Shown here: piece after piece, positions 1 to 4,037 of the stretch
How the letters are laid out: each line of letters opens with the position of its first letter
Position numbering within the stretch: position 1 is the first letter of the stretch
Virus record (IMG/VR): IMGVR_UViG_2671180567_000004
Span: 1 to 4,037 of that record
DNA: 4,037 bases
Source of the DNA: a virus
Taxonomy: Duplodnaviria; Heunggongvirae; Uroviricota; Caudoviricetes
Reading direction: 5' to 3' (one strand)
Notes under the pieces: model-generated
Seen by the model: the letters and a program-made list of their open reading frames with translations, nothing else
What the model was told of the DNA's origin: nothing
Databases searched by the model: none
Position numbers and translations under genes: made by a program

Positions 1-511
1 GTGAGGAGAAATAGGTGTTCTGCTTACCGTTATCCGTTGTCTGTGTACGGGGAGTTCTGGCTTTCGGTGCCAGCATCTGCGCCACACCACCCAGGATCAT
101 ACTGGCCCCTGCTGCATACATACCCGATACAGCCGCGGCCCCCAGCCAGCCCACAGGGTTCCACCATGCCACCGCAATCAGCGCCGCACCCAGCACTGCC
201 TGAAACACACCACCACTTTTGGCACCCACCAGGCGCGGCACGATGTGGATCACGGCACCATTTGCCAGCGGCTCATTAAGACGGGCAGATAATTCATTTT
301 CACCTGTATCACGCCCGGCAATGCGTACCTGATACCAGCCGTCGCTCAGCTTCTGACGAAACGCCGGGATCTGCATGGCCAGCGCCCGGATGGCTTCGGC
401 CCCCGTTTTTACACGAAGGTCGATGCGGCGGCCAAATCGTTGTAAATCCCCGTAAAGGCAGATGCGTGCCATGCCCGGTGACGCCAGAGGGAGTGTGTGC
501 GTCGCTGCCAT
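1..511 (-). CDS. I: tail assembly protein I (lambda gpI homolog), N-terminal ~170 codons; gene continues beyond the 5' edge of the window
   Basis: Not in the ORF track because no stop lies in the window. Hand translation of the reverse complement from ATG at 511..509 gives MAATHTLPLASPGMARICLYGDLQRFGRRIDLRVKTGAEAIRALAMQIPAFRQKLSDGWYQVRIAGRD...VIHIVPRLVGAKSGGVFQAVLGAALIAVAWWNP...ASMILGGVAQMLAPKARTPRTQTTDNGKQNTYFSS with no stop down to position 1. This matches my memory of lambda gpI, and the position after K fits lambda order. The start overlaps the 3' end of K by about 100 nt in another frame. Confidence 0.85.
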   Translation of the reverse strand, partial: MAATHTLPLASPGMARICLYGDLQRFGRRIDLRVKTGAEAIRALAMQIPAFRQKLSDGWYQVRIAGRDTGENELSARLNEPLANGAVIHIVPRLVGAKSGGVFQAVLGAALIAVAWWNPVGWLGAAAVSGMYAAGASMILGGVAQMLAPKARTPRTQTTDNGKQNTYFSS

Positions 512-1146
512 TTGTCGGTATACCTCTCTCGTTTGCTCAGTTGTTCAGGAATATGGTGCAGCAGCTCGCCGTCACCACAGTAAATGGCGGCATGATTCGG
601 CACCGATGAACCAAAACAGCACAGCAGCACATCGCCCGGTTGTGCTGATGACAACGGCACCTGATACAGCCCTGTGGCCTCCAGATTATCCAGATAGAGA
701 TTCTGACCGTGACGCCACCAGTCATCCCCGCGATGAAAATCCGGCATCTCAATCCCCGCCAGATGATAAGCATCCCGGAACAGCGTGTAACAGTCCGTCA
801 CCCCGTGCTCAAAGCGCCGCCCGGTGAGATGCGGCACACAGCGGAACTTATGAATCGCCCCCCGGCAGACCAGCCACCACGGCAAATCACTCTGCACCTG
901 CAGCCGCCGGTCGGCCTCACTCAGCCAGGGCAGACCACCGGGGTGGCTGTGGACCAGCGCCACAATCTCACCCTGCATTTCTGCCTGCAACCAGTCTTCC
1001 GGCAACATACGGAAATACGCCTCCGGCTCACCGGAGATATTCACGCAGGGGAAATATCTTTCCCCCTCCGGCGTGCTTACCACGAAGCCGCACGACTCCG
1101 CTGGCGCACATCGCCGGGCGTGCGCCAATATATTGCTATAGAGCAT
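409..1146 (-). CDS. K: tail tip assembly protein K (lambda gpK homolog); N-terminal MPN/JAMM-type domain plus C-terminal NlpC/P60-type domain
   Basis: ORF-track entry 409..1185 (258 aa) contains HSHPGGLPWLSEAD (JAMM-like H-x-H...S-x-x-D, His codon at 949..951) with an upstream glutamate, then a C-terminal Cys/His region (GVTDCYTLF, VPNHAAIY) typical of NlpC/P60 hydrolases. The protein matches my memory of lambda K. I place the start at the second in-frame ATG (1146..1144) because it is preceded by AGGAG (complement of 1152..1156) at 5-nt spacing, while the first ATG at 1185 has no Shine-Dalgarno and would put a terminator-like hairpin inside the coding sequence. Predicted 245 aa. Confidence 0.9.
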   Translation of the reverse strand: MLYSNILAHARRCAPAESCGFVVSTPEGERYFPCVNISGEPEAYFRMLPEDWLQAEMQGEIVALVHSHPGGLPWLSEADRRLQVQSDLPWWLVCRGAIHKFRCVPHLTGRRFEHGVTDCYTLFRDAYHLAGIEMPDFHRGDDWWRHGQNLYLDNLEATGLYQVPLSSAQPGDVLLCCFGSSVPNHAAIYCGDGELLHHIPEQLSKRERYTDKWQRRTHSLWRHRAWHASAFTGIYNDLAAASTFV

Positions 1147-1159
1147 GAGAACTCCTGAT

Positions 1160-1182
1160 AAAAAACCCAGCCGAAGCTGGGT
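1160..1182 (-). terminator. candidate intrinsic terminator on the minus strand between ant stop and K ribosome-binding site
   Basis: Minus-strand RNA would read ACCCAGC-UUCG-GCUGGGU (7-bp GC-rich stem, UUCG tetraloop) followed directly by UUUUUU, then the K Shine-Dalgarno AGGAG. Plus-strand coordinates: A-tract 1160..1165, stem arms 1165..1171 and 1176..1182. Confidence 0.55.
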
Positions 1183-1200
1183 CATTTCGTTGGCAATCTG

Positions 1201-2121
1201 TTAGTAGTGATGCAGTGAAGGAGGTAATTCTTTGTTCTTAAGTCTTACCCATGCAGAAAGATTCGTTGGTCCGTCTGGCTCATTAATATCAATATCTCGC
1301 GTGTGATTGATTAAAACGTCTCTCGCCATTCCGATAACATACGAGAACTCATGGCCGTAGTCGTAGCACCTGCCAGAATAGTTTGATTGAATTTGCTTTA
1401 GCGCCAGATACAGTTCGCGGAATAATGCCTGTGAGCGGTTGGCATAATCCCATAGCCATACAAGGCTGTTTGCTTCTTTTGCGGAAAGCTCGTTGGTGCT
1501 CTTCTCTTGTTTGCCGATTAACTCTCCTTCAAGCGGAACGCGAGCAGCAAGTGACAGAGCTTCGGTAAACTGCTCCTCGCTGATTTCTTTGTATGAACAC
1601 CCAAAATGAGATTTCAGTGACGACCACATGGTGATCATCGCCTTCGCCTGTTTTTCTTTTGGCAGAGACTGACCGCGACTCATGACGAGTTGTTTAATGG
1701 CTTCCTGCTGTTCAGTGGTGATTTTCCCCAGCAATGCCTTTTTAGCTTTGCGCGGGTTAATCACATGGCCTTTAGTCCAGTACTCGTAGAGCACATCGTC
1801 ACACTCTTCCTGATACTGGATTACCTTGTCGCGAATTTCAGGGCGGACTTTGTTAGGACTGATGGTTTGGAGCCAACCATTCAGTTTACGCAAAGCAAGG
1901 CAAATCATGGTCTGCATACCGCCAACTGAAGGTATTGCGATTTCCACAATACCTTTAGCAAATCTTTGTTTTAACTTTGTAAACTGTGAAGCCCAATCCA
2001 TACCCATTCCCTCAACGATAGGTTTCATTGGGGTGTACGGTTCGCCGTTGTGATTGACGACATAAAGCTCTGCGCCGTGGAATGGCACGTTGATAGTAGA
2101 TACCGCTGTTGCTATACTCAT
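1201..2121 (-). CDS. ant: phage antirepressor (Ant-like) protein, about 306 aa
   Basis: ORF-track entry 1201..2175 (324 aa from a GTG). I prefer the in-frame ATG at 2121..2119 because it is preceded by AAGGAA (complement of 2131..2136, 8-nt spacer) and the GTG at 2175 has no Shine-Dalgarno. The N-terminus MSIATAVSTINVPFHGAELYVVNHNGEPYTPMKPIVEGMGMDWASQFTKLK resembles phage antirepressor N-terminal domains (P22 Ant / Bro-N-like) from memory. Assignment is strengthened by the adjacent upstream Arc-like and divergent Mnt-like genes. Stop TAA at 1203..1201. Confidence 0.7.
   Translation of the reverse strand: MSIATAVSTINVPFHGAELYVVNHNGEPYTPMKPIVEGMGMDWASQFTKLKQRFAKGIVEIAIPSVGGMQTMICLALRKLNGWLQTISPNKVRPEIRDKVIQYQEECDDVLYEYWTKGHVINPRKAKKALLGKITTEQQEAIKQLVMSRGQSLPKEKQAKAMITMWSSLKSHFGCSYKEISEEQFTEALSLAARVPLEGELIGKQEKSTNELSAKEANSLVWLWDYANRSQALFRELYLALKQIQSNYSGRCYDYGHEFSYVIGMARDVLINHTRDIDINEPDGPTNLSAWVRLKNKELPPSLHHY
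2090..2118 (+). promoter_or_regulatory. candidate sigma70 promoter for an antisense (sar-like) RNA, inside the 5' end of ant
   Basis: Plus strand: -35 TTGATA (2090..2095), 17-bp spacer, extended -10 TGc TATACT (TG at 2110..2111, hexamer 2113..2118). Predicted start near 2125, reading antisense across the ant Shine-Dalgarno. Confidence 0.4.
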
Positions 2122-2124
2122 TTC

Positions 2125-2195
2125 GTTAGTTCCTTGGAAGTTACTGACATAGAAGCCCGATTTGTGTTCGCGCACTGTCGGGCTTCGCTATTTTT
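2125..2195 (+). ncRNA. candidate cis-antisense small RNA (sar-like, about 70 nt) complementary to the ant ribosome-binding site and arc-ant spacer
   Basis: Bounded by the candidate promoter at 2090..2118 and the plus-strand hairpin plus U-tract at 2152..2195. The transcript would contain UCCUUG, the complement of the ant Shine-Dalgarno. P22 immI is known to encode a short antisense RNA (sar) in the arc-ant spacer; this is an analogy, not a sequence match. Confidence 0.35.
2152..2195 (+). terminator. candidate unidirectional intrinsic terminator (plus strand) in the arc-ant spacer
   Basis: Inverted repeat GAAGCCCGA (2152..2160) / TCGGGCTTC (2178..2186) gives a 9-bp stem with a 17-nt loop that has an inner GTG/CAC pairing. 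On the plus strand it is followed by GCTATTTTTAT (T-run 2191..2195). On the minus strand no U-tract follows, so arc-to-ant read-through should not be stopped. Confidence 0.4.
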
Positions 2196-2361
2196 ATGTC
2201 CTAGCATTCTTCTCTCCAATCAGTCCGTACACTTTTCTCAATTGATAAATAAGTTCCGTGTTGAACTGTCGACACTCTTTTTCTCCATTTCTTTCAATCG
2301 CCTTCCTTACATCCTCTGGGAAACGAACCTTGCGTTGATACATGTCTTTTGCTTTTTCCAT
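2194..2361 (-). CDS. arc: Arc-like ribbon-helix-helix repressor, 55 aa (not in the ORF track)
   Basis: Hand translation of the minus strand from ATG 2361..2359 gives MEKAKDMYQRKVRFPEDVRKAIERNGEKECRQFNTELIYQLRKVYGLIGEKNART, stop TAA at 2196..2194. Strong Shine-Dalgarno AAGGAG with 5-nt spacer (complement of 2367..2372). The strand (KVRFPEDV), helix and N-cap (NTELIYQL) pattern closely resembles P22 Arc as I remember it (...NLRWPREV...NSEIYQRV...). It sits immediately upstream of ant on the same strand. Confidence 0.8.
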   Translation of the reverse strand: MEKAKDMYQRKVRFPEDVRKAIERNGEKECRQFNTELIYQLRKVYGLIGEKNART

Positions 2362-2399
2362 CTCCACTCCTTAAATAGCCTCACTATGGGGCAACCAAA

Positions 2400-2428
2400 A
2401 TTGTCACACCGTGCGTCATTGAAGTCAA
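2400..2428 (-). promoter_or_regulatory. candidate Pant-like sigma70 promoter driving arc-ant (minus strand)
   Basis: Minus strand reads TTGACT (complement of 2423..2428), 17-bp spacer, TGtGACAAT (extended -10; hexamer is complement of 2400..2405). Predicted start about 30 nt upstream of the arc ATG. The spacer contains CACCGTG (2407..2413). Confidence 0.45.
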
Positions 2429-2447
2429 CCCCACCGTGGGGCATAAT
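2419..2447 (+). promoter_or_regulatory. candidate Pmnt-like sigma70 promoter driving the Mnt-like gene (plus strand)
   Basis: Plus strand: -35 TTGAAG (2419..2424), 17-bp spacer, -10 CATAAT (2442..2447), about 37 bp before the ATG at 2485. Its -35 overlaps the -35 of the divergent minus-strand promoter back-to-back. The spacer contains the palindrome CCCCAC-C-GTGGGG (2429..2441). Confidence 0.5.
2429..2441. promoter_or_regulatory. candidate operator: 13-bp palindrome CCCCAC-C-GTGGGG
   Basis: Dyad symmetry (6-bp arms around a central C) between the two -35 elements and abutting the plus-strand -10. Its core CACCGTG recurs as a direct repeat at 2407..2413 inside the opposite promoter spacer. 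The size and symmetry suit a ribbon-helix-helix dimer or tetramer site. Confidence 0.45.
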
Positions 2448-2484
2448 TTACTTATTGTGAATTTTTCCTGTTTGGACTAATGGT

Positions 2485-2859
2485 ATGAGTAGAGAAGACC
2501 CTCAACTTCGGATTAGGCTTCCTGTTGAATTAAAAAAAATAATTGAAGCGTCATCAAAACAAAATAATCGTTCTATGAATGCTGAGATTGTCACTCTGCT
2601 TGAGTTGGCGATTCGTGTTTGTCGTGATTTTGGGCCGGAGGATGGTCCTATCGTTCAGCAGTTTAAAGAACAACTAGATGCGATAAACAGAAAATATGAT
2701 AAAAGCGAGCATGAAAAACTTATACCTCAACTTTTAGAAATCATAGAAAAACAGAAAAAACAAGTAGATAAACTTATTAGCATGGTTGAAAGATCAATTC
2801 CTCTTTCAGAGGAATATAAGCAGAAATATCTTGGTGATGACAACAAAAAACCCACCTGA
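2485..2859 (+). CDS. mnt: Mnt-like ribbon-helix-helix repressor with extended C-terminal helical region, 124 aa
   Basis: ORF-track entry 2485..2859. N-terminus MSREDPQLRIRLPVELKKIIEASSKQNNRSMNAEIVTLLELAI has the Arc/MetJ-type strand-helix-helix signature and resembles the P22 Mnt N-terminus as I remember it (RDDPHFNFRMP...NGRSMNSEL...). The C-terminal part (LIPQLLEIIEKQKKQVDKLISMVERS) is heptad-like and K/E-rich, consistent with an oligomerisation helix. It is divergent from arc-ant and convergent with L. Confidence 0.8.
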   Translation: MSREDPQLRIRLPVELKKIIEASSKQNNRSMNAEIVTLLELAIRVCRDFGPEDGPIVQQFKEQLDAINRKYDKSEHEKLIPQLLEIIEKQKKQVDKLISMVERSIPLSEEYKQKYLGDDNKKPT

Positions 2860-2866
2860 TGGTGGG
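2845..2866 (-). terminator. candidate intrinsic terminator on the minus strand just after the L stop codon
   Basis: Minus-strand RNA after the L stop (TAA, complement of 2876..2878) reads CCCACC-AUCA-GGUGGG followed directly by UUUUUU. Plus-strand coordinates: A-tract 2845..2850, stem arms 2851..2856 and 2861..2866. The hairpin overlaps the Mnt-like stop codon (TGA 2857..2859, in the loop). Confidence 0.5.
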
Positions 2867-2875
2867 CATAATCCA

Positions 2876-3574
2876 TTACTGCGAAAGTTTGTTAATGGAA
2901 AGGAAGCCGCCAAAGTTGCCGACGTTATTGCGAAACTTACAGCCACTCAGGCATTTGCTGCATTTATCCTTCGTGATATCGGACGTCGGCTGATCATATT
3001 CATCCGCGACTGCCGGACCGTGATAACCGCACTCATCACCGCGATAGGTCCAGGTGCAGGTGTTGGCCAGCATGATACGTCCCGGAAAAACAGCGCCGTC
3101 CGTTTCCGTCGGCGTGGACAGTACAAAAGAGGCACTCACCGCGCTCAGTTCGCTGCACTGCTCAATGCGCCAGCGGCTGATCACCTCCTGCTCCGGATCG
3201 GCGTCACTGTTTCCGTTGACGAAGTTCACCGCATCCAGAAAACGGGCGTAAACCTTACGCCGGACCACCGTTCCGCCGACCAGACTCTGCAGATCTTCCG
3301 CCATCCCGGTGACCATACCGTACAGGTTAGAAACCGTCAGCGTGGGGCGCGTACTGGTGCCTTTGCCATTCAGTTCAAAACCACTCCCCTGAATGGGATA
3401 CGGCTGATACTGTCGCCCCTGCCAGGTGACCGGCTCACCTTTTTCGTTCTGCTCATTACAGAAAAAATAACGTTCTCCACCGACCTCTGTCAGGTCGATT
3501 TCCCAGAGCACCACGCTGGCCGACTGCTCCGCACGGGTGCATTCATTCAGTGTTTCCTGCCGGATATCCTGCAT
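2876..3574 (-). CDS. L: minor tail protein L (lambda gpL homolog), 232 aa
   Basis: ORF-track protein MQDIRQETLNECTRAEQSASVVLWEIDLTEVGGERYFFCNEQNEKGEPVTWQGRQYQPYPIQ...CSKCLSGCKFRNNVGNFGGFLSINKLSQ matches lambda gpL almost along its whole length from memory. The start ATG overlaps the M stop (TGATG, 3576..3572). Four C-terminal cysteines are present. Confidence 0.95.
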   Translation of the reverse strand: MQDIRQETLNECTRAEQSASVVLWEIDLTEVGGERYFFCNEQNEKGEPVTWQGRQYQPYPIQGSGFELNGKGTSTRPTLTVSNLYGMVTGMAEDLQSLVGGTVVRRKVYARFLDAVNFVNGNSDADPEQEVISRWRIEQCSELSAVSASFVLSTPTETDGAVFPGRIMLANTCTWTYRGDECGYHGPAVADEYDQPTSDITKDKCSKCLSGCKFRNNVGNFGGFLSINKLSQ

Positions 3575-3903
3575 CAGTTCACCACCTGTTCAAACTCTGC
3601 GCTGAACTCAACACGCAGCATACTGACCCGCGACGACCATTTTGCGCAGGTCACCTTTATCTGCCGCCACTCATAAGGCGGCGTCCACAGAAAGGCTTTC
3701 CAGCCCCCGTGCTCTTCCAGAAACGACTCCAGTACCGTGGCCTCCTCACGGGGGACAGAAAGCGTCACGCTGTACGTTTTCAGGTTGGCATTCAGCCCGG
3801 CAGGCGCTCGCTGGGAATAGCCATCACCAAAGCGCACCTTTCTTACAGAAGGGGCCGAAGCCACATCCATACCGGGTTTCACTTTCCAGCGGAAGGTTTT
3901 CAT
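3574..3903 (-). CDS. M: minor tail protein M (lambda gpM homolog), 109 aa
   Basis: ORF-track protein MKTFRWKVKPGMDVASAPSVRKVRFGDGYSQRAPAGLNANLKTYSVTLSVPREEATVLESFLEEHGGWKAFLWTPPYEWRQIKVTCAKWSSRVSMLRVEFSAEFEQVVN is near-identical to lambda gpM from memory. The start overlaps the H stop (ATGA). Confidence 0.95.
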   Translation of the reverse strand: MKTFRWKVKPGMDVASAPSVRKVRFGDGYSQRAPAGLNANLKTYSVTLSVPREEATVLESFLEEHGGWKAFLWTPPYEWRQIKVTCAKWSSRVSMLRVEFSAEFEQVVN

Positions 3904-4037
3904 CGTCCACCTCCGGAGAACAGGCCACCATCACGCATCTGTGCCTGAATCTCATCCTGCGCCCCCTTGCGGGCCATGTCATACACCGCCTTCATCAGCT
4001 GCGGCCCCGCCTGTCCGTTGGTGCCGTCGTTCTGAAT
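3900..4037 (-). CDS. H: tail tape-measure protein H (lambda gpH homolog), C-terminal 45 codons; gene continues beyond the 3' edge of the window
   Basis: Hand translation of the reverse complement of 3903..4037 gives IQNDGTNGQAGPQLMKAVYDMARKGAQDEIQAQMRDGGLFSGGGR, stop TGA at 3902..3900 overlapping the M start. Assigned as H from its position immediately upstream of M and its resemblance to the lambda gpH C-terminus as I remember it. Confidence 0.8.
   Translation of the reverse strand: MQNDGTNGQAGPQLMKAVYDMARKGAQDEIQAQMRDGGLFSGGGR

Follow-up and report, generated by a model that had tools for sequence, protein, structure and literature searches.

The segment between the tail genes L and K in the 4,037-nt stretch of phage DNA analysed here (the window) is very probably a complete and apparently functional homologue of the immI region of phage P22, placed at the L/K junction of a lambda-type tail operon. 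This identification is made from the sequence, because of gene homologies, operator-like and promoter-like sites, a sar-type element, and terminators at both ends of the segment; the promoters and operators are pattern matches, and the mechanistic steps proposed below are drawn by homology with P22. In P22, immI lies inside the late operon and has been named the “ant moron” (PMC2629481). Three intact full-length open reading frames (ORFs) are found between L and K of the window. A preliminary description of this DNA had proposed that they are homologues of mnt, arc, and ant, and the Pfam, PHROG, and PDB searches, together with pairwise and hhalign comparisons, bear this out: the window and P22 immI share the same genes in the same order and orientation, with ant on the late-gene strand and inside the late operon.

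The tail genes that surround the cassette are all encoded on the minus strand, which is the late strand: M outside it (3574..3903; Pfam Phage_min_tail, E = 1.1e-39), L directly upstream (2876..3574; Phage_tail_L, E = 4.6e-101, and junction alignment), and K directly downstream (409..1146; 245 aa, Prok-JAB + NLPC_P60), whose relatives carry the PGAP name C40 family peptidase. We aligned the L/K junction against those of lambda, mEp332, and Turner. In these three phages the junction is empty: the stop codon of L is followed by 5 nt (ATCCC) and then by the ATG of K. Homology between the window and these phages ends directly after the stop codon of L (TAA, 2878-2876), which is the left boundary of the insert, and returns at about position 1127, inside codon 7 of K; in E. 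coli genomes that match K alone, the matches likewise end at 1127. The insert is therefore placed at 1128-2875 (1.75 kb), from the L stop codon to K codon 7. These results agree with the earlier view that, compared with lambda-type phages, the segment has been inserted. Of the limits then given, 1147 and 2875, the second stands; the first overlooked six K codons that are supplied by the cassette. A cassette-borne ribosome-binding site (AGGAG) and these six codons (MLYSNI) occupy 1128..1157 on the minus strand, as judged from the junction alignment and the comparison of cassettes, and the new K start takes the place of the MTQTESAI of the empty-junction phages. Lambda was said to have nothing between L and K, which is right (5 nt) if the conserved K ORF is taken, whereas the later K start annotated in the RefSeq lambda record produces an apparent gap of 148 nt. 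The cassette was also correctly described as AT-rich, with a GC content of 0.428 in 1128-2875 versus 0.596 and 0.566 in the flanks. The segment has the properties of a moron: it is missing from lambda, mEp332, and Turner, it carries its own promoter-like sites and terminators, and its GC content is deviant.

As had been proposed, a 306-aa Ant-like ORF runs on the late strand (1201..2121, minus). Its product matches Pfam P22_AR_N (E = 6e-45) and P22_AR_C (E = 5e-28), passing the cut-off in each case, and PHROG 245, anti-repressor Ant (E = 9e-97); a PDB sequence search with Ant gave no match. The protein is 56% identical to P22 Ant over its full length (pairwise E = 1e-117), and by segment the identity is 46%, 25%, and 85%, where the 25% segment comprises residues 121-189 and the 85% segment the C-terminal 117 residues. 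The C-terminal part, which the preliminary description could not place, is thus the Pfam P22AR C-terminal domain. The repressors of phages P22, L, lambda, and 21 are targets of P22 Ant, which inactivates them (PMC3121763, citing Susskind and Botstein 1975). The closest relatives of the window's Ant (96-98% amino acid identity) are found in P22-like phages, between genes 16 and 9, and we count this in favour of exchange between phage types. The late operons that carry near-identical ant genes are of P22-like, lambda-like, and myovirus-like type.

The mnt-like gene (2485..2859, plus strand) is divergent from the late strand and encodes a protein with an N-terminal ribbon-helix-helix (RHH) and a long helical C-terminal part; its length is 124 aa, compared with 83 aa for P22 Mnt. 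It matches Pfam Arc (E = 3e-7, above the curated cut-off), is 33% identical to residues 1-43 of P22 Mnt (pairwise E = 2e-10), and has 1MNT as its top PDB match (E = 1.5e-3). Its C-terminal 80 residues align weakly with the Mnt C-terminus, and their database matches are helical designed proteins only. The arc-like gene (2194..2361, minus strand) encodes a divergent RHH protein of 55 aa, starting from an ATG at 2361 with an AAGGAG ribosome-binding site upstream; the mechanical ORF, read from a GTG at 2367, has 57 aa. The score of this protein against Pfam Arc is just under the cut-off (E = 1.2e-3; 19.1 bits versus 20.4). It matches PHROG 228, Arc-like repressor (E = 5.5e-6), is 33% identical to P22 Arc (pairwise E = 3e-5), and aligns with an Arc/Mnt profile in hhalign at 89.5% probability (E = 2e-6, 43 columns). 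Similarity to antirepressor families (P22_AR_N/P22_AR_C) and to RHH repressors (the Arc-type matches) is accordingly present, with both regulators only about 33% identical to their P22 counterparts. A PDB sequence search with the arc-like protein returned designed proteins only, and an NCBIfam search with Ant and the Mnt-like and arc-like proteins gave no usable match. The AlphaFold2 single-sequence model of the 55-aa protein shows no RHH fold and one long helix (pLDDT 78), a model that is uninformative for a protein that folds only as a dimer. In all five loci with this regulator pair, the regulator proteins are 99-100% identical at the amino acid level.

A consensus scan of positions 1050-3000 gave four promoter-like matches, three of which are the Pant-, Pmnt-, and Psar-like sites. 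The Pmnt-like promoter (2419..2447, plus strand; TTGAAG-17-CATAAT) scores 9/12 and is a pattern match only. The Pant-like promoter (2400..2428, minus strand; TTGACT-17-GACAAT, with TG before the -10), found by the scan and by comparison with P22, lies 39 nt upstream of the arc-like ATG, versus 40 nt in P22. Three operator-like sites, to which no strand is assigned, lie around these promoters, with centres at 2435, 2410, and 2385, that is, at a spacing of 25 bp. Site A (GCCCCACGGTGGGGT, 2428..2442; motif/palindrome search) is located inside the Pmnt-like spacer and adjoins the Pant-like -35; its core, CCACGGTGG, is the same as that of the P22 Mnt operator, AGGTCCACGGTGGACCT. The weaker site B (GACGCACGGTGTGAC, 2403..2417), recognized as a direct repeat, falls within the Pant-like spacer, the position of Oarc in P22. 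Site C (GCCCCATAGTGAGGC, 2378..2392), found by motif search and from the annotation and sequence of P22, has its centre 15 nt downstream of the Pant-like -10, so that one copy of the palindrome keeps the offset of P22 Omnt. When up to 3 mismatches are allowed, the operator motif occurs at only two places in the whole window, against 0.10 expected. P22 has distinct Oarc and Omnt operators, whereas the window has three evenly spaced, related sites; the two core promoters of P22 overlap almost fully, whereas only the two -35 hexamers overlap in the window. From the arrangement of these predicted sites, the -35-only promoter overlap and the position of site A in the Pmnt-like spacer, the regulatory logic may differ from that of P22.

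The cassette was also searched for a LexA box, with no match. These negative searches led us to reject SOS control of the antirepressor as in Gifsy, Tum, or N15. Gifsy GfoA/GftA, Tum of coliphage 186, and AntC of N15 resemble the present system in that they bind and inactivate a prophage repressor and can act in trans, but these small proteins are unrelated and are controlled through a LexA box, whereas RHH repressors and an antisense RNA are the predicted control here.

The predicted sar-like antisense RNA (2125..2196, plus strand; about 70 nt) was recognized from its fold, its covariation, and the position of P22 sar. Its sequence is the complement of the arc-ant spacer and of the ant ribosome-binding site, and it ends in a hairpin (2152-2186) followed by a T run. 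The region folds at -28.3 kcal/mol (z = -4.9), and the hairpin is kept in 18 cassettes, with compensatory changes in 6 of its 14 pairs. The predicted RNA aligns with the annotated P22 sar and sits at the same position, with its terminator at the same place; Rfam, searched with the full window at E up to 1, gave no match, for this element or elsewhere. The Psar-like promoter (2090..2118, plus strand; TTGATA-17-TATACT with TG; 10/12 in the scan) lies inside ant codons 2-11, and its conserved -10, TATACT, is the same as that of P22 Psar. On the late strand, an intrinsic-terminator-like hairpin (GCCCACCATCAGGTGGGT, followed by TTTTTT; 2844..2867, minus strand) was found by the terminator scan just after L, and the mnt-like gene extends into it with its last codons; the hairpin is common to all L/K cassettes examined and has the same sequence in loci L001-L004. 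The second, the ant terminator (GACCCAGCTTCGGCTGGGTT, followed by TTTTAT; 1158..1183, minus strand), was found by the same scan and by comparison with P22, and its hairpin does not differ from that of the ant terminator annotated in P22. The preliminary description makes no mention of the replaced K start, the flanking terminators, the operators, or the sar-like element.

Both terminator-like hairpins, directly after L and directly after ant, are kept in every L/K cassette examined. This conservation would also suit a cassette that acts mainly as a transcriptional attenuator, in which terminators and convergent or antisense promoters set the levels of K, I, and J relative to the upstream tail proteins and the ant circuit is incidental. 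The ant moron of P22 has been proposed to act in this way on tailspike levels (PMC2629481), and the ribosome-binding site and start codon of K come from the cassette. However, we regard this as improbable: lambda, mEp332, and Turner, with an empty junction, assemble tails without the cassette, and an attenuator needs no intact, conserved ant, RHH genes, operators, or sar.

On the preferred interpretation as an immI homologue, the P22 precedent suggests the following course of events. In a lysogen, the Mnt-like repressor, expressed from its own promoter, would sit on the palindromic operators around the ant promoter and keep ant silent. On entry into a cell without a matching Mnt, the ant promoter would fire and give a brief burst of the Arc-like protein and Ant, after which Arc would close the ant promoter and the antisense RNA would stop ant translation. 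Ant would inactivate CI/C2-type repressors by non-covalent binding, and it follows that a phage bearing the cassette could break the immC immunity of a resident prophage if that prophage does not share its immI specificity, while a resident copy of Mnt would shield its own lysogen from this. Late transcripts modified by Q would pass both terminators and so reach K, I, and J. The immI region is reported to modulate lysogeny frequency (PMC11016777).

Alternatively, the main source of Ant could be Q-antiterminated late transcripts in lytic growth, and Ant could serve as a cross-inducer of co-resident lambdoid prophages, a possibility that deserves consideration but that we do not favour. The ant gene lies on the late strand and is necessarily transcribed whenever K, I, and J are, and Q-modified polymerase, whose passage through terminators is established lambda biology, would not stop at either flanking terminator. 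Trans-acting antirepressors link the Gifsy and Fels prophages. Co-resident lambdoid prophages are common in E. coli, since up to 9 places per genome, mostly copies of the K gene, match the junction probe; in a speculation by Lemire et al., P22 Ant couples the induction of different prophages (PMC3121763). On the contrary, the predicted sar-type antisense RNA, which is conserved, covers the ant ribosome-binding site, and published work on P22 counts against late read-through as the main route. Moreover, Ant made once the late genes of its own phage are on would be of no help to the induction of that phage, and no LexA box is present that would give an SOS link as in Gifsy.

The L/K location had been considered unusual, a view that does not survive comparison with other genomes. 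Of 5426 complete E. coli genomes, 461 have this ant/K junction; Stx phages 2851, 1717, YYZ-2008, and others have Ant and an Arc-like repressor annotated between their tail genes; and P22 immI itself lies in a late operon. An immI-type cassette at L/K is thus already known, being common and annotated in many E. coli prophages; our literature search yielded database annotation and tallies of Ant in Stx phages, and no paper explicitly discussing this location. P22 differs in that its immI occupies the gene 16/gene 9 junction of a podovirus, whereas the window is a lambda-type siphovirus tail operon and has no sieA or hkc gene. The cassettes at L/K of the Stx/lambdoid phages 2851, 1717, and YYZ-2008, and of E. 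coli A1 (locus L002), have ends identical to those of the window, namely the post-L terminator and the ant terminator with the new K start. Their ant genes show about 92-93% DNA identity over most of their length, and they are likewise annotated with Ant and Arc-family proteins. They differ in carrying another regulator allele, which encodes a 106-aa Mnt-like and a 57-aa Arc-like protein, and in their operator repeats (ATGGTGCCAT, ATGGTGGCAT, and TTGGCACCAA), which are unlike those of the window. Variable regulator genes between identical cassette ends are as expected for diversifying immunity specificities.

The full cassette with the regulator combination of the window is rare, occurring in 2 of the 5426 complete E. 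coli genomes. RefSeq annotates a 99.9% identical cassette in E. coli CFSAN018748, and this identity, together with the intact ORFs, is counted in favour of recent selection or transfer. The prophage that holds it appears to be defective, with frameshifts in head genes and an IS66 element in its small terminase gene, as would be compatible with an inert passenger, a decaying remnant that has lost its current function; some P22-like phages do have degraded ant morons (PMC2629481). Nevertheless, we consider such a remnant very improbable for the window: its three ORFs are intact and of full length, the promoter-like, operator-like, sar-like, and terminator elements are all present, and compensatory changes keep the sar hairpin paired across cassettes. 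The primary repressor of the CFSAN018748 prophage is a LexA-family cleavable CI, like P22 C2, which says little about the immunity region that belongs with the window and lies outside it, as the tail flanks of the two differ.

Taking these comparisons together, we speculate, and only tentatively, that the rare allele represents a distinct immI specificity class with altered logic, and that the ant cassette is a terminator-bounded mobile unit that shuttles among podovirus, siphovirus, and myovirus late operons and mediates immunity-breaking between co-resident E. coli prophages. The features behind the notion of a distinct class are the 124-aa Mnt-like protein, the 55-aa RHH protein (hypothetical according to PGAP in the near-identical cassette), and the three operator-like sites 25 bp apart; the altered logic could consist of direct autorepression of mnt via site A in the spacer of its own promoter.

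The cassette of the window in itself adds little to this picture: lambda-type tail operons carry the well-studied P22 circuit with little change, antisense RNA and terminator included, and it is the regulators that vary. In practice the cassette is useful for annotation, as the arc-like ORF and the sar-like RNA are unannotated in the RefSeq copy. More generally, through antirepressor cassettes one phage can override the immunity of another prophage, and the induction of several prophages can be linked, which bears on how Stx phages and other converting phages spread in E. coli.

The late tail genes of this stretch lie on the minus strand and are of the lambda type: M (3574-3903), L (2876-3574), K (409-1146), and the start of I, which runs off the left end of the window. 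Three intact open reading frames separate L from K, in a segment whose GC content, 0.428, is lower than that of either flank (0.596 and 0.566). The edges of this segment were set by aligning the late strand with phages lambda, mEp332, and Turner, in which ATCCC and then the K start (MTQTESAILAHAR) stand directly 3' of the L stop codon. In the window, similarity to these phages is lost right past the L stop and regained at TGGCGCACGCC, around position 1127; therefore, the insert comprises 1128-2875 (about 1.75 kb), essentially as the preliminary description had placed it, and it takes the place of 29 nt. Its terminal part, 1128-1157, gives K a new ribosome-binding site and its first six codons (MLYSNI...), and matches to K only, found in thousands of Escherichia coli genomes, end exactly at the insert edge (~1127). 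In lambda (locus L006, 1229-1377), RefSeq places the K start at 14276, whereas the conserved K reading frame starts 5 nt past the L stop, as annotated in Turner.

The largest gene of the cassette, ant (1201-2121, minus strand), encodes 306 amino acids with the domains P22_AR_N (E 6e-45) and P22_AR_C (E 5e-28), and matches PHROG 245, “anti-repressor Ant” (E 9e-97). Its product is 56% identical to Ant of Salmonella phage P22 over the full length, with 46% identity at residues 1-120, 25% at 121-189, and 85% at 190-306. Thus the C-terminal part, in which no motif had initially been placed, is the best-conserved part of the protein. The mnt-like frame (2485-2859, plus strand) encodes a 124-aa protein with an N-terminal ribbon-helix-helix (RHH) domain (Pfam Arc, E 3e-7); it is 33% identical to P22 Mnt over Mnt residues 1-43, and 1MNT is its best solved relative. 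The arc-like frame (2194-2361, minus strand), whose ATG is preceded by AAGGAG, encodes 55 amino acids that, judged from sequence, represent a divergent RHH protein. It scores slightly below the cut-off of Pfam Arc, but matches PHROG 228 (E 5.5e-6) and, in pairwise comparison, P22 Arc (E 3e-5), and hhalign aligns it with the Arc/Mnt profile at 89.5% probability across the whole RHH. The module first noted is real, and the original assignment of its genes to mnt, arc, and ant was correct.

The non-coding elements were compared with the annotated immI region of P22. Three of the four promoter-like sites in 1050-3000 lie where P22 has promoters: a Pant-like site (TTGACT-17-GACAAT, 2428-2400, minus strand) 39 nt upstream of the arc-like ATG, a Pmnt-like site (TTGAAG-17-CATAAT, 2419-2447, plus strand), and a Psar-like site (TTGATA-17-TATACT, 2090-2118, plus strand) within the first ant codons, with the same -10 as P22 Psar. 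An operator-like palindrome, GCCCCACGGTGGGGT, at 2428-2442 has the core CCACGGTGG in common with the P22 Mnt operator. A second copy, at 2378-2392, is centred 15 nt downstream of the -10 of the Pant-like site, which matches the distance of Omnt from the ant -10 in P22. With up to three mismatches allowed, the motif occurs at these two places only (0.10 expected), and a weaker third copy sits within the Pant-like spacer. The stretch 2378-2442 holds three related operator-like sites (centres 2435, 2410, and 2385) spaced exactly 25 bp apart, whereas the equivalent space in P22 holds two unrelated operators, Oarc and Omnt.

The antisense strand of the arc-ant spacer carries a hairpin (2152-2186) with a T run behind it. 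For the ~70-nt antisense RNA predicted here, the calculated folding energy is -28.3 kcal/mol (z -4.9). Its sar-like hairpin is kept in 18 different cassettes, among which 6 of the 14 pairs show compensatory changes; Rfam did not recognize the element. On the late strand, terminator-like hairpins lie directly 3' of L (2867-2850, or 2844-2867 with its T run) and 3' of ant (1183-1164), the latter identical to the hairpin of the annotated P22 ant terminator. The former overlaps the final codons of the divergent mnt-like gene, and the Mnt-like proteins encoded here and at an E. coli A1 locus (L002), although unrelated alleles, both terminate in KKPT, coded by this hairpin.

By homology, we infer that the cassette is a second immunity region. 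In a lysogen, Mnt would hold ant silent; on entry into a cell without a matching Mnt, the ant promoter would yield a brief burst of Arc and Ant, after which Arc and the antisense RNA would shut Ant down. Ant may inactivate CI/C2-type repressors by binding them; P22 Ant is active against the P22, L, lambda, and 21 repressors (PMC3121763), and deletion of immI alters lysogeny frequency (PMC11016777). Production of Ant by late read-through, as proposed in the preliminary description, is possible but unsupported, and the conserved predicted antisense element, which spans the ant ribosome-binding site, speaks against it as the main route. A search of the cassette for a LexA box found none. The E. 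coli CFSAN018748 prophage, whose cassette is nearly identical, has an ordinary CI of the LexA family as its primary repressor.

Public annotation already contains and names both the module and its L/K location, and systems of this type have been under study since the 1970s and 1980s. The present analysis adds the exact insert edges, the sar-like element, the operator-like sites, the flanking terminators, the replaced K start, and the distribution of the cassette among phages of different tail types. By megablast, Ant lies at L/K in many annotated phages, including the Stx phages 2851, 1717, and YYZ-2008 as well as the Stx2a_WGPS series and PhiR12, frequently with an annotated Arc-like repressor; in E. 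coli genomes, PGAP labels the genes there “phage antirepressor Ant” and “Arc family DNA-binding protein”. A 401-nt junction probe spanning the ant 3' end, the terminator, and the K start was covered (at least 80%) in 461 of 5426 complete E. coli genomes. The full cassette occurs in only two of the complete genomes, so this combination of regulators is rare; the copy in CFSAN018748 is 99.9% identical over 1690 nt. In that prophage (L089/L090, at dusA), the small terminase gene contains an IS66-family element and several head genes are frameshifted; its nin region carries two more antirepressor-type genes (KilAC, P22AR_C), and a HipA-family kinase gene adjoins cI.

Among the 80 closest Ant loci in IMG/VR, 57 lie between homologues of P22 genes 16 and 9 and 15 between L and K. 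The remaining eight are placed elsewhere; they include a nin-region locus and a locus within a myovirus-like baseplate cluster. Setting aside the L/K loci of this allele itself, the most similar Ant proteins (96-97% amino acid identity) belong to P22-like contexts. In two other contexts (L057:208-6150 and L068:3987-5985), the same ant cassette is present with an Ant that is 87-88% identical: one is a baseplate cluster of the myovirus-like kind (Baseplate_J, DUF2612, E217 gp41-like), and the other is a nin region where RusA, Q, and a KilAC antirepressor are neighbours. In every context, the cassettes have their right-hand boundary in common, namely the hairpin of the ant terminator.

All L/K cassettes have identical ends, whereas their interiors differ: depending on the cassette, the mnt position is occupied by one of several RHH alleles, by a LexA-family protein, or by ClpP together with two RHH genes, and the operator repeats vary along with the regulator allele. 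This pattern fits a single ancestral insertion whose interior was later shuffled, a history also put forward for the ant moron of P22 (PMC2629481). With the same cassette ends, E. coli MS 196-1 (L004:2959-4003) has two Arc-family genes and a ClpP protease subunit at the mnt position, and E. coli EC12 (L003:2999-3808) has a 269-aa LexA-family protein of the self-cleaving type. A LexA-like repressor at the Mnt position would render ant SOS-inducible.

Follow-up and report, generated by a model that had tools for sequence, protein, structure and literature searches.

The window, by which we mean the whole analysed stretch of 4,037 nucleotides from a caudate virus, carries part of a lambda-like tail operon on the minus strand, with the genes L and K of that operon held apart by a regulatory cassette. 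The flanking genes are the following:

1–472, minus strand: 5' part of the tail assembly gene I, an open frame truncated by the window edge, with an overlap into the end of K (gene call in source locus L011, 100% identical, matching Pfam Lambda_tail_I)
409–1146, minus strand: tail tip gene K, 245 aa, 58.7% GC (Pfam Prok-JAB and NLPC_P60, i.e. JAB/MPN and NlpC/P60 domains; PHROG minor tail protein, E = 1e-160)
2876–3574, minus strand: minor tail gene L, 232 aa, 55.5% GC (Pfam Phage_tail_L, E = 5e-101; 97.2% identical to phage mEp332 from 2876 onward)
3574–3903, minus strand: minor tail gene M, 109 aa, 56.4% GC (Pfam Phage_min_tail)
3900–4037, minus strand: 3' end of the tape-measure gene H (gene call in L011 and annotation of related loci)

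The start ATG of K at 1146 and the stop codon of L at 2876–2878, both on the minus strand, lie where a sequence-only reading of this DNA had placed them. The segment between them harbors the following genes and predicted control elements:

1160–1183, minus strand: intrinsic terminator downstream of ant, GACCCAGC-TTCG-GCTGGGTT plus a T run (terminator scan; fold z = -3.55)
1201–2121, minus strand: ant, P22-type antirepressor, 306 aa, 45.8% GC (Pfam P22_AR_N, 152.5 bits against a cut-off of 30.7; P22_AR_C, 97.4 bits against 22.4; both cut-offs exceeded)
2090–2118, plus strand: promoter-like site for a sar-like RNA, TTGATA, 17 nt, TATACT, with a TG, within the first ant codons (10 of 12 positions match, the best of the region)
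2125–2197, plus strand: probable antisense RNA of the sar type, with a pair of hairpins and complementarity to the ribosome-binding region of ant (ends inferred)
2194–2361, minus strand: Arc-like ribbon-helix-helix protein, 55 aa, whose gene opens the ant operon (Arc-like repressor in PHROG, E = 5.5e-6; position of P22 arc)
2379–2391, no strand: operator-like site A, CCTCACTATGGGG, a degenerate copy of site B (direct repeat D12), from about +3 to +15 relative to the predicted start of ant promoter transcription
2400–2428, minus strand: predicted ant promoter serving arc and ant, TTGACT, 17 nt, TG-n-GACAAT (promoter scan)
2419–2447, plus strand: predicted mnt-like promoter, TTGAAG, 17 nt, CATAAT (promoter scan; kept in diverged homologues)
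2429–2441, no strand: operator-like site B, CCCCAC-C-GTGGGG, perfectly palindromic, located within the mnt-like promoter spacer and adjoining the ant promoter -35 (repeat D12)
2485–2859, plus strand: Mnt-like repressor, 124 aa, 35.5% GC, GC3 0.26, with a ribbon-helix-helix at the N terminus and a longer, helical C-terminal portion, divergently transcribed as in P22

Sequence searches recovered P22 Ant as a clear relative of the largest product of the cassette (BLASTP, 56% identity over 309 columns, E = 1e-117), with the C-terminal third reaching about 90% identity as read from the printed alignment. Hence, by its sequence the protein belongs to the P22 Ant antirepressor family; a PDB sequence search with it returned no match, and thus no solved structure of a relative. 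At the DNA level, ant is 89–94% identical to its counterparts in CUS-3, in a Salmonella phage and in Stx phages. The terminator that follows it is near-identical in P22 and CUS-3 and homologous to the annotated P22 ant terminator, and in the CUS-3 record it falls inside a region annotated as 'bsq1; boundary sequence'.

The Mnt-like protein matches the Pfam Arc model above its cut-off (30.6 against 20.4 bits), aligns with residues 1–43 of P22 Mnt (33% identity, E = 2e-10), and retrieves the PDB entry 1mnt (E = 0.0015). In its C-terminal two thirds BLASTP detected no similarity to P22 Mnt beyond residue 43, nor was a Mnt-type coiled-coil tetramerisation domain recovered there; the last 80 residues gave weak matches to designed helical proteins only. 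A helical oligomerisation role for this part is possible. The Arc-like protein falls slightly short of the same Pfam cut-off (19.1 against 20.4 bits) and shows 33% identity to P22 Arc (E = 2e-5), and a PDB sequence search with it found designed proteins only; its length and its place in the cassette agree with an Arc-type gene. In RefSeq this open reading frame is labeled hypothetical.

The predicted ant and mnt-like promoters stand back to back with overlapping -35 hexamers, and the ant promoter block is nearly invariant across the window, TL-2011b and two Klebsiella loci. The centres of the operator-like sites A and B are 50 bp apart. Site B is conserved in the Klebsiella loci and almost so in TL-2011b, where the equivalent of site A is the perfect CCCCACGGTGGGG; within site A, position 2386 is an A in the source of the window and a G in 10 other loci. 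On the opposite side of arc, the -10 element TATACT of the sar-like promoter aligns with the sar promoter annotated in P22. The RNA predicted to start there folds at -28.9 kcal/mol (z = -4.1) into the two-hairpin shape of P22 sar, and in an RNAalifold consensus of nine cassettes, P22 included, 9 of the 19 pairs show compensatory (double) changes. In a short-range scan the Rfam sar model RF00262 matched over its full length (model positions 1–68) and at the orthologous place, with a score of 15.6 bits (E = 1) that misses the gathering score of 43 and with P22 itself, as positive control, scoring 97.8 bits; a scan of the whole window with Rfam gave no match at E <= 1.

The sequence-only reading had singled out the segment by its base composition, and the step that it described is real: positions 1147–2875 have 43.0% GC, against 59.1% in the left flank (1–1146), 56.6% in the right flank (2876–4037) and 57.8% in the two combined (two-proportion test, z = -9.35, p = 8e-21). 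Non-overlapping bins of 100 nt range from 0.28 to 0.51 GC in the cassette and from 0.48 to 0.68 outside it (Mann-Whitney p = 4e-7), and the two AT-rich runs that had been quoted are present, TTAAAAAAAATAATTG at 2530–2545 and CAGAAAAAACAAG at 2752–2764. Codons of the AAA, GAA and ATT types are enriched as claimed (72 against 22, 54 against 27, and 35 against 15 per 1000 codons in the cassette and in K+L+M, respectively), but as a sign of distinct codon usage this excess mostly dissolves, because the cassette proteins are richer in K+E+I+N residues (30.7% against 17.1% in the tail genes), and the AAA/AAG and ATT/ATC ratios show no difference. Codon usage was compared by GC3 and by synonymous chi-square tests. 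Overall synonymous usage does differ between the cassette and the tail genes (chi-square 141, 41 df, p = 6e-13), and GC3 is 0.49 in ant, 0.41 in arc and 0.26 in the mnt-like gene, against 0.65–0.67 in K, L and M.

The proposed sharpness of the step is borne out on the K side, where GC drops from 59% to 42% over 100 nt, but the L side is blurred. The last 128 nt of L (2876–3003) are native L sequence with 44.5% GC, and a maximum-likelihood fit with two changepoints returns 1127–3003 as the low-GC segment; composition alone thus misplaces the L-side boundary, because the native 3' end of L is equally GC-poor. Measured against the surrounding prophage genes, as that reading had suggested, the result is mixed: the cassette lies outside the range of the neighboring structural genes (0.53–0.59 GC) but inside that of the whole prophage, as taken from a relative that matches most of the window at 98% identity. 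In this relative, 14.6% of 1729-nt windows have a GC fraction of 0.43 or less, with cI (0.456), cro (0.425) and int (0.426) among the low-GC genes, and all structural genes other than those for the distal tail fibres are at or above 0.506. As 43% GC falls within the whole-prophage range, composition alone is not diagnostic. Sampled host genes have a mean GC of 0.518, with the tail genes of the window above and the cassette below this value, and the corresponding regions of P22-like phages are close to the cassette (P22 immI 44.2%, CUS-3 ant 44.4%).

That the cassette was horizontally acquired is nevertheless supported, mainly by comparative evidence rather than by composition. Related phages such as mEp332 have an empty arrangement, in which the L stop is followed by 5 nt and then by the K start, and the homology of mEp332 to the window breaks off at 2876 on the L side and at 1125 on the K side. 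The joints themselves are marked by two features:

1126–1159, minus strand: K-side joint, with a new 5' end of K and its own Shine-Dalgarno sequence AGGAG, encoding MLYSNIL in place of the lambda-type MTQTESAIL (junction comparison; mEp332 homology ends at 1125)
2845–2875, minus strand: L-side boundary sequence, a terminator-like hairpin GCCCACC-ATCA-GGTGGGT followed by a T run (terminator scan; fold z = -2.19)

As the first codons of K were replaced, the swapped segment extends to 1126 and is best delimited by this comparison as 1126–2875 rather than 1147–2875; the new K start (1126–1146) has 28.6% GC. The hairpin 3' of L on the tail-gene strand shows a marginal excess of stability, with 9 of 200 shuffles folding equally well, and the same 31 bp also encode the C-terminal KKPT of the Mnt-like protein together with its stop codon. 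Identical 31 bp adjoin L in cassettes with different regulators. The L-side boundary hairpin and 1160–1181 form a direct repeat of 82% identity; we considered the two similar end hairpins as a target-site duplication and rejected this, as empty sites contain no copy of the hairpin.

The slot between L and K holds different cassettes in different loci, and all cassette types share both ends. Among E. coli genomes, the empty L-K junction occurs in 8455 places and the K-side end of the cassette in 645, a roughly 13-fold difference. The arc and mnt-like segments are 100% identical among prophages that show differences of 1–16% in L, M and K, and of the ten loci shown with an identical Mnt-like protein, nine carry the cassette in a lambda-like tail region, flanked by L and K, and one is a degraded prophage. 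Of 5426 complete E. coli genomes, only 2 contain the regulatory half (2122–2844), and a contig scan did not find the operator region in species-representative genomes. Our literature searches found no published description of an antirepressor slot between L and K, with the 'ant moron' of P22-like late operons as the only relevant concept (PMC2629481).

The gene order, the absence from syntenic relatives, and the predicted promoters and terminators of its own mark the segment as a putative immI-type module. Hence, we posit that 1126–2875 is, very probably, an 'ant moron' of the P22 immI type, a self-contained secondary-immunity module gained from phage to phage by recombination and now lodged between L and K in a lambda-like tail operon. 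This has to be set against the converse polarity, in which the cassette is ancestral to this lineage of tail genes, the empty junctions are deletions, and the low GC reflects functional constraint on lysine/glutamate-rich regulators and AT-rich promoters rather than foreign origin. The part played by amino-acid composition in the AAA/GAA/ATT excess and the GC-poor native end of L would sit well with such a polarity, and the two ends common to all cassette types would fit a single old event. However, the empty junctions possess a complete alternative K start (MTQTESAIL) 5 nt past the L stop, which a deletion would have had to recreate exactly, and they far outnumber the K-side ends of cassettes. 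Moreover, the differences in GC3 (0.26–0.49 against 0.65–0.67) and in synonymous usage are not explained by amino-acid content, and ant with its terminator is common to podophages that lack L and K genes altogether, with ant 89–94% identical. We therefore regard an ancestral cassette as highly improbable.

A shade less credible still is a source in the bacterial chromosome or in a mobile element other than a phage (a plasmid or a transposon, for example), in the manner of classical host-derived morons. While ant homologues do occur in some plasmid records, and the GC of the cassette is below that of the sampled host genes, those plasmid matches are phage-like replicons or megabase-sized records with adjoining phage genes, and all homologous contexts that we examined are phage or prophage. 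The nearest DNA relatives are the immI regions of P22-like phages, and no transposase, integrase or terminal inverted repeats were found in the window at the flanks of the segment. The donor was another phage and not the bacterial host. Least probable of all, to the point of being scarcely tenable, is that the composition step is noise or ordinary variation from gene to gene: the proportion of equally GC-poor windows in the relative prophage could be cited in its favor, but this is countered by the z-score against the flanks, by the floor of 0.506 GC in the structural genes of that relative (distal tail fibres apart), and by the K-side changepoint at 1127, which is no more than 2 nt away from the junction located by comparison (1125/1126).

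On the preferred reading of an immI-type module received from another phage, the GC drop would mark the seam of two histories, that of the lambda-type structural genes (55–59% GC) and that of an immI module (43%, with P22-like immI at 44%). The insertion would have broken the tight coupling of L and K, and K would now initiate from a new start codon served by a new Shine-Dalgarno sequence. The composition step, the empty sites, the gene homologies, the architecture, and the conservation of promoter, operator and hairpin elements are observations; how the cassette might operate, with all binding and regulatory steps, is carried over from P22 by homology. In a lysogen, the Mnt-like repressor would bind the CCCCAC-N-GTGGGG palindromes around the ant promoter and keep it closed. 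Upon infection or loss of this repressor, the promoter would fire to produce the Arc-like protein and Ant; the latter would bind and inactivate CI/C2-type prophage repressors without cleavage, and the former would then close the promoter again. The sar-like RNA would pair with the ribosome-binding region of ant to limit its translation. The ant terminator and the hairpin after L would halt ordinary transcription on the tail strand and so keep transcripts from the ant promoter out of K, I and J, and Q-modified late transcription would be expected to pass both. A control logic different from that of P22 can also be conceived, wherein a single longer Mnt-like repressor bridges the two palindrome copies 50 bp apart astride the ant promoter, and the G-to-A change at 2386 weakens the operator over the transcription start, resulting in leaky Ant and readier induction or cross-induction of co-resident prophages. 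We consider this unlikely.

The importance of the locus beyond annotation is small, as the cassette represents a common, already annotated kind of phage mosaicism and not a new system. Nevertheless, it illustrates that a P22-type secondary-immunity module moves between the late operons of podoviruses and siphoviruses, that its landing site is a recurrent slot with conserved hairpin sequences at its bounds, and that it rebuilds the beginning of the tail gene downstream. As antirepressors are able to cross-induce other prophages of the same cell, among them Stx phages with related cassettes in the L-K slot, knowing the regulatory allele of a prophage could help predict its induction behavior. 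More generally, a step in GC within a lambdoid prophage points well to a seam between modules, but is neither a proof of foreign origin nor an accurate marker of the boundary.

The closest parallel in architecture is the immI region of P22, where the components have the same order and orientation as in the cassette: first the divergent ribbon-helix-helix repressor, then promoters and operators, the small Arc-type gene, the antisense RNA that covers the ribosome-binding site of ant, ant itself, and its terminator. Each module sits in a late structural operon, in which ant reads in the direction of the late genes, and they resemble each other in GC content (44.2% in P22, 43.0% here), in the near-identical ant terminator, and in the 56% identity of Ant. 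They differ in their setting: the neighbors of P22 immI are gene 16/sieA and the tailspike gene of a podovirus operon, whereas those of the present cassette are L and K in the tail operon of a lambda-type siphovirus. P22 Mnt has 83 aa against the 124 aa of the Mnt-like protein, whose C-terminal part is unrelated, and the Arc-like protein is only 33% identical to P22 Arc. The two P22 promoters overlap almost entirely, whereas the predicted pair is back to back; P22 has distinct Oarc and Omnt operators, in contrast to a single 13-bp palindrome that is present here twice at a spacing of 50 bp; and its sar scores 97.8 bits against 15.6 bits here, which is below the Rfam threshold.

In terms of location, the nearest equivalents are the cassettes of long-tailed Stx phages (2851, 1717, YYZ-2008 and the Stx2a_WGPS series) and of other E. 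coli prophages, which have the same L-K slot, both boundary sequences and the replaced K start. These cassettes encode an ant that is about 89–90% identical, and GenBank and RefSeq label their genes 'anti-repressor Ant' and 'Arc-like repressor', but they have no detectable DNA similarity to positions 2122–2844 of the window, which comprise sar, arc, the promoters and the mnt-like gene. Other occupants of the slot include a LexA-family regulator in EC12 and other genes in PhiR12_1. Finally, the trans-acting, LexA-controlled antirepressors of the Gifsy prophages (PMC3121763) are alike in concept, as judged by their description, in being encoded outside the main immunity region and in inactivating prophage repressors without cleavage; they differ in being under the control of the host LexA, whereas the control here would be exerted by phage-encoded ribbon-helix-helix repressors.

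We identify the AT-rich segment between the lambda-type tail genes L and K as an acquired cassette of mnt-like, arc-like and ant genes. Its presumed horizontal origin is supported by empty junctions, breaks in homology, alternative occupants of the same slot and an ant gene shared with podophages. In phage mEp332 and many others, homology to the window extends as far as 2876 on the L side and picks up again within K, at 1125. The empty junction reads L-TAA, ATCCC, ATG-K, with K beginning MTQTESAILAHARR, whereas in the window and every cassette-bearing locus K begins MLYSNILAHARR after its own AGGAG. These breaks, together with the changed K start, define an exchanged segment of 1126-2875 that replaces 32 bp. 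Hence, of the limits that the sequence-only reading had set at the L stop and the K start, the former stands (2875/2876), but the latter moves into K, where the composition changepoint (1127) agrees with the comparative limit. Of 5426 complete E. coli genomes, 4221 have the empty junction (8455 places), 463 the K-side end of the cassette (645 places) and only two its regulatory half. The window itself is 100% identical to CP057188.1.

Features of the window (coordinates, strand, description)
1-472, minus: tail gene I, 5' part, lambda-type
409-1146, minus: tail gene K, lambda-type
1160-1183, minus: intrinsic terminator 3' of ant, nearly base-for-base the annotated P22 ant terminator
1201-2121, minus: ant, 306 aa (Pfam P22_AR_N and P22_AR_C)
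2090-2118, plus: sar-like promoter (TTGATA, 17 nt, TATACT), opposite ant, in its first codons
2194-2361, minus: Arc-like ORF, 55 aa, upstream of ant (PHROG, P22 Arc similarity)
2379-2391: operator-like site A, degenerate copy of the site B palindrome, at about +3 to +15 of the predicted ant promoter
2428-2400, minus: predicted ant promoter (TTGACT, 17 nt, TG-n-GACAAT)
2419-2447, plus: predicted mnt-like promoter (TTGAAG, 17 nt, CATAAT)
2429-2441: operator-like site B, perfect palindrome CCCCAC-C-GTGGGG
2485-2859, plus: divergent gene for the Mnt-like protein, 124 aa (Pfam Arc, P22 Mnt, PDB 1mnt)
2850-2867, tail-gene strand: second terminator-like hairpin, directly after the L stop
2876-3574, minus: tail gene L, lambda-type
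3574-3903, minus: tail gene M, lambda-type
3900-4037, minus: tail gene H, 3' end, lambda-type

That the cassette is ancestral, with the empty junctions arising from later deletions, is unlikely, as each deletion would need to rebuild a whole alternative start for K, 5 nt past L, and ant with its terminator is also found in phages lacking both genes. An origin in the host or on a plasmid is likewise unlikely: all contexts examined are phages or prophages, and neither a transposase gene nor terminal inverted repeats were found flanking the segment. Instead, the donor was a phage. Identity of the ant DNA is 89-94% with two phages, the P22-like podophage CUS-3 and a Salmonella phage, and further podophage-sized phages match part of the gene at about 88%; the GC of the P22 immI region (44.2%) and of CUS-3 ant (44.4%) is essentially that of the cassette.

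Chance is excluded as the source of the composition step. The reported GC drop is real, with 43.0% in 1147-2875 against 59.1% in 1-1146 and 56.6% in 2876-4037 (cassette versus flanks, z = -9.35, p = 8e-21); non-overlapping 100-nt bins span 0.28-0.51 in the cassette and 0.48-0.68 outside. Both A-rich runs quoted as examples are present (2530-2545 and 2752-2764). The change is sharp, as claimed, on the K side (59% to 42% within 100 nt) but not on the L side, where GC is 44.5% over the last 128 nt of L (2876-3003) and the segment spans 1127-3003 in a likelihood changepoint fit. This stretch is native, L being 97.2% identical to that of the empty-site phage mEp332 from 2876 onward; thus, segmentation by composition only overshoots the cassette by about 130 nt. 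AAA, GAA and ATT are indeed two to three times as frequent per 1000 codons in the cassette as in the tail genes, but mainly because Lys, Glu, Ile and Asn make up 30.7% of the residues in its proteins, versus 17.1% in those of the tail genes. Overall synonymous usage does differ from that of the tail genes (chi-square 141, 41 df, p = 6e-13), and GC3 is 0.49, 0.41 and 0.26 in the three cassette genes and 0.67, 0.65 and 0.655 in K, L and M.

Whole-prophage GC was measured on the closest complete relative, a prophage of E. coli CFSAN018748 that shares 97.9% identity with the window over 313-4031. Its GC is 0.53-0.59 in the structural genes (Z to J) and 0.31-0.53 in the early, immunity and accessory genes (cI 0.456, cro 0.425, int 0.426); across 51 kb the mean is 0.500, with 14.6% of 1729-nt windows at or below 0.43. 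Sampled host genes average 0.518, and tail genes lie higher. Cassette GC thus falls outside the range of the neighbouring genes, as the sequence-only reading requires, but not of the whole prophage: the segment is foreign to its immediate neighbours, yet typical of the lambdoid regulatory half. Composition is therefore a pointer and not proof, and it is the comparative data that carry the case for acquisition. Besides its L-K cassette, this prophage bears two more antirepressor-like genes in the nin region (L008, 11814-13294), one with a KilAC domain and one with a P22AR C-terminal domain.

The L-K slot is a hotspot. In Stx phage 2851 it holds an ant in common with the window but a different arc and upstream region, in E. 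coli EC12 a LexA-family regulator and in PhiR12_1 other genes; all three cassettes share with the window both the 31 bp that border L and the end next to K. Seven other prophages with diverged tail genes (L 91.6-99.3%, M region 84-96%, I/K region 94-96% identity) match the arc/sar and mnt-like segments at 100%, which indicates that prophages have recently exchanged the module. In a large collection, 612 blocks are indexed for the identical Mnt-like protein; of the ten loci shown, nine place the cassette in a lambda-like tail, between L and K, and one is a degraded prophage. In one assembly (L012, 1-12375) the cassette lies in a degraded prophage where lysis genes replace L on one side, and I is followed by a Cu/Zn superoxide dismutase gene and then NleG-type effector genes. 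In another locus (L015, 7424-12375) the identical regulatory module adjoins a different tail module, with an HK97-type tape measure gene and other tail chaperone genes, which shows recombination of the cassette or its flanks between distinct siphovirus tails.

The ant product matches P22_AR_N and P22_AR_C far over the Pfam threshold and is 56% identical to P22 Ant, the C-terminal third being nearly identical as read from the alignment. The Arc-like ORF is 33% identical to P22 Arc, with a PHROG Arc-like match (E = 5.5e-6) and a Pfam Arc score of 19.1 bits against a cut-off of 20.4. Residues 1-43 of the Mnt-like protein form a ribbon-helix-helix domain related to P22 Mnt (E = 2e-10), which also matches PDB 1mnt and Pfam Arc (30.6 bits).

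Between the arc and mnt-like genes, the -35 hexamers of the two promoter-like sites overlap; site B lies inside the plus-strand promoter spacer and adjoins the minus-strand -35. Promoter blocks and palindromes are kept in phage TL-2011b and two Klebsiella records (74-79% identical aligned DNA), and in TL-2011b the counterpart of site A is a perfect palindrome. Position 2386, adjoining the centre of site A (CCTCACT[G>A]TGGGG) over the predicted ant promoter start, is A in the window and CP057188.1 and G in 10 other loci with the same module, the A taking the site further from a perfect palindrome. A third CAC-N-GTG core (CACCGTG, 2407-2413) lies in the fully conserved ant-promoter spacer, between the two 13-bp palindromes.

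No other promoter match in the region is as good as the sar-like one, whose -10 lines up with the P22 sar promoter as annotated. Its predicted RNA (about 2125-2197, plus) folds into two hairpins, as in P22 sar, and a consensus of nine cassettes including P22 retains both and shows compensatory changes in 9 of the 19 pairs. Given 15.6 bits with the Rfam sar model, against 97.8 for P22, we term it a diverged sar-like RNA rather than a certified family member.

The ant terminator falls in the 'boundary sequence' label of the CUS-3 record. The hairpin at 2850-2867, embedded in the final codons of the mnt-like gene, folds only marginally better than shuffles (z = -2.19). The end hairpins are 82% identical direct repeats (1160-1181, AAAAAACCCAGCCGAAGCTGGG; 2845-2866, AAAAAACCCACCTGATGGTGGG); target duplication is ruled out as their source by empty sites without a copy, and they may reflect a recombination 'boundary sequence' or convergence. 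Different divergent regulators read into the same L-side hairpin (2845-2859 in the window; also L002, L006 and L007): Mnt-like in the window, LexA-family in EC12, Arc-family in strain A1 and an unannotated frame in phage 2851. They share the final residues ...KKPT, with the stop codon in the hairpin loop.

By homology with P22, the Mnt-like protein would repress the ant promoter through the palindromes in the lysogen, and infection or loss of this repressor would release a burst of Arc-like protein and Ant, the latter inactivating CI/C2-type repressors. The Arc-like protein and sar-like RNA would then limit Ant synthesis, while the terminator after ant would keep ant-promoter transcripts from K, I and J and let Q-modified late transcription pass. 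The cassette has the same layout as P22 immI, named the 'ant moron' in P22-like phages (Villafane and colleagues, PMC2629481), and each sits within a late operon, with ant transcribed in the same direction as the late genes. It adds a new allele to a well-known class of modules, and the slot it occupies has annotations in many genomes already.

Follow-up and report, generated by a model that had tools for sequence, protein, structure and literature searches.

A likely P22-type ant terminator between the ant cassette and tail gene K of a lambda-like Escherichia coli prophage

The stem-loop at 1160..1183 on the - strand of the window, that is, the whole 4,037-nucleotide stretch of viral DNA that was analysed, is very likely the P22-type ant terminator of an ant moron lodged between tail genes L and K, and it is probably crossed by Q-modified polymerase. 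It would be the counterpart of P22 t_ant, an assignment supported by folding, homology to P22, and conservation. The element is of a known kind in a less-described location, namely a P22 ant terminator in the tail operon of a lambda-like E. coli prophage. The current understanding of terminators and antitermination is left unchanged by these findings.

The hairpin after ant and its P22 counterpart

Read on the - strand from 1203 to 1144, the sequence runs UAA (the ant stop)-CAGAUUGCCAACGAAAU-GACCCAGC-UUCG-GCUGGGUU-UUUUAUC-AGGAG-UUCUC-AUG. The ant stop codon (1201..1203) and a 17-nt non-coding spacer, together occupying 1184..1203 on the - strand, precede the hairpin, which lies 17 nt past the ant TAA and 3 nt ahead of the K Shine-Dalgarno sequence. 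The core stem pairs CCCAGC (1181..1176) with GCUGGG (1171..1166) across a UUCG loop (1175..1172), and it can be extended to 8 bp by one A-U and one G.U pair, giving (GA)CCCAGC-UUCG-GCUGGG(UU). Directly 3' of the stem lies a U6 tract (1165..1160), followed by AUC. The initial annotation had counted a stem of seven pairs and six U after it; there are six U in all, but with A1182 and U1165 paired as the seventh base pair, five unpaired U are left. Its main observation, a hairpin with U6 between the ant stop and the K Shine-Dalgarno sequence, was borne out, and the structure is predicted to fold stably. The predicted folding energy is -14.1 kcal/mol over 31 nt (z = -4.06), and 1 of 200 shuffles was equally stable.

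A stable G+C-rich stem-loop, an adjoining U run, and a place after a stop codon are the marks of an intrinsic terminator, and all three are found at 1160..1183. The hairpin also forms the 3' end of an arc-ant unit with a Pant-like promoter upstream. Its reading as a + strand terminator was rejected, as no + strand gene converges on it. To describe how often such sites occur, a strict definition was used, comprising a perfect 6-bp stem with at least 4 G/C, a 4-nt loop, and at least 5 T in the next 6 positions. The window holds exactly two such sites, the ant hairpin and a second hairpin on the L side of the cassette, both on the - strand. Dinucleotide shuffles contained a mean of 0.005 strict sites per window, with one site in 10 of 2000 shuffles and two in 0 of 2000. 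An Rfam scan of the whole window, with E up to 1, returned zero matches. Consequently, neither the ant hairpin nor the sar-like RNA of the same cassette is covered by a curated family.

The P22 record NC_002371 annotates an ant 'terminator' at 16012..16035, and its stem-loop is identical to that of the window: the P22 site reads CTACTGACAGATAACCAACGCAACGACCCAGCTTCGGCTGGGTTTTTTT, and the window site reads CTACTAACAGATTGCCAACGAAATGACCCAGCTTCGGCTGGGTTTTTT. The 3' end of ant and the spacer are likewise homologous to P22; the spacer has diverged, and the hairpin is unchanged. Identity of the hairpin alone was rejected as proof of homology. Because Chryseobacterium, Vibrio, Pseudoalteromonas, Haemophilus, and other unrelated bacteria also contain this 21-mer, the homology to P22 rests on the flanks. 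Judged by these, the hairpin at 1160..1183 appears to be the same terminator that ends P22 ant, carried with the cassette into the tail operon. The transcript release predicted at this site is supported by the annotation of the P22 site and by a literature statement on P22.

The resemblance extends to the surroundings. In both systems, the shared 8-bp stem and UUCG loop stand on the late strand between ant and the essential late structural gene that follows it, and the partners are mnt, arc, sar, and overlapping divergent promoters. The differences concern the U run (6 in the window, 7 in P22), the downstream gene, and the type of phage. In P22, a podovirus, the gene that follows is the tailspike gene (gene 9), 168 nt away, whereas in the window, which belongs to a lambda-type siphovirus prophage, it is a lambda-type K whose Shine-Dalgarno sequence lies 3 nt past the U run.

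A conservation profile anchored on the hairpin itself was discarded as circular because its loci had been fetched by exact hairpin match. The anchors used in its place were the coding end of ant and the leader of K. With the first anchor, which is independent of the hairpin, the hairpin is present after 131 of 132 ant 3' ends. The changes among these copies are one in the loop, one C-to-U change in the stem that keeps a G.U pair, and U runs varying from 5 to 8; the spacer is more variable. With the second anchor, every K leader copy from IMG/VR and the fetched loci (54/54) is preceded by the t_ant hairpin, and the U run is 5 in 13 of these 54. Compensatory double changes in the stem were sought among the ant-anchored and K-leader copies, and none was found. 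Consequently, the evidence for the structure is its invariance together with one G.U change; covariation does not contribute.

These copies also bear on the idea that the stem-loop acts mainly on the fate of RNA, either as a 3' stabiliser of ant mRNA or as a 5' tuner of K translation or processing. The hairpin does lie immediately upstream of the K ribosome site, and terminator hairpins generally protect 3' ends. However, the U run is present in every copy, and the hairpin is kept where the downstream gene begins 58-168 nt away, as in P22 with its tailspike gene; a nearby ribosome site is therefore not part of what is conserved. A main role in RNA fate is therefore very unlikely, and termination remains the preferred function.

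The ant cassette between L and K

Both flanking genes lie on the - strand. The gene for minor tail protein L (2876..3574) ends in a TAA at 2876..2878, 8 nt before the L-side hairpin, and the tail tip assembly gene K, with JAB and NlpC/P60 domains, occupies 409..1146. In lambda-type junctions (HK630, mEp332, and 112 IMG/VR contigs), the TAA of L is followed after 4-11 nt by the ATG of K; in the window, the L stop and the K start are 1729 nt apart. The first six codons of K are MLYSNI, in place of lambda's MTQTESAI. The translation initiation region of K (1144..1159, - strand) is supplied by the cassette and consists of AU, C, AGGAG (1152..1156), a 5-nt spacer, and AUG (1144..1146). The cassette is evidently an insertion that replaced lambda's tight L-K junction and brought a new ribosome site together with the first K codons. 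Because such an insertion would have broken the junction, the cassette carries a strong Shine-Dalgarno sequence and a new K start after the U run. An in-frame ATG at 1185..1183, which would give a 258-aa ORF through the hairpin, was rejected as the K start: it has no Shine-Dalgarno sequence and is missing from PhiR12-type and P22 flanks, and PGAP starts K at 1146.

The largest gene of the cassette, ant (1201..2121, - strand), encodes a P22-type antirepressor (P22_AR_N, 5.4e-45; P22_AR_C, 4.6e-28; PHROG anti-repressor Ant). Directly upstream, in the position of P22 arc, lies a small ribbon-helix-helix gene of 57 aa (2194..2367, - strand), which is called arc-like here; its Pfam Arc score of 19.1 bits (E = 0.0012) is below the cut-off of 20.4, and it matches a PHROG Arc-like repressor at 5.5e-06. 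On the + strand, a gene of 124 aa (2485..2859) encodes an mnt-like repressor of the Arc family (Pfam Arc, 3e-07). It diverges from arc-ant, and the predicted Pant and Pmnt promoters overlap as in P22 immI. These promoter-like sites (2400..2447) are consensus matches only, with the Pant equivalent on the - strand at 2428..2400 and the Pmnt equivalent on the + strand at 2419..2447. The palindrome CCCCAC-C-GTGGGG at 2429..2441 has the CCACGGTGG core in common with the P22 mnt operator.

A putative sar-like antisense RNA unit occupies 2090..2195 on the + strand, based on a promoter-like site, a terminator hairpin, and its position as in P22. The promoter match, TTGATA-17-TGcTATACT, lies at 2090..2118, and all 4 cassettes that were aligned share its extended -10 element, TGcTATACT; the predicted transcript spans the ant ribosome site. 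The terminator hairpin (2152..2186; -28.1 kcal/mol, z = -4.5) is followed by T5 at 2191..2195. Among cassettes, its ends, GAAGCC and GGCTTC, are conserved, and its inner sequence varies. By its gene content and arrangement, the whole insert can be identified as a P22 immI "ant moron" comprising mnt-like, arc-like, sar-like antisense RNA, and ant. Searches of the cassette against Pfam and PHROG for a recombinase gene found none.

The left end of the cassette, just 3' of L, is formed by the second hairpin, (G)CCCACC-AUCA-GGUGGG(U), at 2845..2867 on the - strand, whose reading as a late-strand terminator is supported by folding and conservation. Its U6 tract lies at 2845..2850, and its folding energy is -12.6 kcal/mol (z = -3.88). 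All 31 distinct L-K cassettes keep it, and its homologue in P22 is the hairpin at the mnt stop; the TGA stop of the mnt-like gene sits within its loop. The proposal that two late-strand terminators bracket the ant cassette thus holds for both sites, which are canonical, folded, and beyond chance according to the shuffles.

Morons of the lambda/HK97 type (lom, bor, and the HK97 morons; the Juhala/Hendrix concept) are extra units with their own promoter and terminator. The cassette resembles them in that it parts L and K, which are neighbours in related phages, has promoter-like sites of its own, and carries a terminator at its downstream end. It differs in being bracketed on both sides by late-strand terminators and in holding a full circuit, made up of an antirepressor, two repressors, and an antisense RNA, where those morons have a single lysogenic-conversion gene. 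The closer relative is the 'ant moron' of P22-like phages, a variable, independently expressed set before the tail gene in the late operon (Villafane et al. 2008, PMC2629481). High flux is common to both (at the L-K site, at least 5 types of content occur), and in both cases late transcription must cross the set. The same study places the ant moron solely between genes 16 and 9 in P22-like phages and remarks on the lack of morons elsewhere in their morphogenetic clusters (PMC2629481). In contrast, the moron of the window separates L from K in a tail cluster of the lambda type and gives K a new start.

Read-through and the expression of K, I, and J

No promoter-like site is present between the ant hairpin and K. 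There is no room for a promoter because the U run is only 3 nt from the Shine-Dalgarno sequence and 13 nt from the AUG. The same prophage encodes a lambda-type Q (PF03589, 1e-57) on the same strand, upstream of the lysis and structural genes. Q-modified polymerase ignores downstream intrinsic terminators. Read-through by Q-modified polymerase would be the best explanation for the expression of K, I, and J, and the dependence of these genes on read-through, as proposed in the initial annotation, is backed by homology and context. The bases for read-through are the lack of promoter room, the lambda-type Q, the occurrence of the same junction in viable Stx and PhiR12 phages, and the P22 precedent.

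It has also to be considered that K, I, and J might be independent of read-through, either because a K promoter exists or because the terminator is too weak. The copies with a U run of 5 would fit a weak terminator, and weak matches to a promoter turn up readily in any sequence. However, a promoter has no room after the U run, and one inside ant would still face the hairpin, while a stem-loop of -14 kcal/mol with a UUCG loop and U6 has the anatomy of a strong terminator, from which efficient termination may be expected. Independence of read-through is consequently highly improbable.

Under the preferred reading, the direct job of the ant hairpin would be to end transcripts from the cassette's own Pant-like promoter, so that arc-ant transcription would be kept out of K, I, and J. 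The L-side hairpin would have the converse role of keeping ordinary, unmodified late-strand polymerase out of the cassette. During lytic growth, Q-modified polymerase from the late promoter would ignore both terminators, and K, I, J, and the fibre genes would be transcribed. With K, I, and J behind two intrinsic terminators, their expression would be tied to Q antitermination. The system corresponds to late antitermination by lambda Q and P22 gp23 in that the PF03589 Q of the prophage stands in the lambda position. Phage L likewise has predicted intrinsic terminators within a single-promoter late operon; their roles are stated as unknown, and partial attenuation or the stopping of spurious unmodified transcription have been proposed (PMC8022706). 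The terminators of phage L lie between structural modules, whereas that of the window ends a unit of its own, Pant-arc-ant.

Of 5426 complete E. coli genomes, 463 (~8.5%) carry the same L-K ant junction, often in several copies. It is also present in deposited Stx and PhiR12 phages for which K-12 or E. coli C is recorded as the host, so that the arrangement is compatible with tail formation. In the prophage of the window itself, the small terminase gene contains an IS66 element, and there are frameshifts in the head genes. It consequently looks defective, and its own late expression may be moot. A literature search for discussion of an ant cassette between L and K found none, only database annotations. 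The reading given here covers a locus that is also common to many Shiga-toxin phages, in which a P22-type antirepressor circuit would be fenced by terminators inside the tail operon. Antirepressor and tail gene transcription would be kept apart, which is relevant to models of prophage cross-induction in strains with many lambdoid prophages.

Likeness of the two hairpins and mosaic joints

The two hairpins had been described as sharing a layout, and on the + strand this layout is literally present: A6, CCCA.., a 4-nt loop, ..TGGG, and then CAT. The match is, however, largely the generic form of a terminator. Among distinct perfect stem pairs in sampled phage DNA, 13 of 171 share at least 5 of 6 positions, a crude test on a small sample enriched for these loci. 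The two hairpins were accordingly rejected as a significant repeat pair. The CAT element was rejected as well, since it is unconserved in relatives: P22 and PhiR12_1 differ beside t_ant, and non-L contexts differ beside the left hairpin.

The same comparison bears on whether the hairpins are diverged direct repeats left by insertion, like a duplicated target or attachment site. Their ungapped identity is 18/22, one stem pair being exchanged from C-G to G-C, and their orientation is the same. Six of the matches are, however, the obligatory U run, and the stem identity is equalled in the 13 unrelated pairs just described. Moreover, each hairpin has its own P22 homologue, one at the mnt stop and one after ant, flanking the mnt-arc-ant core; the cassette has no recombinase gene; and a single-copy empty site was found in none of the 112 uninterrupted L-K junctions. 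An origin as insertion repeats is thus hardly probable. In P22, the moron whose core the hairpin pair flanks includes further genes.

A further explanation, compatible with termination, is that the hairpins are mainly recombination joints for swapping immI cassettes or their parts, with termination being secondary. Alignment of the cassette boundaries, as suggested in the initial annotation, showed that the 31 distinct L-K cassettes lose similarity to the window exactly at the L-side T run and regain it only inside ant. At least 8 contexts recur upstream of the L-side hairpin and at least 6 downstream of it, and the hairpin joins them in many different pairings, although this picture is conditioned on the presence of the hairpin because the loci were fetched by exact hairpin match. 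Downstream of t_ant, contexts diverge right past TTTTTTAT into the P22 tailspike leader, the K leader, and others, and the two hairpins stand on either side of ant morons in contigs of both the P22-like and the lambda-like type. On the other hand, the right-hand mosaic breakpoints fall within ant and not at t_ant. Deleted morons fuse the 3' ends of mnt and ant and retain both hairpins, without recombination between them. The absence of a single-hairpin empty site also counts against joints, as does the full terminator anatomy of both elements, with the U run on the late strand. Recombination as the main function is possible but doubtful, and termination remains the favoured one.

The suggestion that the common layout holds a clue to how the cassette was built or mobilised survives in part: both hairpins are conserved ends of the ant moron at mosaic boundaries, but their likeness to each other is generic. 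Tentatively, both might serve as portable ends of immI/ant cassettes and as preferred recombination joints between P22-like podoviruses and lambda-like siphoviruses. If so, the left hairpin would give any joined Mnt-like gene a 'KKPT-stop plus terminator' 3' end, and the right one would come with a ribosome site ready for use by the late gene that follows. The cassette ends are useful markers for module exchange between phage types. The L-side hairpin, for its part, is evidently a sharp mosaic joint that encodes the KKPT-stop tail of many Mnt-like genes; more than 40 different ORF tails end in hairpin-encoded KKPT-stop or KKTT-stop.

Structure and conservation of the hairpin after ant

On the - strand, the ant stop codon (1201..1203) is followed by CAGAUUGCCAACGAAAU-GACCCAGC-UUCG-GCUGGGUU-UUUUAUC-AGGAG-UUCUC-AUG, in which the final triplet is the start of K. 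The stem-loop in this interval, t_ant (1160..1183, -), has a core of six G/C-rich pairs, extendable by one A-U and one G.U pair, a UUCG loop, and a U run of six residues (1165..1160). Its predicted fold has an energy of -14.1 kcal/mol (z = -4.06). A second hairpin, CCCACC-AUCA-GGUGGG followed by U6, is located 8 nt 3' of the L stop codon (2866..2845, -; the left hairpin) and folds with -12.6 kcal/mol (z = -3.88). These are the only two sites in the window satisfying the strict terminator definition, and both are on the late strand, the - strand with the tail genes. Shuffled windows contain 0.005 strict sites each, and none of 2000 shuffles has two. The terminator-like hairpin and U run that the initial annotation placed between the ant stop and the K Shine-Dalgarno are therefore borne out by sequence, fold energy, and the shuffle test. 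Six U are indeed present, although one of them had been counted in both the stem and the U6, which is immaterial.

Conservation was assessed using anchors chosen without the hairpin, namely ant 3' ends and the K leader CAGGAGTTCTCATGCTCTATAGC. In IMG/VR contigs and fetched loci, t_ant follows 131 of 132 ant 3' ends. Within the hairpin, changes are restricted to a single loop base and a stem C-to-U substitution that preserves pairing as G.U. U-run length ranges between 5 and 8, and several variants occur at the three bases immediately 5' of the stem. Each of the 54 K-leader copies likewise has the hairpin in front of it, with a CUCG loop in seven and U5 in 13. Because no compensatory double changes were found in the stem among either ant 3' ends or K leaders, the structure is backed by invariance rather than covariation. 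An in-frame ATG at 1185..1183 (-) lengthens the K frame (409..1185) through t_ant, giving MTQLRLGFLSGVL..., a chance likeness to the lambda K start MTQ. Use of this ATG as the K start is unlikely, as it is without a ribosome site and missing from PhiR12-type and P22 flanks.

Relationship to P22 immI and insertion between L and K

The insert has the layout of P22 immI, which is annotated in the P22 reference record as mnt, Pmnt/Pant, arc, sar, ant, terminator, and gene 9. Its antirepressor is P22-type (P22_AR_N 5e-45, P22_AR_C 5e-28), it is preceded by a 57-aa Arc-like ORF (borderline in Pfam, supported by PHROGs), and the divergent ORF encodes 124 aa of the Arc/Mnt family. On the other strand, the arc-ant interval has a strong promoter-like match, TTGATA-17-TGcTATACT, with a -28 kcal/mol hairpin and T run about 35 nt downstream. 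Together they form a predicted sar-like antisense RNA unit (2090..2195, +) with an extended -10 promoter, a transcript spanning the ant ribosome site, and a terminator hairpin. The ends of this hairpin, GAAGCC/GGCTTC, are conserved among the window, P22, phage 2851, and PhiR12_1, while the interior differs; the Rfam scan gave no matching family for the unit. The palindrome CCCCAC-C-GTGGGG (2429..2441), abutting the -35 of the Pant-like promoter, is likely an operator for the mnt-like repressor, because it has the core CCACGGTGG in common with the annotated P22 mnt operator.

In stem and loop, t_ant is identical to the feature annotated in P22 as the "terminator" for ant (16012..16035). This identity was rejected as sole proof of homology, since the exact 21-mer CCCAGCTTCGGCTGGGTTTTT turns up in many unrelated bacteria (among them Chryseobacterium, Vibrio, Pseudoalteromonas, Idiomarina, and Haemophilus; genome_contigs scan, L436-L515), and for the same reason it looks like a convergent, generic near-optimal terminator. 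The flanks settle the homology, as the 5' side is homologous as well (CTACTGACAGATAACCAACGCAACGACCCAGCTTCGGCTGGGTTTTTTT in P22, CTACTAACAGATTGCCAACGAAATGACCCAGCTTCGGCTGGGTTTTTT in the window). What the window has is the ant terminator of P22, placed in new surroundings.

There, lambda-type tail genes on the - strand run from H' (3' end) through M (3574..3903) and L (2876..3574) to the insert, followed by K (409..1146) and I'. In HK630, mEp332, and 112 further lambda-type contigs, L and K are separated by only 4-11 nt (TAA-ATCCC-ATG), versus 1729 nt in the window. The K start reads MTQTESAILAHARRC in these phages and contigs and MLYSNILAHARRC in the window, and the first codons encode MLYSNI rather than lambda MTQTESAI. 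The cassette thus extends from just past the L stop as far as the first K codons. It also supplies an AGGAG Shine-Dalgarno 3 nt past the t_ant U run (replaced K start and ribosome site, 1128..1159, -), and no obvious Shine-Dalgarno was seen at K in lambda-type phages without it. This strong ribosome site may plausibly offset the close L-K coupling destroyed by insertion.

The insert corresponds to the "ant moron" of Villafane et al. 2008 (PMC2629481), but lies between L and K; that study placed the moron solely between genes 16 and 9 in P22-like phages and saw none in the rest of their morphogenetic clusters. In GenBank, Stx phage records already show ant and Arc annotated in the L-K interval, and the literature search returned no paper discussing this site or its terminators. 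Of 5426 complete E. coli genomes, 463 have the ant-hairpin-K junction, at up to 5 places per genome. Twenty-two phage records have it too, among them Stx phages 2851, 1717, and YYZ-2008 and the PhiR12 phages, for which K-12 or E. coli C is the recorded host. Working tails can therefore be made by phages arranged in this way.

The two hairpins as a pair and as possible module ends

The initial annotation had also noted a matched layout of the two hairpins. On the + strand both do read A6-CCCA.C-4 nt-G.TGGG-(T)CAT, and 18 of 22 positions match. However, three results suggest that the likeness is mostly generic. Six of the matches are the obligatory U run. When the distinct stems of perfect terminators (6 bp, 4-nt loop) were compared across 2.3 Mb of fetched phage DNA, 13 of 171 pairs agreed at 5 or more of 6 positions, although this test is crude and its sample enriched. 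The CAT is variable, being CGT in P22 and TTG in PhiR12_1 beside t_ant, and the neighbours of the left hairpin differ outside the L context. A duplicated insertion site, which would account for such a pair, is unsupported, because no single-hairpin "empty site" was found among 112 uninterrupted L-K junctions and three P22-like contigs with deleted morons retain the two hairpins, at a spacing of 73-74 nt, with mnt and ant 3' ends fused and no hairpin-hairpin recombination. These nearly empty ant morons (IMG/VR; L071 6164..6260, L097, L200) join the last mnt codons to the last ant codons and leave two tandem terminators ahead of the tailspike gene.

Both hairpins occur on the same strand of the same fetched locus in 81 cases, nearly all spaced 1.5-3.6 kb apart (three at 73-74 nt, one at 1.06 kb), and such pairs are found ahead of the P22 tailspike leader as well as in the L-K interval. 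P22 has a counterpart of the left hairpin, CCCGCC-GTCA-GGTGG-T7, at the mnt stop codon. In the window the mnt-like stop codon lies within the loop. More than 40 different ORF tails (loci L001-L222), most of the Mnt/Arc family with unrelated C-terminal parts, end in KKPT or KKTT-stop because the A run, 5' arm, and loop of the left hairpin encode these residues (AAA AAA CCC ACC TGA on the mnt strand). The left hairpin links many recurrent upstream contexts with many recurrent downstream ones in mixed combinations. In a set of 31 distinct L-K cassettes (1664-2350 nt, at least five content types), similarity to the window ends exactly at the left-hairpin T run and restarts only inside ant. These patterns agree with the hairpins being conserved module ends and frequent exchange points, and the earlier hint that they reflect cassette building or mobilisation is to that extent right in part, if only in spirit. 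Because sampling was conditioned on hairpin presence and the right-hand breakpoints lie inside ant, this reading is a less likely possibility rather than a result. The KKPT-encoding joint and the spread of the cassette across morphotypes are neat but incremental additions.

Transcription across the cassette

[quoted passage not shown] Two-sided insulation of the cassette, with K, I, and J dependent on antitermination, as read in the initial annotation, is the best-supported of the mechanisms that may be proposed from the arrangement. Transcription starting at the Pant-like promoter (2428..2400, -) would run through arc and ant and stop at t_ant. There is no space for a promoter, and no promoter-like match, between the t_ant U run and K; therefore, polymerase can reach K, I, and J only past t_ant. 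The left hairpin has its U run on the late strand only, and the mnt strand continues with CAUAAUCC; it would therefore halt unmodified late-strand polymerase before the cassette (antisense to mnt, then arc-ant). A terminator-bounded moron read through by Q is unsurprising to the specialist.

A prophage beside dusA in E. coli CFSAN018748 has 99.9% identity to the window and encodes a lambda-type Q (PF03589, 1.3e-57) on the strand of the tail genes, in the usual position upstream of the lysis and structural genes. In the 20 kb of its late genes that were examined, three late-strand terminators stand out as clearly canonical: t_ant, the left hairpin, and one after J. The last, GGGCGCCA-GAAA-UGGCGCC followed by U6, lies outside the window, before the tail fibre genes (L004 7244..7263, -). 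This prophage (L004, L255; NZ_CP028192.1) has an IS66-family element within the small terminase gene and frameshifts in the portal-protease, decoration, capsid, and FI genes; these may reflect a defective copy or indel errors in the assembly. Its nin region carries two more antirepressor-type genes, with KilAC and P22AR C-terminal domains.

What the first reader, a model, noticed from the sequence alone, without database searches (positions are those of the whole stretch)
2090..2195. Candidate sar-like antisense RNA covering the ant ribosome-binding site
A good plus-strand promoter (TTGATA, 17 bp, TGc-TATACT) lies inside the first codons of ant and points toward arc. About 70 nt downstream there is a 9-bp inverted repeat followed by a T-run on the plus strand only. 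The predicted transcript is complementary to the ant Shine-Dalgarno. This mirrors, by position and size, the antisense RNA that limits ant translation in P22 immI. The sequence here is unrelated as far as I can judge, so it would be a separate instance of the same regulatory logic.
Basis: inference. Interest (0 to 1): 0.7.

Follow-up and report, generated by a model that had tools for sequence, protein, structure and literature searches.

The report
Diverged sar antisense RNA guarding ant
This is a diverged but genuine relative of the phage P22 "sar" antisense RNA, sitting in an E. coli-type prophage where it should block translation of the antirepressor gene; the mechanism is well known, and this copy is simply missed by the standard RNA database model.

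Summary
A near-consensus plus-strand promoter (TTGATA 2090-2095, 17 bp, TGcTATACT 2110-2118) lies in ant codons 2-11. It is followed by a two-hairpin transcript of about 70 nt (2125 to about 2195) that ends in a terminator with a T-run on the plus strand only.

The claim that the sequence is unrelated to P22 sar is wrong. It shares the extended -10, the distance from -10 to RNA start, the stem GUUxGU/ACUGAC, the anti-Shine-Dalgarno loop and the terminator base GAAGCCC/GGGCUUC.

A covariance model built without the window or P22 finds window 2125-2197 (+) at 38 bits (E 4e-7) and P22 sar at 65 bits. Across 60 homologous sites in about 20 genera, 95% of pair cells are standard. Fourteen of 20 pairs show compensatory changes. 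G.U pairs outnumber A.C by 217 to 7, which places the selected structure on the sar strand.

Rfam RF00262 scores the window at only 15.6 bits (threshold 43), so it is unannotated. Verdict: new member of a known kind, moderate-to-low interest. Expression and repression remain untested.

The parts
2090..2095 (+). -35 hexamer TTGATA of the sar-type promoter, inside ant codons 9-11
   Evidence: Sequence and promoter scan at 10/12 with a 17-bp spacer. TTGATA/TTGATT/TTGATG sits at the same position in 33 of 59 distinct homologous sites.
2110..2118 (+). Extended -10, TGcTATACT (hexamer 2113-2118), which is ant codons 2-3 (Ser-Ile) read on the other strand
   Evidence: TGnTAnnnT is present in 58 of 59 distinct homologous sites, 6 nt before the RNA start in 52 of them. 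The encoded residues vary (SI, SV, SL, NL, IL, TI, II) while T1, A2, A4 and T6 are kept in all but one.
2125..2197 (+). Predicted sar-type antisense RNA. The start at G2125 is inferred by homology with the annotated P22 sar 5' end. The 3' end is expected in the U-run, about 2192-2197, giving about 68-73 nt.
   Evidence: Model R1, built without the window, hits it full length at 38.2 bits, E 3.8e-7, with all 20 pairs standard. Rfam sar aligns from 2125. Fold is -28.3 kcal/mol, z -4.9.
2125..2148 (+). 5' hairpin: stem 2125-2130 / 2143-2148, loop 2131-2142 (UCCUUGGAAGUU) carrying the anti-Shine-Dalgarno UCCUU
   Evidence: All six pairs of this helix show changes on both sides across the family.
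2131..2135 (-). ant Shine-Dalgarno (AAGGA on the minus strand), 9 nt before the ATG and inside the region covered by the antisense RNA
   Evidence: Read directly from the sequence. It is complementary to the loop of the 5' hairpin.
2152..2186 (+). Terminator hairpin: 10 bp plus 4 bp with a UCGC loop
   Evidence: Eight of 14 pairs of this helix have compensatory changes. In phage JEP4 the A2160-U2178 pair is replaced by G-C.
2189..2197 (+). U-rich tail TATTTTTAT (T-run 2191-2195). It overlaps the arc stop codon (2196..2194), as the P22 sar 3' end overlaps the arc stop.
   Evidence: The CU(G/A)UUUUU tail is conserved in most homologues.
1201..2121 (-). ant, the P22-type antirepressor and the regulated target
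   Evidence: Pfam P22_AR_N (5e-45) and P22_AR_C (5e-28). It is 60% identical to P22 Ant.
2194..2361 (-). arc-like ribbon-helix-helix gene, upstream of ant in the same operon
   Evidence: Pfam Arc at 19.1 bits, just under the cutoff. It is 33% identical to P22 Arc over 40 aa.
2400..2447 (.). Predicted divergent, overlapping promoters: Pant-like on the minus strand (TTGACT 2428..2423, TGtGACAAT 2408..2400) and Pmnt-like on the plus strand (TTGAAG 2419-2424, CATAAT 2442-2447)
   Evidence: Consensus scan only. The layout matches the P22 Pant/Pmnt annotation.
2485..2859 (+). mnt-like ribbon-helix-helix repressor gene
   Evidence: Pfam Arc domain, 3e-07. It is 33% identical to the N-terminal 43 aa of P22 Mnt.

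Best explanation
Window 2090-2197 (+) is predicted to encode a diverged homologue of the phage P22 sar RNA, together with its promoter. The window carries a complete immI-type module (mnt-like, arc-like, ant) inserted between tail genes L and K of a lambdoid prophage.

The sequence shows the following. A sigma-70 promoter with an extended -10 sits in the first 11 codons of ant and points against ant. Transcription is predicted to start at G2125, 4 nt upstream of the ant ATG. It should stop at an intrinsic terminator whose U-run overlaps the arc stop codon. The RNA of about 70 nt has two hairpins. The first presents UCCUU, the complement of the ant Shine-Dalgarno, in its loop. The second is the terminator.

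The mechanism is inferred by homology with P22. The RNA pairs with the arc-ant intercistronic region of any ant-containing mRNA and occludes the ribosome-binding site, so Ant is not translated. This matters because arc and ant lie on the same strand as the tail genes. Late, antiterminated transcripts coming from M and L would read into ant, where the Arc and Mnt repressors cannot act. Only a post-transcriptional brake can then limit Ant.

Convergent transcription from Pant probably interferes with the sar promoter until Pant is repressed. This last step rests on my recollection of the 1987 P22 work and is not shown here.
For: Anatomy matches P22.
- BK000583 annotates the sar promoter in the first codons of ant, the sar RNA from the base next to the ant ATG to the arc stop codon, and a terminator.
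- The window has each element in the same order and spacing.

Homology.
- The window shares motifs with P22 sar.
- Rfam sar aligns from 2125 across all 68 model positions.
- A covariance model built from nine other variants, excluding both the window and P22, scores the window at 38.2 bits (E 3.8e-7) on the plus strand and 8.1 bits on the minus strand.
- The same model scores P22 sar at 65.4 bits.

Selection on the RNA structure.
- In 60 sites from phages and about 20 Enterobacterales genera, 94.9% of pair cells are standard, against 36-47% when partners are slid.
- Fourteen of 20 pairs have changes on both sides, and 0 of 500 shuffles reach the observed values.
- RNAalifold predicts the same two hairpins on its own, with 13 of 17 pairs compensated.

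Strand.
- There are 217 G.U cells against 7 A.C cells.
- The plus strand folds at -28.3 kcal/mol and the minus strand at -19.5.

Selection on the promoter rather than the protein.
- The extended -10 is kept in 58 of 59 sites at a fixed distance, while the encoded dipeptide varies.
- It persists where the downstream gene has a different (Rha) N-terminal domain.

Chance. A promoter this good is expected 0.03 times per window.

Function of the P22 prototype. It pairs with ant mRNA, blocks translation initiation and is needed for proper lysogeny (review PMC12197685; PMC2629481).
Against: - There is no expression data. The start site, 3' end and any effect on Ant are all inferred.
- The window scores only 15.6 bits against Rfam RF00262, whose gathering score is 43, and was not reported at all in the whole-window scan.
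- The U-run is separated from the stem by 4 nt (GCUA), which is not ideal for an intrinsic terminator. The same arrangement holds in P22 and most homologues.
- The alignment used for covariation (A5) was fitted to the model's structure, which inflates paired percentages somewhat.
- Many sequences in A5 are closely related, so cell counts are not independent events.
Confidence: 0.85

Rival explanations
1. The conserved hairpins are elements of the arc-ant mRNA itself on the minus strand, for example a processing site or a structure that tunes ant translation. On this view the plus-strand promoter is a by-product of the Ant N-terminal codons, and no functional antisense RNA is made.
For: The minus strand also folds better than shuffles, at -19.5 kcal/mol with z -3.2. 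77% of pair cells would still be standard on that strand. The promoter lies in coding sequence.
Against: - G.U pairs outnumber A.C by 217 to 7, the signature of selection on the plus-strand RNA.
- The T-run follows the hairpin on the plus strand only.
- The key -10 positions and the TG are kept while the encoded residues change, and they persist in front of a non-homologous Rha-type gene.
- The homologous P22 RNA is annotated as a transcript in BK000583, described as an antisense regulator in PMC12197685 and detected by sequencing in PMC13397905.
Confidence: 0.04
2. The promoter acts mainly by transcriptional interference. RNA polymerases from the near-consensus plus-strand promoter collide with or occlude polymerases coming from Pant or the late operon, and the short RNA is a by-product.
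For: The promoter is closer to consensus (10/12 plus TG) than the P22 one, whose -35 is GTGTTA at 3/6. It faces Pant about 270 bp away. From my own knowledge, interplay between Pant and Psar was reported for P22.
Against: Interference alone would not select for a structured RNA. Yet both hairpins covary, and the loop keeps the anti-Shine-Dalgarno UUCCU/CUCC in nearly all variants. Interference may add to pairing, but it is unlikely to replace it.
Confidence: 0.08
3. The element is a decaying relic of a P22-type immI region and no longer has a function in this prophage.
For: This sequence type is rare. Only 50 of 5426 complete E. coli genomes hold at least 80% of window 2085-2200, and 6 records are at least 99% identical. 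The Rfam score is low.
Against: All parts are intact: the ant, arc-like and mnt-like reading frames, the promoter, and both hairpins with every pair standard. Relatives of this type in JEP4, Izhakiella and Pectobacterium differ by compensatory changes, which indicates continued selection.
Confidence: 0.03

Closest known systems
sar RNA of Salmonella phage P22 (immI region; Rfam RF00262; Liao et al. 1987, Wu et al. 1987, Schaefer and McClure 1997, as cited in PMC2629481)
   Same: - The promoter lies in the first codons of ant with the same TGcTATACT extended -10.
- The RNA starts 7 nt after the -10 and ends at the arc stop codon.
- The RNA is about 70 nt with two hairpins.
- The 5' stem is GUUxGU/ACUGAC, with the anti-Shine-Dalgarno in the loop.
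- The terminator base is GAAGCCC/GGGCUUC.
- The target is a P22-type Ant, 60% identical.
- It is flanked by arc-like and mnt-like genes with divergent promoters.
   Different: - It falls below the Rfam gathering score, at 15.6 versus 43 bits.
- The -35 is much better: TTGATA versus GTGTTA.
- ant is one codon shorter, so the RNA starts 4 nt before the ATG rather than next to it.
- The loop is shorter, 12 versus 16 nt.
- The upper terminator stem is unrelated, with an internal loop.
- The U-run is longer.
- The Arc and Mnt proteins are only about 33% identical to those of P22.
- The module sits between tail genes L and K of a lambda-like siphovirus prophage, not before the tailspike gene of a podovirus.
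sar-type elements in 'ant morons' of other P22-like and Stx phages (for example epsilon34, where Sar is annotated; TL-2011b; JEP4)
   Same: They share the cassette and the mosaic behaviour. The window-type RNA is 88% identical to a segment of phage JEP4 and 78% identical over the region in TL-2011b. ant/arc modules between the tail L and K genes are annotated in many Stx phages.
   Different: No RNA feature was listed at this site in the two records I checked: the near-identical E. coli prophage and JEP4. In JEP4 the downstream gene has a Rha-type N-terminus.
c4 antisense RNA of phages P1 and P7 (immI; Rfam C4)
   Same: It is a small RNA that blocks translation leading to an antirepressor and that determines immunity specificity (PMC12197685).
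   Different: From my own knowledge, c4 is encoded upstream on the same strand as its target and is processed from that transcript. It is not a convergent cis-antisense RNA. No Rfam match to C4 was found in the window at E up to 10.

Membership tests
P22 sar antisense RNA (broad sense: homologues of sar) | Encoded antisense to the arc-ant intercistronic region and covering the ant ribosome-binding site | tested here: met
   The RNA at 2125-2197 (+) spans from 4 nt upstream of the ant ATG to the arc stop codon.
P22 sar antisense RNA (broad sense: homologues of sar) | Promoter inside the first codons of ant, with an extended -10 at a fixed distance from the RNA 5' end | tested here: met
   TGcTATACT at 2110-2118 lies 6 nt before G2125. 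The same geometry is annotated for P22 and holds in 52 of 59 homologues. Promoter activity itself was not tested.
P22 sar antisense RNA (broad sense: homologues of sar) | Two-hairpin fold: a 5' hairpin with the anti-Shine-Dalgarno in its loop, then an intrinsic terminator | tested here: met
   The minimum-free-energy folds of the window RNA and of P22 sar have the same architecture. The consensus structure is supported by covariation.
P22 sar antisense RNA (broad sense: homologues of sar) | Detectable sequence and structure homology to P22 sar | tested here: met
   Model R1, built without the window or P22, scores the window at 38.2 bits (E 3.8e-7) and P22 at 65.4 bits. Shared motifs are read directly from the sequences.
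P22 sar antisense RNA (broad sense: homologues of sar) | Linked to a P22-type antirepressor gene with Arc/Mnt-type regulators | tested here: met
   Pfam P22_AR_N and P22_AR_C on Ant, plus Arc-domain proteins on both sides.
P22 sar antisense RNA (broad sense: homologues of sar) | An RNA of 68-69 nt is made and represses ant translation by pairing | not testable with these tools
   This needs Northern blot or RACE and reporter assays. Only the P22 prototype has such data.
Rfam family RF00262 (sar) as currently delimited | Score at or above the curated gathering score of 43 bits | tested here: not met
   The window scores 15.6 bits, E 0.68, in a 121-nt search, and gives no match in the whole-window search. 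The P22 control scores 97.8 bits. Only 5 of 20 representative sar-type loci pass.
P1/P7 c4 antisense RNA | Match to the Rfam C4 model, and location upstream of its target on the same strand | tested here: not met
   There is no C4 match at E up to 10. The geometry here is convergent cis-antisense.

The most novel reading that the evidence does not exclude
sar is not a P22 peculiarity. On this reading it is one member of a large, mosaic superfamily of portable 'promoter + antisense RNA + terminator' cassettes found across Enterobacterales prophages.

The cassette carries the first five or so codons of whatever gene it guards, M-x-(S/I/N)-(I/L/V)-A. It is attached to at least three different antirepressor architectures: P22_AR_N+C, Rha+P22AR_C and Rha+KilAC.

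Its 5' hairpin exists in at least 8 exchangeable sequence types. These could act as immunity-specificity alleles, as in P1/P7 c4, deciding which co-resident or superinfecting phages' ant mRNAs are silenced in trans.
Probability: 0.3. Interest if true: 0.5.

Novelty: new member of a known kind. Interest (0 to 1): 0.3.

Why it matters
For this window, it explains how an antirepressor gene embedded in a tail operon can be kept silent when late transcripts read through it. It also supplies an RNA feature missing from the RefSeq annotation of the near-identical prophage that I checked.

More generally, the Rfam sar model recognises only about a quarter of the sar-type loci sampled here (5 of 20). 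Antisense control of antirepressors is therefore probably under-annotated in E. coli, including the Stx-phage relatives of this module, and in other Enterobacterales prophages. Ant activity bears on prophage induction and superinfection, so this has some practical relevance. Conceptually it adds nothing new to the P22 paradigm.

Tried and rejected
- **Whole-window Rfam scan.** At E up to 10 it gave no sar match. Only a search restricted to 121 nt exposed the weak 15.6-bit alignment.
- **Terminator scan.** It missed the hairpin because of its limit on loop size, so folding was used instead.
- **MAFFT alignments A1 and A3.** They misaligned the 5' hairpins of the P22-type, L042-type and window sequences. 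I therefore built the model from nine well-aligned variants (A4) and used the model-based alignment A5.
- **Loop inversion idea.** I considered that the window's loop (CCUUGG) might be an inversion of the P22 loop (CCAAGG). I rejected this because only the palindromic core matches. The window loop also fits the family-wide UUCCU anti-Shine-Dalgarno pattern.
- **Terminator for mnt.** I considered that the hairpin might terminate mnt and rejected it, because mnt lies downstream of the hairpin on the same strand.
- **Schaefer and McClure 1997 (PMC1369469).** The paper is not held, so details of the P22 pairing pathway rest on secondary sources and on memory.
- **Literature search on Psar/Pant.** The search returned mostly unrelated papers.

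Full report
**What is in the window**

The 4037-bp window holds lambda-type tail genes on the minus strand: M (3574-3903), L (2876-3574) and K (409-1185, JAB plus NlpC/P60 domains). These are interrupted by a three-gene insert:
- an mnt-like ribbon-helix-helix gene (2485-2859, +);
- an arc-like gene (2194-2361, -);
- ant (1201-2121, -; Pfam P22_AR_N 5e-45 and P22_AR_C 5e-28).

Ant is 60% identical to P22 Ant. The two small regulators are about 33% identical to P22 Arc and Mnt over their DNA-binding parts. A near-identical prophage is present in E. coli CFSAN018748, where RefSeq annotates the same genes and nothing between ant and arc. ant/arc modules between tail genes L and K are annotated in many Stx phages.

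**Check of the observation**

- The promoter is TTGATA 2090-2095, a 17-bp spacer, TG at 2110-2111 and TATACT at 2113-2118.
- The ant ATG is at 2121..2119.
- The inverted repeat is 2152-2160 / 2178-2186, and the T-run is 2191-2195.
- The promoter is the only 10/12 match with TG in the window. It is expected 0.031 times per window by chance.
- The "18-nt loop" of the 9-bp repeat closes into a further 4-bp helix, so the terminator is a 10+4 bp hairpin.
- The T-run follows the hairpin only on the plus strand.
- The predicted RNA folds at -28.3 kcal/mol (z -4.9).

**Comparison with P22**

The curated P22 record (BK000583) annotates three things:
- the sar promoter in the first codons of ant;
- the sar RNA, from the base next to the ant ATG to the arc stop codon;
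- a terminator.

Laid side by side, the two regions are plainly related:

P22: TGCTATACT-ATTCAT-GUUGGU...CUCCAAGG...ACUGAC-AACC-GAAGCCC...GGGCUUC-AACUUU

Window: TGCTATACT-CATTTC-GUUAGU...UCCUUGG...ACUGAC-AUA-GAAGCCC...GGGCUUC-GCUAUUUUU

The window's ant is one codon shorter (MSIA versus MNSIA), and 3 nt have been added before the RNA. The -10 to G distance therefore stays at 6 nt.

Both RNAs fold into the same two hairpins. Rfam's sar model gives 97.8 bits on P22. On the window it gives only 15.6 bits, although the alignment runs from 2125 across all 68 model positions.

**Family evidence**

Eighty viral contigs that encode relatives of this Ant show at least seven sequence types of the region upstream of ant. 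They carry different 5' stems: GUUGGU/ACUGAC, GUCGU/ACGAU, GUCAA/UUGAU, GUCAGU/ACUGGC and AUCAGUU/AACUGGU. These types are shuffled against different promoter and terminator types.

I built a covariance model from nine variants, leaving out the window type and the P22 type.
- It finds window 2125-2197 (+) at 38.2 bits, E 3.8e-7, with all 20 pairs standard. The minus strand scores 8.1 bits.
- It finds P22 sar at 65.4 bits.
- It finds sites just upstream of and antisense to ant-type genes in Lonsdalea, Mangrovibacter, Citrobacter, Erwinia, Xenorhabdus, Photorhabdus, Klebsiella, Yersinia, Proteus, Providencia, Pectobacterium, Hafnia and others.

On the 60-site alignment:
- 94.9% of pair cells are standard, against 36-47% with slid partners;
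- 14 of 20 pairs have changes on both sides;
- no shuffle out of 500 reaches the observed measures.

RNAalifold predicts the same two hairpins independently. The alignment was fitted to the model and many rows are related, so these numbers are generous. The compensatory types are nevertheless numerous and come from different genera.

**Which strand, and is the promoter real**

There are 217 G.U cells against 7 A.C cells. The helices are therefore maintained in the plus-strand RNA, not in the ant mRNA.

The extended -10 (TGnTAnnnT) is present in 58 of 59 distinct sites, 6 nt before the RNA start in 52 of them. The dipeptide encoded on the other strand varies (SI, SV, SL, NL, IL, TI, II), yet T1, A2, A4 and T6 stay fixed in all but one site.

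The cassette also occurs in front of genes with a different N-terminal domain:
- In phage JEP4 a window-type RNA (88% identical, with an A-U to G-C compensation in the terminator) precedes a Rha/P22AR_C gene. Its promoter is TTGGAA-18-TGcTACAAT.
- In Xenorhabdus a sar-type element precedes a Rha+KilAC antirepressor.

These points argue that the promoter is selected as a promoter.

**Mechanism**

Shown by sequence and comparison: a promoter, a structured RNA of about 70 nt complementary to ant mRNA positions -4 to about -75 (including the Shine-Dalgarno AAGGA at 2135..2131), and a terminator.

Inferred from the P22 prototype (PMC12197685; PMC2629481): the RNA pairs with ant mRNA and prevents translation initiation.

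My own inference from the gene order: arc and ant lie on the same strand as the tail genes, so late read-through transcripts would carry ant. A post-transcriptional brake is the only way to silence them. The near-consensus -35 suggests a stronger promoter than in P22, but this is untested.

**Rivals**

- An mRNA-leader element with a coincidental promoter is contradicted by the G.U asymmetry, the plus-only T-run and the pattern of promoter conservation.
- Pure transcriptional interference does not explain selection on the RNA structure, though it may contribute.
- A dead relic is unlikely, because all parts are intact and relatives show compensatory change.

**Novelty**

The mechanism and the family are known. 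Sar has been annotated in P22-like phages such as epsilon34. What is new is modest:
- This copy lies outside the Rfam threshold and is unannotated in the near-identical prophage I checked.
- Rfam's model catches only 5 of 20 representative loci.
- The family extends across many genera and to non-homologous antirepressors.

A 2025 review still lists sar for P22 only.

I rate it a new member of a known kind, interest about 0.3.

Noticed in passing
window 2379-2393 and 2429-2443: There are two copies of a 15-nt motif, CCTCACTATGGGGCA and CCCCACCGTGGGGCA. The second is a perfect palindrome and shares CCACCGTGG with the P22 Mnt operator. It lies in the spacer of the predicted Pmnt, upstream of the Pant -35. 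In TL-2011b the perfect copy instead lies at the Pant start, as in P22 (L002 about 2821-2835). Operator positions look swapped between related modules.
   Followed up: partly
L099 145-221 (Xenorhabdus hominickii); L149 1801-1877 (phage JEP4): sar-type elements with their promoters also precede antirepressor genes of other architectures: Rha+KilAC in L099 and Rha/P22AR_C in JEP4. The N-termini of those genes still read M-x-(I/N)-(L/V)-A, as if the first codons travel with the promoter.
   Followed up: partly
L003-L082 (viral contigs), region upstream of ant: The cassette is mosaic. The same promoter and ant 5' end combine with different 5' hairpins (L008 versus L010 versus L007). P22-type promoters also combine with L044-type RNAs (L078, L082). 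Recombination joints therefore fall at the ant start codon and before the terminator.
   Followed up: partly
20 representative loci: Rfam RF00262 at its gathering score recognises only 5 of 20 sar-type loci, those with a P22-like terminator. The curated family is much narrower than the homologous group.
   Followed up: yes
window 1164-1183 and 2850-2867: GC-rich hairpins lie at both edges of the insert. The one between the ant stop and the K start has T-runs on both strands. The one just after L has a T-run on the minus strand only. They look like the boundaries of the inserted module.
   Followed up: no
L095 111-256 (+) (Photorhabdus cinerea): A sok antitoxin RNA of a hok/sok system (98.7 bits) lies about 0.9 kb from an ant locus that also has a sar-type element.
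   Followed up: no
window 2194-2367 (-): The arc-like reading frame listed from a GTG at 2367 more likely starts at the ATG at 2361, which lies 5 nt after an AAGGAG. RefSeq calls the homologue a hypothetical protein, and its Pfam Arc score is just under the cutoff (19.1 versus 20.4 bits).
   Followed up: partly

What the first reader, a model, noticed from the sequence alone, without database searches (positions are those of the whole stretch)
2194..2361. Unannotated 55-aa Arc-like ribbon-helix-helix gene upstream of ant
The ORF track has no entry here, but the minus strand encodes MEKAKDMYQRKVRFPEDVRKAIERNGEKECRQFNTELIYQLRKVYGLIGEKNART behind a near-consensus Shine-Dalgarno (AAGGAG, 5-nt spacer). 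Its strand and helix motifs resemble P22 Arc, the repressor of Pant. Its presence turns a simple repressor-plus-antirepressor pair into a full three-gene immI-like circuit. A plus-strand track ORF (2050..2460) covers the same DNA and could mislead annotation.
Basis: seen in the sequence. Interest (0 to 1): 0.7.

Follow-up and report, generated by a model that had tools for sequence, protein, structure and literature searches.

The report
Arc-type repressor gene upstream of ant
The 55-codon minus-strand reading frame is a real, conserved gene for a small Arc-type DNA-binding repressor in a P22-style antirepressor control cassette inserted among prophage tail genes; it is an ordinary new member of a classic system, and public databases already call the gene.

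Summary
Observation confirmed. The ORF at 2194-2361(-) is there, with AAGGAG, a 5-nt spacer and ATG as described.

It is a real gene:
- The frame is open in all 94 related loci from at least 10 enterobacterial genera.
- Variable sites fall mainly at third codon positions (48/52, against 24 and 15).
- dN/dS is about 0.06.
- The overlapping plus-strand ORF 2050-2460 is broken in 9 of 14 relatives and is spurious.

It belongs to the Arc ribbon-helix-helix (RHH) family:
- A profile built without P22 sequences hits solved P22 Arc at E=6e-9, in the same residue register.
- The AlphaFold model has an extended N-terminus and two helices, and its best fold matches are Arc.

The cassette is a complete immI-type module:
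- a divergent Mnt-like repressor;
- three conserved operator-like palindromes around back-to-back promoters;
- arc-like;
- a diverged sar-like antisense RNA;
- ant.

It lies as a low-GC insert between tail genes L and K.

RefSeq calls the gene "hypothetical protein", and other records name the identical protein "Arc family DNA-binding".

Most likely function, inferred and not shown: autorepression of the arc-ant promoter, as in P22. Interest is low.

The parts
2194..2361 (-). arc-like gene: 55-aa Arc-family ribbon-helix-helix protein (stop codon included)
   Evidence: RefSeq CDS WP_001579610.1
2367..2372 (-). Shine-Dalgarno AAGGAG, 5 nt before the ATG of the arc-like gene
   Evidence: read directly from the sequence
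1201..2121 (-). ant: P22-type antirepressor (P22_AR_N + P22_AR_C), 72 nt downstream of the arc-like gene
   Evidence: Pfam E=5e-45 and 5e-28; 56% identical to P22 Ant
2485..2859 (+). mnt-like gene: 124-aa protein with an N-terminal Arc-family RHH domain and a C-terminal part with no Pfam family match at the curated cut-off; transcribed divergently
   Evidence: Pfam Arc E=3e-7; 33% identical to the P22 Mnt N-domain; an Mnt-like N-domain lies next to the arc-like gene in all 94 related loci
2400..2428 (-). Pant-like promoter: -35 TTGACT (2428-2423), 17-nt spacer, TG-extended -10 GACAAT (2405-2400); predicted start near 2393
   Evidence: nearly invariant across 66 aligned distinct cassettes
2419..2447 (+). 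Pmnt-like promoter: -35 TTGAAG, 17-nt spacer, -10 CATAAT; lies back-to-back with the Pant-like promoter, and the two -35 hexamers overlap
2428..2443 (.). O3: palindrome CCCCACCGTGGGG inside the Pmnt-like spacer and directly upstream of the Pant-like -35
   Evidence: chance expectation 0.10 matches in the window; conserved in related cassettes; central 9 bp CCACGGTGG identical to the palindrome in P22 that I know as Omnt
2403..2418 (.). O2: related site GACGCACGGTGTGAC (minus-strand reading) between the -35 and -10 of the Pant-like promoter, where Oarc lies in P22
2378..2393 (.). O1: degenerate copy of the palindrome (GCCCCATAGTGAGGC on the minus strand) at about +1 to +15 of the Pant-like transcript, where Omnt lies in P22
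2090..2118 (+). Psar-like promoter TTGATA-17-TATACT (10 of 12, with TG), antisense inside the first codons of ant
   Evidence: a -10-like hexamer lies 3 nt from the start-codon complement in 50 of 52 distinct cassettes
2125..2196 (+). sar-like antisense RNA (about 70 nt) complementary to the ant ribosome-binding site and the arc-ant spacer; terminator hairpin 2152-2186 followed by a T-run
   Evidence: Rfam sar 15.6 bits, below the cut-off; relatives pass the cut-off; covariation; z = -4.7
2850..2867 (-). intrinsic terminator hairpin with T-run, directly after tail gene L at the edge of the insert; overlaps the last codons (KKPT) of the mnt-like gene
   Evidence: same layout in P22
2876..3574 (-). 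flank: minor tail protein L
   Evidence: RefSeq annotation
409..1146 (-). flank: tail protein K (C40 peptidase)
   Evidence: RefSeq annotation

Best explanation
The ORF at 2194-2361(-) is an expressed gene for a small Arc-family ribbon-helix-helix repressor. It is the first gene of an arc-ant operon in an immI-type 'ant moron' inserted between tail genes L and K of a lambda-like prophage.

Proposed mechanism, by analogy with P22 Arc:
1. The protein dimerises and forms a two-stranded beta-ribbon. Residues Q9, K11 and R13 would read the DNA major groove.
2. It binds an operator that overlaps the arc-ant promoter. The most likely site is O2, in the -35/-10 spacer.
3. It thereby shuts off its own synthesis and that of the antirepressor after a short burst.
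4. The divergent Mnt-like protein would hold the same promoter off in the lysogen through the palindromes O1 and O3, with O3 also giving autoregulation.
5. A sar-like antisense RNA would block ant translation.

Shown here: the gene is real and under purifying selection, it belongs to the Arc family and has that fold, the gene order is conserved, the operator-like sites and promoters are conserved, and the sar-like element is conserved.

Inferred only: DNA binding, which protein binds which site, the direction of regulation, and expression.

The confidence of 0.72 is for the whole statement, including the Arc-like autorepressor role. For 'real gene encoding an Arc-family RHH protein' alone I would give about 0.95.
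For: Real gene:
- The frame is intact in 94 of 94 loci.
- Variable sites by codon position are 24/15/48 of 52, and dN/dS is about 0.06.
- A strong Shine-Dalgarno sequence precedes the ATG.

Arc family:
- Pfam Arc E=1.1e-3 on this sequence; 20 of 30 homologues match at E<=0.01.
- About 30 of 38 distant relatives are Pfam Arc members at E<=0.001.
- The profile with no P22 sequence hits PDB Arc at E=6e-9 in identical register.
- hhalign gives a gapless match of residues 4-43 to P22 Arc 4-43, P=2.4e-4.
- The AlphaFold2 topology and the Foldseek ranking fit an RHH fold.

Circuit:
- P22-type ant lies 72 nt downstream, against 68 nt in P22.
- A divergent Mnt-like gene is present in every locus.
- The downstream gene is always an antirepressor type, P22_AR_N or Bro-N.
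- The block ATTATGCCCCACGGTGGGG-TTGACnn-CAATGACGCACGGTGTGACA is nearly invariant across 66 aligned distinct cassettes. The adjacent spacer varies in sequence and length, and the O1 palindrome then follows.
- O2 lies where Oarc lies in P22, and O1 lies where Omnt lies.
- sar: Rfam passes its cut-off in 5 of 20 related cassettes at the same position. The terminator stem covaries, and the fold has z = -4.7.
Against: - The single-sequence Pfam score is below the curated cut-off (19.2 against 20.4 bits).
- The profile of close homologues alone gives only E=0.06-0.15 against PDB Arc.
- Foldseek E-values are not significant.
- No expression or binding data exist.
- The three operator-like sites are related to one another, and the two repressors have near-identical predicted DNA-reading residues (Q-K-R and Q-R-R). 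The assignment of O2 to the Arc-like protein therefore rests on position only.
- The promoters lie back-to-back, not face-to-face as in P22, so the regulatory logic may differ.
- O1 in this window carries three changes from the family consensus. The module may be decaying.
Confidence: 0.72

Rival explanations
1. The two RHH proteins share one operator family. The Arc-like and Mnt-like proteins would compete or cooperate on O1, O2 and O3, forming a CI/Cro-like toggle across the back-to-back promoters. P22 instead uses two independent operator specificities.
For: - O1, O2 and O3 share the core CAC(G/C)GTG and lie 25 bp apart.
- Hybrid sites occur naturally: O2 with an O1/O3-type half in L009, L037 and L076, and O3 with an O2-type half in L002 and L004.
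- The predicted DNA-facing residues are Q9/K11/R13 in the Arc-like protein and Q7/R9/R11 in the Mnt-like protein.
- The Mnt-like N-domain aligns directly to the arc-like ORF in two Pantoea loci, E=2e-4.
Against: - There are no binding data.
- O2 differs consistently from O1 and O3 in its flanks, and this is nearly invariant across cassettes. That fits a second specificity.
- P22 is a precedent for separate operators.
Confidence: 0.2
2. The ORF is an RHH antitoxin-like or accessory protein that acts on Ant or another protein partner and is not a transcriptional autorepressor.
For: Many small RHH proteins are antitoxins. The distant relatives also match the FitA-like, ParD-like and CopG-antitoxin models, and VapB, AtaR and TacA antitoxins appear among the fold matches.
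Against: - The downstream partner is always an antirepressor (P22_AR_N or Bro-N), never a toxin family.
- The protein is only 55 aa and has no C-terminal toxin-binding extension.
- The best sequence and fold matches are Arc itself.
- Conserved operators overlap its promoter.
Confidence: 0.04
3. The frame is not functionally expressed here. It would be an intact-looking relic in a decaying prophage module, or the plus-strand ORF 2050-2460 would be the real gene.
For: - O1 carries three substitutions from the consensus in this window.
- Only 2 of 5426 complete E. coli genomes carry the whole cassette in this form.
Against: - The frame, Shine-Dalgarno sequence, promoter, O2, O3, sar-like element and ant are all intact.
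- The identical protein is found on 499 contigs.
- The plus-strand frame is broken in 9 of 14 relatives and has no family match.
Confidence: 0.04

Closest known systems
P22 Arc repressor (immI region; PDB 1ARQ, 1PAR; Pfam PF03869)
   Same: - Size: 55 aa against 53 aa.
- Gapless alignment of residues 4-43.
- R13, P15, R31 and E36 are kept in P22 Arc and across the wider family; Q9 and N34 are shared with P22 Arc in the pairwise alignment.
- Predicted strand-helix-helix topology.
- First gene of an arc-ant operon, divergent from an mnt-type gene, with a hairpin-containing spacer of about 70 nt that encodes an antisense RNA.
   Different: - Only about 23% identical.
- Residue 11 is K where Arc has N, and residue 40 is Q where Arc has R. 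By my recollection Arc R40 belongs to the R31-E36-R40 salt-bridge triad.
- The candidate operator is unrelated in sequence to the P22 site at the equivalent position (ATGATAGAAGCACTCTACTAT, which I know as Oarc).
- The promoters lie back-to-back with overlapping -35 hexamers, whereas in P22 they overlap fully and face each other.
- The host phage is a lambda-like siphovirus and the module lies between tail genes L and K, not a P22-like podovirus with the module upstream of the tailspike gene.
Escherichia phage TL-2011b gp41 'Arc-like repressor' with gp42 Ant, and the 'Arc family DNA-binding protein' entries of NCBI for this family
   Same: - 79% identical protein, the same arc-ant order and the same 72-nt spacer.
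- The Rfam sar model passes its cut-off there (L004).
- The same three operators are present.
   Different: - The genome context differs: no tail K or L genes flank it.
- Its O1 is the perfect palindrome, and its O3 is a hybrid variant.
- None of these proteins appears to have been studied experimentally. I found no paper on them.
P22 Mnt repressor and its operator
   Same: - The divergent 124-aa protein has an Arc-family N-domain 33% identical to that of Mnt.
- O3 and O1 share the central 9 bp CCACGGTGG with the P22 palindrome AGGTCCACGGTGGACCT.
- O1 lies at the transcript start of the ant promoter, as Omnt does.
   Different: - There is no match to the Mnt C-terminal family PF11423.
- There are two copies of the palindrome plus a third related site, instead of one operator.
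sar RNA of P22 (Rfam RF00262)
   Same: - Same position and strand, antisense to the ant ribosome-binding site.
- Same two-hairpin shape, and a promoter inside the first ant codons.
   Different: The window copy scores 15.6 bits against a cut-off of 43. Standard Rfam annotation would miss it.

Membership tests
Arc-like DNA-binding domain (Pfam PF03869) / ribbon-helix-helix superfamily | Sequence match to the family profile at the curated threshold | tested here: inconclusive
   - The window protein scores 19.2 bits against a cut-off of 20.4, E=1.1e-3.
- Twenty of 30 close homologues match at E<=0.01, the best at 8.8e-6.
- About 30 of 38 distant relatives match at E<=0.001.
Arc-like DNA-binding domain (Pfam PF03869) / ribbon-helix-helix superfamily | Profile-level homology to experimentally solved Arc, Mnt and other RHH proteins | tested here: met
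   Profile A3, which holds no P22 sequence, hits Arc (1arq, 1baz) at E=6e-9 over residues 1-37 to 1-37, AmrZ at 2.6e-9 and Mnt at 4e-6.
Arc-like DNA-binding domain (Pfam PF03869) / ribbon-helix-helix superfamily | Fold: N-terminal beta-strand followed by two alpha-helices | tested here: met
   - The AlphaFold2 model has pLDDT 79, with residues 1-15 extended, helix 16-28 and helix 33-44.
- The Foldseek list is led by Arc (1par, 1baz: rmsd 1.6 A over 40 residues) and is otherwise almost all RHH proteins, but the E-values are 0.13 or higher.
- The strand cannot be scored in a monomer model.
Arc-like DNA-binding domain (Pfam PF03869) / ribbon-helix-helix superfamily | Obligate dimer whose paired beta-strands bind the DNA major groove | not testable with these tools
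P22 immI-type circuit (mnt / arc / sar / ant) | Gene order: mnt divergent from arc, then ant | tested here: met
   The order is conserved in related loci, with a mosaic antirepressor gene downstream.
P22 immI-type circuit (mnt / arc / sar / ant) | Operators that overlap the ant promoter, one in the -35/-10 spacer and one at the transcript start | tested here: inconclusive
   Conserved operator-like sites O2 (spacer) and O1 (transcript start) lie at these positions, and O3 lies in the mnt-like promoter. Their occupancy by either protein is untested.
P22 immI-type circuit (mnt / arc / sar / ant) | Face-to-face, fully overlapping Pant and Pmnt promoters | tested here: not met
   Here the predicted promoters lie back-to-back and share only part of their -35 hexamers. 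The P22 arrangement is shown. These are consensus predictions only.
sar RNA (Rfam RF00262) | Covariance-model score at or above the gathering score of 43 bits | tested here: not met
   The window region 2125-2189(+) scores 15.6 bits, E=0.84. P22 scores 97.8 bits. Five of 20 related cassettes score 44.8-60.8 bits at the same position.
sar RNA (Rfam RF00262) | Antisense promoter in the first ant codons, complementarity to the ant ribosome-binding site, and a terminator hairpin in the arc-ant spacer | tested here: met
   (4 of 9 stem pairs show compensatory changes).

The most novel reading that the evidence does not exclude
This widespread enterobacterial cassette is a rewired immI. Its two ribbon-helix-helix repressors have nearly identical DNA-reading residues (Q-K-R and Q-R-R) and act on one family of three 25-bp-spaced palindromic operators around back-to-back promoters. 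That would give a CI/Cro-like competitive toggle controlling interchangeable antirepressor genes. The classic P22 design instead has two unrelated operators and face-to-face promoters.
Probability: 0.25. Interest if true: 0.45.

Novelty: new member of a known kind. Interest (0 to 1): 0.25.

Why it matters
For annotation, the 55-aa gene should be named an Arc-family repressor, and the overlapping 136-aa plus-strand ORF should be discarded. The L-K insert should be read as a complete, self-regulated antirepressor module with two repressors, an antisense RNA and ant.

Such modules let one prophage induce or cross-talk with others (Lemire et al. 2011, PMC3121763). Knowing that ant here is under layered immI-type control bears on predictions of prophage inducibility in E. 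coli.

The cassette is portable. The same regulatory core drives P22_AR_N-type or Bro-N-type antirepressors in at least 10 genera. It could serve as a compact natural model for how RHH repressors and their operators diversify.

None of this changes current understanding. It extends a textbook system to siphovirus tail operons.

Tried and rejected
- The profile of close homologues only (A1) against PDB sequences gave Arc at E=0.06-0.15, below some spurious hits such as designed proteins and the primase large subunit. It was uninformative until distant relatives were added.
- The A2 profile search of the PDB is discounted because I had put P22 Arc and Mnt into that alignment. One search is the clean test.
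- The first AlphaFold2 run used the shallow alignment and gave pLDDT 65 with a spurious N-terminal helix. Its Foldseek search was meaningless.
- Rfam on the whole window found nothing for sar. The weak match appeared only in a restricted search.
- I looked for covariation between beta-strand residues and operator variants to assign proteins to sites. The DNA-facing residues do not vary across the loci, so there is no signal.
- Literature searches found no description of this cassette or of an ant moron between lambda-type tail genes L and K. They returned only the P22-like 'ant moron' (PMC2629481) and work on other antirepressors.
- I rejected the plus-strand ORF 2050-2460 as a gene.
- I rejected the GTG at 2367 as the start codon. 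It lies inside the Shine-Dalgarno sequence, and the homologues and RefSeq use the ATG position.

Full report
**1. The observation**

The window holds lambda-type tail genes on the minus strand. They are the end of H, then M (3574-3903), L (2876-3574), K (a C40 peptidase, 409-1146) and the start of I. A 1.7-kb insert interrupts them between L and K. The insert has 34-48% GC, against 55-62% in the flanks.

AAGGAG lies at 2372-2367, followed by a 5-nt spacer and ATG at 2361. The mechanical ORF list extends the frame to a GTG at 2367 (57 aa), which is still under 60 aa. The plus-strand ORF 2050-2460 also exists.

**2. It is a real gene**

I collected 94 related loci:
- 11 genomes of Rouxiella, Raoultella, Pluralibacter, Citrobacter, Kluyvera, Proteus, Dryocola and Pantoea;
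- 80 viral contigs;
- an E. coli P22-like prophage and phage TL-2011b;
- the window itself.

The frame is open in all of them, at 55 aa (58 aa in the two Proteus loci). Across 14 diverse loci, the variable sites by codon position are 24, 15 and 48 of 52. Synonymous sites are mostly saturated. Where dN/dS could be computed, it is about 0.06.

The antisense frame, which corresponds to the plus-strand ORF 2050-2460, has stop codons in 9 of 14 loci and no Pfam match. It is spurious.

**3. It is an Arc-family ribbon-helix-helix protein**

- Sequence alone: Pfam Arc E=1.1e-3, 19.2 bits, just under the 20.4-bit cut-off. Twenty of 30 close homologues match Arc at E<=0.01, the best at 8.8e-6.
- Distant relatives: an exhaustive HMM search with the family profile found 42 cluster representatives. 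I took 38 of them into alignment A2, and about 30 of those match Pfam Arc at E<=0.001.
- Solved structures: a profile of the window protein, close homologues and these distant relatives, with no P22 sequence, hits solved P22 Arc at E=6e-9 with residues 1-37 aligned to 1-37. It also hits AmrZ at 2.6e-9 and Mnt at 4e-6.
- Pairwise: hhalign gives a gapless match of residues 4-43 to Arc 4-43. This places Q9, K11 and R13 where Arc has Q9, N11 and R13. By my recollection of the 1PAR structure, those are the residues that contact DNA.
- Conserved positions: R13, P15, R31, E36 and L41 are nearly invariant across the wider family.
- Model: with the deeper alignment, AlphaFold2 gives pLDDT 79, an extended N-terminus, helix 16-28 and helix 33-44. 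Its Foldseek list is led by Arc (1par, 1baz) and is otherwise almost entirely RHH proteins. The E-values are not significant for so short a chain.
- Limit: the dimer could not be modelled.

**4. The surroundings form a complete immI-type module**

*Genes.* Downstream by 72 nt lies a P22-type antirepressor, with P22_AR_N at E=5e-45 and P22_AR_C at E=5e-28. It is 56% identical to P22 Ant. Upstream and divergent lies a 124-aa protein whose N-terminal domain belongs to the Arc family (E=3e-7) and is 33% identical to P22 Mnt. The P22 immI record has the same order. Its arc-ant spacer is 68 nt.

*Conservation of the pair.* In all 94 loci the arc-like gene is paired with a divergent MSREDPQLRIRLP-type Mnt-like gene about 120 bp away. 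The downstream gene is mosaic but always an antirepressor type: P22_AR_N, or Bro-N with or without P22_AR_C.

*Control region.* The block ATTATG-CCCCACGGTGGGG-TTGACnn-CAATGACGCACGGTGTGACA(A/C)T is nearly invariant across 66 aligned distinct cassettes. The next 6-12 nt vary freely in sequence and length. A third site, tGCC(C/T)CACGGTG(G/A)GGCa, then follows.

In the window these sites are O3 (2428-2443), O2 (2403-2418) and O1 (2378-2393), spaced 25 bp apart. The 15-mer consensus matches only at O1 and O3 in the window, against 0.10 matches expected by chance.

*Promoters.* Consensus scans place a Pant-like promoter with its -35 at 2428-2423 and a TG-extended -10 at 2405-2400. A Pmnt-like promoter has its -35 at 2419-2424 and its -10 at 2442-2447. 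It follows that:
- O2 lies in the Pant-like spacer, where the P22 Arc operator lies.
- O1 lies at about +1 to +15 of the transcript, where the P22 Mnt operator lies. O1 and O3 share the central CCACGGTGG with that P22 palindrome.
- O3 lies in the Pmnt-like spacer.

Unlike P22, whose two promoters overlap fully and face each other, these lie back-to-back with overlapping -35 hexamers.

**5. A sar-like antisense RNA is present**

- A strong plus-strand promoter, TTGATA-17-TATACT with TG, lies at 2090-2118 inside the first ant codons.
- The transcript would run from about 2125 through a 9-bp-stem hairpin (2152-2186) and a T-run.
- The 72-nt RNA folds into two hairpins with the anti-Shine-Dalgarno sequence in and beside the first loop. 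MFE is -28.3 kcal/mol and z = -4.7.
- The Rfam sar model scores 97.8 bits on P22 but only 15.6 bits here, where the cut-off is 43. At the same position, 5 of 20 related cassettes pass the cut-off.
- The terminator stem shows compensatory changes at 4 of 9 pairs.
- A -10-like hexamer lies 3 nt from the start-codon complement in 50 of 52 distinct cassettes, whichever antirepressor follows.

**6. Mechanism**

The best-supported reading is that the 55-aa protein is the functional counterpart of P22 Arc. It would be made from the Pant-like promoter together with Ant. It would then bind as a dimer or tetramer to an operator overlapping that promoter, most likely O2, and shut the operon off. The Mnt-like protein would maintain repression in the lysogen through O1 and O3. 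The sar-like RNA would limit ant translation.

Binding, site assignment and expression are all inferred. The three sites are related to one another. The two proteins also have near-identical predicted reading residues, Q-K-R and Q-R-R. A shared-operator toggle therefore cannot be excluded.

**7. Comparison and novelty**

Villafane et al. (PMC2629481) describe the 'ant moron' of P22-like phages and its mnt/arc/sar/ant content. Here the same kind of module lies in a siphovirus tail operon. About 19 of the 94 loci have lambda-type K and/or L genes flanking the cassette. Klebsiella-type loci carry it after the tail-tube gene.

The gene itself is already called in public records:
- RefSeq names it 'hypothetical protein'.
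- The identical protein is named 'Arc family DNA binding domain-containing protein' in other records and occurs on 499 contigs.
- TL-2011b gp41, 79% identical, is annotated 'Arc-like repressor'.

I found no experimental work on this family. It is a new member of a known kind, with a somewhat different promoter and operator layout.

**8. Verdict**

The 'unannotated' aspect comes from an ORF length threshold. Interest is low, about 0.25.

Noticed in passing
window 2090-2196 (+): A sar-like antisense RNA with its own strong promoter lies inside the first codons of ant. It is too diverged for the Rfam sar model (15.6 bits against a cut-off of 43), but related cassettes pass the cut-off at the same position and the terminator stem covaries.
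   Followed up: yes
window 2378-2443: Three related 15-bp operator-like sites lie at 25-bp spacing around back-to-back divergent promoters. They are nearly invariant across 66 aligned distinct cassettes, while the adjacent spacer varies. The window's O1 copy carries three changes from the consensus CCCCACGGTGGGG, and sister E. coli copies carry one or two.
   Followed up: partly
window 2840-2867 (-): An intrinsic terminator lies directly after tail gene L, at the edge of the insert. Late tail-operon transcription would have to read through it. Its A-run and stem also encode the conserved C-terminal KKPT of the Mnt-like protein. P22 has the same layout at the end of mnt (X01916 positions 22-35).
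   Followed up: partly
L003 2960-4137 (E. coli EC12, NZ_CP070229): The same L-K slot holds an alternative module: a LexA-family repressor, an unrelated 57-aa ORF with an RHH-like sequence pattern (MEQKKKDIKPISYRPSAEVREFLEG...), a sar-like hairpin and a 92% identical ant. The regulators are swapped while the antirepressor is kept.
   Followed up: partly
L085 (IMGVR_UViG_2808606796_000003), upstream of 2501: This cassette variant appears to have lost the promoter/O2 block between O3 and O1. A single hybrid palindrome remains in front of the arc-like gene.
   Followed up: no
window 2485-2859 versus L006-L016 upstream genes: The Mnt-like protein is mosaic. The N-terminal RHH domain is conserved everywhere. 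The window's 79-aa C-terminal part is found only in close E. coli relatives, and most loci carry a different C-terminal domain of about 100 aa.
   Followed up: partly
L002 624-809 (E. coli KC-Dl-1 prophage): Rfam isrK and C4 antisense RNA match above their cut-offs about 3 kb from the arc-like cassette, in a P22-like prophage.
   Followed up: no
window 1190-2870: The insert has 34-48% GC, against 55-62% in the flanking tail genes. This is a typical moron signature.
   Followed up: yes

What the first reader, a model, noticed from the sequence alone, without database searches (positions are those of the whole stretch)
2400..2447. Back-to-back divergent promoters with overlapping -35 elements and repeated CACCGTG operator cores
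The candidate Pant-like (minus) and Pmnt-like (plus) promoters share a 2-bp overlap of their -35 hexamers (2419..2428). Each spacer carries the heptamer CACCGTG (2407..2413 and 2432..2438); the second copy is the centre of a 13-bp perfect palindrome CCCCAC-C-GTGGGG. That geometry lets one or two RHH repressors switch both promoters from a site under 50 bp long. I recall P22 RHH operators having a similar CACGGTG-type core but cannot verify this from memory.
Basis: partly seen in the sequence, partly recalled or inferred. Interest (0 to 1): 0.6.

Follow-up and report, generated by a model that had tools for sequence, protein, structure and literature searches.

The report
Three-operator switch controlling a prophage antirepressor
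This is the control region of a P22-type antirepressor module in an E. coli prophage: two back-to-back promoters and three (not two) copies of a repressor-binding site. It is real and very strongly conserved, and it is a new layout of a textbook switch rather than a new kind of system.

Summary
CACCGTG sits at 2407-2413 and 2432-2438, CCCCACCGTGGGG at 2429-2441, and two sigma-70-like promoters overlap by 2 bp at their -35 hexamers.

The three 17-bp sites are centred at 2385, 2410 and 2435, exactly 25 bp apart, and fit G.C.CAC.GTG.G.C.

The surrounding genes form a P22 immI-like module inserted between tail genes L and K: a Mnt-like gene on the + strand, and an Arc-like gene plus ant on the - strand.

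Among 68 distinct relatives, block 2400-2449 is 94.7% identical pairwise. The flanking genes are about 75% identical, and about 50% at third codon positions.

Across Proteobacteria the same three-site layout recurs, and the outer half-site bases change together with the DNA-reading residues of the Mnt-like protein. P22's single Mnt operator shares the CCAC-N-GTGG core.

The most likely mechanism is that the Mnt-like repressor binds all three sites, shutting off the ant promoter and autoregulating its own. Where the Arc-like protein binds is unresolved.

The region differs from P22 in promoter geometry, in operator number, and in lacking a P22-type Arc operator. Verdict: a new variant of a known kind.

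The parts
2377..2393 (.). Operator O1, AGCCTCACTATGGGGCA, centre 2385, at about +9 of the predicted ant-side transcript. In this window it carries a G-to-A change at the otherwise invariant +1 position (2386).
   Evidence: O1 is present in all 65 variants, with -7G, -5C, CAC, GTG, +5G and +7C invariant. The closest E. coli genome has G at this position.
2402..2418 (.). Operator O2, TGTCACACCGTGCGTCA, centre 2410. It covers the spacer and the TG-extended -10 of the ant-side promoter (about -17). It lies at about -44 of the mnt-side promoter.
   Evidence: Nearly invariant in 65 variants. Always 25 bp from O3.
2427..2443 (.). Operator O3, AACCCCACCGTGGGGCA, centre 2435, containing the perfect 13-bp palindrome 2429-2441. 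It covers the spacer and the edge of the -10 of the mnt-side promoter (about -19). It overlaps the -35 of the ant-side promoter by 2 bp (about -42).
   Evidence: Invariant except for the central base, which is C, G or A.
2400..2428 (-). Predicted ant-side (Pant-like) promoter: -35 TTGACT at 2428-2423, 17-bp spacer, TG at 2408-2407, -10 GACAAT at 2405-2400, start near 2393.
   Evidence: The -35 is TTGACA in most relatives, and the A and T of the -10 are invariant. The start site is inferred, not mapped.
2419..2447 (+). Predicted mnt-side (Pmnt-like) promoter: -35 TTGAAG at 2419-2424, 17-bp spacer, -10 CATAAT at 2442-2447, start near 2454.
   Evidence: TTG and CATAAT are invariant or nearly so in 65 variants. 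The start site is inferred.
2485..2859 (+). Mnt-like ribbon-helix-helix repressor, 124 aa. The DNA-reading N-terminus is MSREDPQLRIRLP. The C-terminal part is predicted to be all-helical.
   Evidence: Pfam Arc domain, E = 3e-7. Best solved relative is P22 Mnt 1mnt, residues 3-43, E = 0.0015. Annotated as Arc family in RefSeq. Helices at 55-69, 73-104 and 109-115 in a low-confidence model.
2194..2361 (-). Arc-like small ribbon-helix-helix protein, 55 aa, first gene of the ant operon. Its reading strand is YQRKVRFP.
   Evidence: Pfam Arc E = 0.0012, just below the family cut-off. Profile comparison with P22 Arc gives E = 1.5e-4 with Q9, R13 and P15 in register. Comparison with the window's Mnt-like protein gives E = 4.4e-5. 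Several close homologues carry PF03869 or the NCBI name 'Arc family'.
1201..2121 (-). Antirepressor Ant, the gene this switch controls.
   Evidence: Pfam P22_AR_N (6e-45) and P22_AR_C (5e-28). RefSeq coordinates.
2090..2196 (+). sar-like antisense RNA unit. The promoter TTGATA-17-TATACT (2090-2118) lies inside the 5' end of ant. The transcript would run about 2125-2196 across the ant ribosome-binding site, with two hairpins and a U run.
   Evidence: Promoter scan, 10 of 12 matches with TG. Fold -28.3 kcal/mol, z = -5.0. A hairpin lies at the same place between arc and ant in P22. The Rfam sar model gives no hit.

Best explanation
Region 2377-2447 is the control region of a P22 immI-type antirepressor module.

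**Layout.** Two sigma-70 promoters stand back to back with their -35 hexamers overlapping. One drives the Arc-like gene and ant leftward. The other drives the Mnt-like repressor gene rightward. Three 17-bp palindromic operators of one class (G.C.CAC.GTG.G.C) are laid over them at 25-bp intervals.

**Proposed mechanism.** The Mnt-like ribbon-helix-helix repressor, probably as a tetramer like P22 Mnt, binds all three.
- At O2 it covers the -10 and spacer of the ant-side promoter.
- At O1 it blocks the first bases of the ant-side transcript.
- Together these keep Ant off in the lysogen. They also free the mnt-side promoter from competition with the stronger ant-side promoter.
- At O3 it covers the spacer of its own promoter, so it limits its own synthesis.
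- The Arc-like protein, made from the ant-side promoter after infection, most likely feeds back on sites of the same class.

**Shown:** the sequence anatomy, the conservation, the covariation of operator bases with the Mnt-like reading residues, and homology of protein and operator to P22 Mnt and Omnt.

**Inferred:** transcription starts, tetramer binding, order of site filling, promoter competition, and every statement about the Arc-like protein.
For: **Gene set and order** match P22 immI: Mnt-like gene, divergent Arc-like gene plus Ant, and a sar-like unit.

**Homology to P22.**
- The Mnt-like N-terminus aligns with P22 Mnt residues 2-42.
- P22 Omnt, AGGTCCACGGTGGACCT, shares positions +/-1 to +/-4 and +/-7 with O1-O3.

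**Position.**
- O1 is centred at about +9 of the ant-side promoter, as P22 Omnt is at about +8 of Pant.
- The three sites are the only matches to the family pattern in the window.

**Conservation.**
- In 65 variants, 2400-2449 is close to 2 bits per position, next to flanks at 0.1-0.4 bits.
- Mean pairwise identity among 68 distinct haplotypes is 94.7% for the block. It is 74-75% for the adjacent coding DNA, and 50-53% at third codon positions.

**Protein-contact signature.** In O1 the conserved positions are +/-1, 2, 3, 5 and 7, while 0, +/-4, +/-6 and +/-8 vary freely.

**Covariation across Proteobacteria.** The three-site layout with a TTG..GTCAA -35 pair recurs. Half-site position -5 follows the reading residues of the Mnt-like protein:
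- Q,R,R heads: C in 98 of 98 half-sites.
- Q,K,R heads: A in 44 of 46.
- K,M,R heads: G in 21 of 22.
- P22 (H,N,R): T.

**Deletion case.** A locus that lost the arc-ant side keeps O2 and O3 in front of mnt.
Against: - No binding or transcription data exist for this module. The promoters are consensus matches only.
- The covariation counts are not corrected for shared ancestry.
- The divergent small RHH often changes together with the Mnt-like protein. The covariation therefore cannot exclude that the small protein, rather than Mnt-like, reads some of the sites.
- O2 keeps fixed bases (C at +4, T at +6) at positions that vary freely in O1. This hints at an extra constraint on O2.
- The window's own O1 carries a change at an invariant core base, so it may bind poorly here.
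- Tetramer formation is not shown. The structure model is of low confidence.
Confidence: 0.72

Rival explanations
1. Division of labour as in P22. O1 and O3 are Mnt-like operators, while O2, in the spacer of the ant-side promoter, is the Arc-like protein's own operator.
For: - O2 occupies the position of P22 Oarc, between -35 and -10 of Pant.
- O2 has distinctive, nearly invariant bases (TGTCACAC / GTGCGTCA) at positions that vary freely in O1.
- No other element is conserved across all subfamilies that share the Arc-like reading strand, so the Arc-like site must be among O1-O3.
Against: - O2 fits the same invariant pattern as O1 and O3 with no mismatch.
- Natural O2 variants carry O1/O3-type right arms: L025 GTGAGGCA, L064 GTGGGGCA; L096 GTGAGGCA; L208 GTGGGGCA.
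- In Xenorhabdus L092, O1 is identical to O2.
- In distant families all three sites are alike.
- Part of O2's invariance is explained by the overlapping TG-extended -10.
Confidence: 0.25
2. Shared-operator switch of the lambda CI/Cro kind. The Arc-like and Mnt-like proteins read the same three operators, with different affinity order and cooperativity.
For: - The DNA-facing residues of the Arc-like strand are Q, K, R. Those of the Mnt-like strand are Q, R, R.
- Some family members have Q, R, R in the Arc-like protein too: P0095, P0106 and P0118, and Morganella L095.
- In many distant loci the divergent small RHH has nearly the same reading strand as its Mnt-like partner. Examples are L117 RDDPKLLIRLP against REDPKFMLRLP, and also L099, L100, L115 and L143.
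- Three operators at about 2.4 helical turns between divergent promoters resemble lambda OR.
Against: - P22 Arc and Mnt have similar reading residues yet bind unrelated operators (own knowledge; sequences). Similar heads therefore do not prove shared sites.
- The N-terminal arm of the Arc-like protein (MEKAKDMY) differs from that of the Mnt-like protein (MSREDP).
- Other distant loci pair different heads: L113, L124 and L139.
Confidence: 0.4
3. The palindromes act as nucleic-acid structures (RNA 5' hairpin or DNA cruciform) rather than as protein sites, or the repeats are chance.
For: - O1 lies in the predicted 5' leader of the Arc-like mRNA. In some relatives it is a perfect palindrome that could fold.
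- Two CACCGTG copies in 4 kb is not improbable on its own.
Against: - O2 and O3 lie upstream of both predicted starts, so they would not be transcribed.
- Only 15 of 65 O1 variants keep Watson-Crick symmetry at +/-4 (counted from the list). Pairing is therefore not what is conserved.
- Chance is excluded by conservation far above that of the coding flanks and by the shuffle test.
Confidence: 0.03

Closest known systems
Phage P22 immI region (mnt, Pmnt/Pant, Omnt, Oarc, arc, sar, ant)
   Same: - Same genes in the same order and orientation.
- The Mnt-like N-terminus is homologous to P22 Mnt.
- The operator is 17 bp, palindromic, and has the same CCAC-N-GTGG core.
- One operator lies at about +8/+9 of the ant promoter.
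- The divergent promoters cannot both be occupied.
- An antisense RNA unit lies between arc and ant.
   Different: - There are three Mnt-type operators, whereas P22 has a single CAC.GTG site (the P22 row added to the scan found fewer than two; sequence).
- There is no TAGA-box Arc operator. An Mnt-type site fills that position.
- The promoters touch only at their -35 hexamers, with starts about 61 bp apart. P22 interleaves -10 over -35, with starts about 37 bp apart.
- Outer operator bases and reading residues differ: C at -5 with Q,R,R here, T at -5 with H,N,R in P22.
- The Mnt-like protein is 124 aa, against 83 aa for P22 Mnt.
- The module sits between lambda-type tail genes L and K, not in the P22 late operon.
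Lambda OR (OR1-OR2-OR3 between PR and PRM, read by CI and Cro)
   Same: - Three tandem operators of one class, spaced a little over two helical turns apart.
- They lie between and over two divergent promoters, with a repressor gene on each side.
- One site falls near -42/-44 of the maintenance repressor's own promoter.
   Different: - The proteins are ribbon-helix-helix, not helix-turn-helix.
- It controls an antirepressor, not the main lytic operon.
- Sharing of the operators by both proteins is not shown here.
- This is a functional analogy only, not family membership.
The other ant module at the same L-K position in Stx phages (for example Stx2a_WGPS8, 1717, YYZ-2008)
   Same: - Same insertion point.
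- Ant and L are about 93% identical.
- Same Mnt-like / Arc-like / ant gene order.
   Different: - The Arc-like and Mnt-like proteins are unrelated in sequence.
- The repeated motifs are different (TGGCA / TGCCA family).
- The predicted promoter layout is different.
- The regulatory cassette has evidently been swapped as a unit.

Membership tests
P22 immI antirepressor-control region | Mnt-type RHH repressor gene transcribed divergently from an arc-ant operon | tested here: met
   ORFs and RefSeq annotation. Pfam Arc domain, E = 3e-7. Best solved relative is P22 Mnt.
P22 immI antirepressor-control region | Antirepressor with P22_AR N- and C-terminal domains | tested here: met
   PF10547 at 6e-45 and PF10548 at 5e-28.
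P22 immI antirepressor-control region | Small Arc-type RHH protein as the first gene of the ant operon | tested here: met
   The Pfam Arc match is just under the cut-off (19.1 against 20.4 bits). hhalign against P22 Arc gives E = 1.5e-4 in full register. Close homologues carry PF03869 or the NCBI name 'Arc family'. The structure model is of low confidence but shows the two helices.
P22 immI antirepressor-control region | Mnt operator: 17-bp palindrome with a CCAC-N-GTGG core just downstream of the ant promoter start | tested here: met
   O1 is centred at about +9. P22 Omnt is centred at about +8. The window's copy has one core change. All relatives have an intact core.
P22 immI antirepressor-control region | Separate Arc operator (21 bp, TAGA boxes) between -35 and -10 of the ant promoter | tested here: not met
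   No TAGA box occurs in 2400-2428 (read). The spacer holds O2, an Mnt-type site.
P22 immI antirepressor-control region | Interleaved promoters, with the -10 of Pmnt lying over the -35 of Pant | tested here: not met
   P22 annotation: Pant -35 at 302-307 and Pmnt -10 at 307-312. Here only the two -35 hexamers overlap, at 2423-2424. No interleaved alternative was found by the scan.
P22 immI antirepressor-control region | sar antisense RNA across the ant ribosome-binding site | tested here: inconclusive
   A promoter and a two-hairpin transcript lie in the right place. The Rfam scan of the window gave no match at E up to 1.
P22 immI antirepressor-control region | Mnt tetramer formed through a C-terminal helical domain | tested here: inconclusive
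   The C-terminal 70 residues are predicted helical, but pLDDT is 55 and the model is a monomer. No sequence similarity to the P22 Mnt C-terminus was found.
Lambda OR-type tripartite operator switch | Three tandem operators of one class over two divergent promoters | tested here: met
   Centres at 2385, 2410 and 2435. The layout recurs in relatives.
Lambda OR-type tripartite operator switch | Both divergently encoded repressors bind all three operators with different preference | not testable with these tools
   There are only indirect hints from the similar reading residues.
Lambda OR-type tripartite operator switch | Helix-turn-helix CI and Cro proteins | tested here: not met
   Both proteins are ribbon-helix-helix.

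The most novel reading that the evidence does not exclude
The three-operator, back-to-back-promoter layout, read by a long Mnt-like and a short Arc-like RHH paralogue that share the same sites, would be the general design of antirepressor control across Proteobacteria. It would be a ribbon-helix-helix counterpart of lambda OR. P22's well-studied one-Omnt-plus-one-Oarc arrangement would then be a derived exception. The concerted change of reading residues and operator bases would also give a usable recognition code for this RHH family (residue two before the invariant Arg: R with C, K with A, N with T at half-site position -5).
Probability: 0.3. Interest if true: 0.65.

Novelty: new variant of a known kind. 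Interest (0 to 1): 0.5.

Why it matters
P22 immI is the textbook case for ribbon-helix-helix repressors and for antirepressor control of prophage induction. This work suggests that most of its relatives are wired differently, including modules in E. coli, Klebsiella, Salmonella, Yersinia and many non-enteric Proteobacteria. They use three copies of one operator class and promoters that touch only at their -35 elements.

That gives a compact natural switch of about 67 bp whose logic can be tested with two small proteins. It also provides a set of matched protein/operator variants for working out how RHH beta-strands read DNA.

Ant modules of this position also occur in Shiga-toxin phages, though with a different regulatory cassette. 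Understanding their control therefore bears on prophage induction and cross-talk.

Tried and rejected
- **Rfam.** A scan of the whole window at E up to 1 gave no RNA family, including no match for the sar-like unit.
- **Arc-like protein against solved structures.** The only hits below E = 0.01 were designed proteins and eukaryotic primase, which I take to be spurious. A family profile gave only marginal Arc hits, E = 0.1-0.3.
- **Structure prediction.** AlphaFold2 models of both repressors were of low confidence (pLDDT 64 and 55). I ran no fold search on them.
- **Literature.** Searches for the operator strings and for a described three-operator RHH antirepressor switch found nothing relevant in the held library. 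The primary P22 papers (PMC30133, PMC286564) are not held. Details of which Mnt residues contact DNA therefore rest on my own knowledge.
- **Conserved block 2454-2465.** I considered this block, or the AT-rich near-palindrome over the mnt -10 and start, as a separate Arc-like operator. I rejected it because it is missing from the Yersinia, Proteus, Xenorhabdus and TL-2011b variants, which encode the same Arc-like reading strand.
- **P22-style interleaved promoter.** TTGTCA at 2401-2406 has no usable -10 at 16-18 bp (read; not reported).
- **Serratia/Xenorhabdus loci as a natural 'Mnt only' test.** Their divergent partner is not an RHH. However, L109 has a short RHH with the same reading strand elsewhere in the locus, so the test is not clean.

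Full report
**1. Is the observation there?**

Yes. Reading the window:
- CACCGTG occupies 2407-2413 and 2432-2438. These are the only two copies in the 4037 bases.
- 2429-2441 is the perfect palindrome CCCCAC-C-GTGGGG.
- The consensus scan reports only two promoter-like sites in the intergenic region.
  - On the + strand: TTGAAG-17-CATAAT (2419-2447).
  - On the - strand: TTGACT-17-GACAAT with a TG extension (2428-2400).

CCTCACTATGGGGCA at 2379-2393 is a third copy of the same element, 50 bp from the palindrome. The three 17-bp sites are:
- O1, 2377-2393
- O2, 2402-2418
- O3, 2427-2443

They are centred at 2385, 2410 and 2435, exactly 25 bp apart.

**2. What surrounds it?**

The window is a lambda-type tail region read on the - strand: M, L, then K (Pfam). 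It is 99.9% identical to a prophage of E. coli CFSAN018748.

Between L and K sits an inserted module with the gene order of phage P22 immI:
- a 124-aa Mnt-like RHH gene on the + strand (2485-2859);
- a 55-aa Arc-like gene on the - strand (2194-2361);
- an antirepressor with both P22_AR domains on the - strand (1201-2121).

The best solved relative of the Mnt-like protein is P22 Mnt, aligned over residues 3-43.

The Arc-like protein is a weaker match:
- Pfam Arc gives E = 0.0012, just under the cut-off.
- A family profile aligns with P22 Arc in full register (Q9, R13, P15) at E = 1.5e-4.
- The same profile aligns with the window's own Mnt-like protein at E = 4.4e-5.

Between the Arc-like gene and ant there is a strong + strand promoter (2090-2118). 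It is followed by two hairpins and a U run (z = -5.0). This is the place and shape of P22's sar antisense RNA, although Rfam does not match it.

**3. Is it more than chance?**

Two CACCGTG copies in 4 kb occur in 23 of 200 shuffles, so the heptamer count alone is weak. The family evidence is strong.

I collected relatives through the Arc-like protein (80 viral loci) and through the Mnt-like N-terminus (80 genome loci and 80 viral loci).
- All 94 loci of the enterobacterial family analysed carry O2, the TTG..GTCAA -35 pair and O3 in fixed register (65 distinct variants).
- From 2400 to 2449 almost every position is invariant.
- The flanks fall to 0.1-0.4 bits (2394-2399 and 2466-2484).
- The only variable positions inside the block are 2401, the two middle bases of the overlapped -35 pair (2422-2423), and 2435, the centre of the palindrome.

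Among 68 distinct haplotypes:
- The block has 94.7% mean pairwise identity.
- The adjacent coding DNA has 74-75%.
- Third codon positions have 50-53%.

A non-coding stretch held far more tightly than the genes beside it is under selection.

Anchored on O1, all 65 variants have G at -7, C at -5, G at +5, and C at +7 (64 of 65). The CAC and GTG cores are kept with three exceptions. Positions 0, +/-4, +/-6 and +/-8 vary freely. O2 fits this pattern with no mismatch, and O3 has one (-7 is A, where the ant-side -35 hexamer overlaps).

In the window the pattern with at most 1 mismatch hits only these three places. The expected number is 0.13, and 0 of 200 shuffles reached 3. The pattern was derived from the family, which includes this window, so that test is supportive rather than independent.

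**4. Who reads the sites?**

P22's Mnt operator is AGGTCCACGGTGGACCT. The window's class is TGCCCCAC-N-GTGGGGCA. Both are 17 bp long, with the same bases at +/-1 to +/-4 and +/-7 and different bases at +/-5 and +/-6.

The Mnt-like reading strand is REDPQLRIRLP, against RDDPHFNFRMP in P22. Taking the usual RHH register (own knowledge), the DNA-facing residues are Q,R,R against H,N,R.

Across the 80 genome loci from many proteobacterial orders, the same layout recurs: two or three CAC-N-GTG sites and a -35 pair between the last two. The outer half-site bases follow the reading residues:

| Reading residues | Base at half-site position -5 |
|---|---|
| Q,R,R | C in 98 of 98 half-sites |
| Q,K,R | A in 44 of 46 (with C at -4) |
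| K,M,R | G in 21 of 22 (with T at -4) |
| H,N,R (P22) | T |

Loci whose arm lacks the Arg (KQTDPQFKLR) have a different core, ACCTA-N-TAGGT.

All copies within a locus change together. This is the main evidence that the Mnt-like protein reads all three sites. It is not corrected for phylogeny.

One locus (L232) has lost the arc-ant side at the left edge of O2. It keeps O2 and O3 in front of mnt.

**5. The Arc-like protein**

This is the unresolved part. Only O1-O3 and the promoter hexamers are conserved across every subfamily that shares the Arc-like reading strand YQ(R/K)(K/R)(V/I)RFP. If the protein acts here, it must therefore use sites of this class.
- Its DNA-facing residues (Q,K,R) differ from those of the Mnt-like protein by one conservative change.
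- They are identical (Q,R,R) in some family members.
- In many distant loci the divergent small RHH has nearly the same reading strand as its Mnt-like partner.

That favours shared operators.

Against this, P22 Arc and Mnt also have similar reading residues yet bind unrelated operators. In addition, O2 keeps fixed bases at positions that are free in O1. That could mark O2 as the Arc-like protein's preferred site, since it lies where P22 has Oarc.

Natural O2 variants with O1/O3-type arms argue that O2 is not a separate class: L025 and L064, L096, L208. So does a Xenorhabdus locus whose O1 equals O2 (L092). I leave both readings open.

**6. Likely mechanism**

The following is inferred from geometry and from P22. 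With starts near 2393 and 2454:

| Site | Relative to ant-side promoter | Relative to mnt-side promoter |
|---|---|---|
| O1 | about +9 | about -69 |
| O2 | about -17 | about -44 |
| O3 | about -42 | about -19 |

- Repressor on O2 and O1 would block the ant-side promoter at its -10 and at the start of the transcript.
- Because the two -35 hexamers overlap, only one polymerase can sit there. Silencing the stronger ant-side promoter (-35 TTGACA in most relatives) should therefore help the mnt-side promoter. This matches what is reported for P22 Mnt (own knowledge).
- Repressor on O3 would shut the mnt-side promoter, giving autoregulation.
- Arc-like protein made after infection would close the ant-side promoter again. 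The sar-like RNA would add translational control of ant.

**7. Structure rivals**

The palindromes are not conserved as stems. Only 15 of 65 O1 variants keep Watson-Crick symmetry at +/-4. O2 and O3 lie upstream of both predicted starts.

**8. Comparison with the known**

This is an immI-type module by gene content, by protein homology and by operator class. Two defining features of the P22 control region were tested and are not met:
- There is no TAGA-box Arc operator.
- The promoters are not interleaved. P22 puts the Pmnt -10 over the Pant -35, whereas here only the two -35 hexamers touch.

In addition, P22 has one CAC.GTG site and this family has three.

In function the layout resembles lambda OR, but the proteins are RHH.

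The same L-K insertion point in Stx phages carries a near-identical ant with an unrelated regulatory cassette. The regulatory unit is evidently exchangeable.

I found no description of this three-operator arrangement or of these operator sequences in the held literature. Much of the older P22 literature is not held.

**9. Verdict**

- The element is a real, strongly conserved regulatory switch.
- It is a new variant of a known kind, of moderate interest.

Noticed in passing
window 2090-2196 (+ strand): A sar-like antisense RNA unit. A strong promoter (TTGATA-17-TATACT with TG) lies inside the 5' end of ant. The transcript would cover the ant ribosome-binding site and fold into two hairpins plus a U run (-28.3 kcal/mol, z = -5.0). 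The Rfam scan gave no match.
   Followed up: partly
window 2386: O1 carries A where all 64 other family variants have G, at the invariant +1 core position. It is the only difference from E. coli CFSAN018748 within 2190-2620. It could be an operator-weakening mutation or a sequencing error.
   Followed up: partly
L003 1715-1830 (Stx2a_WGPS8) compared with window 2362-2484: Stx phages carry ant (about 93% identical) at the same L-K position. Their Arc-like and Mnt-like proteins are unrelated, and they have a different repeated motif (TGGCA / TGCCA, three copies) and a different predicted promoter layout. The regulatory cassette has been swapped as a module.
   Followed up: partly
L002 2472-2510 (phage TL-2011b): The Mnt-like gene has an extra G after codon 9 compared with otherwise identical loci (L082). 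This truncates the reading frame, so that phage may lack a working Mnt-like repressor.
   Followed up: no
window 2454-2465: A second conserved block, ATTGTGAATTTT, lies at the predicted start of the mnt transcript. Together with the -10 hexamer it forms a near-palindrome, CAnAAT-N6-ATTnTG. It is conserved in the E. coli / Klebsiella / Salmonella-type variants. It is absent from the Yersinia, Proteus, Xenorhabdus and TL-2011b variants. Its function is unknown.
   Followed up: partly
window 2850-2867: A hairpin directly after the Mnt-like gene reads as an intrinsic terminator on the - strand (T run), that is, for transcription coming from tail gene L. It is conserved in the unrelated WGPS8 cassette and shares GGGCATAAT with O3.
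   Followed up: no
L232 1100-1200: In this viral contig the arc-ant side has been replaced right at the left edge of O2. The Mnt-like gene keeps only O2 and O3, and the ant-side -35 has decayed.
   Followed up: partly
L109 908-1675 (Serratia oryzae); similar divergent partner in L101, L104, L106: The divergent partner of the Mnt-like gene is a 58-aa non-RHH protein. In L109, where the ORFs were listed, it is followed by a Rha/Ant-like gene, and a short RHH with the same reading strand (RDDPQLRVRIP) lies convergent downstream of mnt. The three operators are still present.
   Followed up: partly
L085-L164, upstream of position 1201: In Alphaproteobacteria the last two operators are 36-37 bp apart instead of 25. 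Several systems use a different core (ACCTA-N-TAGGT) together with a Mnt-like arm that lacks the Arg.
   Followed up: no

Follow-up and report, generated by a model that had tools for sequence, protein, structure and literature searches.

Mnt of phage P22 is the only studied member of its class and tetramerises via its C-terminal part; tetramers of RHH proteins are stabilised by extra domains (PMC3325190). P22 Mnt is a protein of 83 aa with two Pfam domains, PF03869 and PF11423 (PDB 1mnt). Pseudomonas AmrZ (108 aa, PDB 3qoq) is likewise an Arc/Mnt-type RHH protein with a C-terminal domain that lacks sequence relatives, and its residues 67-108 have been proposed to act in oligomerisation and in dimer-dimer association on two half-sites (PMC3325190). 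For the P22-like phage epsilon34, an "ant moron" or immI has been described, which carries mnt, arc, ant and an antisense RNA and whose content varies (PMC2629481).

Here, we compare with these systems a window of 4,037 nucleotides, i.e. the whole stretch of DNA that was analysed. One of its ORFs encodes a protein that shares with P22 Mnt a homologous RHH head and the same slot divergent from arc and ant. The CCACCGTGG core of the operator and its offset to the arc-ant promoter are also the same, and the gene ends in KK(T/P)T within a terminator hairpin, as mnt does. The differences from P22 are a C-terminal domain that is non-homologous and twice as long, predicted contacts Q/R/R rather than H/N/R, outer operator bases CCCC rather than GGTC, a second operator copy in the predicted promoter of the Mnt-like gene itself, and a position of that promoter about 37 bp further from the arc-ant promoter. 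We propose, with a probability of about 0.6, that the ORF is the maintenance repressor of a P22 immI-type Ant switch, with a C-terminal domain that joins RHH dimers.

The module and its genomic context

The large genes of the window are all lambdoid tail genes, encoded on the minus strand (Table 1). Between tail genes K and L there is an insert of 1.7 kb with three genes and a GC content of 36-49%, against 55-63% in the tail genes; the Mnt-like gene itself has 36-40%. The antirepressor Ant of the insert is 56% identical to P22 Ant over its full length (E = 1e-117), and therefore the insert is a P22 immI-type module, or ant moron. Gene order and orientation are as in P22, with the Ant-family gene downstream of the Arc-like gene and divergent from the Mnt-like gene. 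The Arc-like protein scores 19.1 bits with Pfam Arc, just under the cut-off, and matches the PHROG Arc-like repressor at E = 5.5e-6; PGAP annotates the same gene of 168 nt, and this partner is conserved in related loci. None of the three module proteins matched an NCBIfam family above threshold. The candidate sar-like antisense RNA has a predicted promoter TTGATA-17-TATACT (10 of 12 consensus matches) and a predicted fold of -28.1 kcal/mol (z = -4.3), and its region aligns with the arc-ant intercistronic region of P22; Rfam gave no match at E <= 1 anywhere in the window.

Table 1 Features of the window (positions count from the first letter of the window)
Feature	Position	Strand	Basis or remark
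Tail gene I, 3' part	left end of window	-	annotated in related phages and in locus L001
Tail gene K	409-1185	-	JAB + NlpC/P60 domains
Antirepressor Ant, 306 aa	1201-2121	-	P22_AR_N + P22_AR_C domains
Candidate sar-like antisense RNA	2124-2195	+	opposite ant ribosome-binding site; terminator hairpin 2152-2186
Arc-like small RHH protein, 55 aa	2194-2361	-	ATG 2361 behind Shine-Dalgarno AAGGAG
Operator site A, CCTCAC-T-ATGGGG	2379-2391	.	about +2 to +15 of predicted arc-ant promoter; P22 Omnt position
Predicted sigma-70 promoter, arc-like/ant (TTGACT, 17 nt, TG-n-GACAAT)	2400-2428	-	consensus scan 9/12
Operator site B, TCACAC-C-GTGCGT	2404-2416	.	predicted arc-ant promoter spacer; P22 Oarc position
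Predicted sigma-70 promoter, Mnt-like gene (TTGAAG, 17 nt, CATAAT)	2419-2447	+	consensus scan 9/12
Operator site C, perfect palindrome CCCCAC-C-GTGGGG	2429-2441	.	spacer of predicted Mnt-like promoter
Mnt-like 124-aa repressor gene ("mnt slot": RHH head + helical C-terminal domain)	2485-2859	+	ORF, Pfam Arc, 1mnt, orthologues, dN/dS
RHH DNA-binding head, residues 1-44	2485-2616	+	Pfam, PDB, AF2, BLASTP, hhalign, Foldseek
C-terminal helical domain, residues 45-120	2617-2844	+	AF2 with alignment, heptad test; presumed oligomerisation module
KKPT tail + stop codon	2845-2859	+	A-tract, left stem and loop start of boundary terminator
Intrinsic terminator hairpin, GCCCACC-AUCA-GGUGGGU then U6	2850-2867	-	terminator scan, fold
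Tail gene L	2876-3574	-	Phage_tail_L, E = 4.6e-101
Tail gene M	3574-3903	-	

Like the ant moron of epsilon34, the module is a self-contained unit inserted in the late operon, but it lies between L and K and not before the tailspike gene. The Ant and Arc-like genes also lie between L and K in annotated Stx phages and in the E. coli O157:H7 chromosome; a literature search found no paper discussing this location. The sites of the modules of other relatives are lambdoid L-K or K-I, beside tape-measure genes, in a myovirus baseplate region or before a P22-like tailspike; these are tail regions of the siphovirus, myovirus and P22-like kinds. In every relative examined the gene is divergent from a small protein of 53-75 aa in the arc position, behind which come antirepressor-type genes; in these relatives they are of the P22_AR_N, Bro-N, KilA-N, ANT and ORF6N kinds.

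This context bears on a different assignment of the gene, namely to an RHH antitoxin or a partition-type protein rather than to a regulator of an antirepressor. Such an assignment could draw on PHROG 795 and 2685, which are labelled "partition protein ATPase", and on a weak resemblance to FitA-like RHH proteins (E = 0.0023, short of the cut-off). However, the PHROG label was copied from RefSeq records that give this name to P22-type mnt, and we reject it as a propagated mis-annotation of mnt; moreover, arc-like and ant-type genes accompany the gene in every case. We hold the assignment to be very improbable: there is no toxin or ParA-type neighbour, and only the convergent tail gene L lies downstream. 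The antitoxin reading in particular is rejected, as no toxin gene adjoins.

The gene and its DNA-binding head

The boundaries of the ORF are exact (ATG at 2485, TGA at 2857-2859). In the nearest relative, RefSeq annotates the same ORF as "Arc family DNA-binding protein" (WP_032258060.1), full-length orthologues with 77-99% identity occur in E. coli, Salmonella and Citrobacter, and dN/dS is below 1 throughout. The ORF is a real, conserved and correctly delimited gene.

A preliminary description of the sequence had taken the first 45 or so residues for an RHH module of a Mnt-like repressor, and homology searches bear this out. Pfam Arc (PF03869) matches residues 2-40 with 30.6 bits against a cut-off of 20.4, which places the protein in the Arc class, and the best sequence match in the PDB is P22 Mnt itself (1mnt, residues 3-43, E = 0.0015). 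In direct comparison with P22 Mnt, for which we used a reference sequence that matches the P22 records at 100%, BLASTP aligned residues 1-43 only (33% identity, 74% positives), and hhalign against the Mnt family alignment covered residues 1-44 only (probability 98.4%). Nothing was aligned past residue 44 by either program. Foldseek searches of PDB and BFVD matched only the head, and only to RHH proteins (AmrZ on top, then Arc and CopG), none of them at E <= 0.001, and left the C-terminal part without a match. In the alignment-based AF2 model the head consists of a beta-strand (PQLRIRLP), helix A (14-26) and helix B (31-49).

The presumed DNA-contacting strand reads QLRIR in the Mnt-like protein and HFNFR in Mnt, a difference that had been noticed before; we find that the operators differ from those of P22 too. 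The contact residues of P22 Mnt are Arg2, His6, Asn8 and Arg10, and a change of His6 alters specificity. In the head described here, Q7, R9 and R11 should be the DNA contacts.

The C-terminal domain

Residues 46-124 are rich in charged and polar residues (K 15%, E 11%, D 9%, Q 9%). An AF2 monomer model built from a 30-sequence alignment (mean pLDDT 74.8, pTM 0.37), which replaced a poor single-sequence model (pLDDT 55), predicts helices at 55-70, 73-104 and 109-115. An amphipathic heptad stretch lies at 80-105; its a/d positions (I80, L84, I87, K91, V94, I98, V101 and I105) are hydrophobic in seven of eight cases, and the pattern was equalled by 77 of 5000 composition-preserving shuffles. The K/E-rich, heptad-like helical region of about 80 residues proposed from the raw sequence is thus upheld, as is the statement that it is far longer than its counterpart in Mnt: about 80 residues follow the RHH, compared with about 39 in P22 Mnt.

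It is not, however, an extension of the Mnt helix, as the preliminary description had it. The Mnt tetramerisation domain PF11423 was readily found in the positive control (P22 Mnt residues 53-80, E = 1.6e-20), whereas neither PF11423 nor any other Pfam family matched the C-terminal 82 residues at E <= 1. Strict Mnt relatives are almost all 82-86 aa long, and all 120 relatives listed carry PF11423 together with the Arc domain. The protein therefore has a Mnt-related head and lacks the tetramerisation domain of the strict Mnt family, and its C-terminal part is a non-homologous replacement of the Mnt domain. The same searches (BLASTP, hhalign and PF11423) produced no alignment of the protein to ordinary Mnt proteins over its full length, the observation that the preliminary description had named as speaking against a real extension.

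Used alone as a query, the C-terminal part found only 18 protein clusters, all RHH-headed and all from E. coli, Salmonella or Citrobacter. The allele of the window is rare among complete E. coli genomes (2 of 5426), and its C-terminal type is absent from every record of a collection of sequenced, isolated phages. Against the Salmonella and Citrobacter orthologues dN/dS is 0.27-0.28 in the C-terminal part, at a dS of about 0.45, and 0.05 in the head; the C-terminal part is therefore translated and constrained.

These values also bear on the possibility that the long C-terminal part is an artefact of read-through or fusion of a short Mnt-like gene, which the AT-rich gene (36-40% GC) and the overlap of the tail codons with a terminator might be taken to indicate. 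The full-length orthologues come from three genera, though, the C-terminal dN/dS of 0.27 was obtained at a dS of about 0.45, the helices are predicted with fair confidence and RefSeq annotates the same ORF. Of the readings considered, this is the least probable, and the pattern of conservation already refutes it.

Judging by the structural model and by analogy with Mnt and AmrZ, the most likely role of the C-terminal domain would be oligomerisation. The analogy with AmrZ has its bounds: AmrZ has an extended N-terminus, acts as a global regulator encoded on the chromosome and stands in no antirepressor context, and its C-terminal part has no sequence similarity to that of the window.

Exchange of C-terminal modules

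The length of the protein, which at first sight appeared unusual, is not so among its relatives. In the best 150 representatives of 50%-identity clusters of RHH relatives, the median is 114 aa (range 56-241 aa); 53 of these 150 have at least 124 aa and only 28 have 90 aa or less. Long and variable C-terminal parts are normal in this class, and the gene is a fairly ordinary member of it, a rare allele.

At least five unrelated C-terminal modules are preceded by the same head, MSREDPQLRIRLP...NNRSMNAEI, in nearly unchanged form. These include the type of the window (proteins of 124-128 aa), another E. coli type (116-126 aa), a Klebsiella type (117-121 aa, one of them named "regulatory protein Mnt"), a Y. 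pestis type (143 aa) and an Enterobacter type (147 aa, listed in 1637 assembly-index blocks). The Klebsiella, Y. pestis and Enterobacter proteins have an identical head and the same operators as the window, and the geometry of the operators is unchanged across the at least five modules. In E. coli O157:H7 prophages a 106-aa Arc-family protein occupies the same slot; like the Klebsiella, Y. pestis and Enterobacter proteins, it consists of an RHH head with a C-terminus of 60-100 residues, unrelated in sequence to that of the window, and has the same partners. In the opposite direction, a Citrobacter freundii protein (P0018) carries the C-terminal part of the window type behind a quite different head, with a dS of 1.8 in the head and 0.42 in the C-terminal part. 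The combination of one head with many C-termini, and the head swap in P0018, indicate a two-module mosaic with the junction at about residue 40-45. In terms of sequence relationships, then, the C-terminal part behaves as an independent module.

That at least five C-terminal modules are found on one head with unchanged operator spacing fits a generic role in assembly. The modules are of different kinds, helical in the window, apparently globular in Enterobacter and Yersinia and of another coiled form in Klebsiella, all combined with one head and operator set. A protein with the same head whose C-terminal module looks globular rather than coiled is P0082, and in E. coli strain EC12 the slot holds a repressor of 269 aa with an HTH and a Peptidase_S24 domain. 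Therefore, the variable part may carry regulatory input beyond assembly.

Taken further, this would make the C-terminal domain a module for input or partner binding, instead of or besides assembly. A factor from the phage or the host would then bind to it, or a protease would target it, and the derepression of Ant and the induction of the prophage would answer a specific cue. We consider such a function unlikely. The EC12 repressor, which has the same NKKPT end, is of the self-cleaving, signal-responsive LexA/CI type; at least five unrelated modules stand behind one head; and evolution is faster in the C-terminal part than in the head (dN/dS of 0.27 versus 0.05). On the other hand, profile searches brought up no known domain for ligand binding, proteolysis or interaction, the region resembles simple amphipathic helices, the C-terminal type is not accompanied by any conserved extra gene in the loci examined, and the C-terminal part of P22 Mnt serves tetramerisation (PMC3325190). 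The stronger version, in which the variable C-terminal parts are interchangeable input modules throughout and the domain in the window, so far uncharacterised, is a sensor or binds a partner instead of serving as a passive device for tetramerisation, we hold to be more doubtful still. If it were true, the cue that fires the Ant switch would differ from one version to the next.

Operators and predicted promoters

The 123-bp intergenic region contains three related sites, centred at 2385, 2410 and 2435 and thus spaced by 25 bp (sites A, B and C; Table 1). Within the window alone, the operator pattern (with at most 3 mismatches) was found 4 times against 1.75 expected and was equalled in 26 of 200 shuffles, which is not significant; the case for the operators therefore rests on their conservation across loci. 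Site C is palindromic, with both arms invariant, in all 10 sequences that have this head, namely that of the window and those of 9 fetched loci. Site A is a palindrome in 5-6 of its 6 positions in 8 of the 9 fetched loci, from six genera, and in 4 of 6 in the Klebsiella locus L007; the Y. pestis site shows a symmetric double change (CCTCAC-G-GTGAGG). The centre base of sites A and C is free (C, G, A or T). Site B lies within a 20-bp block that is invariant in five aligned loci. The spacing of 25-26 bp between the three sites is conserved in Escherichia, Klebsiella, Enterobacter, Yersinia, Salmonella and Citrobacter, and loci with other heads have other palindromes at the same places, e.g. AGTCAA-A-TTGACT.

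P22 Omnt reads AGGTCCAC-C-GTGGACCT, and the central 9 bp of site C are identical to those of Omnt while the outer bases differ. This agreement of symmetry and core with Omnt would fit a tetramer that occupies one symmetric operator as two paired dimers. This difference in the outer bases goes with the replacement of H/N/R by Q/R/R on the recognition strand. The predicted arc-ant promoter has its -35 element at 2428-2423 and its -10 element at 2405-2400, and the offsets between site A and this promoter equal the annotated offsets between Omnt and Pant in P22. The -10 element of the predicted Mnt-like promoter, CATAAT, is invariant across loci. Site C and this promoter lie on about 37 bp that are absent from P22, and the layout suggests that the putative repressor may directly and negatively regulate its own gene. 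In a literature search we found no paper on this type of protein or on the three-site layout.

Since A and C share a type from which B differs, we attribute this pair to the Mnt-like protein and B to the Arc-like one, which is the most likely distribution as far as the sites themselves can tell. In the fetched loci the Arc-like partner co-varies with the head, and so this comparison does not settle which of the two proteins reads which site; the contact triads of the two are near-identical (QRR in the Mnt-like and QKR in the Arc-like protein).

The three-site arrangement raises the question of whether an assembly larger than a tetramer could bridge A and C across B, and so couple the repression of ant to autoregulation in a geometry absent from P22. 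The conservation of three sites at 25-26 bp spacing across six genera with this head, the single Omnt of P22 and a helical part about 2.5 times as long as that of Mnt all agree with bridging. It is nevertheless improbable, although less so than the antitoxin and artefact readings: a distance of 50 bp puts A and C out of helical phase and leaves very little length for a loop, and the three sites keep their arrangement where the C-terminal module differs greatly in size and probably in fold, so that the geometry is independent of this particular C-terminal domain. The same distance, about 4.8 helical turns, is an observation that also goes against our main explanation, in that simple bridging is disfavoured.

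The gene end and the boundary terminator

The last codons of the gene, AAA AAA CCC ACC TGA, double as part of an intrinsic terminator on the opposite strand, namely its A-tract, its left stem and the first part of its loop. The hairpin lies 9 nt past the end of tail gene L, counted from the stop codon, and has a folding energy of -14.2 kcal/mol (z = -2.5), and a matching hairpin lies at the 3' end of P22 mnt. A KK(P/T)T end, usually with the hairpin, is found behind unrelated C-terminal domains, in genuine Mnt (KKPT/KKTT) and in the HTH-S24 repressor; the O157:H7, Klebsiella and Enterobacter slot proteins share the KKPT end of the window. In about 450 E. coli genomes, the last 20 or so nucleotides of the gene and the end of L are common and surround different alleles. 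The presence of the same end and hairpin on unrelated proteins indicates that the tail is mainly a conserved module boundary. The (K/D)KPT end is kept by synonymous changes in two loci (L004 and L010) in which the hairpin is absent, and given these loci the tail may also have a role at the protein level. The preliminary description had spoken of a basic tail. An NKKPT end does exist, but the description overstated it: the C-terminal part is near neutral overall (15 K/R and 16 D/E), and the codons of the end are largely a terminator feature at the DNA level.

The arms CCCACC/GGTGGG at 2851-2866 were also considered as a fourth operator. This was rejected, as they are kept in locus L013, whose head and operators differ.

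Proposed mechanism and significance

Domain homology, synteny, operator conservation and the exchange of modules are established by the comparisons above, while the promoters, the pairing of proteins with sites and the oligomeric state are inferred. We propose a mechanism in which the Mnt-like protein would keep the Ant switch off in the lysogen. Its RHH dimer would insert a two-stranded beta-ribbon into the major groove, and the head would most likely read palindromes of the form CC(C/T)CAC-N-GTG(G/A)GG. Site A overlaps the predicted start of the arc-ant transcript, so that binding there would hold Ant off, and site C is located inside the gene's own predicted promoter, so that binding there would result in negative autoregulation. 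Site B would most likely serve as the operator of the Arc-like protein. The three predicted C-terminal helices, one of them long and amphipathic, would stand in for the 30-residue coiled coil of Mnt and join RHH dimers into tetramers or larger assemblies, and the two halves of each 13-bp palindrome would thereby be filled cooperatively.

For the gene in the window the gain in knowledge is modest, as it is a rare allele of a common and already annotated class. For the class, the comparison offers a simple scheme by which hundreds of tail-region genes of the "Arc family" could be annotated, and it highlights a set of uncharacterised small domains, whose role would be either in assembly or in signal input. 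The operator layout differs from the textbook case of P22 by an extra, putatively autoregulatory site. Antirepressor modules decide when prophages, including lambdoid ones of the Stx type, leave lysogeny, and the maintenance repressor of such a module appears here as a protein of two parts, of which the DNA-reading head is conserved and the C-terminal domain is freely exchanged.

Paired repressors and predicted regulatory sites of the immI-type module

The DNA-contact triads, taken as the residues at -6, -4 and -2 from the conserved proline, were compared between the two repressors of the module in the window (2485-2520 and 2320-2361), in comparison loci L010, L013 and L015, and in P22. Inside each module compared, the Mnt-like and Arc-like proteins carry an identical or near-identical triad, and the operator sites inside one module are similar to each other. 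Taken together, these sequence likenesses suggest that the Mnt-like and Arc-like repressors co-evolve on related sites.

DNA-contact triads of the paired repressors
Module	Mnt or Mnt-like	Arc or Arc-like
Window	QRR	QKR
Salmonella P22-like prophage	QKR	QKR
C. freundii	KTR	KTR
P22	HNR	QNR

Over the whole immI module (~1020-2992), only two differences distinguish the window from the most similar locus, L001 of E. coli CFSAN018748. One of these is at position 2386, which is A in the window and G in L001. The GTG arm of predicted operator site A, the palindrome overlapping the start of the predicted arc-ant transcript, begins at this base, which is G in 9/9 of the loci compared with the window. The A at 2386 may be a change that weakens the predicted operator, or it may be due to chance.

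The mechanical open reading frame starts of ant (2175) and of the Arc-like gene (2367) are probably too far upstream. The alignment of ant to P22 Ant begins at the ATG at 2121, which gives a protein of 306 aa and agrees with the RefSeq annotation, and the Arc-like gene (55 aa) most likely starts at the ATG at 2361, preceded by the Shine-Dalgarno sequence AAGGAG. A candidate sar-like antisense RNA was recognised in the window, with a predicted transcript of ~70 nt that is complementary to the ant start codon and ribosome-binding site. The candidate RNA folds at -28.1 kcal/mol (z = -4.3), and its region (2090-2195) can be aligned to the intercistronic region between arc and ant of P22; a search against Rfam gave no match.

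Predicted RNA and hairpin features of the window
Feature	Position	Strand	Sequence or basis
Candidate sar-like antisense RNA, including promoter-like site	2090-2195	+	Sequence features, fold, P22 alignment
Promoter-like site of candidate RNA	2090-2118	+	TTGATA-17-TATACT
Terminal hairpin of candidate RNA	2152-2186	+	GAAGCCCGA...TCGGGCTTC, then T-run
GC-rich hairpin	1164-1183		ACCCAGC-CGAA-GCTGGGT; terminator-like score on both strands

Boundary and variable content of the insert

The GC-rich hairpin is a marker of the other, K-side boundary of the insert. It separates the ant stop codon (1201) from the K coding region.

In E. coli EC12 (L029, 1812-2621), the position taken in the window by the Mnt-like gene (2485-2859), with the arc-like gene on one side and tail gene L on the other, is occupied by a 269-aa LexA/CI-type repressor (HTH_3 + Peptidase_S24). 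Its C-terminal end is NKKPT, as in the Mnt-like protein of the window; therefore, repressors of unrelated fold have been swapped here whilst the gene end was kept. At the same L-K site in Escherichia phage PhiR12_1 (L003, 2615-3399), the minus strand carries a small gene together with one for an antirepressor, and on the plus strand two genes (83 and 178 aa) replace the single Mnt-like gene. The PhiR12_1 insert appears to be a further cargo variant of the same moron.

The head of the Mnt-like protein of the window is found unchanged in an Enterobacter protein (L016, 3001-3444; 147 aa) and a Y. pestis protein (L020, 3001-3432; 143 aa), in which the C-terminal part (...KVRIGHTTFHIHLDDLELDGLSDEDF...) looks globular, not coiled. 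A Pfam scan of P0082, a protein with this head, matched no family for the globular-looking C-terminal part. In the collection this part is found very often, with 1637 assembly-index blocks listing the 147-aa protein, and it represents an uncharacterised small domain that may merit separate study.

Follow-up and report, generated by a model that had tools for sequence, protein, structure and literature searches.

The window analysed in this work, viz. the whole stretch of 4,037 nucleotides, covers the tail-tip region of a lambda-like prophage, which reads on the minus strand in the order M, L, an insert, K and the start of I. The tail gene M (3574-3903, minus strand) is followed by the gene for the minor tail protein L (2876-3574, minus strand; Pfam Phage_tail_L, E = 4.6e-101), which ends in a stop codon at 2876-2878 and is the last late gene before the inserted cassette, and the tail gene K (JAB + NlpC/P60; 409-1146, minus strand) is the first late gene after it. 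The insert between L and K is about 1.7 kb in length and consists of mnt-like, arc-like, sar-like and ant components, with a GC content of 33-48% as against 53-66% for the tail genes. A sequence from E. coli CFSAN018748 shows 99.9% identity over the part of the cassette region that was searched (window 1130-2900), while Q and the Q target fall outside the window.

The mnt-like gene (2485-2859, plus strand) encodes a ribbon-helix-helix repressor of 124 aa, which is recognised by Pfam Arc (E = 3e-07, 30.6 bits) and by its alignment with the Mnt protein of P22; this gene is convergent with L and its last four codons and stop (KKPT*) lie in the terminator sequence described below. The arc-like gene (2194-2361, minus strand) encodes a small ribbon-helix-helix protein of 55 aa, whose position matches that of P22 arc and whose Pfam Arc score of 19.2 bits falls just short of the cut-off of 20.4 bits; in RefSeq it is labelled merely as a hypothetical protein, although both its position and its size match arc. 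The antirepressor gene ant (1201-2121, minus strand; Pfam P22_AR_N 5e-45, P22_AR_C 5e-28) encodes a protein which over its full length is 56% identical to the Ant proteins of P22-like phages. Across the start of ant there is a candidate sar-like antisense RNA (2124-2196, plus strand), proposed from its fold and from a promoter-like site, TTGATA-17-TATACT with an upstream TG, which precedes it at 2090-2118 (plus strand). The region 2124-2200 folds at -28.1 kcal/mol (z = -4.3) into a two-hairpin shape close to that of P22 sar, and a search of the window for known RNA families in Rfam at E values up to 1 gave no match, either to this candidate or to the hairpin which is the main subject of this work. 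Known prophage sRNAs (anti-sRNAs and Pas sRNAs) were also considered, and these are placed at other prophage positions (PMC4104026; bioRxiv Pas preprint), with nothing linking them to this locus.

As in P22-type immI, the mnt-type gene and the arc-type gene (the latter with its sub-cut-off Pfam score) diverge from a common control region, located here at 2368-2484. It contains a Pant-like site, TTGACT-17-GACAAT, running from 2428 to 2400 on the minus strand, and a Pmnt-like site, TTGAAG-17-CATAAT, at 2419-2447 on the plus strand, the -35 hexamers of these divergent promoter-like sites overlapping at 2419-2428. Three palindromic operator-like sites in 2379-2441, with the sequences CCTCACTATGGGG, CACCGTG and CCCCACCGTGGGG, have their centres at 2385, 2410 and 2435, i.e. 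at a regular spacing of exactly 25 bp, and are the putative operators.

The stem-loop CCCACC-TGAT-GGTGGG is located at 2851-2866, where the mnt-like gene and L converge, and its predicted action is on the minus strand. In plus-strand order it consists of CCCACC (2851-2856), TGAT (2857-2860) and GGTGGG (2861-2866), and in the minus-strand RNA of a 5' arm at 2866-2861 (CCCACC), a loop at 2860-2857 (AUCA) and a 3' arm at 2856-2851 (GGUGGG), so that this RNA reads AUUAUG-CCCACC-AUCA-GGUGGG-UUUUUUGUUGU. The stem has 6 perfect pairs, 5 of them GC, and a possible G.U pair, i.e. 6-7 bp, closed by a loop of 4 nt. The TGA stop codon of the mnt-like gene lies within this loop (2857-2859, plus strand). 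On one side of the stem is a run of six residues at 2845-2850, which is A6 on the plus strand, where it forms two Lys codons of the mnt-like gene, and T6 on the minus strand, giving a U6 tract in the RNA; on the other side a linker of 9 nt (2867-2875), containing CATAAT at 2867-2872, leads to the L stop codon. All of these features, viz. the hairpin, the A6 run, the in-loop mnt stop, the CATAAT, the convergent genes and a gap of 16 bp between the two reading frames, had been described in the original prediction and are confirmed from the sequence. However, it had also placed the hairpin within this gap, and while the gap is indeed 16 bp long, 9 of the 16 hairpin bases and the whole of A6 are mnt coding sequence, and therefore the element straddles the 3' end of mnt rather than being confined to the space between the genes.

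The two strands differ in what follows the hairpin. On the minus strand, a GC-rich stem-loop is directly followed on its 3' side by the U-rich tract UUUUUUGUUGU, and a context of 51 nt folds at -14.2 kcal/mol. On the plus strand the fold has -11.8 kcal/mol, only the 6-bp hairpin itself pairs, and the hairpin is followed by CATAATCCA (RNA CAUAAUCCA), in which 2 of the 9 residues are T/U and there is no T-tract. A consensus terminator scan of the window called the site on the minus strand only, and was silent for the plus strand. A T-tract on both strands, as in a bidirectional terminator, is thus not found in the window. These results bear out what had been predicted for both strands, and the features of the element correspond to those of a one-directional intrinsic terminator of the late strand. 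In a stricter scan, for which the stem had to be perfect, 6 bp or longer and with no more than one non-GC pair, the loop 3-6 nt long and 6 or more of the next 7 positions T, the window gave exactly two sites (2866-2851 and 1181-1166), each of them on the minus strand, and 300 randomised windows gave none; these two sites bracket the mnt/arc/sar-like/ant insert. With regard to promoters at this position, a plus-strand promoter using the CATAAT at 2867-2872 lacks an acceptable upstream -35 and is not called by the promoter scan. At the very end of L there is a minus-strand promoter-like sequence, TTAACA-16-GATTAT, running from 2895 to 2868, whose -10 overlaps the complement of this CATAAT and whose start would fall inside the hairpin; as a promoter it was rejected, its match of only 9/12 being at the chance rate (6 found vs 3.6 expected).

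The second strict terminator, CCCAGC-UUCG-GCUGGG-U6, is present after ant at 1160-1183 (minus strand) and is a homologue of the P22 terminator t_ant. The P22 ant terminator, GACCCAGCTTCGGCTGGGTT-T5, has the same sequence as window 1183-1164, and over the 3' end of ant and the terminator 53 of 61 bases match P22, the stem-loop and the first T's of the tail being identical. An AGGAG and the ATG of K directly follow this terminator, so that the ribosome-binding site and the start codon of K are supplied by the cassette: K begins with MLYSNILAHARR (window 1130-1150) in place of MTQTESAILAHARR as in HK630, and its N-terminus is MLYSNIL in place of the lambda-type MTQTESAIL. Since both the start and the ribosome-binding site of K are exchanged, the cassette is a replacement reaching into K and not a clean insertion. 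The two flanking terminators are identical to each other at 18 of 22 positions with one flipped base pair (window-wide p ~0.005). However, an interpretation of this likeness as a target-site or insertion duplication was set aside, as each terminator has a separate homologue in P22 (the end of mnt and t_ant, respectively) and, further, the same hairpin recurs in unrelated genomes.

If the hairpin is part of the cassette, then it will be found where the cassette is found and be lacking where L and K directly adjoin. Among the 80 L loci in IMG/VR closest to that of the window, 76 have a lambda-type start of K, with its ATG a few nt from the L stop, and no hairpin, and the one locus with a cassette has the hairpin; a cassette-free L/K junction of the same kind is seen in HK630. 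This comparison with cassette-free relatives had been named beforehand as the check on the original prediction, which held, among other readings, that the motif marks the cassette boundary, and the absence of the hairpin from the 76 junctions agrees with that reading, as does the divergence of the different cassette types right past the T-tract. A 60-bp junction sequence is present in 452 of 5426 complete E. coli genomes, and among the 40 matches listed nearly all junctions overlap an 'Arc family' gene and L, the two exceptions among them being cassettes with an extra ClpP-like gene; every E. coli junction locus that was inspected also carries the cassette. An ant cassette is also seen at the L/K position in PhiR12_1 and in the Stx phages 2851, 1717 and YYZ-2008, in which the cassette, rather than the letters of the hairpin, was observed. 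Taken together, this distribution indicates that the hairpin belongs to the cassette. In the literature searched, no description of a terminator at the L/K cassette of Stx phages was found. What looks like a decayed copy is present in the IMG/VR contig 2534681939_000020, where L is truncated at about codon 94 without an L-side hairpin, and the reading frame adjoining the cut L is, by eye, transposase-like.

From IMG/VR, 44 lambdoid loci were retrieved with L-TAA-TGGATTATG-hairpin-T5, the linker serving as the search anchor, and the linker is therefore kept in all 44 (44/44) by the way in which they were found. These loci fall into four cassette classes (A-D) with different Mnt-like proteins, Arc-like proteins and control regions/operators. 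All four classes share the block AAAAAACCCACCTGA[T/C]GGTGGGCATAATCCA, with the sequence diverging immediately beyond the A-tract, and three to four different or unrelated Mnt C-termini all end in KKPT*. In class D the block is non-coding and is located 27 nt beyond the stop codon of a ClpP-like gene which runs in the same direction as mnt; the in-loop TGA is then not a stop codon, and an A6 or A7 is still kept. The ClpP-like protease gene of this class (178 aa; Pfam CLP_protease, 1.6e-11) directly follows mnt and overlaps its stop codon, and PhiR12_1 has the gene layout of this class. Also in class D, the L-side copy of the terminator is followed by an RBS-ATG like that before K. As A6 or A7 is retained in the non-coding context of class D as well as across different Mnt C-termini, the conservation is at the nucleic-acid level and extends to the T-run, a feature of consequence for the late strand alone. 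This suggests that the block is kept by selection on DNA or RNA and not on protein.

A comparison with phage P22 points to the source of this block. The gene order in the P22 RefSeq record is late gene 16, then sieA, orf59a and mnt on the opposite strand, followed by arc, sar, ant, a terminator and gene 9, and at the mnt stop of P22 the late strand reads ATTAACCCGCCGTCAGGTGGTTTTTTTGT, which matches the window sequence ATTATGCCCACCATCAGGTGGGTTTTTTGT at 25 of 30 bases. The Mnt of P22 ends in KKTT* and that of P22-like phages in KKPT*, with the stop arranged as in the window. When 80 loci for close relatives of P22 Mnt were compared, the exact sequence AAAAAACCCACCTGA[A/C/T]GGTGGG was present in 43, with an Mnt ending in KKPT*, and 3 further loci, P22-type ones included, have degenerate versions of the hairpin. 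Downstream of the block, these 46 loci show at least 7 unrelated flanks, mostly T-rich on the mnt strand (e.g. TTAATTTTT). In various P22-like loci, unrelated cargo genes (encoding a 322-aa protein, a lipoprotein-like protein of 143 aa and others) converge on mnt; they end 8-17 nt from the mnt stop and share the hairpin as terminator. Over nearly all of about 95 loci from the two very different phage groups, the T-tract and the stem are intact, the unrelated flanks notwithstanding. Based on these likenesses, the L-side element is homologous to the P22 mnt-stop sequence and is the standard end of mnt in immI modules, where the block would usually be a two-way terminator as well as a mosaic joint. 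In lambdoid cassettes of this type, a 9-nt linker to L has taken the place of the T-tract on the mnt side, and as a consequence only the late-strand terminator is left; in view of the T-rich mnt strand of the P22-like relatives, the ancestral role may have been bidirectional or mainly that of mnt termination. The proposal that the motif is a recombination scar is not supported by these results, as P22-type immI modules have passed on the hairpin unaltered, together with the A6 run and the KKPT* ending.

With regard to how generic this element is, the exact 22-mer CCCACCNTCAGGTGGGTTTTTT was searched in bacterial contigs with one genome per species, and it occurs 48 times in unrelated bacterial genomes against about 0.3 expected, an expectation which assumes equal base frequencies. 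The 48 copies are found in unrelated phyla and in unrelated flanks, mostly with an A-rich 5' side, and this recurrence indicates that the hairpin is a generic form of terminator. Among 14 distinct phage variants, 95% of the cells are paired, and there are 3 one-sided changes and 0 double changes; the element is nearly invariant, and due to this covariation is uninformative. Each of the three one-sided changes in the stem results in G.U in the late-strand RNA and in A.C in the mnt-strand RNA.

Based on the evidence presented above, the element is very probably a Rho-independent terminator of the late strand, which is a built-in part of the P22-type immI module located between L and K. If this interpretation is correct, then an RNA polymerase without Q modification that reaches the end of L would transcribe the hairpin and the U6 tract and be released at 2845-2850, and such release would keep it from an antisense run through mnt and on into arc-ant, a read-through which in a lysogen would disturb Mnt synthesis and express the antirepressor. 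During lytic growth, the Q-modified polymerase from the late promoter presumably reads through the L-side terminator and would pass both terminators, so that K, I and J are still made; terminators within operons have been proposed to stop transcription which lacks antitermination (PMC8022706). Thus, while the anatomy of the element, its strand asymmetry, its linkage to the cassette, its homology to P22 and its conservation over different alleles are directly observed, termination at this site, its insulating role and the Q-dependent read-through are what we infer. Caution is called for by the short stem of 6-7 bp, by the lack of compensatory changes and by the need for an insulator, which is an assumption, since in a lysogen the upstream late genes are expected to be silent. 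As the last codons and the stop of mnt (KKPT*) are formed by A6, the 5' arm and the loop, the block of 22 bp would also be a fixed joint at which different mnt alleles and neighbouring genes have recombined.

A possible but doubtful alternative is that the hairpin serves mainly the plus-strand mnt transcript, either as its terminator or as a 3' stabiliser after Rho-dependent termination, with the U6 tract a by-product of the Lys codons. Such stabilisation of the mnt mRNA may also be a secondary role of the plus-strand hairpin. The mnt transcription unit always ends with the hairpin, which on the plus strand is stable by itself, and the usually T-rich mnt strand of the P22-like phages makes it bidirectional there. 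However, no U-tract follows the hairpin on the plus strand in the window or in any lambdoid cassette seen, the A6 run persists in spite of unrelated Mnt C-termini and even in a non-coding position, the three one-sided stem changes preserve pairing (as G.U) on the late-strand RNA and leave A.C on the mnt-strand RNA, and the stop codon in the loop puts the terminating ribosome on the hairpin itself.

It is improbable that the hairpin is a functionless relic in the lambdoid context, carried along as the end of mnt and as a handy patch of homology for recombination. The lack of covariation would accord with this, as a nearly invariant element could simply be young, and the element does coincide with mosaic breakpoints in both phage groups. 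However, a relic is hardly expected to retain its T-tract and stem in nearly all of the loci from two such different groups, to show few stem changes that mostly preserve a wobble pair, and to be kept in class D, where it is non-coding. A further proposal, to which we also assign little probability, is that the A6 run, the hairpin and the in-loop stop form a dual-use 'coding terminator' acting as a universal recombination linker, so that swaps of unrelated mnt alleles and neighbouring genes between P22-like podoviruses and lambda-like siphoviruses may always restore both the mnt frame and the late-strand terminator. In a weaker variant of this proposal, also improbable, the class C operator and -10 at 2429-2447 may derive from a duplication of the terminator junction, or the class C repressor may weakly bind both sites and loop across mnt.

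The original prediction had further pointed out that the hairpin and the following CATAAT resemble a motif on the promoter side, and it had considered a second repressor site or chance as the source. The likeness exists, although the motif which had been placed at 2432-2447, CCACCGTGGGGCATAAT, actually spans 2431-2447. The exact word common to the hairpin and the promoter region is the 9-mer GGGCATAAT, and in comparison a 13/14 match to GGTGGGCATAATCC occurs by chance inside ant (1437-1450). A gapped local alignment of 2845-2880 against 2426-2452 gives a score of 13, with p ~0.004 against shuffled intergenic sequence; however, in 31 of 400 trials a shuffled query also attains at least 13 at some position of the window (p ~0.08 window-wide). 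When 2845-2880 is matched to the whole window, the best score, 15, is that of the other terminator, the control region is second-best with 13 and a site inside ant scores 12. For classes A, B and D, the score of the hairpin with the control region of the respective class is only 8 (p ~0.35). Chance is thus the best reading of the promoter likeness, which would be a coincidence or at most reflect shared history. It is very unlikely that the hairpin DNA is a second site for the Mnt-like or Arc-like repressor and as such related to the palindrome which lies at 2429-2441 next to the -10 of the mnt promoter, although the two sites are both GC-rich palindromes followed by CATAAT and the control region is the second-best match. 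The operator core CACYGTG occurs in the window at 2407 and 2432 only and not in the hairpin, the spacing of the CCCAC/GTGGG half-sites is 6 bp in the hairpin vs 1 bp at 2429-2441, a difference of 5 bp, the hairpin is unchanged across four classes with different operators (classes B and D using the same CACYGTG core), three of them with control regions to which it shows no likeness, and it predates the class C repressor type, being identical in P22-like phages with a P22-type Mnt.

In terms of its broader significance, the element is best described as a mosaic joint and an ordinary intrinsic terminator which came with a module of known type, and not as a new kind of element. It is mildly notable that one block of 22 bp would serve as the end of Mnt, the late-strand terminator and a recombination joint in two very different phage groups. 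This interpretation would explain how a tail operon with two terminators in its middle still works, and it indicates that the antirepressor cassettes in about 8% of complete E. coli genomes, many Shiga-toxin phages included, are P22-type immI modules with their RNA signals intact. It also provides a concrete site at which to study a possible influence of read-through from the tail genes on the expression of the antirepressor, and hence on spontaneous induction of prophages and Shiga toxin, and it is a clean case of a mosaic joint coinciding precisely with a terminator.

Among the known systems, the closest is the immI region, or 'ant moron', of P22, the term moron having been applied to the ant region, which lies inside the late operon, and late transcripts traverse it to reach the tailspike gene (PMC2629481). 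The cassette of the window shares with it the gene set and orientation, the location inside a late operon, an mnt gene convergent with the upstream late transcription, an arc-ant unit co-directional with late transcription, the Ant Pfam domains, the t_ant homologue, the sar-like fold and the hairpin with a T-run at the mnt stop. However, in P22, a podovirus, the cassette is located between gene 16 and the tailspike gene 9, whereas here it lies between the lambda-type genes L and K; sieA and orf59a are lacking in the window cassette, the Mnt-like protein of 124 aa has a different C-terminal half, the operators are unlike Oarc and Omnt of P22, and the U-rich mnt-strand tract (TTAATTTTT) of P22 has been lost. 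The element also resembles the bidirectional terminators found between convergent genes, in that a GC-rich hairpin is common to both genes with an A-tract on one side, and it is the P22-like homologues that have T-rich tracts on both sides whereas the window has a T-run on one side only. Lastly, like the lambdoid morons (Juhala et al. 2000), the cassette has its own promoters (here promoter-like sites) and flanking terminators, is located between two genes of a late operon, is lower in GC content than its neighbours and is absent from close relatives, but it differs from them in replacing also the first codons and the ribosome-binding site of K and in being bounded by a terminator both upstream and downstream.
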